DNA of 63,848 bases, counting the filler, from Licmophora abbreviata (Eukaryota), in the NCBI GenBank assembly GCA_900291995.1. It is 8 parts of 8 records of this genome, joined end to end, with 100 filler letters (N's around TTAATTAATTAA, not from the genome) between each part and the next. Parts side by side here need not be neighbours in the genome. Positions count along the whole stretch, not along the records: positions 54,371 to 63,848 come from OLMU01002706.1; 7 more parts are not named here. The stretch is one strand, 5' to 3'. The notes under the pieces were generated by a model, which saw only the letters and a list, made by a program, of their open reading frames with translations, made no database searches and was not told the origin of the DNA. The position numbers and the translations under genes were made by a program. Every line of letters begins with the position of its first letter. The first letter of the stretch is position 1. Shown here piece after piece: positions 1 to 63,848 of this stretch.

Positions 1-6
1 TGGACC

Positions 7-1398
7 TCAGCGGAAACCGCCGCCGTAACTGTATGGGGGCGAGTGAGGCCAGTGGGATCGATCGCCGCCTTGTTGTCCGCTTCGAAACTGCTGCTGCTGC
101 TGCTCGAAAAGAAGAGCCAGCTGTTGAGCTTCGTAGGAATTGCCGTGTTGCCACTGTGCCATCGTGTTTCCGGAAAATGCATTGTAGCCAGAGCTGTCGG
201 CTGCCGTTGGCAATCCTCCCGAGAAGTGTCGAGGCAGTGCGGAGCCTGCAGTGGCTTGTTGTGGCATGGTCCCCCAAGGCTGATTCGCCAGTACTCTATC
301 GCGGAGTCCCAGAGACGCGCTATGCTGTGCGTGCCCAGCATGTGCGATCATTGACAGATTATGCGATGGAAGGTCCTGATACGAGGCCGCACCAGAATGC
401 ATGTTGGCTTGCGGAAGACTTGTCGGTGCTGGAATTGAGCCAGCTGATTGACGGTCGAAATAAGAACCCAAGCGATGCTGCTCTATGAGAGGATACGATT
501 GGTGCCCTACCAGAGGTTCGCCACGATGAGATCCAATCGGTAGATGCTGCATCGGCGGCTGCCCCCGAGGCCTATCGTGGGAGCCAGCACTGAGCCCGCC
601 TGGTGTGTGGTTGAGGCTGCCCAACAAAGTTGAATGATGTCGATAGCCAGTTTCGGAGGCTCCTTGTAGCGAGGGTAGCATGGCGGCCACCGTGGGATAT
701 CCTTGTGGTATTGCTGACAGTGGTGCCACGAAAATGGTCTCTTTCTTCTTTCCGCCGCTCATTCCCCGGCAAAGCTCCGGAAAATCTCGATGAAAGAGTC
801 TGTGGTGGTAGGCATAGATTTCGTATCTTGGTGCTTTCGGGCCAGTGATACGACGGAAGCCCCATCGATTCAGCTTGCGAAGGAAGCTGTCAAACTTCTC
901 GCTGAAGTGGGTCTTCAAGATCGTTTTCCTAAAGAGAGCAGGGTCTATCGCAAATGCATCTCCATCAAGCATCCAACACATTTCGGCCCGAGTGTTTGGG
1001 TCGTTCAGTAACACCATAAGCTTCTGAGGAAAGTTAAGTTTGCTTTGTCGCAATAATGTGGCAGGCGAGTAAGGGATCGGTGACTGGATCATAGGCATAG
1101 ACTGAGCAGATAGTAATGGTGCTGCTGGATGACGGTTCATGGCGAATGCCGAATGCCCGTCAGCGGAGAGATTTTGGCCCCGAGAAAGATCTTCTCGCCC
1201 ATTATTCTCAGGATTATTAGTAGTGATACCCTCCTTCTCTTGTTTCTGCTCGCTCGATCTTTCTTCAGCGTCTCGGTCAGTAGTTTCCTGTTCGGCAGCT
1301 GAAGTTCGATTTGGCGGGCTGTCAGTGGATGAGCTCGATGGCACGAACTTATTCTCTTCCCCATCGGCCACATCGGGTTTCGACACCCCATTCTTCAT
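7..1398 (-). CDS. Heat shock factor (HSF-type DNA-binding domain) transcription factor
   Basis: 463-aa ORF with FPQKLMVLL...W...F...SFLRKLNRWGFRR...YHHRLFHRDFPELC HSF-DBD signature and a Q/S/G-rich low-complexity tail. Confidence 0.9.
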   Translation of the reverse strand: MKNGVSKPDVADGEENKFVPSSSSTDSPPNRTSAAEQETTDRDAEERSSEQKQEKEGITTNNPENNGREDLSRGQNLSADGHSAFAMNRHPAAPLLSAQSMPMIQSPIPYSPATLLRQSKLNFPQKLMVLLNDPNTRAEMCWMLDGDAFAIDPALFRKTILKTHFSEKFDSFLRKLNRWGFRRITGPKAPRYEIYAYHHRLFHRDFPELCRGMSGGKKKETIFVAPLSAIPQGYPTVAAMLPSLQGASETGYRHHSTLLGSLNHTPGGLSAGSHDRPRGQPPMQHLPIGSHRGEPLVGHQSYPLIEQHRLGSYFDRQSAGSIPAPTSLPQANMHSGAASYQDLPSHNLSMIAHAGHAQHSASLGLRDRVLANQPWGTMPQQATAGSALPRHFSGGLPTAADSSGYNAFSGNTMAQWQHGNSYEAQQLALLFEQQQQQFRSGQQGGDRSHWPHSPPYSYGGGFR

Positions 1399-1978
1399 TG
1401 TAAGAGATACCCCCCGTACCGTGTAGTTTTCACTGGTCGAAGACGCCCCCGGGTCCTATCCTCGCATGCTGTGCATCAACTAGACTATTGCAAACTTGAA
1501 CTGGCTTGGGTTGATGTGGTCGGAATGAAGGCATGTGCGGAGCGAATGCGATGACCTCCTCGTGCATCATATGAATTAAGCTTCGTTATGTGGTGGTCGT
1601 GCGAGTTTGACATTTCTGTGCATATGTGCTTGTCATGCATTTATACACTGAACTGTGTGTCTGTGTCACTCATCTTCAAAGTGTACTCTCCTACTTTTTT
1701 AAAGTGTATCATACAGTGCTCTTTAAACCTATTTAGAAACACTTAAGTAATCATTGAGGTGGAAAAAATCATTTCGCCGAACCTCCGAGAAGTCAATCCG
1801 AAGTCGTTCGAGTTCCGGATTCCCAAATCGACCATCTCGCGAGAAGTGAAAAGACAAAAAAAAAGTCTATTACACAAAAAGCAATCGCGACTCGACTCTC
1901 ATCGATCCTCTTGGTCGGTCGATCAATTCTCTTTTCACGTTCCTTCGAGGTTCATTCCTCGCCTTGATTCATCATTGG

Positions 1979-4900
1979 ATGGAGAAACAAAAGATCTGTG
2001 ATTCACCAGCACGCGTGCTGTCCGCAGCGTTCCTCGAGAGACACAAGAACAAGGTGCGTTTCAGTCGACCCAATGTTGATGCGTTGCTACCCTGTCATTT
2101 CTCTCCAGTACAACTCTACGCAGATCCTACGTGAAATTTGGAACTTAATTTTGGCGCGCCCGAATTCAGTACAAGAGTTGCGTAGAATTCAACGGGATTC
2201 TCACGAAATCTGCATCTTGTCTCTCTTCCGTCTCTTCAGAAGGACTTACTTCGTCGGCTTCGTGTCGTCGTCGAAGCTCTCTCCGATGACGATACTGAAG
2301 CGCATTCGTCCTTTTTCCCTGGACTGGATGGTCTGGCAGCAGCTCTGGTCGAAGATCGCATTCTGAACCATCGAGACAAGGAGGTTCGGCTACACACTGT
2401 GCTGGCGTGCATGGAGATCTTTGACTTGTACGTCCCAGATCCGCCGTGGGACGAGAAGGAAATCCTAAAGATCTTCTCTCAACTGATTCGCCAGCTGGCG
2501 AACTTGGCGCACTGCACTTCTCCAGCTCAGGCAAACTATGAGCAGTACTTCAGATTGCTGCAGAAGCTGTCCGATGTCAAGATTGGAGTCGTCGTGGTGG
2601 AAATGACACGGACGCTGGATTCAGGATCATCGCCAAGCCAAAACTCCGATGATCCTTCTCGCGAAGAAGCTCTCGAGGTGCTGGCAGATCTCATTCGAAC
2701 TATTCTTCACTGTGTTCACATTGACCACCCTGTCGAGGTCACGAACCACGCTGTTGCCGCCATAAGCGCTTGCATTGAAGAGTTTGAAGGCACCGTCCCA
2801 ACCGCATTACTTGACGAGCTTTTGATTGCAATCAGCGCTGGACCTACCATATTTGTCACCAACCCTGAAGCAGTCGAAGCCGCCGCCAAGTCTGCTGCAG
2901 CCAAGAAGAGGGGACAAAAGCTGGACGACAAGATGCCTCCAATGCAGATTCAGCAGACGAACCCTTCTTACATGGTCGCGGCGAATGTCGTTCGTCGAAC
3001 AGCCGATCGTATATCGACTGTTGTTGCCTCGTATCTCAACAGTATCCTCAACGGCGACCCAAATGTCTTGGCTGAGACAAACATTTCTTCTGAGGAGAAT
3101 CCGCCACCCGCATCCTCGGCCGGTCACTTCAGTGCACCAGAGAAGCAAGCGACTGCCGACATTTGGGCTATTATCTACGAGCTTCATCGAATCTCGCCGC
3201 AGATTCTCACTACTGTCATTGGCACCGTCACGCACTCTCTACAGTCACCCACTCTCCAGAAGCGCCTTCGCGTCACCAAGCTGCTCGGTAAACTCTTCTA
3301 TGCCCCATCATCTCAGATCGGCGTGCAATTCAGTCCTTGCTTCCGGGAGTGGCTCGGCCGTTGCAATGACATTGACCATAAAGTTCGACTCACCATGGTT
3401 AAGTGTCTGGTGGCGATTCTCTCGCAGAAAGGTACCGAGCCGACTCTGGCTAAAGATGCCGCCGCAGCGCTTGTCAAGCTGATGGAGGGAGATCCCAATT
3501 TGGACGTGCGCCTACAAGCGATTCACCAAGTTTGTGATTTAGCCTACAAGTCGAACGACGAAACTGCATGGGTCCCTGCTCGCCTGGTACAGGCCGTCGG
3601 AAGTCGAGTTAGTTCGAAGAACAAGGTAGAGCGCCGGGACGCGCTGACTGGGCTAGCCCAGCTTTACAATCGGCACTTCGTCCACGAGAAGCTCAAGCAG
3701 GTGCAGAGTGGCGGAGACGACTGTGACATTGGAGTGATTCTAGATGTGCTGCGTGACACGTGTCACCCGACAAGTTTTGACGGCCGTGGATCCACGAAGA
3801 AGAAGCGCCGCAGCTTTGGAGACGACGAAGGCGGAGACATGGCAAGCATCGACGACGACGAAAAGTACGCATGGATCCCCCGAAAGGTGTTCGAGAGTGT
3901 TTACTTTTCGGATTCGAGTGATACTTCTATGCGAAACCGTGTTGTGCAGATTGTAGATGATGTTCTTCTTGGTGCCATGAACGAAAAGGAGAGCCATAAG
4001 AAAGAGATCCTGACGCCTACCAGCCGCGCCGTCGGTTTGGCATTCATCGTCGATTCGCTTCGTGGCGAAGGCGGTGATTCGAATGCTGTCAGCAACGCGT
4101 ACAAGTTCATGTGCTCTCTCTTTGCTCAACGGGCCAGTCTACAGCGTGCGGTTGGAAGCTACATTGATGCAAGAGCGAAGATTCGAAAGTGTGATCCTGG
4201 TGAGTCTCCTATTGTGCAGAGTCTACTAGAGTTGTTCTTGCTATGCGTTACTCATATTTTCTTTCGGCCGTGTTTCAAGGAACGGAAGAGGCCCTCACCG
4301 CAGAAGCGGATGCTATGGAGAAATTGGAGTTGATGGCATCGCGTTCTGCTCCGCTTTCCAAGTCGGGGTCGTCTCTAGGAGATATCCGCCATGTCCTTGA
4401 GAAGCTCCACGGAGCCCGTGACAAGCACATCTTTCGAATCCTCGCGACCATATCTTCTCCTACTCATTCTGCGTCTGCTCGTACTCGCGCGTTTGACGAG
4501 CTTCCGAAGCGTACAAAGTCACTCGGAGAGCAGACGTCAACGTGGGTGAAGATGCTGGCTAGGCGCTGCGCAATGGGCAACTTCGTCAATGTCGAAACCA
4601 TCGACCATTGCATTCTGCTTGCACAAGAATGCTTTCGAGAAGGGGACATTCCCGCCTGCATGTCATTTCTAGCATGTGTCAAGATGACGGCCGACGTATT
4701 CCCGGCTGTTTGTGGCAGCAAGAACGGATTTGGCAACCTAATTGAGCTCTTTAGCGAATGTCAGCGCACGACCTCCAACAGTAGGAGAAAGCGAGTTGAA
4801 GAGAACGAGCTCGTCACGGTTCTTAGCTCTACTTTATCGTCAGTCGCTCCCGCAAGGAGCGGGAATGGAAGGGTACGCCGTGCATGGCTGCTTTTGCGCG

Positions 4901-7762
4901 AGTCCCTCGTAAGGAATGAATGTTACTCACTATGAAATTGTTCTTGAACCCTACGTCGCAGGATGCCATTGACGATAGTCTTAAAGTGCAACTGCTCAAT
5001 CTCTGCACTAGGGATGGCTCGCCCGAGCAGGCACGACATGCCGTCTACACAATGGCTGCGCTCGTGGATCCGTCGTCCCGCACTTCAGCTGGACCATCCC
5101 TGTCGCCCAAGGAGCAGAGCGAAGGTTTCGGTCAGCTCTTGAGGGCACTAACGGCACCGTCCCGCATGGTTCTTGAGCCAGCCGGTCAGGAGGACGGGAA
5201 GGTCGTCGGTGTACTTACTGCGCTTGCAGCACTTTCCGAGTCGGCCCCGGCTCTCTTTACCCACGTTGCGTGTGGGTCACTTGGAAACCGAGGCGAGAGA
5301 GCGATCAAATTCGCTCTAGAGACGTGCTTGCTTGGACGTCGATCATCTTCGGGGGACGACGCAGATTCGGAAAGCGGTAGCGACAACGAGGACATCGCTA
5401 CTGAGAGTCTTGACGAAGCAGAAAGCACCCCTACTTCAAAATCGCGCCGTCACAAAAGTCGGAAAAGCAAGAGCTCATTTGAACACAAGAGTCCATTTGG
5501 AGCTACGAGCGCAGTGGAAGATGAGACGTTGTCTTTTGTCTGTCGCCGGAACTGTGCGGCAATCGAGTTTCTTGTTTCTCATACCCGTCACTCAATCATG
5601 GGTAAGATGCCTCCACCTGACGCTCACATCAATCAGCTCTTCAGTGTGCTGAGCCAGATCCTTCGAGACAAAGGTCTCCCGCCGTCGAGCCGCGATCGCA
5701 GTAATTGCAAGTCTCGCCAAGATCGCGCTGCTCTGCGTCAGTGTGCTGCGACGAATGTGCTACGATTGTGTGATGGGCGGCTGAAGCTCGAAGAGAAACA
5801 TCTTACCTCGTCCAAGTGGCACATCATTGCCGGGGCGTGCTTGGACGAAGAAAAGGCTGTTCGTGAGGTGATCATGGACGAGCTTGCCATGATTATGCGT
5901 GGGCACGGCAAGTATGGCGGAGATGTGGGCGGCGGACCCGCTTCTGCTCCAAGCCTCAGGCTGGTGGCAATGCTATGTTTGTGTACAGATGGAGATCAAA
6001 TTGCTGCTCATTCGAACGCTAACGGGAAAGCGGCACTCGTGGGAAAACGCACCCAGGTCATCAAGAACGCGGCGATGCATTGCGTTGCGAATCTTCGAAA
6101 GACATCAGATGGCGCTCTTGCCCAATGTCGCGCTGTCGGCCGAGAGGCGGAGCAATTCTTTGACACACAGCTAAAGCCGAAACTTATGCCGGAGTACTAT
6201 GTGCCCTTTGCACTTCATCTGCTTGCGTTTCGTCAGGAAACACCTTCCTCTGGAGGTTCATCGGTTCCGGCCTGACTCAAGTTGTACCGTCACAGGAGGA
6301 CACCGAACTCAAGAGTAGTAAATTGACAGCCGTTGATGAAGAGAGCCAACACAAAGTACTTCGGAAACGTTTGAAGTGGTTGTTTGAACCGCTCGTTCTT
6401 AGTCTGGGCGACGGGGCCGACAACATATCCTTCTTACTTCGCATGACCGAACTGCTTGGTAATCACTATCGACCTTGCCAAGTGAACTCCGATGCAATTC
6501 ACGTCGATCACCCAAAGTCCCCAGACGCTCTTTCGATGGGCAGTCGAAATTCCCTGGATGAAGCTCCGTCCGATGCCCGCAGCTCAGCAGTTTCTGCTGC
6601 AAAGCTCAAGACCATCTGCGCTGTCGCTCGAGAGGTTCTCCTCTCGTTTGTGAAAAAGGATGTCAACCTCACTCCGTATCCTGGTGCGATTCTTGTCCCT
6701 TCGACACTGTTTGTTCGCTCACAGAACCCGCTTGAGAAGACCTCCAGTCAGTCGTCCGCTTCGTCTGCTCGGGCTTCTCTATCGTCGTTAGGGTCTAGGA
6801 GGCCAACCGAAAGTCGTATGGAGTCTGGCAGCATTCTTCGCGGCCGACAAGCTGTTACTGGTCGCGATTCGCTCGGCTCTGCTGGAACCGGACAAAGCCT
6901 TGGAAGCTCTTCAAGGCCTCGAAGCAGTCAGGGCTCAGGATCGACTGAGGAGAAAGGCCGCGTCCATTTCTCCCCTGAAATTGTGACCGCTCGGCATGGT
7001 CGCGCCAAGCGCAAGGCGATGCCAGACCCCTCGCCTGATGACGATGGCGACTCTCACTTTGGTGGTCTGTCTCCGATCGGCCCATCTGACTCCCCACTCC
7101 CAGCTCGTCGACGGGGACGGGCTGCCGCGGAAAGTCCAAGTGAAAGTAGCGAAGCGAAAACCATGGGCAAGACACCTCCCTCCATTCTTCGAACGGTCCC
7201 GAACGACGACGGATCGACGGATGGCGAAATAGGTTTGTCGGCTTCATCTGCTCCGTCTGCCAGTCCGAAGAAGCGGTCGCGATCCCGTCATACTCGACTG
7301 CAGTCCGACGAAGATGCCAGCAAAGGTGACGATAGCTTGACAACCTCCGAGACACAAGATACGGACAACCGCGCCGAGGACGAAGCATCCCCTCACAAGA
7401 AGCGGAAGACGAGTGTTCAGGGCGACAAGAAGGACAAGAAGAACAAGAAGAAGAAGACGCCATCGAGGTCGTCGGGCCTTGTCCAGGTTGAGATGGGCTC
7501 CTTGACCTCCAAGGGGCGCCGTGGGACGTCCAAGCGCTCAGGCAGTCAAAGGGCCGAGAGCAAACAGCTTGACGAATTTGATTTTGTCGAAGAAAGCCAG
7601 AACGAAAAGGAGAATAGCTCGGTTGGACGACGCTCCAATGGGAAAAGCAAGAAACCAGCTGCTATGAAACCAAAGTCAGCTGGAAAGCACGGCTCCAATC
7701 CTAGCCGAAAAGGACGTGCCCAGACAAAGTCGACGCTCCGTCGAAGCAGCCGTCGCGCTTGA
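1979..7762 (+). CDS. PDS5: Sister chromatid cohesion protein PDS5 (HEAT repeats), multi-exon
   Basis: Inferred exons 1979-2053, 2240-4199, 4280-4872, 4962-7762 (GT-AG introns; frame break near 6260-6295). Motifs HRDKEVRLHTVLACMEIFDLYVPDPPW, RLRVTKLLGKLF, MPEYYVPFALHLLA, NISFLLRMTELL; K/R/S-rich tail. Confidence 0.85.
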
Positions 7763-7835
7763 ATATGATTTGTGAAAAGATCTCAATGTTTTAGGAAGAG
7801 TACGATAGTCTAGTTCAATTTGAAATTGCAGGCAC

Positions 7836-8873
7836 TTATTTCTTTCTCGTGGTTCCAACCTTCGTAGCTTTCTTATAGCCCTTCTTCTGCAACACTCCTA
7901 GCGCCTGGTCGCTAAAGGGCCCCTGCAGCTCCAAGACACCGTTTACAAGCGTACCGCCCACGCCGAACGAGCTTTTCATTTGCTTGAGCAGTTTCTTTCG
8001 ATCGTCCATTGGCGAAGTCATGCCGCTATACAATCGCAGCGTTCCCAGAATGAGTTGAAGGTCAACACATCGTCACATCATTGTTGTTAGTGATGGCACT
8101 CCAGTATCATGATGCGCAGTCAAAATATAGCCATACACGTACCGTATTATTGTCACCGTCTTGCTCCCGCGTTTCGCCTCAAGCACTTGAATGTCTTCAT
8201 TCTCAGGGACCGATATCCGATACACCTGAGTACTGTCCACACTGCCGCTACCCGTCCGCTGTCGCTCCTGTTTGCTCAAGCTGCCCGTCTTGGAACCAGT
8301 GGTGCCATTGCCGGATACAGCTTTTCGTTTCGAAGGTACTCCCAGTCTCGATGATTGGGGCGCTTGCTCCTTGCGATGGTCCTTCAATACTCCGTCTGAA
8401 GATATGGACGCTGACAAGTTCGGATTGATGGTGAATTTCTTGGTTTTGTTGCTTGTCGGCGGCCTGTTCTTGGATTGCAAACTCATCGGCGGAGCGGTGT
8501 CGTTGTCGCCCTTTTCCGCAGCGAAGAGGAGAAACGATGACACAGTCTGTCTCCTGCTTGTAGTCGTCGGTGTATGAGATCTCCATTGATTGGGACGTCG
8601 CGTAGCAACGGATCCTTGACCACAACGAACGAATGCGGTGGCGTCATCTCGAATGCGATGCGCCACGACGACGATGGCATCCTCCGGCGAAGACAGAGTC
8701 AAGAGCACTGCGATTTTCATTACGGAACGCCTCCAGCCAAGCAAATCGTGGGTCCGTTGTTTCCGTCGCGTCTCAAACATGGTAGTACGCGTCGTCAAAA
8801 GGATGCTGATAGGGATGATGATGACAATGTAAGTTGAAAGTGATGTCGACCAGAGTGTTCTAATAGCATTCAT
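7836..8873 (-). CDS. SUI1/eIF1 (YciH-like) translation initiation factor domain protein with long N-terminal extension
   Basis: Spliced across intron 8026-8142: KRGSKTVTIIRG...KKLLKQMKSSFGVGGTLVNGVLELQG; start codon uncertain. Confidence 0.8.
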
Positions 8874-9047
8874 TGAATTGACGCGCGGACATTCGCGCGA
8901 TCGGCCGTGTGATGGAACGCCATAACAGTTTCAAACTTGCACGATGGCCACATCAAAGACTAATCATTGCGATAAATACAGAGGGGATTACCTCAAAGGA
9001 CAGCTCGAGCTTAAGATGATGCTCTGATACAAATTACTACAAGGTGC

Positions 9048-10601
9048 CTAGTCCAATCTAAGCGTCCAATCGAATGGCTTCCATTTCGCGACAAAGTCGA
9101 GCACCAGCTTTCGCTCTTGATCGGCAGACTGCACCTGCTTTCTACGAAAGCGAATCGGTTCCAAATCTAGCATGCCCGCCAGCGTATCTTGCGCGAGTTC
9201 TTTTGGAAAGGATGACGTTTCAATCATTTGAGCATAACCTCGATTCGCCTCCCACTCGACGTAAAAGTAGGGGAACGTTTTGGGAATCGTCCGCCGCAGA
9301 CCCTTGTCGCGTGTCGACAGCAACTTGGTATGCGTCCCCCACTCTTCCGCTTGTTCCGCCAGTGCAGTCTTGAAGAACCTGAAAATACAGAGAGAGAGAC
9401 GAATCACACAAATGCAGACGGATGAGAATGAGTCTAGCGTACGGGTACAAACAACATGAAAGCACAGTCGCAAGCATGCATCTTCGAGACGCGACGGCGA
9501 CACATCAACGGGTACATACATTTGGACATCCTCCGTGCCCCTACCGGGGACTGCAATGCACTCCATGCGAGTTTGCCACAGTCCCTTGCTGGACGGCAGC
9601 ACTGTTTCCGTAAATATGACGCGCTTTCCTTCCTTCGCATACATGTCTCTCAACGACTGTTGGAATCGTTGTAGTTCCGTCCAAACGTCATCTTCGCACG
9701 CCACCAAGGAATCTGCATGTGCAATCGGAACCAAGTATAACAAATCTCCGGCAGTCTGCAAGGACAGATGAGCAGGCGCCATGACCAACGAGACGTGATT
9801 CCCCAATGCGACCAACATGTGTTTTCGAAAGGACGTCGAGTCCATCCACCACGAGCAACGCGATGTAATGGACTGTTCCTTATCGTGCCGCGCGACCTGT
9901 CGCGATCGTTCCTTTTGCTGTCGCGCATGTGTCGTGAGACGCTGCGACTGAAACATGTTCATATCGACTGCATCTTCTTCATCAGCTCCAGTCGCAGAAG
10001 ACTGTTTCAAGTCAGTTCCCTTGTAGCGCGATCCGACGCGCGCAATGTTACGAGCAAAGACTTCGTCCATGGACTGCGGGTCGGTGTGCTCTTCCCGAAT
10101 CATATCCTGCACGCTCATCTCCGCGTGTGCTGTAAGAGTGCCGGCGGCGTCCGCATAGGAAGGCTTCAGTTTTCCTTTTCGGGACCCCAGACGGAAGTCT
10201 TCGGGTCGATAGTCTGGACGGGAAGGATCGCCAGCATCCGCCGTCAGGACGAAGACGTTGTTCTGGCTATCCGTGCGCTCGCCTGATGCGGCGTGATGCT
10301 GTTCGCTAGCGATGCGACCTTCCTGTTGCAGGCGTGCGAACGGTAGTATTGTCTCTGACAGCTGCGAAGGAGATTTCGTCGTCGTGGTGGTTGTCGTGGA
10401 TGGAGCTTTTCCGGAAGCCAATTGACTTCGAAGCTGTTCTGCTACGGATAGATTGTCCTTGTCTACTCGTTGTGGCGATGGGAATGCTGCTGCATCATGA
10501 GCAGCGGCCGCAGCTAATTTGGATCTGCTGCTGCTTTCCACAGGAGGCTGGTCGGTTGCCCTGCGCTTCTTCTTTTTGCCGGTCCGGATTCCAGATAACA
10601 T
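9048..10601 (-). CDS. CWF19L2: CWF19-like protein 2 (CwfJ C-terminal domains), spliceosome associated
   Basis: CSWW...KHMLVALG, LVPIAH, EDDVWTELQRF, FKTALAEQAEEWGTH, GLRRTIPKTFPYFYVEW, WKPFDWT; in-frame 141-nt intron 9379-9519. Confidence 0.88.
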   Translation of the reverse strand: MLSGIRTGKKKKRRATDQPPVESSSRSKLAAAAAHDAAAFPSPQRVDKDNLSVAEQLRSQLASGKAPSTTTTTTTKSPSQLSETILPFARLQQEGRIASEQHHAASGERTDSQNNVFVLTADAGDPSRPDYRPEDFRLGSRKGKLKPSYADAAGTLTAHAEMSVQDMIREEHTDPQSMDEVFARNIARVGSRYKGTDLKQSSATGADEEDAVDMNMFQSQRLTTHARQQKERSRQVARHDKEQSITSRCSWWMDSTSFRKHMLVALGNHVSLVMAPAHLSLQTAGDLLYLVPIAHADSLVACEDDVWTELQRFQQSLRDMYAKEGKRVIFTETVLPSSKGLWQTRMECIAVPGRGTEDVQMYVPVDVSPSRLEDACLRLCFHVVCTRTLDSFSSVCICVIRLSLCIFRFFKTALAEQAEEWGTHTKLLSTRDKGLRRTIPKTFPYFYVEWEANRGYAQMIETSSFPKELAQDTLAGMLDLEPIRFRRKQVQSADQERKLVLDFVAKWKPFDWTLRLD

Positions 10602-10935
10602 TGCAATGGAGAGTCTTACGATCGTTGCGCCAATGATCCAGAACAGGTGTCGTAGACCTGCCCCGTGAATGATGGAGAGAGCGTGTGTGCGTGATTGATG
10701 GTTTGAGGCGTCATGGTGGACACAGACGGGGGTCGGCGTCGAGAGGTGCGCGAATGAAATGAGTGAGTCGAACTACTCGATCTAGTCAAATCAATCAAGT
10801 CATTGATGAGTCGAATCGAATCAATCGAAAGACGAGACTAGAGATCTCAGACAATGTGATTGTAGATCGACCATCCGTCTTTCATCAGGCACAGTTTATG
10901 TACCACAGCTCGTCATTCCAACAAGCAACAAGAAA

Positions 10936-12413
10936 ATGTCACAATTTGCACCGAGCGATGAGCACCTACGAGCCCAGTACCTCAAGAGGGAGAAGACGTT
11001 TGTTGCTGCCTGTGAAAAAGACCAGAACGATGTCCGGGAAGCACTGGAAAGAGAGCGCAGATTCATGGTGGAGTGGCATCGCTTGAGCACCAATCATTAC
11101 TTGGCGGATGAGCCTGGACCAGCCGTTGTGCTGTTTATTGATTCAGTGGAACAGTACAAGAGTGGCAAGAGATTCTTTCCCTGGGATCGGGACGTGAACC
11201 AGTTGACAATTTACGGGCAGATTTGGGACTATTTCATGTTCATGTAAGCTGTCTTCGCTTATTGTCTTTCCACCACCGTCGCACTCTCTGTCCCCATGAC
11301 GAAATACGCACGCGCCTATATTTTCTCCCTTGCCTTGTTTCTCGTAGGTGGAATCGTACAAAACCGTATAAAGTTGTGGCCTTGATCATCCTCCTGACCA
11401 CAGTCAGTCCGATACAAACATTTCTTCTCGGCTACATTTCCAATCAGATCAAAGAGGATCCTGCAGGAACTCCGATTTGGCTCTACTTGTCTCCATTCTT
11501 CCTCAAAGCGGCAACGGAGTTTATCTACTGGTGGTATGAGATGTGGGTACCTCTCAATAGCCAGCGATACCAACTTCGGTGTATTTTACTCACGCAACGC
11601 GTCGGCCTGCCCGAGAATCACCCCCTCGCTCGTCGATGGACCGCGGGACGTTTCAATGGCCTTCTCAAGGACGTGGACGAGCTCGTGAATGGTGTATGGA
11701 AGGGATGTCTTGAAATTATCGAGATGGTTGTGACGGTGTGTTGGACCTTGGCGCTGTGTATGGCCAACGTTGCGGCCGATTTGGGAGTGGGCACCGATCT
11801 GGAAGATTTAACGGGGGCGGACTATGGTATTTACGTCACAGTCTTCCTAATGTTGGGAATCATTGTCTTGGCTCTGCCCTTCTTTTGGTTTCGACTCTTC
11901 ATGACGAAATTGTCCGAATGCGAAACCATGGTACAGGAAGGCCAGGCAATGTATCTCTCTGCTTCCACGCAAGCTGTCGCCGCGGGAGATGCGAATGTCG
12001 CCGAACGACCGCGAAGGTCAAACGGGGTCGATCCATCTACCACTATCGAGGCTGGAGTGGAAAATGAAAGCATAACAGAGACGGGCAGACGAGCCTTTCG
12101 CGTTTTTGGATTTACGACGTTTCGCTCTTTCTTTTTCCGGCACGCATGGACGACAAACTACAACCTGCTAACCACTCTTTGGGGGCCCTTTGTCGCATAT
12201 GGATTACTGACACAGAGAGAATTCGGGTCGCAGTCCATCACATCCACAATCATCATCCTGCAATCCCTCAAAGTACTCACGGACATCTCCGCGAGAATCT
12301 TGTCGCTTCTGGCCGTGATGGCAAAAGGCTGCCGCGTCCTGCTTGATGTGGCGGAGCTCTTGAATATCGACATGGCGAATTTAGATGGAAGCAAACAAGA
12401 AACGACATCATGA
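10936..12413 (+). CDS. Multi-pass membrane protein resembling an ABC transporter transmembrane domain, no NBD
   Basis: Exons 10936-11243 and 11348-12413 join in frame (GT-AG); about 6 hydrophobic segments; no Walker A/LSGGQ motifs. Confidence 0.55.
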
Positions 12414-12913
12414 CACATACTTCAGACTGGAAAAGCCACAAGCAGATAACTGACGACTTCTTTGTATAGGCTGGACGACGCTCTAGATCGGAAGCCGACG
12501 GGGTTCCCTACATTGAGATTCGATAGAGGCAATGTGAGTATCGGTAATACTCAACCCTCGAACACTGGTGAAAAGGCATGGCTCCCTGTGTCTCGCGTAT
12601 GTCCTCGCTTCAGGAAGTCTCAGAACGTCGTCGATCTAGCCGATGTAGTCTACAAAATACTAGTACGTCGCAAAGACTTCTCTGACTGTTGATGCTTACT
12701 CGTGACTCATCATGACTTCACAGCTCATGACTGAAGTTTGGCGCGCCTGTGACGCACGACGGCAAGCTCATAGCCTCTTTATCTTCGTTGAAGTCGACCT
12801 TCGATGATGGCCACATCGCGATCTGTTCGATCGGATCGCGGCGGCACACCACAGTTTTGGTTCGGATCTGCTCTTCTGTTCACACTAACGTAGGGATCTT
12901 TCCCCTGTCTACC

Positions 12914-15001
12914 ATGAAGATTTCAGTCACTGGACTTACAGTGTTGTCGCTGGCGCGTTGGAGTGGTACAGCGGACTCGTTCACGTCGCAGGACATCAGT
13001 CTCCAGATCCTCTTTCGTTGCTAGTAGTTCATCATCATCTCGGCTGTTTTCGACGACAAAAGACAAAGATACCAAGACGAAGCCTGAAACAGAGTCCGGC
13101 ACGCCCAGCATCGAAGGGCAGTCCAAAAATGAAGAGATCAACATTGATCCGGACGCTGAAGGTCTTCCTTGGTGGTGGGATATGGTATGGAAGCTTGACG
13201 TCATGAAGAAGGGTGAACCCGGCGAGGCCATCATCTTTGGAGATTCTGCCAATGTCTTGCGCACCAACATTGAACAGATCTACGGTGGATACCCTAGTTT
13301 GGATGGATGCCCTCTTGCCGAGGGAGATATTAGTGATATTGCCAGTGGCACCATGTTTATTGGACTCCAGCGCTATCAACAGAATTACGGATCCCCGTAC
13401 AAGCTGTGCTTTGGCCCCAAGTCGTTCCTCGTCATTTCAGATCCTGTTCAAGCAAAACACATTCTTCGCGATGCCAACTCACTTTACGACAAGGGTGTCT
13501 TGGCGGAAATTTTGGAACCCATCATGGGGAAAGGGTTGATTCCTGCAGATCCGGAGACCTGGAGTGTGAGACGTCGTCAGATTGTACCGGCCTTTCACAA
13601 GGCATGGCTCGACCACATGGTAGGACTCTTTGGACACTGCAACACGCCTTTGATTGAGAATCTTGACAAAATAGCAGCTCAAGATGGAAAGGTTGAGATG
13701 GAAGAGCGTTTCTGCTCTGTGGCACTTGATATCATTGGCTTGTCCATCTTCAACTACGATTTTGGAAGGTAGGTGATGTCGTTGTTCGCTTTGTGTGGTA
13801 CATGGTTGCGCGGTTGCGATTTTTGTTGAAATTCATGATCATGCGCCACTACCCTTCTTCTTTCAGTGTGACGAAGGAAAGTCCAATTGTGAAAGCAGTG
13901 TACTCGGCGTTGGTGGAAGCCGAACATCGTTCCATGACCCCAGCCCCGTATTGGGATATTCCACTCGCTAATCAAGTGGTTCCTCGCCTCCGCAAGTTCA
14001 ATTCGGATTTGCGATTGCTAAACGACGTACTCGACGATCTCATCGATAGGGCTAAGAATACTCGTGTCGTGGAGGACATTGAAGAGCTGGAAAATCGAAA
14101 CTACGCGGAAGTCAAAGATCCGTCACTACTTCGCTTCCTCGTAGACATGCGAGGCGCCGACATTGACAATAAACAGCTTCGTGATGATCTCATGACAATG
14201 CTCATTGCAGGTCATGAAACTACTGCTGCTGTTCTTACATGGGCCTTGTTTGAGTTGACAAAGAATCCAGAATGCATGGCAGCAGCACGAGAGGAGATCG
14301 ACCGCGTCGTGGGAGACCGCACGCCGACCTACGAGGACATCAAGGAGATGAAGTACCTGCGCCTCGTTGTGGCAGAGGCTCTGCGGATGTATCCGGAACC
14401 ACCGCTCCTCATTCGACGCTGTCGAAGCGAAAACAACATCCCTAAGGGAGGAGGGCAAGAAGCCCACGTCATTCGAGGCATGGATATTTTCTTGTCCCTC
14501 TACAATATTCACCGCGACGGACGATTCTGGCCTGAACCGGATACATTTGACCCACTTCGATTTACGAGACCTTATTCGAACCCTGAAATTCCAGAATGGG
14601 AAGGGTTTGATCCAAAGAAGTGGGAGGGAAAGCTGTACCCGAACGAAATCGCCTCCGATTTTGCGTTCCTGCCGTTCGGGGGAGGCTCACGAAGGTGTAT
14701 TGGAGATGAATTTGCTACGCTGGAGGCGACCGTGACTTTGGTATGTAAAACTTCCCGTGAAGCTTGAGGTCACAGTCGATCGAAATCTTATCTCTCGCAT
14801 TGATGTTTTCCACAGGCAATGGTCTTGCGTCGCTTTGAGTTTGAATTTGACCCTGAGTTCGCGACGTCGGTCCCTATTGATGGCAATACGTCCGACCTGG
14901 ATCACCCCGTCGGAATGAAAACGGGTGCGACCATTCACACCCGCAGTGGGCTACATATGGTGGTGAAGAAGCGAAACACCAGCAACGATTCGAATGAATA
15001 G
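12914..15001 (+). CDS. CYP97B: Cytochrome P450 CYP97B (carotenoid hydroxylase-like), plastid targeted
   Basis: KGVLAEILEPIMGKGLIPAD, DDLMTMLIAGHETT, EALR, heme motif FGGGSRRCIG; introns 13769-13866 and 14741-14815; signal peptide MKISVTG...ADSF from 12914 lies in another frame. Confidence 0.93.
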
Positions 15002-15095
15002 TACAAGAAAATGAATACGCATGTATAACTCATCACAATCATTACTTTGATACCCAATTCTGCGACTTCTGATAGTACAGCAACCCCACTTGTGC

Positions 15096-16913
15096 CTACA
15101 GATACCTCCACTTCTGCGGGAAAACAGCATCGTCCATGATCATTTCGTGTCGGAAGGCGTTGCGCAGGTGCGTATCAGTCGTATATGTGAAGTCCGTAAA
15201 TGAGATGGCGTCCCTTGGAACGCCCGTTACAATAAGGGTCGTATCGCTTGGTACAATTTGGCTTTCGTGCATGTTCGGATAGTTCTGTATTTGAGCGGTG
15301 TATGTGTGCTTAGCAGCTTCACCTTCTACCGCATAGCTGTCTCTTGACATGATTCGACAAGGTCGGAGATACATGTACTCGGGCACTCCCCAGTGTAACG
15401 GCTCCCAACTTTTCACAATCGCGTGGTTTGCCATGTCCATGTTTGTGGCTTCTTCCGGTATGTATTCATAGACACAGCTAGTCACGACTGATATTGGGTA
15501 CGGCTCGCTTTTTTGCTCGTCGATTGTTCTAATCAGCTGCAACTCCTTCATATTCATGTCAGCAGCTGATAAGTATTTGGCAGAGGTTGGAATCGGGTTC
15601 CAAGTGAGAATGTGCTCCTCCCATGCCGCTTGCCATGCGATACCATAGTCGATAAAGATTTCATCGCCCTCCTTGATGTCTTGAAGAGCTACGTACTCCA
15701 GGGTAAGTCCGATGTCCAAGGCGTCACCGAGTTCTAGATCGGTCATGGTTAGCCACTCCTCGTTGTGTTGACTTGAGGACTTGTGAGTTGACCAACGAAT
15801 GGCGGCGTTGGGCTTTGGAGAGTGGTTGATGAAGCTCGTTCCTGGTCCGATGGGGCACAGGAGCATGGCCGTTGTCTTGTGGCCAAAGCAGTAGTTAAGT
15901 AGAAGCTGCTTTGATACGACGACGTTGTCAATAGCGGCCGAGCCGTCATCAGCAATGTGAATATCGAACATGTCGAGGGAGCTCTTGTCCGGCACGTGAA
16001 CCAAGGGTGCGGGTGCAACAATAGACCCGCTGGCGAGATTACGAGTAGCGAACGCCCCTTTTCCGGCTCGTGGGATTGTCGATGGTCCTTGACGAATGTT
16101 ATCGATACAGATGCCGTTCTCCTTCAGCCACTTGGGAGACCTTGTGGCTTGTGTTTTTGTGTCCGTTGTGTCAGCCCAGGATGATGGTAGGAGGTCGCGA
16201 AGACTTTCGTCCATCGGAGACAGTTGAACGACGTTCCAGAGATTGGATCGAAACTCGGCAGTTACTTCAGGACCATATTTTGCCTCTAGCTCTTGATAAA
16301 GTTTGTAGAAGTCCTTCACTCGACCGTGATTCACGGAGAGAGTGTCAACGGGATAGCGGGAGTCAGCGTCAGGATCTAGAAACCAGCTGAATCCATTTTG
16401 GAAATACAACTCTTGACCGGCAGAAATCATGTCAGTTGCAATCAGCTCAGACCCCGGATAGTAAGAAAAGGCACCGGCTGACGAATCACGGCTTCGATGG
16501 ACCCCCGAGTTATCATGGTCGGATTGAGTTAGCATGACATTGGCAAAATCGGGGTTTCCACGTACGAGCGAGCCCATGCCCAACCCGGCAGAGTTGACGT
16601 CGATACCTTCGTGAACACCACCGACATCAACCGGATCCCACACAAAGCTACTCCACATCCCCCACCATCCTTCCTCAGCACCATGATCAGGTGAGTTGTG
16701 AGTGGGAATGTCAACGAGAGGGACCACTACATCGTTCCGTGTGACCACGGTCCCGGGAGATATATCAGAGCCAGCAAAAACTCCCATTGTTAGGCGTCCT
16801 CGATCATCCAGCGTTTGTGCCAAGTACAATCCGCAAGTTTCCACTTCCTCTGCAGCCCCAGAGCTAAAACCTGCTGTGGCAAGAGCCACGGCGAGACTGA
16901 CTGGTTGCTTCAT
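15096..16913 (-). CDS. Secreted tandem SET-domain protein (diatom-type putative lysine methyltransferase)
   Basis: Signal peptide MKQPVSLAVALATAGFSSGAA; SET1 CGLYLA..MGVFAG..ISAGQELY; SET2 STIPRAGKGAFATR..INHSPKPN..IKEGDEIFIDYG; C-terminal FRHEM. Confidence 0.85.
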   Translation of the reverse strand: MKQPVSLAVALATAGFSSGAAEEVETCGLYLAQTLDDRGRLTMGVFAGSDISPGTVVTRNDVVVPLVDIPTHNSPDHGAEEGWWGMWSSFVWDPVDVGGVHEGIDVNSAGLGMGSLVRGNPDFANVMLTQSDHDNSGVHRSRDSSAGAFSYYPGSELIATDMISAGQELYFQNGFSWFLDPDADSRYPVDTLSVNHGRVKDFYKLYQELEAKYGPEVTAEFRSNLWNVVQLSPMDESLRDLLPSSWADTTDTKTQATRSPKWLKENGICIDNIRQGPSTIPRAGKGAFATRNLASGSIVAPAPLVHVPDKSSLDMFDIHIADDGSAAIDNVVVSKQLLLNYCFGHKTTAMLLCPIGPGTSFINHSPKPNAAIRWSTHKSSSQHNEEWLTMTDLELGDALDIGLTLEYVALQDIKEGDEIFIDYGIAWQAAWEEHILTWNPIPTSAKYLSAADMNMKELQLIRTIDEQKSEPYPISVVTSCVYEYIPEEATNMDMANHAIVKSWEPLHWGVPEYMYLRPCRIMSRDSYAVEGEAAKHTYTAQIQNYPNMHESQIVPSDTTLIVTGVPRDAISFTDFTYTTDTHLRNAFRHEMIMDDAVFPQKWRYL

Positions 16914-17782
16914 GGTCCATGTGAGAGGCCAAATATGCAGATATGACCGAGTTTCCAACAGAGTGACCGCAGATTTCATCAGGCGCAATCGAAAAATTGC
17001 AAGTCCTTGGGATTTATGCTGAAGATGTCATGACAGATGAAGATTTAAAATTAGTATGACCATTCCAATGCTTTGGTTATGCTCTGATGACCGCCGCTGC
17101 CACAACGTCAAGTTGTATCCAAAATACTTAATCCTATGACAAAGACTGGTCAGATGGCGTCATATTTACGAATACATTCATATTTATGCACTGAACATTC
17201 TATGCCGCCAAAACGTCTAAACGGAATTGTCTATGGTACACTTAATGGATCACTTTGACAATTTCCAGCGTCATGGTCTATAGTTTTTCTATTTTTCTTT
17301 CATAGAATTATGATGACGAGCGATGGAAAGTGTTGATCCCGTTTTTTTCATTCTTTTTATAACTCTCTGGTGTCTGCGGTACAGATACACCCCCGACGCT
17401 CGGAACTGCAAAGAGTACTTAACTGACAAAGCCCCAGTACACACGAGCCACTACACCACTCCGCCCACTTCTTCTTTGTGTACAATAGTAGCATCCTTGA
17501 GTTGCCCATCGCAAATTAGTCTTGAGCAAGGTAAACAGGAAAGAGCAGGCATTGAGCCTGAACTTATTAAAATGGAAGGTCAAAGCGCGAAGGGATTGGA
17601 TTTTGCTTCCGCATCGTCACAAGCCGGCTGGCGAATCTTTGTTGGGTTCACTTTTTGCCTGCTGCCAGACTGTCGATGAGTTGGCGAAGTATTTCACTTT
17701 GCTGTTCTGTTCAGAGTCTGCTTCAACTCATCTGGTCTCTCAATCGTCCTCGTCTTTCTAATTTGCTGAATCGTAGCGCAGG

Positions 17783-19362
17783 ATGGCGTTCCCGCCCAGC
17801 CAAGGCGATGAGATTCTCCCTCCCCATGTACGGGCATCAGCAGCGGCACTTCCGACGTCGAGATTGAAGAAGGCCCCCGACGCCCCGCGGCGCTTTAAAT
17901 CTGCCTACATCTTCTTTTCTACGGAAAAACACAAGGAAACCAAAGAGCGCCTAGGGGACAACATCAAAGTAAGCTCAGGGCTGTGTTTATAATGACGATA
18001 CTGTGATGCTCTATTATTGCCATCCTTTCTCACCGTCGCCGCTCATACACACAGACGACGGAGGTTGCCAGAGAATTAGCGGAAGAGTGGAAGAAGCTGT
18101 CGCCCAAGGATCGAGAAAAGTGGGAGGAAATGTCGAGACGCGACAAGCTTCGATACGAAATGGAAAGAGATTCGTATGTCGGACCGTGGAAGGTTCAAGC
18201 TCCAAAACGAAGTCGGAAAGACCCGACGTGAGTTGTATTTGGGGAGCTGCATTGCCGATATTTGTTCGATTAGCGCTTAACCTCACCGTATTATCAATCG
18301 GATTGTGTTGACCATTATAGGGCGCCCAAGCGACCGCCGTCCGCCTTCTTTGACTTCTCCAACAGCAAGCGAGCGGGGATCAAACGGGAGAATCCCGACG
18401 CCGACAACGGTACCATTTCCAGGATTCTTGCGCAGATGTGGCGAGACGCTCCGGAGGAAGTGAGAATGCAGCACATATCCAAGGAAAAGAAGCTGCGCGA
18501 GGTCTACAAAGTCGCCATTGCCGAGTGGCGTGAGAAGGATGAGAAGAAGAAGGAAGACATACGCCATCAGCGTGAAGAACGCGCCCTCAAGAATGTTGAG
18601 AGAGCGAAGTCCCTAACGATTCAGGAAGCTTATAACGCAGGTGCTTCTGAATACGCGAGTCTTCCCCGTGCAGACTATGCTAGTTTATCCCGTCAGTCCC
18701 AAGGACATGCCGGAGGGTACCCCGGGACTTACATGGGACAAGGACAAGGAATGTCGGCCGCATCGCTGGCTGGTAGCTACCCAGGCCATTTTGGAGGTGG
18801 GTATCTCCGCCAAAACGATTACAATCCTGGAGATGCCATAGGCACACAGGCGCGATCGCTTGAGCAACTCATTCTCGCTCGGCAGCTGGAGGAGCATAAT
18901 GCTGAACAGCAACTGCAGAATACGATATTACTTCATCAGCAGATGTTGGCACAGCATCGGCATCAGGAGGCCGAGCAAGTACGTAACATTCAACTTGCTG
19001 CAACACAGCAGCTGCCTCAACACCCCTACTTTCAAGGATCTGGGTTGGCACGTCAAGAAGGGGGCCGCTTAGGCTACACTGGTGGGCGAGGGCCCGTTTA
19101 CGGTGATCCAGCGTTGCTTCGACAATATGGTGGGGCTTTGTTTGGAATGCAGCAACAGATGTATCTCGATCCGTCGGGAGTAGGGCATGCTCCAGACTAT
19201 GCCTTCCCAGCGCAGGATATTGGCACTGCACAACGGTTAGTTGACCAAGGCCAGTCGATGGAGGGGCGTGGAACTCAGAGAGCCGGAGAAGCGGCAGTTG
19301 GTCCGGTCGACACCGAAGGACCGAGGGACGAATCACCTCCCTCGGCGTCCGAGAACGATTGA
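17783..19362 (+). CDS. Tandem HMG-box transcription factor
   Basis: Exons 17783-17968, 18055-18227, 18321-19362 splice in frame; PDAPRRFKSAYIFFS and DPTAPKRPPSAFFDF HMG boxes; Q/G-rich tail. Confidence 0.9.
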
Positions 19363-19575
19363 ATGTAACCAGTAGTCTTGACCGTGTGCGGACGCCTAGC
19401 TTCAAGTTTTAACGAGTTGCTTTTGCGACTGCCGATTGCGCACGGGATTTGCGTATTGACGAGGGGGGTAAAGACAGCTGAAGCGGCGGCAATTTCTCCT
19501 GTTCACTGGGTTGAGTGGAGTCGCACACGCTCACCCACAATAAACCATGAAGTAACTTTTTCTCTGTATTAGCCA

Positions 19576-22500
19576 TCAGGCAATGGCTCTATTTGCTAGT
19601 GAAGGGCTGGTTTCGCCGACATGGTCGGCGCTCTCGTCAGCACGAACACGGCCAATCTTCTTGACTCCGTCAAACTGACATCTACAGTCGCAACCGCTCA
19701 CAGGACATGTTTCGTGATTAGCGAACCACCCGATCAGATGGTGCGCATGACCGCCATGCTTGCATCGCATACACCACGTAAACCACTCAGCAAAAGGCAG
19801 ATTCGACGTCCTTTCTTTCGTCAACTCGGTATACGGATTCAAGCATCCTAGCGACAGCAAACATACGGAGCATCGCGGAAGAGGCTTGCGGCAACGAGGG
19901 CAACACGCAAGGACTGACTTTTGCTTTGATAATTTCGAGAGCCATTGGTTTGCGGTTCCTGCTTCTTGTCGACGAATTCCAGACAGCGGCATCGAGCAGT
20001 AATTGCAGCGCGCTTCAATTTGTGCTGGCACACTGAGTTGTATGGGCACGGTAGGGGTCTGATGATTGCCTCCCTCTCTCCCTTTTCGTTTGCGGAGCCG
20101 TTCCGCTCTATCAACATCGAACATTGCGCGTGATTGCCACATCTGCCACGTATTGAGAAGCGATCGGTAGCAATCGACCCATTCTGATGCCATGGCTCGC
20201 TCAACCTTCCACTCAGGAGGAAGATTTACTCGACCGCTAACAAGCGCGGCTGACTGAATGTCAGCGAACTTGTCCACGTACGCCGACAGTATCCGAAACC
20301 CTTGCTTTTCGAGTCCAGTGATCACGATCCCCTCGATGTCGCCAAACTCTTGACAACTCTTGACACATTCGTTCAGGTAGGCTATTAAGCTTCGTTTGTC
20401 AAGAAATCGACAGGCGAAGGCAACGCGATCGCACAAACTCAACATGCCGTCATTCAATACAACATCAAGATTTCCTTCTTCGGTGTTCTTTATGAGCGAG
20501 GAACACATCGCAAGAAGATACGCGACTCTTCTATTTTTCTTCCGTTCTCCTGTTAGATCCTTTCGTTGCATAAGACTCGAGCACTCCCTCTGCCACACCT
20601 TGGATGAACGATTCTCGGGATCCCCTCCCCTGTATCCCGCAATGCACATTGCAACGAGACGAAGAGATTCGCCGTACCCCTTTGGATGTGACGGAATCGT
20701 CTGGTCAACGTGAGCATCAATCGAATCTGCTCCTCGATGTAGCGACTCGATCGCAGATCCAATATCATCGTGCCAGAGGGCCAATGCAGCTGCACGCTCG
20801 AATTGCCCGTCGGCTTCGCATTCGGCAAGAATATCGGAGAGTCCCAACTGCCCGAACGTCCATCCGCACGATGCCAGTGTAGCCCTAGAGGCATCGCGAA
20901 GATCACGACGAGTCAGCATCAATTTTGTCAGCTATTCCCATAGCCACTATGTTCTATCGAAACTCACCTTCGTCCGGGACTCAGATAAGTATTACAAAAC
21001 AATGTTTCAGAGAAGTCCATGATGTCCCCAGCCTCGGCTTCGTTCTTTGAGTACTCCATCTGTAGTAGAGTCAGGGCTCCAGAGTCCAAAATGCCGGATG
21101 CTGGCCATATACTATCATCGTGCTCAGCAACGTGTTCCTCGTCGACCCCACATAGCACGTCAACCCGATGAATCCAGCTCCACAGCTGAACCAGCGAAGA
21201 GCGTGTCTTCGACTGGACGTCATCAACCAACACGAACACGCTCTTGTCTTGAAGGAGCTGCTTTTCCTCTGCCAGCATTTCCATATTCGCAACCGCGTCC
21301 ATGGAGTAGCGTGACGTATGTAGACAGCGAGCACGATGTATCATGGTGGCAGAGACGTCCTCGCCATATTGAATCGCTGAAATATTCATAGACAGAGCAC
21401 CTAGAAAACAAACTCAGCGAGAGACAGGAGGCGATTGAGTTCGCTACCGCAATGCAAGCACGTACGATGGGAACATGTAGACTCACTGTCCGGAGCTGAA
21501 TCAATCCAGATTGTACGCCCCAAGCTATGAGCAAGGGACCCATCGCGCCATGACACCATTAGTGGGGCTTTCGTATGCTGTGGAATATCATCTACACTGC
21601 GATCCGATGATACTGCCAACATACGGTGCTGGTACAGTTCCGACAGAAGTGTTTGAGATGACGGGAGACAAATATCTGTGTTGGAATCGGTGTTGAAAGT
21701 TGCGTCGCCAAGCCTGGGAGTCGGCGTGTCGTTCATCGGTTGAAGAGCCATGTCTAGCACGGGAAGTTCGCCCATGCGGTTCAACCCTGTGAGCATCGGC
21801 CTTGAGCCCATCGCAGTTGTATCGTAGAGCTGTATCGCATTACCAACAGCCACCGACAATCTTCCGTGATTCAAATATGACCACTTGATTGCGCTGACAC
21901 TCGAACCGGAATCAAGTGAGACACCAACGACATCTTCGCTCGGTTCCTGGTTTTGGTTCAAACTGAGCTTGATCTCGGCAAGAGACGTTTCCATATTTCG
22001 GGCATCCCACAACTTGATTGGCTCTCCAGCCAAACGGCTGAATGTCGCAAACACATTCGGTCTATGAGGATCCACTTCAATCCCATTAACCGATTCTCGA
22101 TGGGCCCACACGGAACTCGAAAGCGAGCTATTTCCAGACATGCGCAAATCGTAAAGCTGCACATATCGCATCTGACAACCCACGGCAAGAGTCTGTCCCT
22201 CCTGCAACCACGCCAAGGACGAGACACCTGAACCATGAGATAATTTTGCCAATGGCGACACAGTCGTTCCTACAAATATGGCGTTCAAGCAAGAGCATCA
22301 AGTGTTTTGCGTGAGTCCTGTGACCTCGTGTCACCTCGCATTTCAAACCCTCGAAAGTAGACTGTTCTTACCCTTCATGCTGGACTCTCGTGAATGCGAC
22401 TGGGCCTCAACATCCCACAATAGACAACAGAACTCACGATCTCCACCACCGCCACTGCTCGCACGAGATGCCCCTCCACGACGACCCGCTCCCGCGACAG

Positions 22501-23299
22501 CACTTCCCGTCCCCCCGAGGCCAACGGCGACATGTGCAGGCCCCTCTTGAGGTCTCCACGCCACGGCCGTTGCAGGACGATGATGCCGAGGCGTAAAGTA
22601 TTCCACCGACGAAAGAAAAGAATTGCTGGAAGTATGCTGTAGTGGTAAAACGTTGTGCACACACAAGGCTCCCGTCGTGAGACCCGTCGCACAGGCATTC
22701 GGTATGTCGGATGGCGTGGTGGATGGGTTAAAGGACAGACAGGTGCTTCCTACGTTGCTCCCCAACTGCGGATTTCCTCTCGACACAGCCACAATGGAAC
22801 TCTGGAACACACGACCTTTCTGCCGTTCCTCAAAATCCGTCACAAGCTGCAACCGGCGAAGTTCCAGCAAGACAGGTCCTGGCTTTTTCAGTCTTGGCGA
22901 CGAAGTGTGTGTACCTACTGTGGGTTCTTTCCAAACTTGGGGCAGTCCTAGACGGTCAGTCGGGGGGATGCAGTTGATACAGGCATACAAGTCATGCTGC
23001 GACGGACAAAACTGAACCAACGCCGGCTGCATGCGACCGCCAGAGGCCGAGCGCGCCAAAGGCTTCAAGCTAGATGCTTCCGAAGCGGGGGGCGGAGAGG
23101 TATTTCCGGCCACTGTCGTGGGCTGATGAGTGCGAGCTGCCGGAGGCGGAATGACCGACGATGATGGAATTTGGCCCCGATGGGCGAATTGAGGCGAGTA
23201 ATGCGGACTGGAGGATAGCGACGACCGAATCACGGGCCGCATCGGAGGGTACGGAGCGTCGTTCAGAGAGGCACTTCGGTCCTTGGTTGAATTCGACAT
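19576..23299 (-). CDS. MIOS: GATOR2 complex subunit MIOS/Sea4 (WD40 + C-terminal zinc finger)
   Basis: Introns 22270-22371, 21401-21486, 20885-20967; WD repeats; DRVAFACRFL, CPRCRKPLPRCSVC, WFTWCMRCKHGGHAHHLIGWFANHETCPVSGCDCRC. Confidence 0.92.
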
Positions 23300-23662
23300 G
23301 GTTCCTCCTCAAAATTACAAATAAATCAACAGATTTGAAGCGCTACCGTCCTGGTTAGCAATTTCAAAGGGAAGCGCAACAAATCGGTTGTCAGGCGAAT
23401 AACCAACGCAAGGGGATCCGTAAGATGCACACGCTGCCATCATCATGGTGTGCCGGCGGCTCGGATCTCTCGGATCTCTCGGATCTTGCAGTTTCGAACG
23501 ATCTTTCGAGCTCCCTCCATCTAGCGCGCCAAAAACCTCGCGACCAAAATCTTTAAAGCTAAAAACAAACATTGTGTCAGAAATCTCCCAAATTTTGAAA
23601 TTGCCAAAAACTTTGGAGCCACAATGAGGACGAGCACAAAACTCACACAGCAAAGCTTGACC

Positions 23663-24261
23663 ATGGCCGACGCTCCGATTCCTCCACCTTCTTCCGGTGC
23701 ACCCGCTGCTCCTCCCCCGGGTGTCCCACAGCCACTGCTCCAACAGCAGCAACAACAGATTGCTCAGCAGCAAGCGATGATGCAGCAGAGGCCTCCCGCA
23801 GCAGCTCCTCAGATGCCTCCGGTTGTGAGCAGCGTTGCACCTCCTGCCCCTGCGGTGGCTGCTCCTCCACAGCCTGCCCACAACAAGAGTACTCTCCCGA
23901 TTCGTGCGTACCTCGACCAGACTGTCGTTCCCATCCTACTTGACGGTGAGTTGATTCCTATGCAGCCGCATGTCATAAATTGACAATATTTCCAAGCACG
24001 ACCACACAAGAGATCGGATCCCGAGCGCTTGATGGCTTGATAGTATTGTTAGCGTTGATCGTGCTTTGCCTTGTGCTGCTTGACGAGTCCCGGTGTCAGT
24101 TTCAAATCCCATCTTACGTCAAACTATTTTCCTTTCTCCCAGGAATGTCGGAACTCGTCAAGGAACGTCCTCCAAATCCCATCGAATGGTTGGCGGCCTA
24201 CCTATTGAAACATGATCCGCAAAAGGCGGGCCAGGCTCCAGCGGCGGCGGCTCCTCGCTAA
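23663..24261 (+). CDS. DPY30: Dpy-30 motif protein (COMPASS subunit-like)
   Basis: LPIRAYLDQTVVPILLDG|MSELVKERPPNPIEWLAAYLLKH across intron 23946-24142. Confidence 0.9.
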
Positions 24262-24560
24262 AGAGTGACTGCATCCTATCATTGTTAGCAGTATGACGAA
24301 GACTTGGATACTGGGATGAAGCAAGCGGATCGATCTGGGGAATACTATCCGTATGGAATGGTGGAGACGAAGAAGGTGAACTACAGTAATGCGGCATGAG
24401 GCTGGGAGAAGTCGCTTATCATAGTAGTTTTATGGTCGTGTTTTACTCTTTTTCTAGCTAGGTTTCATCGCAAGGCTTACGAATGATCGAGATGAGTATA
24501 GCACGTACTTGTAGGATAGTATCACCATCGACTCGACTCCGACAAGTGTCCCTACGGCGT

Positions 24561-25052
24561 CTAATTTATCAAATAGAAGTACAAACTACCCCAAATGATA
24601 TCGATAGCTCCCGCCATTGCCCAGCACGCTCCGAATCCAAGTAGAAATCGTCGTTGCGAGGCAATCTTCTTGGTAAAGTCGGTAGTTCCGGGCTGAGGTA
24701 GATCCATGAATGCCAATTTTGCAAAGTACAAGGACAGACCGGTGCATGTGGCGACTCCTGTATACATGCATGTGGGACAGGACTGGTCATTGTTGTAATT
24801 GAGGTGGTGTGCATCATCGGATGATATTCGAGACGCAATCGCGACGTCGTGGGTCGATATTGAGGATACTCCGCTTCGATCGTTTTCCTTGTCAGCAGCA
24901 TCACAGCGTGTTATCGTAGTGTTGTGGGTGACGATGGGCGGCATGACCATCATCTTCATAAGATCGATCACAGGAGGAACGCCGCATCGTTTCATTCTTT
25001 CAGACTCCATCACGTCGTCCTCCTTCGGCCTCCGTCGTCCAGGATGCTGCAT
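24561..25052 (-). CDS. DUF4536/DMAC1-like small membrane protein
   Basis: SCPTCMYTGVATCTGLSLY and C-terminal hydrophobic FLLGFGACWAMAGA; start uncertain; C-terminus probably shifted to YRYHLG*. Confidence 0.55.
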   Translation of the reverse strand: MQHPGRRRPKEDDVMESERMKRCGVPPVIDLMKMMVMPPIVTHNTTITRCDAADKENDRSGVSSISTHDVAIASRISSDDAHHLNYNNDQSCPTCMYTGVATCTGLSLYFAKLAFMDLPQPGTTDFTKKIASQRRFLLGFGACWAMAGAIDIIWGSLYFYLIN

Positions 25053-25297
25053 GTTGATGGGTAATGTGATGAAGTTGCGATGAATGATGTGTTTCGATTT
25101 TTGATTTTTTTGGTTTGGAATCCTGCGCTCTCTCGAAAGAAAAGTCGTTCCATTCGTGCGCTGCTGAATGATGACGTGTTGAACGAACACTGGTGCGAAC
25201 CCCCAGCAATGACCGTGGTAGAGACTTGTGTAGAATTGTACGTGCGGCGCACCTTGCAAGGGCGTTTGAATCCGAAGAGAGCCTGTATCAGTACTGA

Positions 25298-26399
<1,102 letters not shown>

Positions 26400-26519
26400 T
26401 ATCTGCGTGTGTGGAAAGGCCGTAGTCGACTCAAGTGCTCATTAGAAATTGATGAAAGAGGTGATAGACTACATGTTATGGAATCAATCAAATCCAATTC
26501 TCTACTACGACACAAAATG

Positions 26520-28656
26520 CTAGTTTGGTCTCACCAGTCCATTTTCTTCGGGTCGTAGTAGCTCGTTCAAGAGACACTCGGACATGCGTTCCACTTCCTT
26601 CTCGACTATTGCTCTCGGGACAAGAGGTTTCCCCTTGAGCTCAACATAGTATTTCAACTTTGGTTCCGTACCACTCGCTCGAAACTGCGCCACACAACCA
26701 TTCTCAAACACAATCGTCATCATGGGCGACGATGTAGACGTTGGCAGAGTCGGTCGTTTGTCGGCTGTCGTGGAATCATAACCATCCACAGTGCCCAAGT
26801 CACGGATCGACTGGACTTTGTATGGACCAACCATTTCCATGTACTTGCCACCATTGCGCATCGCATCGATAATCTTGACGACGATACTCGGATCGTAACA
26901 AAAGAAGTAACCATTCTTCGACACGAACTCGCCATACTTGTCATACAGAGATTGCATATGTTGCGATAGAGTCATCCTTCCGCCGCCGTACACGCTGTAG
27001 GCGAGTTCCGCAAAGACCGCCATGGCAGTGATGCCGTCCTTGTCGTGGACGACGTCGCCGCAACAGAAGCCAATCGCTTCTTCGTAACCGAACAGGGAGT
27101 TGCAGGATTCACCCGCCAGTTCGGCCAGTCGGGAACCGATCCATTTGAAACCCGTCAAGGTGTCTTCGTACCGAAAGCCTTCGACGCGGGCGATCTCGGA
27201 CAACATCTTGGAGGAGACGGTCGAGGCGCACATGGCGACAGGCTATGGGTAGGTATAGTGTCGTGTGTATAATACGAGGCGACCAACAGTGTGAGACGAC
27301 GTCGACAGAACAGACGCTTAGAGTATACACGGCATCTCTCGTTTGTCTCACCTTGTCACCTTTCTTGCCGACACTCTCCCACAACCAGTGTCCCAGCATG
27401 GTCCCAATTTGGTCTCCAGTAAAGACGATCCATTCTTTGGTACGTTCGTCGTATTCCGCCACGGCAAGTCGATCCGCATCTGGATCATTGGCAAGCACAA
27501 TGTTGAAGTTGTGATTGAGAGCGTGATCCTTGGCAATGTCCAGGGCGCCCTCTTCCTCCGGATTGGGGAATGTGACAGTGGGAAACATGGGATCGGGTTG
27601 TTCCTGGGATGGTACCGAATGAAAGGGAGGCAATCCAAAGACCTCAAAGATACGCCGGGCGGGTTCAAGCCCAACACCATGCATGGCCGTATACACAAAG
27701 GATGGCCGCATCGATGGTATCATCCCATCATCATCATCATCATCATTGGAGGAGGATGCATGTTGAGCCGCAGCTTGTCCAGTGACGAGTCCGCTGTTGG
27801 AAATCGCCTCATAGTACGCCGCTTTGACTCGTTGCGTCTGTTCCACACTGCTTAGTCCCAAACACGTGTCATCAACATCGTCGTCTTCCTCTGGATCGCA
27901 TGCGGTAGATCGTCGTTGTCGTCGCCTCTGCTCTACCAACTCTCCATAATCCACCCACGGAGTCAAGTTCTCCAGTATACTTTGTGCAATACCTGTATCC
28001 AGTGGTGGCCGAATCTGACACCCATCCTTCCAGTATACCTTGTATCCATTATCCCGCGCAGGGTTGTGCGAGGCCGTCACCATGATGCCAGCCGCACACT
28101 TGTAGTAGGTCGTCGCAAAGGCCACAAGTGGCGTGTGTACGACCCCGTCCAACAAGATGCACTCGATGCCTGCTTGGACAAAGACGAGTGCCGAAATGAC
28201 GGCAAAGGAGAGGGAGGATAGTTGGAGTGCTGGATTCGAGCGGTGGTCGTAGCCAATCACGACGCGTAATGGTGTGTTGTTGTTGTTGTTGGTAGAGTTT
28301 TGAAGTTGGTGCTGACAGTATCGAGCGATCCCCTGTGCGGTTTGAAGTACGACGAGATCGTTCATGTTGAGCGGTCCGGGTTCCATGGCAGACCTCAATC
28401 CGGCAGTACCGAATCCAATTCGTCGGGAAGAGTCAGGTGGAAAGAGCGAGAGAAGTTCTTCTTTGGCGGCGGATGTTGTATTCGAATTATCTTGATTGTC
28501 GCCGCCACTGGTAGAGGCTTTCTGAAGTAGATCTTGGACCAGTTTTGCTGTCAATGGATTAGGATCCCATTGACACCATTGTTCAGCGCGTAGTTTGGAA
28601 GCAGGAGGCAGCATGAAGGTCGTTGTCGTTGCTTGCGTGGCTGCTGATGTTGTCAT
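26520..28656 (-). CDS. PGM2: Phosphoglucomutase/phosphopentomutase (PGM2 type)
   Basis: FGTAGLR, TASHNP catalytic Ser, DPDADR metal loop, GYEEAIG, RASGTEPKLKYY; intron 27243-27351. Confidence 0.93.
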
Positions 28657-28677
28657 GGTCGTGAGAGATGAAAGTTG

Positions 28678-28777
28678 NNNNNNNNNNNNNNNNNNNNNNN
28701 NNNNNNNNNNNNNNNNNNNNNTTAATTAATTAANNNNNNNNNNNNNNNNNNNNNNNNNNNNNNNNNNNNNNNNNNNN
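28678..28777. other. Assembly gap with artificial six-frame-stop spacer (also 42165-42264, 48714-48813, 50106-50205, 51862-51961, 53128-53227, 54271-54370)
   Basis: Identical 100-nt N runs with central TTAATTAATTAA. Confidence 0.97.
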
Positions 28778-29121
28778 ATCATACGCTCAACGCGCACCTT
28801 GAAATTTACCACATCAATTTTTGCGCGCGCTCAAACGCGACATTTTACATCTCCGGGTGTTGGTTGAATGTCATATACGACTACTAGTAAACGCATATTA
28901 TCGCGAGGCGTACTTGTACTTAACGTTTTGGCGAATCACCCAAATACGACCACGTAGCTTGGTGAATGAGTTTGGCGAGCAGGCTAGCTCCGATTTCTAC
29001 TCATGTGGCTTACATGTTTCGAAGCCCATCACTTTTTGGATTTGTTCTTTGGCGGGAGGTGAACTTCGCCTTTGCACATGATACTCCAGAGTAGACTGAT
29101 TGAACGCACATTCCCCAAGTC

Positions 29122-31248
29122 ATGAGTGGCGAAACTGGCTATGGTCGCTCGAGCGATGAGAGTATCGTTGATATCAGGCGACCCACTTACATTTCGTTTG
29201 CCGCAACGAGTTCCCTTCGGGTGCCCGAAGAGCGACTCCTTGTCGCGAGTCTCTCGGTTCAAGAAAGGCGTCAGCAGCTTCAAATGAAGGCAGGATTCGA
29301 GACGGAGCCCAAAAATACAGACAATTGTAATGATGTCGATGTCTTGTCTGACCTGGAGCCTAAGCTCACGAAGCTCTGCCGCCAGCAAAAGTGGGATGAA
29401 GTTCTGATTTGGAGCGTGACCCATCCGGAAGAGGCCGTTCCGATCGCACTTCCTCCAATCAAGCGCGAAAGAAACAGTCCACGACGGAACAGCATCCGTT
29501 CTCGTGGTGACGATGGTCATCTTTCTCGCACGGCTCCCCCTGTGGCAGTTTACGACGATACGCCGCTTGGTATTGTGTGCGCGTCCGAATTCCGAAATGA
29601 ACATGAGATGCTGACTGTTGTCAAGGCACTTCTAGCAGCGTGCCCCATTCAAATCCAATCGAGCCAGCGCATTTCGGGCCATACGCCATTGCGAAGTGCT
29701 GTGCAGAGCCCTTGGTGCAGTGTAGAGGTTCTCTGTGCATTGATCGAGGCTGATCTCGGTCTCTCCGGAAAACCTTGCCACAAAGCCATCAACATGAAAG
29801 ACCGCGACGGCCTGGAACCGGTTGATCATCTCATTATGGCAGTCCATGTGGCCAACTCTGACAGTTCTTTAGCTTTGCTGAATCACTTTCTCCGCGCTAC
29901 TCGTGCCGTTAACGACCAGCGTCACGGAAAAGATTGTTCCTGTGGATTGACGGTGTCTCCACTAAACCGTCTTTTGTCCATGGGGACATCGTACGGGCTG
30001 AATGTCCAATCTGGACGAGGCAAGACCAGAGCGATGGAAGAAGCTCGTCTCTTTCGTGTTCAAGAGGCTGCAAAGCTCATTGTGGAAGAAAGCAAGTGCA
30101 TTCTTCAAGTTCGCGCCAGGTCGACGCAGTGTACGCCGCTGCACATTGCCCTACGAAACTATGGGGATTGTCTTTCGTTGATTCAGTTTCTCATTGAAAT
30201 GGACGAACCGCAGTTCATGATCAAACAGAGAAACTTGTATGGCGACCTGCCGTTGCATGTCGCGTGCTCTGTCGGTGTCCCTGCCGAAGTGTTTAGTCTC
30301 ATTGTGAACTGTACGCTGAACGCCGCGCAGAAACATGTAGATGTACCTCATCCGCTAATCTGGTCTACCAACATCTCGGGATACACAGCCGTTGACTTGG
30401 AGTGGATGCGACACATTGAAGGCGGTCGGGGATTCTTCGAGAGCCGGACATTCTATCCACTCGAGGCATGTGGGATTCGCTGGCATTGTAGTCGACAAGA
30501 CGAATTCTACCGCGAGCTGCTTGAAGAAGCTGTGAGCCAAGTTCTTCAGACAGATTCAATGTCTCCTGAATGCTCAAAGGTTGCCGCCGATACGTTTGGT
30601 GCCATGCTGGATCGCATTCTCTTTCTCATCAAAGTTTCTCATGAAGGAAGTCTTCCCGAGACGAACGCCGACGCCCGGAATGGATTGGTACATGCCGCCT
30701 CGTCGCTGTGTCGACTCCCGGGTCCTTCTTTACCGAAAGCGTTGCTTGATCTCATACATTGGACGGAGCCGGAACAGATCTTTCAGACTGACCGGTTCGG
30801 CCGTACTCCGCTCCACTACTCTGTCATGCCTGGGTCAACACGAGATGAGGTGACGTTAGAGACAAGAAGAAAGGATCAGGTTATCATCAAGGACTATTTG
30901 GGCTGGACGAGTCATCTATTGGAAAGACATCCGCAGGCTACAGAGACTTTGGATTACCATGGACGCCTTCCACTTCACTACCTGCTTCGAGGGTCCTCAG
31001 TCGTCTCTGCGGAGCCTTGGGGAGATGTGGCCGAGTCCACCGTTGATAATGAAATGGAAGCAGCTCGGAACAAAGTCGTTTGGGACTTGGTTGACGCATT
31101 CCCGCACTCCATCGAGCAACAAGACCCGTCAAGCGGTCTCCTTCCTTTCATGATGGCAGCCGCGAATCCATCCATGACGCTTGACATGGTATATCGAATG
31201 CTTCGCCGATCTCCGACACTTGTACGCCAGGGGGGACTGCCTGATTGA
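29122..31248 (+). CDS. Degenerate ankyrin-repeat protein
   Basis: Repeated TPLH/LPLH motifs (GHTPLR, TPLHIAL, GDLPLHVAC, GRTPLHY, GRLPLHY) and terminal GLLPFMMAA..LDMVYRMLRRSP. Confidence 0.75.
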   Translation: MSGETGYGRSSDESIVDIRRPTYISFAATSSLRVPEERLLVASLSVQERRQQLQMKAGFETEPKNTDNCNDVDVLSDLEPKLTKLCRQQKWDEVLIWSVTHPEEAVPIALPPIKRERNSPRRNSIRSRGDDGHLSRTAPPVAVYDDTPLGIVCASEFRNEHEMLTVVKALLAACPIQIQSSQRISGHTPLRSAVQSPWCSVEVLCALIEADLGLSGKPCHKAINMKDRDGLEPVDHLIMAVHVANSDSSLALLNHFLRATRAVNDQRHGKDCSCGLTVSPLNRLLSMGTSYGLNVQSGRGKTRAMEEARLFRVQEAAKLIVEESKCILQVRARSTQCTPLHIALRNYGDCLSLIQFLIEMDEPQFMIKQRNLYGDLPLHVACSVGVPAEVFSLIVNCTLNAAQKHVDVPHPLIWSTNISGYTAVDLEWMRHIEGGRGFFESRTFYPLEACGIRWHCSRQDEFYRELLEEAVSQVLQTDSMSPECSKVAADTFGAMLDRILFLIKVSHEGSLPETNADARNGLVHAASSLCRLPGPSLPKALLDLIHWTEPEQIFQTDRFGRTPLHYSVMPGSTRDEVTLETRRKDQVIIKDYLGWTSHLLERHPQATETLDYHGRLPLHYLLRGSSVVSAEPWGDVAESTVDNEMEAARNKVVWDLVDAFPHSIEQQDPSSGLLPFMMAAANPSMTLDMVYRMLRRSPTLVRQGGLPD

Positions 31249-31327
31249 CCTACAGGGGGGTATTTTAGTAGGTTTTTTATACACTGTACATAAAAAGTAA
31301 CAATTGCGTCGAACACATGGCCTCCAG

Positions 31328-33919
31328 CTACATCGATTCATAGAATAGCATATATGCTTGACATCTTCGTACTTCTCTCCAGGTGACGCGCGTAACGATC
31401 GTATCCGAGACAAGGAACCATTTCTCGCTCGTTCTCGGTGTACCACCCCTTCGGTAGGTCTGGTAGTGACCCAAGTTTGCGTCGCCGCGGTGTTCGATGA
31501 CGCTTTGTAATTTGTATGGAATGGGCGTTGAGACGATGTTAAAATCACGATTGGTCATAAGCGATGATCCTGATCCGGCCCAGGATGACCTATCCTCATT
31601 CACCATGGAACCTCCTCCATAAGCACAATATGGACGGACGTCGAGCACTTCCGGGAAAGCAACGTGCTGCAATGTCTTCGCCGTGCAACCTCTTCTTGAA
31701 TCGAAGTACTTGCGTTGAATATGAAGACACAAAACGAAAGGAAGCCTTGTCAGGAACTCACAGCGCCTAGCAGGACCGCGTCGCAACGGTCTCAGTGCGG
31801 ACCTCTCTTCGAGACAGAGGCCGAGGCCGTTGAGCGAATCTGGCCGCAGCGCTTCATGATCAACTTCGTCCGGGTCGGTACTTCTCAAAATTTCCAAAGT
31901 AGACTCCGCTTTCTTAAGCTCCATGGTCAAACCTTCTGCGTGATACTCTCCAACGTCTGTCTCACTCTTTCGCCTGCTACGTTTCAAAACGGTGCTGATT
32001 GCGCCTCGCAGCATCAGGACCTCATCTTCCAGCTGGGCTATCTCCTGCTGGATGGTACACATGCCGCACTCAACATCTTGGACACATTCGGCACTGACAT
32101 ATTCTCGTAGACATTCATCAATCGTACATTGTGGTGGATGCGACAGAGCTCCGAGCCTGCCAACTTGCGAAAGAGCAGTGGGCGTAAGCGAAATGTGTAG
32201 GAATGGTTCATTACGGATCGGTCGTACGTGACCACATGTGCAGCACTGAACCGTGGAACCAGTCCACCCACTTAGAGGCGACGGCGTGACAGATGACAAA
32301 GTCTGAAGCATATGAGCATCGGTTGGCGGCGTGAGAGAGTGTTGGTCGACGTAGAAAAGTTCTTCTTGCAAACCTTGATCATGCTCTTCTTGCTTCTTTT
32401 CTTCCCGCGAATGGTCCAGATTTGCGCCTTGAACGTTTCTCAGTCCTGTCTCACCATGCCCGAGCTTTGTAAGTTCATCTTTCGATGGTTCCGCTTTTTG
32501 CTCCAAGTCCATCTTTAACAAGAGCTCAGAGAGGGAAAGATAGCAGTCATCTGACTCTTCACCAGAGCCATCGGCAACAGAGGACGACACGAACGATGAT
32601 TCCAGAGAGCAGCTGGAGGTGAGATGCGCGTCGTCTATGATAAAGTCCAACAGGGCCTGAAGCAATTCGTGAGCGTCCTGCTGCTCTCGGCCAACAGTGC
32701 CACGAACCCGACCGTGAAACTGTTTATTTTTCCGGCTCAGCTGGTGCAAGATCTCTCGTGGATCACACCCCGATACTGACGGTTGATTAAGGGATCTCAG
32801 TAAGGTTTGCAATCGGTCGCTCAAACAATCGTTGCATGCATTGCCGTACTCGACCTGTTCGTCGTGCAGTTGAACGACCCGATCCAAATACACTAGAAAT
32901 GGTTCAAGAGACGCAAGCGCCTGTAGGACAGAGTTGAGGAAACATGTTTGCCCATAGTTCCGTATACCTCTTGGCGCATTAGCTGATGGTGCAAATGCGT
33001 ACGAAGGAGTCGACCGACGTTCCTTCGACGTCATGGAAACGCCTTGCGGTAGAGGTATTGCGATTTGATCACCGAGAAGTGCGGCGTACTCATTCCGCTT
33101 CGACCGACGAATCGCACGGTGTATTTTCAACGAGATCCAAGGGGGGCTTGTCTGAACAAGTGAGTGCAGCAGATCAATTGCCAAGAGAGCCGATAAATCT
33201 TGAACTGTAGACGACATGCTACGTGAAAGCCGCAGGATCTGGTCCATTCTTCCATGATGGGTTGTGCTGTCTAGATTCGTCCTGTTGGTAGTTGAGCGAG
33301 ACACGTTATCAAACGATAATATCGGAATGAGCCATGGCAGGTCAAAATGCGGCAGGCTTGCAATGTCCTGTGATTCTCTCCGCGCTTTGGAATGCTCATC
33401 TGAAAGCGAACCCAACTTCAGGCCGTTGTGGACATGGGGTCGGCTCTGCCAGCCAGCCAAAAAGGCGGAATCGCCCCTCTTCGACAACGAATCTGCAGAA
33501 TGCATGGTAATGACTGCATTAGAGCTAGAAAATCGAGCTGGTCTCGTCTCCAATTCGGTATTTGTCTGTCGCTTCTTGGGAGGAGACGGCGCCGCCTTCT
33601 TGACTTCAGCATCTACTTGTTCTTTCGCGTCATGGCTCAAATCTTGCTCCTCCTCCCGTCTCTCATCTACAGCGCGTGTGACGGTAGCGTAGGATCCACT
33701 GGTCGGTACACAGCTAGCCACTGTGGGAGCGCTTAACGGATCTCCGAGTATAGATGACAGCGAGGGTTTCGTAGTCTTCATGATGGTGTCGCTGTAAAAT
33801 TCTGAAACCTGGTGATTCTTGCTTTGCACTTTAAGAGATTGTCTCGAGAATTGTTGTCGAGCAGACTTTGCGCTACTATAAATTGAAGTCGCCTGCACCA
33901 AAGACGATGTCGGAAGCAA
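31328..33919 (-). CDS. Ubiquitin-specific protease (peptidase C19, USP30-like)
   Basis: Cys box GIRNYGQTCFLNSVLQAL, QQDAHE, His box HRGDANLGHY, WFLVSD, AYMLFYE; true start probably downstream of ORF start. Confidence 0.9.
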   Translation of the reverse strand: MLPTSSLVQATSIYSSAKSARQQFSRQSLKVQSKNHQVSEFYSDTIMKTTKPSLSSILGDPLSAPTVASCVPTSGSYATVTRAVDERREEEQDLSHDAKEQVDAEVKKAAPSPPKKRQTNTELETRPARFSSSNAVITMHSADSLSKRGDSAFLAGWQSRPHVHNGLKLGSLSDEHSKARRESQDIASLPHFDLPWLIPILSFDNVSRSTTNRTNLDSTTHHGRMDQILRLSRSMSSTVQDLSALLAIDLLHSLVQTSPPWISLKIHRAIRRSKRNEYAALLGDQIAIPLPQGVSMTSKERRSTPSYAFAPSANAPRGIRNYGQTCFLNSVLQALASLEPFLVYLDRVVQLHDEQVEYGNACNDCLSDRLQTLLRSLNQPSVSGCDPREILHQLSRKNKQFHGRVRGTVGREQQDAHELLQALLDFIIDDAHLTSSCSLESSFVSSSVADGSGEESDDCYLSLSELLLKMDLEQKAEPSKDELTKLGHGETGLRNVQGANLDHSREEKKQEEHDQGLQEELFYVDQHSLTPPTDAHMLQTLSSVTPSPLSGWTGSTVQCCTCGHVRPIRNEPFLHISLTPTALSQVGRLGALSHPPQCTIDECLREYVSAECVQDVECGMCTIQQEIAQLEDEVLMLRGAISTVLKRSRRKSETDVGEYHAEGLTMELKKAESTLEILRSTDPDEVDHEALRPDSLNGLGLCLEERSALRPLRRGPARRCEFLTRLPFVLCLHIQRKYFDSRRGCTAKTLQHVAFPEVLDVRPYCAYGGGSMVNEDRSSWAGSGSSLMTNRDFNIVSTPIPYKLQSVIEHRGDANLGHYQTYRRGGTPRTSEKWFLVSDTIVTRVTWREVRRCQAYMLFYESM

Positions 33920-34450
33920 TGAGCGAGGTAGACACGGAGGACAAACGCGTCCAAATTACGTCCCACTGGCCATCATGACGGCAGGTGAGCCCGATGAGAA
34001 ATGTGTTGACTGTTGTTCGAGATGATTGCGAATTTGCTTTGACGACGACGAGTATGATACAGGACGGCCGTAGATTCCCTACTGGAGCCTACATGTCGTA
34101 GCCCGGAAGTACAAATGTGGCTCAACTCAACGACTGTAAAGACGACCCTACGACGTAGTTCAACTCCCAGATATATTATTCTTCGCTGGGATTATAGCCA
34201 CACCTAGCAGTGCCTCAGTTTCGAAGCTTTATTGGTTATTCCACAAGAGGCAGCAGCCAAACACTAGCAAGTAACAGAGTGGAAGCCGTCGCCCGTCTAC
34301 AACTCCTCGCTTCACTCAGCAATGCATCGGTTTGGCGACGAAGTTTCCGGCGTATCGGAACTGTCGACAGAAGAGGAGGTCATGTGAAATTTCATTAGAG
34401 ACGCGGGGCTACGACAATCATTGCCATCGCGAAGTCGAACTATTGTACTA

Positions 34451-35285
34451 TCAGGCGAATGCACTCACCTGCGCTAGAATTCCTCCACCGTCAAATACCC
34501 CCCAGAATCCACCGGGAGGCTTAATATCTTTCTTAACTGTGACTGTTCCGTCCACTAGGGATAGATTCTTTGATGATCCATCTGTCTTGACCTGCGCTTG
34601 CCAGTAAAACCTCGCGATTTCATTGGGCGTGCTGGCATCGTCACTTGGAAGTTTTGCATTGACACTGAACAGCACGTACTGCAGATCGTCGTCCTCGGAC
34701 GTTTCCTCGTCCCACCCCCAAACCTTTTCTATATTCAAAGATGCAGATCCTGTCGGTGCGTGAGAAATGAGTTCAGAGTAACCATCGCTGCGAAACTTGA
34801 CCGAGAGCTTCCCGAATACATGGAGCGCGGCGTAGATTCAGCTGCATTTTCGTCTGTATCGTCATCCTGAGGTTCAGGCTCAGACGAGAAGCGATAGGTC
34901 AATGTCCAAGAAGATTCCGAAAGTTCCTTGTATGTCACTGGTGCAGAAGGACTAGTAGTAGCCGCAGTATCCTCCTTGCCGACACTACGACTGCTCCGTC
35001 CGAGCTGCTCGCTCAATGTGTCGGCTTCTTGCCGTAGCTTCGAAGCAGACTCTCGTAACCGTTCTACTTCATCTGAGGACGTAGCTTTCCTTGGTGATGC
35101 TGAAGAGAAACGACTTGTTGCCGATCTCCAGAGTCTAGTGCGACAGGACTGCCCTGCACTCCGGCGATGATACTGCACGTGTGTCGTTGACGACCATGCG
35201 AACGCGCATGACACCAGAGCAAACAAAGCCACCAATATACGCAGTGGATCATCACTCTTTCGGAAATTCATAATTCCAGAGGCCA
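34451..35285 (-). CDS. Hypothetical protein with bipartite (signal + transit-like) presequence; split by one frameshift
   Basis: ILVALFALVSCAFAW signal then S/R-rich transit; ORFs 34735-35385 and 34451-34738 join through a shift near 34811 (SMYSG/KLSVKFRSDGYSE...KVWGWD). Confidence 0.6.
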
Positions 35286-35646
35286 TAAGGAGATGTAGCG
35301 AACGCTTCCTGTAGCTTGTTAGGTGACAGGAGGATTCAGTGGTACCAGGTAGATAGAGATACACCACCGACGCGAGTGAATTCACTGTAATGCATTCTCA
35401 TCATCATGGTCGACTTCGCTCAAAAACCTACGAACTTTAAAATAGGTTCTTGGGAAAGAGCTCGCACTTAATTGAGTCGAAGGCGTCCTTCAATACCTCG
35501 ACTGCAGCTCGTAGGTTTTCCATATTCTGTGTATTCAAATTGAATCCACACAGGACCTCATCGAATCTTTCTCGTGCAGGTTTCGTTCACAATGATGTCT
35601 TTGTCTTGTACCAAAGTATCCTCAGCGATCAGGAGAGCAACGGCCA

Positions 35647-37372
35647 TGAACCATAGTTTGTCCCTACCACAGCTGCTGATCATCATAATGGCGTTCTCTT
35701 CGTTATTCAAGAAATCCAAGGCTCTCAGCAGTGCATCCGGCAAAACTCCGTCACGGTCCTATGACCTCGTCGTGATTGGCGGCGGATCCGCAGGACTTAC
35801 GGCCGCTAAATTCGCTGCCACCTTTGGAAAGTCTGTCGTGATTGTCGAAAAGAATCGCCTGGGTGGCGACTGCACGTGGACGGGCTGTGTGCCCTCGAAA
35901 GCTGTCATTGCCAGTGCCAAGGCAGCGCATATTGCCCGCACCTCGACCAAATACGGCGTGTCCACTGGTAGTGTCCAAGTCGACATGGCTGCCGTTCGAA
36001 AGCGCATGGTTCATATTCAAGAACGGATCTATGATGAAGATGACTCCCCAGAGGCCATGAAAAAGCTGGGGATCGATACAGTGTCGGGAAAGGCCACCTT
36101 TGTGTCGCCGACTGTTTTGGACATTGACGGCAACTCCTCCATGACGATTGAAGCGACGCAAGGCGTCGTCGTGGCCACCGGTGCCACGCCCAAACGTCCC
36201 ACGGACAAGATCAAGGGTCTGGATCAAGTGGAGTACTTGACTTACGAAGAAATATTTGATCTTGAGACGCTGCCCTCCAGCATGACGGTAGTAGGTGGAG
36301 GACCGATTGGATCCGAACTGGCTCAAACCTATGCGCGACTTGGAGTCAAGGTGACTCAAGTGGCATCGCGACTGCTTCCACTTGAAGAACCCGAAGTCAT
36401 CGAGGCTATGGAGGAAGTTTTTCAAGCTGATGGTATCGAACGAATCAAGGGACGCATGGTGAGTGTGGAGTCCGATGGAAAGGGACACAAGGGAACCTGC
36501 AAACTTGCGGACGGATCCGAGGTGACAGTGACGGGTGGCTTGTTGTTGTTGGCAGCCGGACGCTCTCCAAATGTAAAGGGGTTCGGACTAGAGGAACTCG
36601 GCGTCAAGTTCAATTCGAGGGGTGGGATCGAAACCAACGGCAAGCTACAGACGAGGGTGAAGAAGGTGTACGCCGCGGGTGACTGTACGGGAGACAAGCA
36701 ATTGTACGTGCGGCACAAAGATCTCTGAGAGCGATGGACTGATCACCGATGAGTGTATGTTATAACTCACGACTTGCGTCTCTTTCTCTCCTGTAACGAT
36801 ACAGCACACACTATGCGGGTTACCAGGGAGCTATCGCAGCGAGGAACATTCTTTTGCCACTGAGCGATGGTGGAATCATTGAGAACGTTCCGGCAGCGAC
36901 ATTTACGAGCCCAGAGGTGAGATTCATGCGACTCCTAGCCAGACTTTGTGCGTGTTCGAGAATGATTTCCCTAACGTTTCACTCGTACTGGTAGGTCTCG
37001 TCGGTAGGTCTGACTGAAGCCGCAGCAAAGAAGCAATATGGCGAAGGCAAGGTTGGTGTCGCCATTCAGCATATGAGTCACGTCGACCGCGCCGTTTGTG
37101 ACGGCGAAGAAAAGGGTTTGATAAAGATTGTATACAACGCGAAGAATTACCAAATTCTCGGTGCGACGATCATGTCTCCAGCTGCTGGTGAACTCATCTC
37201 AGAGATCAGCGTCGCGATGAAAGCCAAGTTGTCATTTGACCAGCTCGCGACTATTATCCACTCCTATCCGTCATACAGCATGGCGCTTCAGCTAATGGCG
37301 GGTGAGGTTTACTACGAAAAGAATCTCAAGCTGAAACCAGTGCTTGACTTTCTAAAGCGAATAGGTCTTTAG
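35647..37372 (+). CDS. Class-I pyridine nucleotide-disulfide oxidoreductase, mercuric reductase-like
   Basis: DLVVIGGGSAG, GGDCTWTGCVPSK, VVGGGPIGSE, YAAGD..QFTHYA; introns 36704-36804 and 36917-36994. Confidence 0.9.
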
Positions 37373-37668
37373 GACTACTAGCTGACTCCTCATGTAGGAA
37401 CCTAGGTTGGCATCACGAGCTAGACCGTACCGGTAGTATGATATGAGCGGTCCTTGATCACTGCTCCACGGCGCAATAGGCTAAAAGGGGCGAAAAGACT
37501 TGTGATGACGTGAAGTGCGAACCGCGACGCTCGCCGCACGATGTCCTTTTTTTTCATTTTCCGTGAAGGCGACATGGCGGTGCGCTCGACGCTTACCGAA
37601 TGCTGCCATCGCTGCTGCATCGAGAGAGAGAGAGAGAATCTGACACGAGAAGAACGTGATTATAACGC

Positions 37669-38367
37669 ATGAGGAGCCTTGAGTACAGCTCCGTCGGTCA
37701 AGTCGACATCGAAGTATCCCAGTCTAGAGGTAGGCGGCTTCGACAGCCTTCTGTATGGTTGAAGGCGGGAGCGTTCTTGACTGTCGTAGTTGTCATCGGT
37801 ACCACTTTTCTTTGGGATGGATCAAGTGAGGATGCACCTGAATCAGAAACGCAGCCACGAGATCCCAAGCCTCAAACACCCAGCACGCCCAAGCAACCGG
37901 AGATTCTTCCTACACCCAAACCCACGACGTCTGGTGAGTCGTGCGAAGCTTACTTTGAATGCAAGACAGATCGACTTGGACATGAGAGCCCTCTATACGC
38001 TGGGCAGGCAATTTGTAATGGTAACTTCATGATGGGACTTAGCAGCGAGGGAGTCTTTCAGTGGAGAGACTGTACTACGACTCAATCGAATGTCTTTTAC
38101 AACCAAACGGGGAAATATTACTTTGCCATGCTGCCAGACGCATCCTGGAACATCTATGACAAAGACACTGGAGAGTTAAAATGGAAAGAAGAGTGTTTGA
38201 AAGACGTTCACGTTCACCCTGAATGCCTGAGGAGGCCTCGACTGGATTGTCCGTATATACATTTGCACAAGAATGGAGATATCGTTGTGAACTGGATCGA
38301 TGACAATGGAACGTGGATGGATCGGAACGCGAGAAATACACGGCTATATAGCAATCTGTTTGAGTAG
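37669..38367 (+). CDS. Type II membrane protein with Pro-rich stalk and Cys-containing, bulb-lectin-like domain
   Basis: TM AGAFLTVVVVIGTTFLW, P/T/K stalk, LYAGQAICNG..GLSSEG, LHKNGDIVV resembling B-lectin repeats. Confidence 0.5.
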   Translation: MRSLEYSSVGQVDIEVSQSRGRRLRQPSVWLKAGAFLTVVVVIGTTFLWDGSSEDAPESETQPRDPKPQTPSTPKQPEILPTPKPTTSGESCEAYFECKTDRLGHESPLYAGQAICNGNFMMGLSSEGVFQWRDCTTTQSNVFYNQTGKYYFAMLPDASWNIYDKDTGELKWKEECLKDVHVHPECLRRPRLDCPYIHLHKNGDIVVNWIDDNGTWMDRNARNTRLYSNLFE

Positions 38368-39319
38368 TCTCGGAAAATGCATCCAGTATGAGCTCATTAG
38401 GGAAACAGCTGATGTCAGTTCTGAGAAGCTGCTAGATGGCGACACGGCGTAGTCGCAGAATAGCTAGTGCCGCTTGTCAGGTCCACTTCCACGAAACCAT
38501 ATGCTCGATATCTAGCGGGAATTTTAAAAAAGTCAATAGCCATGAGTTACAGTACAAGTCTTGTCTTCGGAGCGGGTCCTCGGAGCATCAAAACCATGAA
38601 CAATCTGCAAAGCTCGTGTGCCAATCTTCATGTCGTCGCTCGCAATTGGACATCTGGAGACGTCATCCTTAATGACGACTGCGGAATCGTGGACAGCCTC
38701 TTCTGAAATAGCCTAATCTTTCGAAGGCGGGACTTAGCAATGGATCCACGGGAGAGAGTGCGTTATCCCCCACAATCGACACTATAAGGCTTATGTTGGA
38801 ATTCCTCCCCTCTAGTGGACGCAAAGTTAGTCACAAGGAACGAGGTCGTGAACAACGAGGTCGTGAACGTCGCTCCTAGCTGTGCGCTCATAATCTCTTT
38901 GGGTTTGTCATGATGAAAGGGTAAATGAGAAGAATGCGTTTCGTAGGAAAAAAGTTGAAAGTCATGTGCCATCATCGTGGTCAATCGTCTCAAACAAGCC
39001 AAGAGAGTCGATTCCCATGAAGGCGACTCACTTATAAGCGTGACTGAAAAGTATCGAAGCACGACTGGAAGTTAGGCTGTTCTGCATTCCGAATTCAGTA
39101 TGCATTCAGTAGAGCCAATTTGAGGGTATGCTTTCCTCAGATAGGTAGTATGTATAACGCAACGGTCCATAGCGATGACGCATTTTCAACTTGCGCGCGG
39201 AAGTTTCACATTCCAAACAGCACGACAACACGACGCATCACATCATTGATGGATGGAGCTGATCAGCAACCGGCGCTTTCGTACTTGTTGTACATTCGTC
39301 AAACGAGACAACCACTGCT

Positions 39320-40846
39320 ATGCGCTGTCGACTCTCCGTTGCCTTGCTGATACATTTGTGCAGTCTGGTGCTCGGCTTGGACAATGATTACAGATATCTA
39401 TCGCGAGCTGTAGCAGAACAGTCTTCCGTCGTGCTGTCCACTGCCTTGGGTTCGAGTCAGACACGTGATCAGGGCTACAAGAAGGGCAAGTTTCATTTGA
39501 ATGTCCGCAATCTTACATCTATTGGTCGGATCGATCCCGAAAGACTGATCGCCAACGTCCAAACGAAATGTACATTCTCTCAGCTCGTACAAGTCACATT
39601 ACTGTGGGGTCTCATTCCACGCGTCGTGCCCGAGTTCACGAGCATCACCGTCGGCGGCGCAATGGTGGGAGGAGGACTCGAAAGCACATCCCACCGATAT
39701 GGGCAAGTCAGTGATGTTGTTCAACGCGCTACAGTCCTACTGGGAAATGGTACTCTTGTCAACGCAACTGCGACGAGCCACAAGGATCTGTTTCATGCGT
39801 TGCCCGGATCGTACGGTAGCCTTGGTGTCGTATTGGAGATCGACATTGAACTGATGCGAGCGCAGCCATACGTCGAACTTTCTACGCGCATGTATGCGTC
39901 GATATCAGAAGGAATGGATGCACTGATTGCTATTGCTGATGACCGAGACGCTAGTCCAGTGTTTCTCGAAGCCCTTCAGTTCCCCGATGGCCGTTTTGTC
40001 ATAGTATTGGGCGAATGGAAGAATCAACTGGAAGAAAGTGATACACTCATTCATCCAACAACTGGTCGAGGCCTTTGGTTCTACGAACACATACAAGATG
40101 TTACGAGTAGCCAATCTCAAGGAGAAAACTGTGATAACGAGTGCACAACTTCATCGAAACTTGTGCTGGAGACTTACGACTATCTGTTTCGATATGAACG
40201 AGGTGCATTCTGGATGGCGCGACCCATGGAATTCGACTGGAGTTATTGTCGACGGAATGTCTTCACCTTTGGGTTGTTCTTTGCCTCTTGGCGAAAAGTA
40301 CGTTGGCTTTTTTCAGATCTCTTCTCAGCCACTCGATTGTACAACATGCTACATCTCGCCGATCCGACCGTCTCAGCGGAACGAATGGTGGTAATGGATT
40401 CCGATCTTCCTTCTGTCAACGCCTCAAGTCTCGTTCGCTTCATTCGAGATAGAGTACCCATTTCCACCCCTATTTGGTTGCTCCCCGTGCGCGCACCCGC
40501 CGAGCCACAGCCCGCTTCAAATACTGGACACGCACTCCCTGGCGAGCTCGTCATCAATGTCGGGATATACGGTCGTGTCCCCGACGGCAATGGCCAAGCC
40601 TATGCACGACAACTGACGGAGAAGGTTATGACTCTCGGTGGCCGCAACATGATGTATTCGCAACTTGAGATGTCGCGAGAGGAATTCTACAGACACCAGA
40701 TTGACAAGCCTACATTTGAGGCAATACGTATCGCATACGGTGCCAATGACGTTTTTCCGCCAGTTGAAGAAAAAGTGTTGCGATCCACACAGGATTCGAC
40801 TAGTGCTGGTGGAATTCGCTATCGCCTAACCCAACTCTTACTATAG
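39320..40846 (+). CDS. FAD-binding delta24-sterol reductase (DHCR24)-like oxidoreductase
   Basis: VVPEFTSITVGGAMVGGGLESTSHRYG, DLFHALPGSYGSLG, DYLFRYERGAFW; N-terminal signal. Confidence 0.8.
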   Translation: MRCRLSVALLIHLCSLVLGLDNDYRYLSRAVAEQSSVVLSTALGSSQTRDQGYKKGKFHLNVRNLTSIGRIDPERLIANVQTKCTFSQLVQVTLLWGLIPRVVPEFTSITVGGAMVGGGLESTSHRYGQVSDVVQRATVLLGNGTLVNATATSHKDLFHALPGSYGSLGVVLEIDIELMRAQPYVELSTRMYASISEGMDALIAIADDRDASPVFLEALQFPDGRFVIVLGEWKNQLEESDTLIHPTTGRGLWFYEHIQDVTSSQSQGENCDNECTTSSKLVLETYDYLFRYERGAFWMARPMEFDWSYCRRNVFTFGLFFASWRKVRWLFSDLFSATRLYNMLHLADPTVSAERMVVMDSDLPSVNASSLVRFIRDRVPISTPIWLLPVRAPAEPQPASNTGHALPGELVINVGIYGRVPDGNGQAYARQLTEKVMTLGGRNMMYSQLEMSREEFYRHQIDKPTFEAIRIAYGANDVFPPVEEKVLRSTQDSTSAGGIRYRLTQLLL

Positions 40847-40930
40847 GGAGAACTCTGAAGACAGCTATGACTTGGGCATCGAATGGGTAAGATCTTTTGG
40901 ATATTTCTAAAAGTCTTGTCTATAGTTCTG

Positions 40931-43900
40931 TTATGAAGAAGCGTGAAATCCACCCGAAATAATCGTTGCGGTCGAGGCAACGAACAAAGCTAATAGCATA
41001 GACCGATTTCGCTTCGACTCTCCCCCCAATAGCTTCTCTTCCAGGGCACCAGCATCCTGGTCGTCTCCTTCCTGAAAAGAGTGCGCCGACTTCTCTCGCT
41101 TCCACGGGCTTGTCAATATCCATTGGGCGGCGAAGCATGACCCAAGATCGATTAGAAGGAATGCCAAGAACGCCAGTTGATCTCCACGAGATTGCATAGG
41201 CCGAAGCTCCAACATCCGGTTGAGGGCCGGGAAAATCTCAGCAATGCACGAGATCGAAAAAACGAAAGATGCGGCTATCGACAGACATAGCTCCCTGCTT
41301 TCCATTATGCTTCCGTAGAATGGTTTCCCGATGTGTGTCATGATTGCCGAGACAGCATTCTGAAATATAGACATGACGAGGACCAAGTTGGTGGTGTAGT
41401 TCGGTTTGAAGGGAGGTCGACCAAGTAAGGTTAAAACGCTGCGTTTTCTCTTTTGTGTAGGATCCCGGGAAGCTACATTTCGAACAAGAGCCTCTGAGAG
41501 AATAGTGAACGGATTGCGAGGTCCGTTGATGCTTCTGGGGGTCATACGAATCAAGGTCTTCCTCTCGGGAGACGAGTACAGCCTCTCAAGCTCATTTGCG
41601 GCCTTTACACCTCCATTGAGAGTGACCAGATGAATGAAGGCTTGAGACAAGACGGACATGACACCCTCAGCTCGAAAAAGCGATTCACTCGGACGGGAGC
41701 GAGCCAGTAAAGGTCGAGGCGAGCATGAGGCGCGATATCCAGCCTGGCTGATGCTCGTGTAAAAGAACAACTCGACGTTCCACATCAGCTTGCCGTATCG
41801 AAATCCGTCTCTATAGAGCGTCGCCAAATTGTAGCACGACATCAAACAATTTAACGCAATGGTCTGCTGAACTGAGAGCGAACAGGCTGCAGCCGCGATC
41901 CCTGTACGCAGCAGAGCGTCGACTCCGGCAATTGACGGTCGCAAGCATGAGAAGGAAGCAGCTAGCGAGGCTTCGCCTGGCTTTATCGCAGACGTTGTCG
42001 TGAACGATTCAACCGAGGCTCGATCGCCAGGACTGCTATTTGACCGTTCACCTCGCATCTTGTCTTCGTCCGCGAGGACACGTGCAGCCGCAGCACCTCC
42101 TCTTCGAAGGAGTTTTGCACGCACTCGCTCATTCTTGAAAGCGTGCCATGCTGCGACGGCACAANNNNNNNNNNNNNNNNNNNNNNNNNNNNNNNNNNNN
42201 NNNNNNNNTTAATTAATTAANNNNNNNNNNNNNNNNNNNNNNNNNNNNNNNNNNNNNNNNNNNNTCCTTCATGTCTGCCCCGGTGTAGCAAGGCTGGTCA
42301 TCACCAAGACCTCTCTCCTTCCCCCGCAAAATTGCGCGCCCTTGTATCTGTTGAATAGACTCCTCAAGGTCAGTTTTGATTCGAATTGAAACGGCCGCAG
42401 ACGAACCACCCAGACCCTGTTTTTCGTCAAACGTCTCTTGCTGAGAAGTTCCGCTCTTGATGCTCCTCTTCGTGAGTTGATCCAGCCTCCTCTCATTTTC
42501 TGCATCATAACTCAACTGTTCCTCCCCGTAGCCGCTGAGCAAAGCGACGGCGACGTCAGCTGTTTTCATTGCGGCGACGTCATTGACTCCGTCGCCTGCT
42601 GAATGAAAGTGGTGCAATGGTCAGCCCCAAGTCAAAAAGTAATCACCGGGTAGGTCTCATCGTGAACAATACCAAACTTACCGCACATCAGGACATTTTT
42701 ACAGCCGAGTCGCTGTATGCCCAAAACGAATTCCTGCTTTTGTCTAGGGGAAGCCCGTGCGACAATGTCGATCTCGTTCAGATGCTCTCGAAGAATATCC
42801 AAGATATTAGACGAAGCGTCGCCCAGCATCATTTCCACGGCGTCACCGGTTGCGATAAGACTTCGTTCGCCACTGATGACGCCTTCAAGGAGCAAAGTTA
42901 CCGTCTTCGACGAAAGTTGTCGTTCCTTCGCCTCCAGACTTAGATAGCCATCACTTTGTTGCTTTCGACCAACACGCAACGTGCGGCAAACAATCTGCTC
43001 AGCGTAGACATCTAGCACCTCCACGCGAGTCGATCGTACGAGACCAGAATTCTGAGCTACAGAGATGGCTGCATTTATGCCATCGCCTGTTAACATAGAC
43101 ACCTTTAGTCCTGCAGCTTTCAGTCCCGTGATAACCCTTTTCGTGCTGGGGCGGACAGCAGCCTCAAAGCATGCTATTCCGACGATCTCAAAAGATGCCC
43201 CGGGTGTCATATCATCTGTTTCGATATCGTCTCGACGAACGAAGTCGCAATTAGCGCGAGTTGTCTGTACGAGCTGTTTTGCCGAATTGCCATCATCGGG
43301 TAGCCACGGGGTCAAACCATTTGGGAAAATTCTAGCCATTGTTTCAAAATCGTCTGTCAGATCTGCGGCAGCCATGGCAATCGTCCTTACACCATTGGCT
43401 TCTAGCGAGTCCACCTGGTCTTGAACGGCATGCTCTGAATCATCGCCAAAGGGTACAAGCCGTAACAGTGTGTCGGGAGATCCCTTCATGACTTTCCAGA
43501 TCCTGACGCGGGAATCATTGTGCAGTACGAGAATTAAAGGCCGAAGATGTTCGCCTGTTGGAATCAAAGGGAAACGTCTTGATCTGCCACAGTTTAATCG
43601 GTCTGTCACCGTCGCATTCTAAGGCGCTACCTTCAGCGACAAAAGCATCTTGCTTCTCGTCATACGCCCATCCAGAGTAGGCAAGGGAGGCGCTGTCCAA
43701 GGGATCACCGACAAGTCGAGTCCTAGTCTCTCCATGTTCTCCCCCAAGACTGACGAGCGAATGACAGCCAGCTAAAATGGCGTTGGTCATCGGACTGGCC
43801 GCGGTGCTACCAGCGGGCGGTACAATACACGAAAGAGATTGTGTGTCGGCAGTGAGGGTGCCAGTTTTGTCGAAGATGACTTTGTCAACATGCGCTGCTG

Positions 43901-46055
43901 TTAAAAGCGAGCCTGGTTCGGTGCACGCTACGTCGGCACTTTCCCGCAACAACGTTGTACATGTGTGAGCGATAGATGACAAAGCAAGAGGAAGGTCGGA
44001 GGGAACTGCGGCGACAATGATGCGAGTGCATTGAATAACACGCCGGAAGGAAGTTACCCCCTCGGAAGATTGGCTGCCCCGGAGAACAGAGGCGCAAGCA
44101 GCGATGGCAAAAATAGAAAGGCTGAAAATGAGACGAACCGCATCTTTCTCACTCTGTGGACTTGATATGGCACCAACATGTCCATTGTTTCTTGACAGGG
44201 CACGTAGCAAGTCCCCTCGAGACGAGTAAGCGCCTGTCCGAAGGGCTAGTAGCATGACCCGTTTTCTCCCGAGAGCAGCTGCTGCCTTCTTCGATAACGA
44301 TGGGTATAATCCGTCGTAACCCATCTCCTGTCCATGAGCCATGGCGCAGTAAAGAAGAGATGTACCGGCAAAGAGCACGGAGCTTCGATGACTGCCCAAC
44401 AGATCCAATGGTCCCGCTGCCTTTTCATCCTCCAAATTCAACGGGAGTTTGGCTTGCGGTACGCTTTCCCCCGTCAGTACCGCTTCGTTCATAACACAAT
44501 TTCCTTCTAATAACAGCGCATCTACCGGCATGGTTACATCTTCATCGCTCGAACTTAAAACAAAGACATCGCCAGGGAGCAGATCGATCGCCGTGAGCTT
44601 CTTCCATCTGACACCCCCTTTCTTCGCGCGGGGGCGCAATGCCCAGACGGGCATCGATCCCGAGTCTTCAACGTTCCCCTTGACTTCCTTGGCTAATTCT
44701 CTGGCGGAGACGATGCTCTGTCGAGCACTCCAGTGGTGATGTAGCAGCGTACTGACTAGACCAAACAAGGACGCGACAAGGTTTTCCTCTAGTGCAGTCA
44801 AGAGGCGACCGAGCAACTGCAAAACTGCGAGGGGAGACGATAAGCGATTACAAAAAGCAGAGCGGATTGTAGGTTCTGGTAACGACAGATTCGAATAAGA
44901 CCGATATCGTTCCTGTGCCAATCTCAGACGACTCTGTTTTGAGAGCCCCTCGTGTGCATGGGTCGACAGTAGCTCCCTTATCGCCACAGTGGAATGTAAC
45001 TTTGGTCCGCCATCCAAGCATCTCGGATTGGACTGGGTCACATCACAGTATATCCGTCGATGATTCAAGTCAAAGTAGAAGGGTCGAGGATGAGCCTGCG
45101 ACGGTGAACTATGCAGAGGCCGTATTGAATGCGGTCGCCCGTCACTCTCAAAGTCTCGCTGCTCACGAGGTATCTTGACCAGAACCGAGATACCAGAGTC
45201 AGCCAAGTCCTTGCGCAACTCAGATGCCAGGAGACTCTTTCCATTGTCATCAAAAGGTTTGATTCGTCGATAGTTTAAAAAGACGTCGACATGCGTGAAC
45301 CATCGCGGGAGTAGAATCGAAAGCGTTACCCACATCAACAGCGACGTGACCAACGACAGCAGAGGACCCGAGGAGGGCAGGAACCGCGGGGGAAGCATAT
45401 TCCGAGAGGCATCGGCTAAGTAGCCAGCGATCGTTTCGTCAAGCGGGGTAAGATTCACCGTCGACGGCAAACTCGCCGTGTCGCCATGCAGAGTGGCCCA
45501 TACGGCAGAGGCATACGGAAGCCCTGCAGTTCGAATGCAGGAGAGGACTGCTGCCGTCGCCGCCACCGTCGAAGCGAAGCGAATAATGCGCGTCAGACTC
45601 AAGCGATGAGCAATCAGAATGTAATCCACGACAGGGAGCGGTGTCTCGGGATCGTCGCCCGACAAAGACTCCGATTCAATGTGTGCGGCTGTGTCTTCTC
45701 CATCAGTTCTTGTGCGACTGACACGACGGGGTTTCCTTCGCTTGCGCGAGTCTGGGGTCCTTATGCTACCTCCACGCAAGGCGACCACTTTTCTACCGAC
45801 CAAAGGTATACTTTTGGACGGATTTATGAGCCCGGATGCGCTTGCTGATGCCATGAAATGACAAGATATCAGCAGTATCCATTTGGGGTTCCTGGACACT
45901 ATCCGCCTCATCACAGTGTACCCTCGTCTCCGTCCTTTTGGTTCATCGGAGGGTTCCTGTTGACTGATCGAGTCAGTTTGTCTTCTGGTCAGTGGATCCA
46001 ACCGCGAGACATCTCCCTGCCCAGCGCTTTTCTCCGGTCGCACTATCGGCATCAC
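40931..46055 (-). CDS. P5A-type P-type ATPase (Spf1/ATP13A1-like); interrupted by a frameshift, an intron and an assembly gap
   Basis: NEAVLTGESVP, PSDLPLAL, FDKTGTLT, KGSPD, MLTGDG, ARASPRQK, GDGVNDVAAMKTAD, GEASLAASF, HIGKPF. Confidence 0.88.
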
Positions 46056-46441
46056 GTCATGAACGCAACACGCGATGAAAGGAGACGAGGCCCGCGGCGT
46101 CTGGCGGTCTCGTGTCTCGTCGTCCCACTTTCAGGTTAGACGGCTAGGAATCTGAGTAGACGCGGCGCTTGGACGAGGAAAAGCGCCACGTGTAATAAGG
46201 ATGAACACTGTCATACGAAGCAAGTACAGAGAGCTCTGATGATCAGCTTTCAACCTGCATGACTGTGGCCGCACTGATGGCTGAACACATTGAAAAGAAT
46301 AAGAATCGCTAAAGACAATAATGCACGTACACACTATAGCGCCCCGACACGAGAGTGCAACAGAAATGGGAGACCCAAGCAATAACTGCTCCCCGATCAT
46401 ACTAGTATATATATATCTCGATCGCCATGAACAGTGCAAGC

Positions 46442-47222
46442 TTAGTTATTGGCTTCCCGCACGGCAATGTTACGACCCCGCACTTCCTTTCCATCCAACA
46501 GTTCCATTGCTTTCTCTCCATCCTTCGCAGTTCGCATGGTGATGAATCCAAATCCACGATTCCTACCGTCATCGTCTCTAACCAAGGAAACGTCACCGAC
46601 ATCACCGGCTTCCTTAAATATCTCCAGTAAATCATCTTCATTGCATTCAAAGGCAATATTTCCGACGTAAAGTTTGAGATCCCCGACAAAGTTGGGTGAT
46701 TTTCCTTCCTCAATGTTGAGCGCAATTCGAGACAAGTCACCTTCTGGGAGAGGCACCATTTCAAATCCATCCTTGATGTTCATGAGACGATCGCGAGACT
46801 GAAACCAAGAATGGCCACATACATTACATTCCAAACGGCTGTGGAGCAAGTTTTAGGATGAGAGTGGCACAAAAGGTGAGACGAGGGACCATATAAGCCT
46901 ATCGTTGCGGTACCACAACTCGCCACGACAGTACAGATGTAGTGGACACATACCACCCCTTGCCTCGGCCCCCCAAGTCGTCTTCGGTAATAGCATAGAT
47001 TGCATGACACCTTCCGCAACGAACATAGGATTCTGGAAGCTCCAGAGATTCACCGTAGTCCTTCTGCTTGCTTGCAGCTGCCTGAGGCGGCGGCCTTTTG
47101 TCCGCCAGGAAGAGTGCCGACGACGGTCGACGGGAAACGGGAGAGGTCGCGAAAGATGCTACTGTGCTCGCGGACAGCAGAGCGACCGCCACTAGCATGC
47201 AGAGAGCTGTCAAGTACTTCAT
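46442..47222 (-). CDS. Plastid-targeted zinc-ribbon + RRM RNA-binding protein
   Basis: Signal ending VASF; CGRC...CNVCGHSW ribbon across intron 46839-46953; RNP2 LYVGNI and RNP1 RGFGFITM. Confidence 0.85.
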
Positions 47223-47417
47223 TGTAACGCGTGGGAGCAATGGATCAAAACAAAGAGCTCTCGGCGCTGATGCTATCGAAGAACAACAACAACAACAGCG
47301 TTGAGTGTGATTCTTAAGTTGACAAGGATGAACGCACGCGTGTGCTTCCGGCGCGCTGTTTGTGTGGCTCCGAGCCGATCGCACAAGAGACAGACTCACT
47401 TATGGAGTACGTACGTC

Positions 47418-47443
47418 ACTCATGACTCATGTGAGTCATGAGT
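47418..47443. promoter_or_regulatory. Inverted repeat with two AP-1/GCN4-like TGA(C/G)TCA sites in a divergent promoter
   Basis: ACTCATGACTCA-TG-TGAGTCATGAGT, perfect 12-bp arms. Confidence 0.5.
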
Positions 47444-47558
47444 CTTGCTGCCAAATTGCAATCTGATGAACTCGCATTGCATCGCGGCCCGCGTCGTCCA
47501 ATCTTTTTGCACAGCGCACCATGGCACTTCCTCCCTTTTTTGTACAGTTTCCTTCACC

Positions 47559-48347
47559 ATGAGCAATTCCTCTCCTTCCAATGACCCGACACTGATCAGT
47601 AGCTCATCGTCGGGACAACCGCACTACTGGAGATTCTCAGACGTCGGTCGCGTCGGAGAAGTCTCACGTGACCAAAGTCCCAATGCCACAGACGAGGTCT
47701 TTAACAGTGCCTCTCACTTGGTCGCCGCCTGTTTGAGCCTGCTCGGGACGGTCCTGTTGATTGCCAAGAGCTCGGCTCAAGGAGCGCCTTGGAAGATCTT
47801 CTCCTTCAGTCTGTACGGTGCGTCATTGATTTTTCTCTTTGGCTGCAGCACACTGCATCATTCGATTGCGTCGTCTCCCAACATTGAAGCCAAGTTGCGC
47901 ATGATGGACTACTTGGCCATCTATCCCCTGATTGCGGGGACATTTACACCCCTGTGCTTGGTATTCTATCACGATTCCGTCATTGGATGGTCCTTTCTTA
48001 GTGTCGTCTGGTTTTTGGCCGTCGTTGGTATGGTCGCGACCGTCCGGTTGTCACACAAACTGCCCAAGTGGCTCACCATGACAATGTATGTTACACTGGG
48101 ATGGCTAGGGGCCTGCATGAGCTATTGGTTAAGTTTCGCGTTGGGCTTCGCCGGTATGGTCCTGTTTGTCTTCGGCGGTATCGTGTACACGGTGGGTGGC
48201 TATGTCTACACGACTGAGCATCCGAATCCGATGCCCGGCACCTTTGGCTTTCACGAAATTTGGCATGTCTTTGTCATGGTGGCGGCCGCTCTTCACTGGT
48301 GTCTCATGTACTTTTATGTATTGCCATGGAATGCTGCGGTACGATGA
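47559..48347 (+). CDS. Hemolysin III / PAQR family membrane protein
   Basis: DEVFNSASH, STLHH, DYLAIYPLIAGTFTP, GFHEIWHVFV; 7 TM. Confidence 0.92.
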   Translation: MSNSSPSNDPTLISSSSSGQPHYWRFSDVGRVGEVSRDQSPNATDEVFNSASHLVAACLSLLGTVLLIAKSSAQGAPWKIFSFSLYGASLIFLFGCSTLHHSIASSPNIEAKLRMMDYLAIYPLIAGTFTPLCLVFYHDSVIGWSFLSVVWFLAVVGMVATVRLSHKLPKWLTMTMYVTLGWLGACMSYWLSFALGFAGMVLFVFGGIVYTVGGYVYTTEHPNPMPGTFGFHEIWHVFVMVAAALHWCLMYFYVLPWNAAVR

Positions 48348-48624
48348 TGGGAAAGGACCCTTAGTGTTTTCAGTATGGTCGACTCCCAGCATCGCTTTCG
48401 ACTAGCAGACGGAACGGCGTTATTCCTATGTTTAATTGTGATGCGGTTCTATCTTATTGTTTTAGACGTATCAAGCATACGTAGTCTACCTTCGATCGGA
48501 TCGTCCTTTATGGAGTCACAGTCGCGACTGATGATGATGTTCTGACTTTTGAGCATATAGTCTAGCGCAACATCTCTCGTCACCCTGCATCTCAAGTAGG
48601 GCGGCCGGCGTGCAGACACAAAAT

Positions 48625-48897
48625 CACACGCGTCCCTTTCACAACATCATCTGTTCCCCACACGACGACGAACATGGCGATCAGCCGCCGCTGATAAGAG
48701 CCCCTCCTTGAACNNNNNNNNNNNNNNNNNNNNNNNNNNNNNNNNNNNNNNNNNNNNTTAATTAATTAANNNNNNNNNNNNNNNNNNNNNNNNNNNNNNN
48801 NNNNNNNNNNNNNCACACGCGTCCCTTTCACAACATCATCCCCACACGACGACGAACATGGCGATCAGCCGCCGCTGATAAGAGCCCCTCCTTGAAC
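48625..48897 (+). repeat. 84-89 bp direct duplication flanking a gap (probable allelic contig overlap)
   Basis: 48625-48713 equals 48814-48897 except for a 5-nt CTGTT indel. Confidence 0.9.
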
Positions 48898-48914
48898 TCG
48901 GATACAGCGTCACT

Positions 48915-49991
48915 ATGTCTTCGTTAGCAGCGACACAGGCGGATGGCTACTATGTACCACCCGAGTACTACGAGAGCGGCCAATACAAGCACAAGAGCAA
49001 GAATCAGTTCGCTGGCAGCAAGGGTCACAATCAGTACCTGCAAAAGGGATTGGTGCGATTCGAACTTCCCTACGATGGCTTTTGTATGAAATGTGGCGAA
49101 CACGTGGGCAAAGGGACGCGTTTCAATGCCCATAAGAAGGAAGCGGGAAACTACTTTTCGACGAAAATCTGGGAGTTCCGAATGAAGTGTCGTGTCTGCG
49201 GTATATGTGAGTTTGTCATTCGTACAAACCCCAAGGAACGAGGTTTTGACTATGTCACAGGTATACACAAGCAGGTCCAAGAGTTTAATACGAAAGACGC
49301 AGGAACGGCTGGCTTTATTGATACAGAATACGGAAACAAACTCGTCACCGAAGGGAGTACAAGCGGGGAGGTTCAGTCGGCACTGTCAAACTTGGAGACG
49401 GTGGCGTCAGGGCACCGCAAAGCTTTGACGGAACGGGATGAACTTCAGAAGCTTATGAAGGACAATGCCAAGACAAAGTTTGATGATGCAGGGTCCAACG
49501 CTGCGATTCGAGCCAACTTTCGGGTCGAGCGCCGCGGTCGGAAGCGGCGTCTGAAGGAGGCGACTGCAAGGGGGTGGAGGGCCGGAATGGAACTTGCTGA
49601 TTCAACACAAGACGACCTTGTGACAGCCCGGTCCATGACGTTTCGACATGGAAAACAAGTCGAGACAGAGAGCTTTCGTAAGCTGAGATCGTCGTCGATC
49701 TTTGCCAGCGGCAACAACATGTGGAAGAAGGATTCGCGGCGGCGCTCACGTCGAAAGGATCAACCTCCACAACCCGATCCTATTTCGTCGTTGTCTTCGG
49801 ACGTTGTTGCCAAGTCCGAAACCTTCGAAAACCCCGTGCCGGTAGTGCGAGCGCGGAGGAGAATACGGGTTGCACCCAGAGGGTCGTCTGTCTTGCAGGT
49901 GTCGAGGGTCGTGGCGCCTTCCGAGACTGGAAAGGAGGAGACTTCTTCTCTTGTTGCCCTTGCAGACTACGACTCTGACGATGATTCATAG
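48915..49991 (+). CDS. CCDC130: CCDC130/YJU2B (Cwc16 family) splicing factor
   Basis: YYVPPEY, VRFELPYDGFCMKCGEHVGKGTRFNAHK, YFSTKIWEFRMKCRVC. Confidence 0.9.
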   Translation: MSSLAATQADGYYVPPEYYESGQYKHKSKNQFAGSKGHNQYLQKGLVRFELPYDGFCMKCGEHVGKGTRFNAHKKEAGNYFSTKIWEFRMKCRVCGICEFVIRTNPKERGFDYVTGIHKQVQEFNTKDAGTAGFIDTEYGNKLVTEGSTSGEVQSALSNLETVASGHRKALTERDELQKLMKDNAKTKFDDAGSNAAIRANFRVERRGRKRRLKEATARGWRAGMELADSTQDDLVTARSMTFRHGKQVETESFRKLRSSSIFASGNNMWKKDSRRRSRRKDQPPQPDPISSLSSDVVAKSETFENPVPVVRARRRIRVAPRGSSVLQVSRVVAPSETGKEETSSLVALADYDSDDDS

Positions 49992-50205
49992 AAAACTTCC
50001 TAGGGAGACCTACCGAATTTATTAAGATGATTCATGTAGGCTTCTTCTCCTCAGTATCTGCCTGACTGTTGGTCCGAGGTCGATGGCGAGCCGTCGGAGA
50101 TCGTGNNNNNNNNNNNNNNNNNNNNNNNNNNNNNNNNNNNNNNNNNNNNTTAATTAATTAANNNNNNNNNNNNNNNNNNNNNNNNNNNNNNNNNNNNNNN
50201 NNNNN

Positions 50206-50560
50206 ATCGGGTTTCGTCTTCCCGGTCTCTCCTCGATTCTTTCCTGTGCTTTCGTCGATGTTTCCTTCCTCTCGAATGACTCAAAGTCGATTCCGCTTCT
50301 CCATGACGTTCTATCGGAGATTGGGACCGGGATTTCTCTTCCCGATATCTTCTCGATTCTCGTCGGTGCTTTCGTCGATGTTTTCTCCTTCCCAAACGCC
50401 TCGACCTGGATTCAGCTTCTCCATCGCGTTCTGTCGGAGATGGGGACCGGCTCTCGTCGCCCCGATCTCTCCTCGATTCTTTCCGGTGCTTTCGTCGATG
50501 TTTTCTCCTTCGCGAATGATCCGATGTTGATTCAGCTCCTCCTTCGTCAGGCTCCGACAC
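50206..50560 (-). repeat. About three tandem 120-bp coding repeats (40-aa RRKHRRKHRKESRR unit)
   Basis: gtgctttcgtcgatgttt recurs at ~50246, ~50366 and ~50486. Confidence 0.85.
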
Positions 50561-51625
50561 AGACCGTTTGTGTCGGCGGCTTTCGTCGCGGCTGCGGGAA
50601 CGCCGCTTATACCTCTTCTTGCGTCGCTTCCGTCCGTTATGATCCTCCTCGCTGTCGCTCCTATCTAAAGATCGTTCGGGGCGATCGCTCTCGGCTTCCT
50701 TCTGCGTTCTTCTGGTATGATTTCTTCCCTGTCTCTCCCGCGATCTCTCACGACGATGACGCTTACGGCGAGACCTCCTCGATACATCTTCTACGGAACA
50801 GTCGTCCTCCCCCGTCTTAGGTTCGTGGTGGTCGAGTTCGTCATCCTTCGTCAAAACAGGTGTCTCCTCGTGAATAAGAGGGTAATCCGAATCAGTACCG
50901 CCATTCACCGGCTCAGACTCCACAGTGTCACCTGACAGAAACGATCGCTCCATGAGAACATCCTGCATGGCCGTCTCTGCTCGATGCGCTGACGCAGCCT
51001 GTCGAGGAGGTACCGCTGGTTTAGCGGTGCGGCTCTGAATCTTATCAAGATACTCCTGCGCATTGGTACACTTCGGGTCGATTCGGATCGCCTCCTTCAG
51101 CTTGCTAACTGCCTCTTGCGTCCGACCGAGATTTGCGCACAGGGCACCATAGGCAACCAGCAACGGGGCGTGCGTTGGCGCGAGATTCAATCCTTCCTTG
51201 TACCGAGCCTCTGCCTGGGATGACTTTCCGTCTTTTGCTAGCGTGACACCCTGCTCCAGTCGTTGCGAAGCCCAGTGTGTGTGTTGCGTTTGACGCAACT
51301 CCAAGTAGTTCCACGAAGGATACGCAACAACTTTGTCCGGATGCGATGTCGCTCCGTTCTGACTCCCAATTCCAAATTTGAGGATCCACGGAGCTTTCTT
51401 TCCTGATACACTCTCTATACAATCAGAGGATTCTTTCTCGAAATGAATTCTTAGATTCGGGACGATAGACGGGTCGTAAATTCGGCGGAGGAAGGCACTC
51501 CGCAGCGCCTCGCTGCGAGCCTCGGCCAACTGCTTTTTGTCGGCCTTTTGGGGTCTTTCTCGAGATGACCGTCTGTTTCTCGAAGACTTACGTTGTCTCG
51601 CTGAGGATCGAGACGTCGCCGCCAT
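50206..51625 (-). CDS. TPR protein with R/S/K/E-rich tail (TTC14-like), truncated by gap
   Basis: WASQRLEQGV..., LVAYGALCANLG, AIRIDPKCTNAQEYL; repetitive charged C-terminus. Confidence 0.7.
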
Positions 51626-51961
51626 CGCTCATAGATAGACGGAGGGCGCAGTTACCATACGCACTGAGCTTCACTCATGTCCCTGGATTCTGTGTGGTAC
51701 ATCATCAATCTCATCATCATCCATGCCCACAGACGGCGCCAGACGCGTGGGTCGCACTCTAAAAACTCTAACACAGACACTTGACTTCACCTCATCGGGA
51801 ACTTGAACCGAGAGATTGACTTCCAAGCAAGCCAGCACAATCGACCAACCCGCGCCGTTCTNNNNNNNNNNNNNNNNNNNNNNNNNNNNNNNNNNNNNNN
51901 NNNNNTTAATTAATTAANNNNNNNNNNNNNNNNNNNNNNNNNNNNNNNNNNNNNNNNNNNN

Positions 51962-52650
51962 ATCTGGTCCGGGTTTGTAGGACGGAGCACGCTAACATCA
52001 ATGGTTTCGGTGCGCTTGACAATGCCATTGACAGTATCAAGTTCGTCGCTATTGATAGGCTCCACAGCATCACTCGAGAGCGACGAGTCGTCACTCTCCG
52101 TGTCAGAGCTTGTCGCGACGCTGACGGCTCGCGCTTTGCCCGCCACGGCGAATTCGGCGAGAGTGTCGCAAGAGACGAAGGACATGTTCTTGGGCAGGGC
52201 CGTGTTGGCAGGCTGTGTCATGTCGAGCGCAAGGTAGGGTGCCCTGGACGCAGACCGGACCGGAAGTGCGGTCTCGGCGTTCTTGTTCTGGTTGCTCGGA
52301 GAGACGACGCGGGGGCGTGCCGAGGAAGCCATAGCGGCCTGTTTTGCGCGGGCTTGTTGCTGGAGTTTGGCCTCGACTCGGGGCTTCCAGAAGCGCTTGC
52401 GGTTGTTGACGAACCAGTTCGTCAGCTGCTTAATTTCAATGCCAGTGTCTGCCATGATCTCGTTCTTCTCTTGTTCCGTAGGGTACGGATGGGCGATGTG
52501 TTCCGGACTCATCATCCATTCCTTGAGGTAGTCGACGACTTCGGCGGCAAGACTAGACGTCTTCTTGGGACTCTTCGCCTGGGCTTTCCTTCCAGGAGAC
52601 GAAGATGCGGAACGGCCCGGCATGCGGCTGGGGGATTCGGCAGACATCAT
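51962..52650 (-). CDS. TALE-class (KN) homeobox transcription factor, 3' end in gap
   Basis: YLKEWMMSPEHIAHPYPTEQEK...QLTNWFVNNRKR. Confidence 0.92.
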
Positions 52651-53320
52651 TGTCGACAAGTTTAAAGTCACTGAAGTAGACAACAAGAAGCAGTATTGCA
52701 GAAGTGATGGGACGCTTGATCAAAATAGCCATCATCGATAGGGCAACTGAGATGACCACGTCGTCAACGTGTTGCAGTTTTTTGATCCACACCTCATCGG
52801 CCATCTATTTTGGCGCCAAATTCATCTTCACCTTGTCTTTCACTGGTTTACCTTTTGATGCGTCTTCGATGACGCTGAAAATTGTCATTGCTAAGTTTTT
52901 AGACCAGCGCCAGATGGCTGCCTTTCTCTTGTTGAAGTGGGAAAGCCACGTTTTCCAAATCACACGTAGAGACATACTGATGGGCTACGATGTAGACTTG
53001 TACGGAATCTAAACATAAAAAATGACGCGACTGGTGTGACGATGATGTCGACGATGATTGGTCGAAAGAATGAGGACAGCGGATCAGTCGAACCAGTCGA
53101 AATTGAAAGGCATAACCTGATGTTTGCNNNNNNNNNNNNNNNNNNNNNNNNNNNNNNNNNNNNNNNNNNNNTTAATTAATTAANNNNNNNNNNNNNNNNN
53201 NNNNNNNNNNNNNNNNNNNNNNNNNNNGAACCCGCGATGGGAAGTCGGAAGGACGATTTGATAGTCAATACAGAGTAGGTTTCTAGGTATCAAACCGCGG
53301 CACGCTGAACCATTGCTACC

Positions 53321-54270
53321 ATGGAGACCCAGAAAGAGACAACCGCTGACTCCATCGAAGTGGGAGAGGACCTGAAATCGATGCCTGTAGGCGCTTCGTC
53401 CGACTTGCGAACTTCGGTGAACGCTCTGGTCCGAAAGTATGGAGATTTCCGAATTCCACGCCGCAATTTGCTTCTCACCGACGAGCAAGTCCGAAAGTAC
53501 AGTCTTTGGGCTCTCTATTTCAACACATTCACCAATGCTGTCAATACCAAGATGCTTAATCCCAACTTTGCCGTCATGGCCTCTCCAGGAGCCAGCGAAG
53601 ACTCCTTTGACAACACTGATCCCTTTGACTTCAACTCTGCCACCTATTTCATGCCTTTGTGTTCTCTTCTCGGTGTAGCCATTGCATCCATCTTCACAGG
53701 ACAGATCTCGGATAAAATTGGTCGCAAGCGCGTCATTGTAGTTTGCAGCGTCCTCTCTGGATTTGGATCCGTTGGAATGTACCTTGCCCGTGAGACATTC
53801 TGGGGTTTCTGCGGTGCAAGTTTTGCCGCCGGACTGTTGCGGGGCACTTTGCCGGTGGCCATGGCCTACGTTGGAGATGTATTTACCACAAAGAAGGAAA
53901 AGCAGGATCAGTTGGGAACTATTGTCGCCTTCTTTGTTATAGGAAATTCCGGGGGAGGCATGTTTGCCATCTTAATGGAAAATACCGGTCTCTTTACGCC
54001 GTTGCTTCTGGGTGCCGCCATGATCTGGATCTCCTCTTTTATCTGTGTACATTGGTTCATCGAAGCGGGCGATGAACGATTGTCGCCCATCGGGAAAGAA
54101 AACCTCACTGAGCTCGTTTCTGACGATGAGGAGGAGGATCGAAGACCAGAGACGATCGACCAATCCACACTGTGGAACATCGTCGGAGGCGCCTTGGCCG
54201 ACAACGTTGGCTCGACGGCTCTCTTTCCTCTCTGCTTGTCACCACTGGCGCTCGAGCAGTACGCGTTAGA
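53321..54270 (+). CDS. Major facilitator superfamily transporter (partial)
   Basis: Motif A GQISDKIGRKRV, MAYVGDVF, multiple TM helices; runs into gap. Confidence 0.88.
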
Positions 54271-54370
54271 NNNNNNNNNNNNNNNNNNNNNNNNNNNNNN
54301 NNNNNNNNNNNNNNTTAATTAATTAANNNNNNNNNNNNNNNNNNNNNNNNNNNNNNNNNNNNNNNNNNNN

Positions 54371-54541
54371 GCGTTCCCCGAGATTACGGAAGGCGACGAG
54401 CTGACGCCTGACAACTTGGAACAAGGCATGCTCAACGCACGCCAGCTGTACAACAAGTATCTCGCTCTCCCGGATGACCAGCAGTACGGACTTGTCAAAG
54501 TCCTCGGAACAAGAGGTACACCCGTCGGGTTCTTCTCGTAG
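54371..54541 (+). CDS. Probable C-terminal fragment of the MFS gene after the gap
   Basis: Open frame AFPEITEG...PVGFFS* directly after the gap, same strand. Confidence 0.45.
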   Translation, partial: AFPEITEGDELTPDNLEQGMLNARQLYNKYLALPDDQQYGLVKVLGTRGTPVGFFS

Positions 54542-54926
54542 ACGTAATCGTGAAGTCGACCCGACTTAGTGTGCGTGTCCACGCATAGGCGAATGAGCTG
54601 CCGTGTCTAGCAGATGGTGTGCCCGTTCAGAGGACGTTGACATTAGTGTAACAATGATTTTATCGATTGCCATTGACACCATGATATGTAATAGCTAGAG
54701 CGAATCGCACTGGCGCGCGCTTTTGTCTAATAGCGCACAACAACGCACCATGCACGCAGCGGCGCCATACCCCTCATGCTCAAAGATGCACCACATGGTC
54801 GCGATCGGACCACACCGCACGCTGAACAAGACTGCCATACTCGACAAGTGAATTTGACACCGACAGCCAACGAACAGCGTCGTTTCCTGAATCAGTTAAC
54901 TTTTCATTGAGAAAAAGTGCAAAATT

Positions 54927-55800
54927 ATGTCTTCAAATCTGAACTACAAGCAAGTGGCCAACGTGAACCGTCGGACGTGGGACGTTGAAGAGTACGAACG
55001 GAAAGCCAAGGCTCGCAACGACGAGGAAGGAAAGAAAGCGGGAGAGAAGCGTCCCTTGTCCGCCGTCACTTCAGAGCAGCAGGAGGAAGATGTCAAAGAG
55101 GAGTTTGTCCCGGCTGCCCTAGGTGCGGCGGGACCCGAGCGATCGAAGCGTGCATTTCTCAAGGCTCGGAGCGACCGCGTTGACATCGATTCCAAAGTGG
55201 GGTCTGCGGAAATTGTATCAGCGGAAGCCGTTGCGACAACCAAGGTCACTGAGGATTCTACTGGATCGATTAAGGTATGTGAGGGGTGAGCACGAACCCT
55301 CCATGGGGCGCCAGTCGTAATCTAACCTTGCCATTGTTTTCGTCCATGCTCTTCGTCAGGACGGAGTGACAAAGACGGGCGTCGGATGGCATTGCAAAGT
55401 ATGTGACTGTTTCTTAAAGGACTCTCATACGTATTTGGATCACATCAACGGACGGAAGCATCAACGCAACCTGGGATATTCGATGCGTGTCGAACAGAGC
55501 TCGAAAGAACAAGTGCAGGCGCGACTAGCCGAATTGGCCAAGCAAAGGGAGGGTAAGAATGGTAGCAATGAGGCTGTGGAGGCTGAAAGTTTTGAAGACG
55601 TGGTGAAGGCCAAAGATGAAGAGGCGGCAAAACGAAAAGAGGAGAGAGCCCGGAAACGAGAGGCACGAAAGAAACGGCTCCAGACAGAAATGGAGAAACC
55701 CGAAGGCGACGACGAGGAAGCAGTTGTCGAAGAGGTCAACCCAGACCTGGCGGCTATGATGGGATTCGGAGGTTTCGGGGGTGGGAACAAAACCAGATAG
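54927..55800 (+). CDS. ZMAT2: Zinc finger matrin-type protein 2 / Snu23 (U4/U6.U5 tri-snRNP)
   Basis: RRTWDVEEY, GWHCKVCDCFLKDSHTYLDHINGRKHQRNLG, AAMMGFGGFG; intron 55275-55359. Confidence 0.93.
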
Positions 55801-55922
55801 AGACGAATACAACGGGCGGAAACACTGCCTGAAAACTCCGTAGATGTGCATTCGGCATTCTTCTACCTTATATATTATCATGTACACGCCGCGTTAGTAG
55901 TACAGTTCACACTCGTCTCTAT

Positions 55923-57992
55923 TCAACGGGTTGGTATGAGCGCAAAGAAGCGGTTAGCAATCACCGATAGCGGCTGAGACCAACCACCCATCTCTCCGAG
56001 AAACACTTGATCGGCACCGAGACGTTCAAGTTCCTTGACCGACTCGGCATTCGACAATCTCTTGGCCCATTGCAACGGCGTATACCCGTTGGCGGCTTCC
56101 ACTGCCAGGTGCGAGCCGTGTCGTGCCAAGATCTTGATCGCCTCCACACTATTGGCGCCAGCAGCAAAGTGCATAGCAGTCCAACCGTTGGCGTCCTTTA
56201 GGTTGACATTGCAAAGGCCTCCGTCGTCGACAGACGACTCGTCGATTCCCTTGCACAGAAACTCCAGCACGCGACATGCCCCATGAAAAGCCGCCGTGTG
56301 AAGCGCGCAAGTCTCCGTCCCATCCGAGCCTACATAGAACCCATCCACGTCAATGCCCTCGCGAGTCTGGACAATGCCTTTGACGACCGACAAACCATCG
56401 TCAGAAGTGCAGGCGTCAACAAAAGCCCTTGATAGGACAAGTTGTTCATCTTCCGACAGTGCGAGAAAGGTCTTCTTGCGTTTCTGCTTCAACATTGAGG
56501 TCACCGAAGAGGCAGCTCGATGTACCGCACGAGAGTACGCGCCGACGCAACCACTTGGCATTTTTCGAGGGGGGCTTTCTGCTGTATCTTCCGCTGTCTG
56601 CATGCAATCACTAGGACACTCTGCTTTCTGCTCAAGGACCGGACTCGGTGGAAGGTGCTCGTACGGGTTCGGCGTCATGGGGGTCATCATTTCGGTTGTC
56701 GGAACATCTTCGTCCTCGACGCTCCCAATTGCTTCCGAGGGCCCTCTACCGGACGCATGCTTCCGACTTCGCTTCCCTCGCCTACGAGTACGCGAGTCAG
56801 CAGCAACTAGTCCACTATCATTGTCATCAACAGTGGAATCATATGTCTGCGTCAATGCCGTATACATACGAGCGGCAAGCGCTGATGGAAACCGCATCAT
56901 GTTACTGTCATCTTCTTCCTGCAATGGCGGCGCCATGGGACGGGTTGTTATCCTCTGCCGTAGCTGCTGCGGAAAAGTGCTCATCATGTGTGCCATTTGC
57001 TCTGCTGTATGACGCATGGACTGTCCGTCCGAGCGACGCGCCGCATCTCGGGCCGCCCCAAGTACTGATCCGGCAAGTCCAACCTTGAGAACATTCGGAA
57101 GTACGACCTCAGGCGACGTACTGCCCGTCATGACGGATGTGGCGCCCACCAGCGTAATGACGAAGGCAGCACTCGCAAGAGTGTTCGCAGGATGGGAGCC
57201 GTCCGTGACATGCTGCTGAAAGCCGTTGTTCCGGAGTAGATGGCGAATATAAGCCAGACTATGGGACAAAGGCATGCGAGTCAAGGTGGAGTTGCTGTTG
57301 GCATACTCGTTGACAATGTCCTTGGCAGCAGGTTCATCCAGCATGGTGAGTCGTGTAATATAGCCAACACCGGATAGAATATCGAGGGCATCTTCGTCGT
57401 GGTCGGAGGAGCACGCGCCGTCCAGAGAAGATGTTAGAAGAGCACGTTGTAGCTGGAGCTGCAGAAAATAAAAGCACTCGAAATTGGGTCGTCGTGCTGT
57501 CTGCGAAAAAGAGGCCAGATCTGCCGCAGCGAGGAAGCAGAATGTATGCATCATGATATCATGGTACAGAACGTCAGCGGCGCTCAATCTCACAGGCGAC
57601 TGTGATGACTCGCAATGCGAATGCAAGCTCTCAGGCGAGACATGCAGCGACGCGGAGTTCTGTCGTTCTTGTTCCTCTTCCAAAAGCGACAGGAGATCGG
57701 CGACACTGTTGCTGGCTTCGGACCCAGACTGAATGGAAAAGTAGCACGACGAGACGCGCCTCATTCCGAGCGACACAGCCGGGTGGAGCTGCGGAGGGAG
57801 AGAATCAATGATTTCGTCGTGTGGGGACGCATCAAAACTGCTGTCCCAGGGGAACTCGTCGGATTCATCCTCCCATGACTGACGTCTAAAATGGCGCCAC
57901 GTTGTCGCTTCGTTCGACGAGAGGTGTAGATCGCCTGCATTCATGCTCTCCTGCTCTTCTTCCTCAACAGACGCTCTCTCCGACGAATCCAT
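55923..57992 (-). CDS. Ankyrin-repeat protein with F-box-like segment and hydrophobic helices
   Basis: TCALHTAAFHG, GWTAMHFAAGAN, GYTPLQWA; LYHDIMMHTFCFLAAADLASFSQT F-box-like. Confidence 0.75.
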   Translation of the reverse strand: MDSSERASVEEEEQESMNAGDLHLSSNEATTWRHFRRQSWEDESDEFPWDSSFDASPHDEIIDSLPPQLHPAVSLGMRRVSSCYFSIQSGSEASNSVADLLSLLEEEQERQNSASLHVSPESLHSHCESSQSPVRLSAADVLYHDIMMHTFCFLAAADLASFSQTARRPNFECFYFLQLQLQRALLTSSLDGACSSDHDEDALDILSGVGYITRLTMLDEPAAKDIVNEYANSNSTLTRMPLSHSLAYIRHLLRNNGFQQHVTDGSHPANTLASAAFVITLVGATSVMTGSTSPEVVLPNVLKVGLAGSVLGAARDAARRSDGQSMRHTAEQMAHMMSTFPQQLRQRITTRPMAPPLQEEDDSNMMRFPSALAARMYTALTQTYDSTVDDNDSGLVAADSRTRRRGKRSRKHASGRGPSEAIGSVEDEDVPTTEMMTPMTPNPYEHLPPSPVLEQKAECPSDCMQTAEDTAESPPRKMPSGCVGAYSRAVHRAASSVTSMLKQKRKKTFLALSEDEQLVLSRAFVDACTSDDGLSVVKGIVQTREGIDVDGFYVGSDGTETCALHTAAFHGACRVLEFLCKGIDESSVDDGGLCNVNLKDANGWTAMHFAAGANSVEAIKILARHGSHLAVEAANGYTPLQWAKRLSNAESVKELERLGADQVFLGEMGGWSQPLSVIANRFFALIPTR

Positions 57993-58323
57993 TGTTCCTG
58001 AGTAGGAAATAGTTTCTTTTTAATTCTGCCAAAGGGTCTAACACTTTATCGGGTCGCCGCAACAATGTTCAATGTACAATGTACAATCTCTCGACACACT
58101 CTGTTCCGCAGTTTTGACCGCCCTAAAATACAAAATACAAAATACCGCTTGTGCGTGACTTTCGTGAAGGCCGCACAGACGTCCAGGACGCATTCTCTGG
58201 ACAAACGCACGCAGACTTGACTCGACTCATCGACTCCGACGCTATTCGAGGCCCCATCTTCAATCTAGTATTTCTTCTAATATTGGAACCTATCGGATCA
58301 CCACCCCGTGCAAACAATGCGTA

Positions 58324-59409
58324 CTAAAAGTCTACATCATCCTCCAGACTCATGTGCCAGTCGTAGTCCGGCTCGAATGCCTTCTCACTCTGCAGGTCGC
58401 AGTATATTCGACTCACTCGTTGCCAAAGAGCTCGGTGTGGCTGTAATATCCGTGGGTGGTTGAAAATTGTACAGTCCTCCGTATATCGTTCCATCACAGT
58501 CATGTTGGTAGGTGCTATCAACGCGTGATTCAGTGTCGGGTCGGCAAATTCTGCCACCACATCTGCAGACAAAGCCTTGGACGGAGAAGCAACACCGCAT
58601 CGTTCCGTTAGCTCTCGCGATATTCGACTCACTTCCTCCAGTGGGTTCTCCAACACCTTAGTATAACTAGTCACGACACGACATAGATCTTGTGATCCCT
58701 CAATGGCTCGTCGATAATATGCGATCCATGCACGCATGCCAAACCGAATCGGATGTCGCTCTCGTCTCTCCAACGAATAAGCCACGTCCATTGGATGACG
58801 GAATGTAAAAATGACAGCCGGCTTTACTTCCAGTTCTCCCAACCACAATGGCAGTGTCAAGCACACTGTCGGACTCTTGATCAGGTACGGTTCTGTCGAT
58901 TGACTCTTCAACAGTTCCAATACAGCTTGCCCGTTCTCGTCAAATCCCATCTGTCGAGAAGCATCGAAACTGTAGGGACTATTGATAACGTCAATGACTT
59001 GCTCTTCAATCCAATTCATGTTCTGGTCAATGAGCGGTTGTAGTTCAAAGTATCCCTTCTTGTTGAACTTGAAGGCCGGTTTCAGCGGCCCGCCCGCATT
59101 GTATCCCATGCCTTCGACCAACAAGCCCGCCAGCATGGATGTGCCCGATCGATGCATTCCCAAAATGAAAACGCCCGTTCCTTGAGGCTGATTTTCTGCT
59201 AGTGAAGATTGGATCGATGCAGCTGATACTGCAGCAGCAGCGTTCTGGTAGTGCGCCGCTTGAAGAAGTCCCGAGATGCCGCGTACCGTGGCGTGGTCCT
59301 GTCCCTCCAAGACGACATTCAGGCGGCCCACGAGAAAGCAGCCTATCGTAAACGACATGGTCGCTGCGGTTAGCAGCAGGGTCGATAAGGTTGCTTCCAG
59401 ATGTGCCAT
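58324..59409 (-). CDS. Membrane-anchored sulfotransferase family protein
   Basis: N-terminal TM; PAPS-binding VFILGMHRSGTSMLAG, N.KGYFE, KSP, RHPMDVAYSL. Confidence 0.85.
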   Translation of the reverse strand: MAHLEATLSTLLLTAATMSFTIGCFLVGRLNVVLEGQDHATVRGISGLLQAAHYQNAAAAVSAASIQSSLAENQPQGTGVFILGMHRSGTSMLAGLLVEGMGYNAGGPLKPAFKFNKKGYFELQPLIDQNMNWIEEQVIDVINSPYSFDASRQMGFDENGQAVLELLKSQSTEPYLIKSPTVCLTLPLWLGELEVKPAVIFTFRHPMDVAYSLERRERHPIRFGMRAWIAYYRRAIEGSQDLCRVVTSYTKVLENPLEEVSRISRELTERCGVASPSKALSADVVAEFADPTLNHALIAPTNMTVMERYTEDCTIFNHPRILQPHRALWQRVSRIYCDLQSEKAFEPDYDWHMSLEDDVDF

Positions 59410-59911
59410 TGTGGTGTGTACAGTCCTGTCAGTGACGAAACGAGCTGATCAGCAGGCTGCTTTGTCGTTGTACTCTGTTACGACGTCGAGCAAAAGGCAT
59501 CCCGATGAAGACGAGAGGGCCGTGAATGCATTCTCGGCGCATCCAGTCACGAGTGTACGGGTACACCGCCACAACTCCTCGTTGGATCGGGTACCAACAC
59601 ACAAAGAACCCAAGACTTCCGCCAAAGCAAACACTCTCACACTCGACAATCGGACGCGCCAGCCGATAGGAGATTCTAGATTCACTATCATCTATCATGT
59701 ACATCAGATACTTATTGACGCGTGCGCACTCCCGATTTTCTACTCTCGGAATTTGATGTGCGAATAACTATGAAGCTCCATGCAAGAGTGAAAAGATCAA
59801 TCGCTCATCACGACAACCAACACACATCATTTTGAGAATCCCGTAAATTCGTCGAAGAGAAGCCCCCCTGACAACTCATCACAAAGCACTACGGAAGAGA
59901 ACGAATCAGCA

Positions 59912-60731
59912 ATGAAGATCTTCGCCCTCCTCGCCGCTCTCGCGGCTGTTGCCTTGCCCTTCGCATCGGCCACCAAGTGTAAGTCGATCGTCGAGATTGC
60001 TTCCGGTAACGACGACTTTGATACGCTTGTTGCCGCGCTCGTCGCCGCGGATCTCGTCGATGCCCTAGAGGGTGATGGTCCCTTCACGGTGTTCGCACCC
60101 ACGGATGACGCCTTTGATGACCTACCGTCTGGTGTATTGAAGGATCTTCTGAAACCCAAGAACAAGGCTGCCCTCCAAGACATCTTGCTGTATCACGTTG
60201 TGGCCGGCAAGATCGAATCTTCGGATTTGGTCGATGGCAAGAAGGTCAAGACTCTCCAGGGGAAGTCTGTCAGGATTCGTCTTGATCCCGTCCGGGTCAA
60301 CAAATCCAAAGTTACGACGGCTGACATCAAGGCCTGCAACGGTATCATTCACGTCATAGATGCAGTGCTCATTCCTCCCGATCCCAAGCCTACGCCCAAG
60401 CCCGACCCGAAGCCTACTCCCAAGCCCGAACCCAAGTCCAAGCCCTATGTTTCGATTGTTGGGCAGTGTACCTCGAAGCCGTCCAACAAGTGTGGCATGT
60501 GCGAGGGTATGTAACAGAATGATATCGTGTCAACTCGCCCGTAGTCTCTTAAAGCGTGCGAATCTTACGTTGTTCCGTCTCTTTCCAGGTGACTGTGATA
60601 AAGACGACCACTGCAAGGATGGATACTACTGCTTCCATCGTAACAAGGGAGACAAGAAGCCTGTCCCATACTGCAAGGGAGGAGACAAGGACGGTTCTCG
60701 TACCGACTACTGTACCAAGAAGTGGTGGTAG
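59912..60731 (+). CDS. Secreted fasciclin (FAS1) + Pro/Lys linker + frustulin-type Cys-rich domain protein
   Basis: Signal peptide; FTVFAPTDDAF, LLYHVV, NGIIHVIDAVL; PKPTPKPD linker; CGMCEG|DCDKDDHC..C..VPYC..DYC across intron 60507-60588. Confidence 0.88.
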
Positions 60732-61492
60732 ACAGCAGCACCACACTGAGTAGATGCGTTCATAGTATGAGAGACGAGCCGCTCCTATGAACTTTTACGA
60801 CAAGTTGACAGCACAGTTAGGTATGCTACATGATGAGGCTCCAGTAGAAGATAGTTGCTTAGTAGTACCTAGGAGTTCAACATAACATGTTAGGTTTTAG
60901 CGAAGCACAGGACCTTCAACAGAATAGTCTTGGACATTGATCGTCGAACGAGCTAGAGCGAATATTCGAAACGAATGGATGAATCGAATCTGAGAAACGG
61001 GGATCTGAGACCAGCTGAAAGAAAGTCCCTGCATTGTGCTGACACACGGACGAGGACCTTTTTTTATCGAGTAAGTCGAGTCAGTCGAATGGTTAAGCAA
61101 CAAGCCCAACGCCATTGCGAGTATGCCTCACACGCGTCCGAATATAGATTCATAAAAACCATCCGTTGGGAGCGAACTCCATCAATTTTGCTGGGCCTGT
61201 CATCTGTCACAGCAGAAGAGAGTTCACCGTGTTCACAGCGACGTGCATTTGTGCCATGAATGACTGTTGGATAAGGCGTTGAATCCAATTGCCGTGAAGT
61301 TCTATCGTCAACTGATTGGCTCCTTGGACAGTTGATTGGCTGAGTGGTGTAACGTTGTAAGGTTGAATTTGGAATTTAGAATTCAGTCAGTCTCGCGGGA
61401 ATTGATTTCTGGAATTTGAGAACGTCAGGCTCTGTGCACTGACTGTTCTGTTGGTGTCGTCCTCTGGGTTCGATTGAAGCTTTGAAGCCACC

Positions 61493-63848
61493 ATGTCGAC
61501 CAGGTATCGCCGACAAGCCCCTACTCCCGTTTCGACTGGGGGTGGAACGGACGGCGACTATGACTACAGCATCGCCACACGAATTGGTCAAGTCAGGAGC
61601 ACTCCGCCAGAAGAGCAGGCGTACCAGAATATGATTCGGCATGGTGTCCCTCCCCCACCGCCGCCTGATGGACCTCCTCCGACATCTCCTGAACAGTTGA
61701 GCAGAAATTCACCTTCTTCTTTTGATGGCGATGACGCTTTATTGGACTTGGAACAGCTTGAAGAGCTCCATCAGGAAGCTGAGAAGATGAAGGCGCTCGG
61801 CAACAAGCACATGGCAGCACAGGTGCGTGCAGCTACAATCAAGTTACGGTCATCTTTTTTTTCTTTTACGGACATTCAATCTGACCTTGCGATTTAATCT
61901 CGTCAATTTTAGGAATATGCCCGCGCCTATAATGCATACTCGGCAGCGTTGCAGTTGTCGCCTGTCGGGCCTTCCTCTCATGTATTTCTTTCAAACCGGG
62001 CGGCAGCCCTTTTGTCACTCAAACGTTATGCCGCTGCTGCGACAGACGCCCGTCGTGCCGTGGCCCTGGCACCGACCTTTGGAAAGGCACATGCTCGATT
62101 GGGACAGTCTCTGTACTTTCTCAAGGACTATGAGGGAGCAGTTGCAGCTTATGAAGAAGCGCTTGCCTTCGAACCGGACAATGGTGTGACACAAACGTAT
62201 TTGGAAAAGGCCAGACGCAAATTGGCGCGGCAGCAGGAAAAGACCTATCAACAGGCGCGAGGAGAAGAAGTGGCCGTCGCCGACGAATCGGTTCCGTTCA
62301 CGGTTGCCAACAGTATTGCTACGGACCCGAAAAGGCAGGCAGCTGTGTTGCAGTCGGACTTTCAAGGTTTGAGCCGAGCCGTTGTGAAGGCTGTGTCGAG
62401 AAACAGACCTGTGGAAGAAATTAGCACTGGTCAGAGTCCCACAAACCTTGTGTCGCCTCTTGGAGAGGGGGGGCACCGAGGAGGTCGGAGATGACCCTGA
62501 CTTTGACGAGGCTGTTCGACTCCAGTCACATGCAAACAATTTGCTGTCTTCGAAGCAATACAAGAAAGCGATCGAACGATACTCGGCTGCACTTTTTCTG
62601 GTACCCGATGATCCGCTCTTATCGCCGGAGCTCCATTTGGGGAGAGCACACGCCCTGAATGGAGCACGCCGTCACGACAGTGCCCGGAATGACGCGCAGC
62701 TTGCTATCAAGATCCAGCCGACCTCTGAGGCGTATTCAACCCTGGCCAAGAGTCTCTTTTACATGGAAGACTACTATGGAGCTATAGAAGCGTTTGAGCA
62801 GTGCATGGACATTCTCCCTCCTGGGGAATCCCTCAGTATGTTTGATCAGGCATACTTGCGAAAGGCGGAAACGGCTTGGAATGAAGAAGTCCAGAGGAGC
62901 CCAGAAGATGCTAGATCCACGATCTCGGCGAGAAGCACATTTGTCCCAAAGTTGCCGCCTCCGCGGTTTGTGCCGCGCGAAAAGGTGAGATCATAGGAGT
63001 GTCCGTCGTGTACAATCCCTGTTCTAGAATTTCCTGATCTTTACTCATCTGCGATGCTTTTTCTTTCTATAGGCAATCAGCTCGACTCCAAATATGCCGC
63101 ATCCCCCAAAAGAGTGGCCTCAGCAGTCTCCACGGTCGCCATCCAACTTGAGGGTCGGAGTAGAGCGCGATGTCGCTTTTCTTTCGGAATCATTGGGTAT
63201 CAAACTGAATCGCGGACCCGATGGGATCGTTCGCGTTGTTTCCGTTGCCGCGGATTCTCCGGGTTCGCCTCTTGCCCGCGATGGCTTCATCGACGTAGGA
63301 GACGTTGTTCGCGAAGCCGCCGGGGTTGACATTCGGCGTCCCATTACAAACATTATGTGGGGAGACACAGTTGCATTGATCAAAATGGCCCCACGCCCGA
63401 TCATCTTGGTTGTCGCACGAGAAGAAAGTGCCGTACCGCCGTTTGTGACCGAAGAGATCAAGAAGGCTTCTCAACAGATCTCGTCCTATGAAGAAGCAAA
63501 AAGAGAAGAGCGAGGCATCTATTTTGAAGAACCTTCCCCTGCAAGCGGCATGGAAAGCGTAAGGGATTCTATTGCTGCAAAAGGTACGAAGCCTGACCCG
63601 CAAGAGGATCCATCCGACAATCGAGACTTTGCGGACGGGGAAATCAATGACACAGTGGACTTCAGTACAGAGGAGACGACACCACCCGTCGGGTCTCATA
63701 GACCTGAGAAAATCGCTTTGATTGATTCATGTTGTCGACTCGACCCACCTGGGCTCGCAGCATCGTCGGCTACAGCGACGGGTGAAGACGAGGAAACGCA
63801 GTCGCTTGCAGACGGAGAACACAGTGCTGTTGAGGGTGCGGACAAAGT
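61493..63848 (+). CDS. TPR-repeat + PDZ-like domain protein (runs off window)
   Basis: Exons 61493-61822, 61913-62984 (shift at G-run ~62466-62473), 63073-end; LSNRAAALL..ALAPTFGKAHARLG TPR; SLGIKLNRGPDGIVRVVSV PDZ. Confidence 0.8.

Follow-up and report, generated by a model that had tools for sequence, protein, structure and literature searches.

The question raised by this locus is what becomes of a reading frame that opens at position 59,912 of the window (the whole stretch of Licmophora abbreviata DNA analyzed, 63,848 nt with filler included). The frame either ends soon after a fasciclin (FAS1) domain and a linker, or continues across an intron into a Cys-rich module resembling the acidic cysteine-rich (ACR) domains of frustulins; in the latter case, the place and the role of the product at the cell surface have to be considered. 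Frustulins are among the earliest diatom wall proteins described. The original prediction had proposed a fasciclin-frustulin chimera, a candidate adhesin linking the silica wall to the extracellular matrix.

Gene model and parts of the encoded protein

When the frame is read from the ATG at 59912 without splicing, an in-frame TAA is reached at 60512–60514, inside the segment assigned here to the intron. The gene model is as follows.

Exon 1, 59912..60506, + strand: ATG, signal peptide, FAS1 domain, linker, and the start of the Cys-rich module up to base 1 of a Gly codon
Intron, 60507..60588, + strand: 82 nt, phase 1, GTATGT...TTCCAG
Exon 2, 60589..60731, + strand: second part of the ACR module, followed by TKKWW as the tail and by the stop codon TAG

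The join 60506/60589 gives 738 nt, consisting of 245 codons and the TAG at 60729–60731. The Gly codon of the hexapeptide CEG/DCD is cut by the intron, with base 1 at 60506 and bases 2 and 3 at 60589–60590, and the hexapeptide can be read in the joined product only, exactly as the original prediction had it. Since the motif is split in this manner, both ORF-based and Pfam-based annotation miss the combination of FAS1 and ACR. In the intron, a pyrimidine tract precedes TTCCAG, and the GC content is 45% versus 52–59% in the flanking exons.

The choice of the splice sites should be noted. Among the 46 GT..AG joins that leave exon 1 open, a full match to positions 1–42 of the ACR HMM (described below) is obtained from 60507/60588 alone, and the next-best joins lose the first Cys of the module. 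Exon 2 is in frame with a proper stop and is without the first three residues of the ACR-family signature; these three residues are supplied exactly by exon 1, which supports splicing. A relative of 242 residues, P0005, is encoded by a 937-base contig in a public assembly unrelated to that of the window. It has the same architecture in an uninterrupted ORF and aligns with the window protein without gaps over the exon 1/exon 2 junction, though the contig may be either a transcript or an intron-less gene. The two proteins share 15 of 20 residues in the signal peptide, 102 of 135 in the FAS1 part, 17 of 28 in the linker, 42 of 57 in the Cys-rich module, and all five of the tail, and all 10 Cys residues of the window protein are kept in P0005.

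A 208-nt contig from a single sequencing run, tentatively taken as RNA, equals 60153–60360 in exon 1 without differences, and nothing in this run was found near the junction, a result neutral with regard to expression and splicing. In a scan for intron conservation with P0005 as the query, the matches at 40 metagenome loci are confined to the FAS1 part (residues up to 178), and tblastn of the exon-2 peptide and the P0005 C-terminus against the same 40 loci gave nothing better than an E value of 1.9.

Judging from the sequences, removal of the intron 60507–60588 to give a 245-residue protein is supported by the joined ORF of P0005, by the sole module-restoring join among 46, and by the family match of exon 2. 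The predicted splice model, coordinates, and domain order held, the joined frame giving every part at its expected position. Retention of the intron, by which the locus would encode a 200-residue FAS1 protein that terminates two residues past the exon boundary, with a dead remnant of the module left in exon 2, is hardly credible, since exon 2 is an intact, in-frame, full-scoring remainder of an ACR module with a proper stop, the intron ends are canonical, P0005 keeps the joined reading with the module and tail identities given above, and only this join completes the motif. The divergently oriented upstream neighbor is a sulfotransferase gene.

The spliced product is divided into the following parts.

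Signal peptide, 59912..59971, + strand: residues 1–20, probable cleavage after ASA, assigned by inspection and hydropathy
FAS1 (fasciclin) domain, 60014..60376, + strand: residues 35–155, Pfam PF02469
Lys/Pro-rich linker, 60377..60460, + strand: residues 156–183, with a tetrapeptide period PKPx
Cys-rich module, 60461..60713 (interrupted by the intron), + strand: residues 184–240, two extra upstream Cys residues and a six-Cys core

The putative signal peptide begins with Met-Lys, continues with a hydrophobic core, and ends in ASA before Thr, the strongest hydrophobic window of the protein being at residue 3. The alignment with P0005 begins at residue 1 of that relative and takes in the start Met together with the signal peptide. 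Diatom plastid presequences carry an aromatic residue or Leu after the cleavage site; the residue following ASA here is Thr, neither aromatic nor Leu. Removal of the signal peptide leaves a mature protein of about 225 residues, in which the hydropathy scan revealed no hydrophobic segment at the C-terminus.

The FAS1 domain matches PF02469 with an E value of 9.3e-39 and 132.9 bits (cut-off 22) over profile positions 2–123 of 123. Its fold was judged on the AlphaFold model of the relative P0005 (69–76% identical) rather than on the window protein itself. The model has pLDDT values of 93–97 across the FAS1 domain and superimposes on TGFBIp (5nv6_B) with an E value of 3.3e-13 and an rmsd of 1.7 over 135 columns. 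Matches to TGFBIp, periostin, Rhodobacter Fdp, and MPT70 range from 1e-9 to 1e-13 in E value and from 1.4 to 3 in rmsd.

The linker contains 11 Pro and 6 Lys residues among 28. Its coding DNA repeats in tandem with a unit of 24 nt (60377–60436; 2.5 copies with 86% matches), and its counterpart in the P0005 model is disordered (pLDDT < 50). Two known sequence features were compared with this region. A pentalysine cluster of the silaffin type, which serves in silica targeting, is described as five Lys residues within 12–14 residues (PMC9650480); the tightest stretches of the window protein that hold five Lys residues span 15 residues (163–177, in the linker, and 218–232), and this assignment was rejected. 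The tightest such stretch in P0005, also in the spacer, spans 11 residues. For the glycosylated PT/TP tetrapeptide repeats described for TLP-4 (PMC11725842), the period of the linker fits and Thr stands next to Pro in two units only, which makes this a weak lead.

The Cys-rich module as a frustulin ACR domain

The six-Cys core of the module occupies residues 197–240, encoded from 60500, and the tail TKKWW follows the module directly. A profile HMM was derived from 673 distinct ACR modules; the spliced product is matched by all 42 of its positions, with 51.4 bits, and the best of 1000 composition-matched shuffles reaches 12.2 bits. A phmmer search with exon 2 alone gave 380 relatives at E ≤ 1e-3, 88 of them at E ≤ 1e-10. 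Among these relatives are a Cylindrotheca fusiformis protein with six repeats (E 5.1e-40), which is 80% identical to the UniRef entry "Alpha 2 frustulin" (Q39495), and P0192, the NCBI entry "frustulin 5" of Phaeodactylum (E 3.7e-12). By BLASTP, exon 2 aligns with all five ACR domains of alpha-2 frustulin (P0278) with identities of 43–55%, the best having an E value of 8e-13 (55%). The original prediction had made itself depend on an alignment to frustulin ACR domains, and this alignment was found in every ACR domain of that protein. The accompanying statement that frustulins usually carry arrays also agrees with the data: alpha-2 frustulin has five modules by pattern, and 148 of the best 150 of the 380 relatives have 2–10 matched stretches.

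The hexapeptides that define the domain point in the same direction. ACR domains are described by CQGDCD (in epsilon-frustulin) and VPGCSG, with the Cys residues as the conserved part and the other residues substitutable (PMC4712521). The window protein has CEGDCD and VPYCKG, the latter retaining the V, P, C, and final G. CEGDCD is the commonest form in the best 150 relatives, making up 207 of the 424 matches to C.GDCD. It was reportedly given as the classical frustulin motif by Kröger et al. in 1996, and the string CEGDCD is absent from the open-access literature searched. Neither the DNA pattern (0 matches) nor a six-frame motif scan revealed a further C.GDCD module in the window. By homology, the C-terminal module is a true frustulin ACR domain.

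The charge of the module should be noted, since it bears on the function considered later. The reference set consists of 723 ACR modules extracted by pattern from 236 relatives, with a mean net charge of −6.4 (sd 2.7) and a mean Lys share of 2.5%. In the window module, 10 acidic and 9 basic residues among 44 give a net charge of −1, and 29 of the 723 modules are at least as basic. Its Lys share (7 of 44 residues, 15.9%) is above that of every one of the 723. The P0005 module follows the same trend with a net charge of −2. Read from these compositions, lysines were gained while the acidic residues stayed. The description of the module as Lys-rich rather than acidic is consequently right in its first half, the Lys share being the highest of all, but wrong in its second, 10 of 44 residues still being acidic.

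The two extra Cys residues upstream of the core, arranged as C-x7-C-x2-C, are found in 72 of the 723 modules, often in arrays, indicating that the 8-Cys form is an existing subtype of ACR. The ending TKKWW is common to the window protein and P0005 only, among the ends examined.

The fold of the module was considered on the model of P0156, a protein consisting of ACR modules only, in which pLDDT is 91–96 over the modules. Foldseek gave no match of this model to solved structures at E ≤ 0.001, the best being Dkk1 at E 0.25. In the wide VIA fold search, 33 chains reached Z ≥ 2 but not one reached Z ≥ 5, and the best of them has a Z score of 3.5 and an rmsd of 1.8 over 37 residues. The weak neighbors in this search are knottin peptides of spiders and sea anemones and the Cys-rich domain of Dickkopf. 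The 8-Cys ACR module is therefore likely, as far as the model goes, to be a small disulfide-knotted domain. The module has no sequence match in the PDB at E ≤ 1 and no NCBIfam family, and Pfam holds no model for it, alpha-2 frustulin obtaining a spurious WAP match only. Pfam Dickkopf_N on exon 2 (E 0.44) was set aside as weak, as were WAP and DX on ACR arrays, which are weak or follow the Cys pattern only. When the ESM Atlas was searched with the C-terminus of P0005, only unnamed diatom clusters appeared, with scores of 0.90–0.92.

ACR fusions and comparison with known proteins

We tallied the other Pfam families (E ≤ 1e-5) that accompany ACR modules in the best 150 of the 380 relatives, a ranking that favors multi-repeat proteins. 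Such a family is present in 22 of the 150, as listed below.

Ricin_B lectin: 5 proteins, two of them below Pfam's own cut-off
FG-GAP: 4 proteins
PhoX: 2 proteins
GH99/WbsX: 2 proteins
Carbonic anhydrase: 2 proteins
Fasciclin, LRR, GH75+GH16, DUF7495, Methyltransf_FA, Ephrin_rec_like, and PT repeat: 1 protein each

Source names and precomputed domains add subtilisin, a V8-like peptidase, a peptidoglycan-binding-domain protein, and others as partners. As a class, ACR fusions are common, judging from these sequences. These ACR-tagged diatom ecto-proteins follow the same logic as the window protein, an extracellular domain to which one ACR module or several are attached, but the cargo differs and most of them have two or more ACR copies. 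To our knowledge, none of them has been characterized. No published description of the FAS1+ACR combination or of other ACR fusions was found in the open-access literature.

The single Fasciclin case among the best 150 ACR relatives is P0182, which, together with its environmental cluster mates P0359 and P0360, provides the only other FAS1+ACR architecture found. The source labels of these proteins are "transforming growth factor-beta-induced protein" or "surface protein with fasciclin repeats" (JGI). The order is that of the window protein, with FAS1 toward the N-terminus and ACR at the C-terminus. Unlike the window protein, each has three FAS1 domains or more and, after them, two or three ACR modules of a strongly acidic six-Cys form, and lacks a Lys/Pro linker; their FAS1 domains are 47–52% identical to that of the window protein. 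Among the best FAS1 relatives, the remaining 119 lack the motif C.GDCD. With one case among 150 ACR relatives and none among these 119, the combination is rare but not unique. Thus the term "fasciclin-frustulin chimera" describes a real fusion of FAS1 and ACR, but the singularity that it implied is not sustained, given the fusions in 22 of 150 relatives and the second FAS1+ACR architecture.

The relationship between the two architectures was considered in a midpoint-rooted FastTree built on 242 FAS1 segments, from which segments of fewer than 115 aligned residues, including the truncated first domain of P0359, had been dropped. The window protein and P0005 form a pair with a support of 0.999. 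The seven-leaf clade that contains this pair (support 0.93) also includes two non-ACR proteins of partial sequence and one P0359 domain, whereas the other P0359 domain lies outside the clade. A member of the same clade is P0012, a secreted fasciclin-domain protein of Fragilariopsis cylindrus whose FAS1 domain is 62% identical to that of the window protein; no ACR module is seen in its sequence, which is partial and does not show the end of the protein.

The likeness to frustulins themselves is restricted to certain parts. Alpha-2 frustulin (Q39495_CYLFU, P0278) and P0192 have, like the window protein, a signal peptide, and share with it the hexapeptides C[EQ]GDCD and VPxCxG, the six core Cys residues, a module identity of 43–55%, and a Pro-rich spacer adjoining the ACR module. 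In contrast, the frustulins carry an array of ACR modules and no FAS1 domain, whereas the window protein has one module and a FAS1 domain that makes up more than half of the mature protein. Further differences are the near-neutral charge of the window module, its top Lys share, and its two extra upstream Cys residues. Membership of the frustulin family is described as the possession of at least three of five features (PMC4712521), and multiple ACR domains are given as a feature that frustulins share (PMC4557024). With its single module, the window protein departs from this feature. Of two other features, a pre-sequence (an ER signal peptide plus a second signal) and a Pro-rich domain, the window protein shows a putative signal peptide, assigned by inspection, and the Pro-rich linker (11 of 28 residues Pro). 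A polyglycine domain and a Trp-rich domain are both absent from the window protein, which has no Gly run and only two Trp residues, both at the extreme C-terminus.

CcSSP1 of Cyclotella cryptica is another protein for comparison. It is described as a secreted FAS1 protein associated with silica, indeed as the most abundant silica-associated protein of that diatom, and offers a precedent for FAS1 on silica (10.1101/2021.09.18.460806). Like P0012, it is taken here as a FAS1 protein without ACR, and unlike the window protein, it is described as rich in motifs of the SxxSSKS type. The window protein combines two known kinds of domain in a new way, with a single Lys-rich 8-Cys ACR tag attached to a FAS1 protein.

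Proposed function at the silica wall

ACR domains are reported to have an affinity for Ca2+, and frustulins to cover the entire wall once silica has formed (PMC4557024). A frustulin-GFP fusion is reported to be displayed on the cell surface (PMC4712521). For diatom adhesion proteins, GFP at the C-terminus is reported to trap the fusion in many cases. Considering the wall-coating frustulins together with the variety of extracellular domains to which ACR is fused, we read the ACR domain as a portable wall-retention tag and the window gene as one for a probable wall-displayed FAS1 protein. Our main reading, to which we assign a probability of roughly 0.55, is that this two-exon gene encodes a small secreted FAS1 protein held at the silica wall, on its organic coat, by a single ACR module.

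In this arrangement, the ACR module would keep the protein on the organic coat, as it is proposed to do in frustulins. The Lys/Pro spacer, stiff, probably extended, and possibly glycosylated, would hold the FAS1 domain at one end and the single ACR module at the other, and the FAS1 domain would be displayed outward to bind a ligand of the matrix or of a cell surface. The lysines added to the module and the spacer (module net charge −1 against about −6) suggest a shift toward more direct binding of polyanions, for example silica or acidic polysaccharide. With retention by ACR and a FAS1 cargo on a stiff spacer, the protein would present a wall-displayed FAS1 binding head. The original prediction had proposed a two-headed adaptor between wall and EPS, with a Lys/Pro linker that may be modified. 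From this arrangement we infer a putative adhesin role. Putative adhesives of the diatoms Phaeodactylum and Amphora are reported to include FAS1 proteins (10.1101/2021.09.18.460806; PMC10939406).

The window protein would offer simple material for examining the tag. A natural single ACR module on a well-understood cargo is the simplest test of whether ACR is sufficient for wall retention, and its Lys-rich form gives a built-in contrast for testing the role of acidity and calcium binding. Should ACR serve generally for display, many ecto-enzymes of diatoms would be attached to the wall and not free, for example PhoX in the scavenging of phosphate and carbonic anhydrase in the acquisition of carbon. 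The tag may also be of use in surface display on biosilica.

Two features of the module weigh against the proposed retention. One is the copy number: frustulins have several ACR domains, and the binding through a single copy may be too weak. The other is the charge, since the departure from the family (net charge −1, with 29 of 723 modules as basic or more) suggests that the module may not behave like frustulin ACR domains. Both features would be accommodated if the protein were a freely secreted component of the matrix or of trails, not retained on the wall, with the ACR module serving as a disulfide knot or as a cross-linking or oligomerizing end-piece and the FAS1 domain binding a polymer. 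We consider this possible, though on balance unlikely. Most relatives have 2–10 ACR copies against one here, the mean net charge of the family is −6.4, and for Phaeodactylum and Amphora, FAS1 proteins are reported in the sets of putative adhesive or trail proteins, all of which would suit a free component. The upstream sulfotransferase gene fits as well, as sulfotransferases and fasciclin-like genes are described among the exopolymer-linked rhythmic genes of Seminavis. Contrarily, the ACR domain is best known from the wall-coating frustulins, and the window module keeps both ACR hexapeptides and all six core Cys residues. Furthermore, the available text on the trail proteomes of Craspedostauros contains 0 mentions of fasciclin or frustulin.

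Wall retention by ACR could also be of another kind. Here ACR would be a general frustule-adhering tag, carried by diatom lectins, phosphatases, carbonic anhydrases, glycosidases, integrin-like FG-GAP proteins, and FAS1 proteins, of which the Lys-rich 8-Cys window form is charge-switched, binding directly to silica or acidic polysaccharide and bypassing calcium bridges, and the module together with the Lys-bearing spacer would amount to a minimal natural module for biosilica display. As a joint claim, this is doubtful.

The adhesive role of the FAS1 domain has to be weighed separately from retention by the ACR module, as FAS1 domains are also found in non-adhesive roles; chains of AstaP, a phycobilisome linker, and NDH-1 CupS were among those returned by the fold search. 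The FAS1 domain might then carry a carotenoid, a lipid, or another small hydrophobic ligand, in the manner of the secreted microalgal AstaP, with the ACR module placing this cargo at the cell surface and no adhesion involved. This is very unlikely. AstaP-pink1 (22iy, E 2.7e-10, 35% identity) and AstaPo1 (8c18) are indeed among the confident fold matches, and roles of FAS1 other than adhesion have been noted (10.1101/2021.09.18.460806). However, the fold alone gives no pointer to AstaP, since TGFBIp, periostin, and bacterial Fdp match the domain equally well or better, with E values of about 1e-13 and identities of up to 51%.

ACR modules with eight cysteines and their annotation

Two additional cysteines directly upstream of the core motif (C-x5-8-C-x2-C.GDCD) are found in 72 of the 723 ACR modules, about 1 in 10, extracted from the relatives of the exon-2 module (P0123–P0358). 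Modules of this form often sit in long arrays, as in P0138 and P0177, and judging from sequence, they look like an 8-Cys subtype of ACR. We know of no description of such a subtype.

The frustulin ACR domain has no Pfam model. For α-2 frustulin from Cylindrotheca fusiformis (P0278) and other ACR arrays, Pfam yields nothing beyond weak hits to WAP, DX or Dickkopf_N, which coincide with the Cys pattern. ACR proteins are therefore misleadingly labelled, or left unlabelled, by automatic annotation.

ACR modules on enzymes and FG-GAP proteins

Among the diatom relatives, ACR modules are also carried by nutrient-acquisition enzymes with PhoX (P0143 and P0211), carbon-acquisition enzymes with carbonic anhydrase (P0140 and P0232), and integrin-like repeat proteins with FG-GAP (P0227, P0235, P0257, and P0262). 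The attachment of ACR modules suggests that the proteins of all three kinds are wall-bound. An independent biosilica proteome preprint (10.1101/2021.09.18.460806) reports that silica-associated fractions contain alkaline phosphatases as well as FG-GAP proteins, which match the proteins described here at the level of the family.

Neighboring genes in the window

The upstream neighbor of the FAS1 + ACR gene is divergent from it, and a 502-bp intergenic region is common to both.

58324–59409 (−), sulfotransferase-like gene, 361 aa; Sulfotransfer_3 match, E = 1.9e-6, 28.8 bits (cut-off 27)

In Seminavis, the exopolymer-linked rhythmic genes are reported to include both sulfotransferases and fasciclin-like genes; by analogy, the divergent genes in the window might thus be co-regulated as a pair.

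Two further ORFs have no evident connection to the FAS1 + ACR gene.

55923–57992 (−), 689-aa ORF; ankyrin repeats at the C-terminal end (Ank_2, E = 2.1e-13)
63094–63846 (+), open-ended ORF; weak PDZ match (E = 6.6e-4), under Pfam's cut-off

Several reading frames are broken by short N runs (at about 42.2 kb of the window and at the ORF ends near 50150, 51910, and 54322), which show up as X runs on translation. As a result, the models of some neighboring genes in the window lack part of their sequence.
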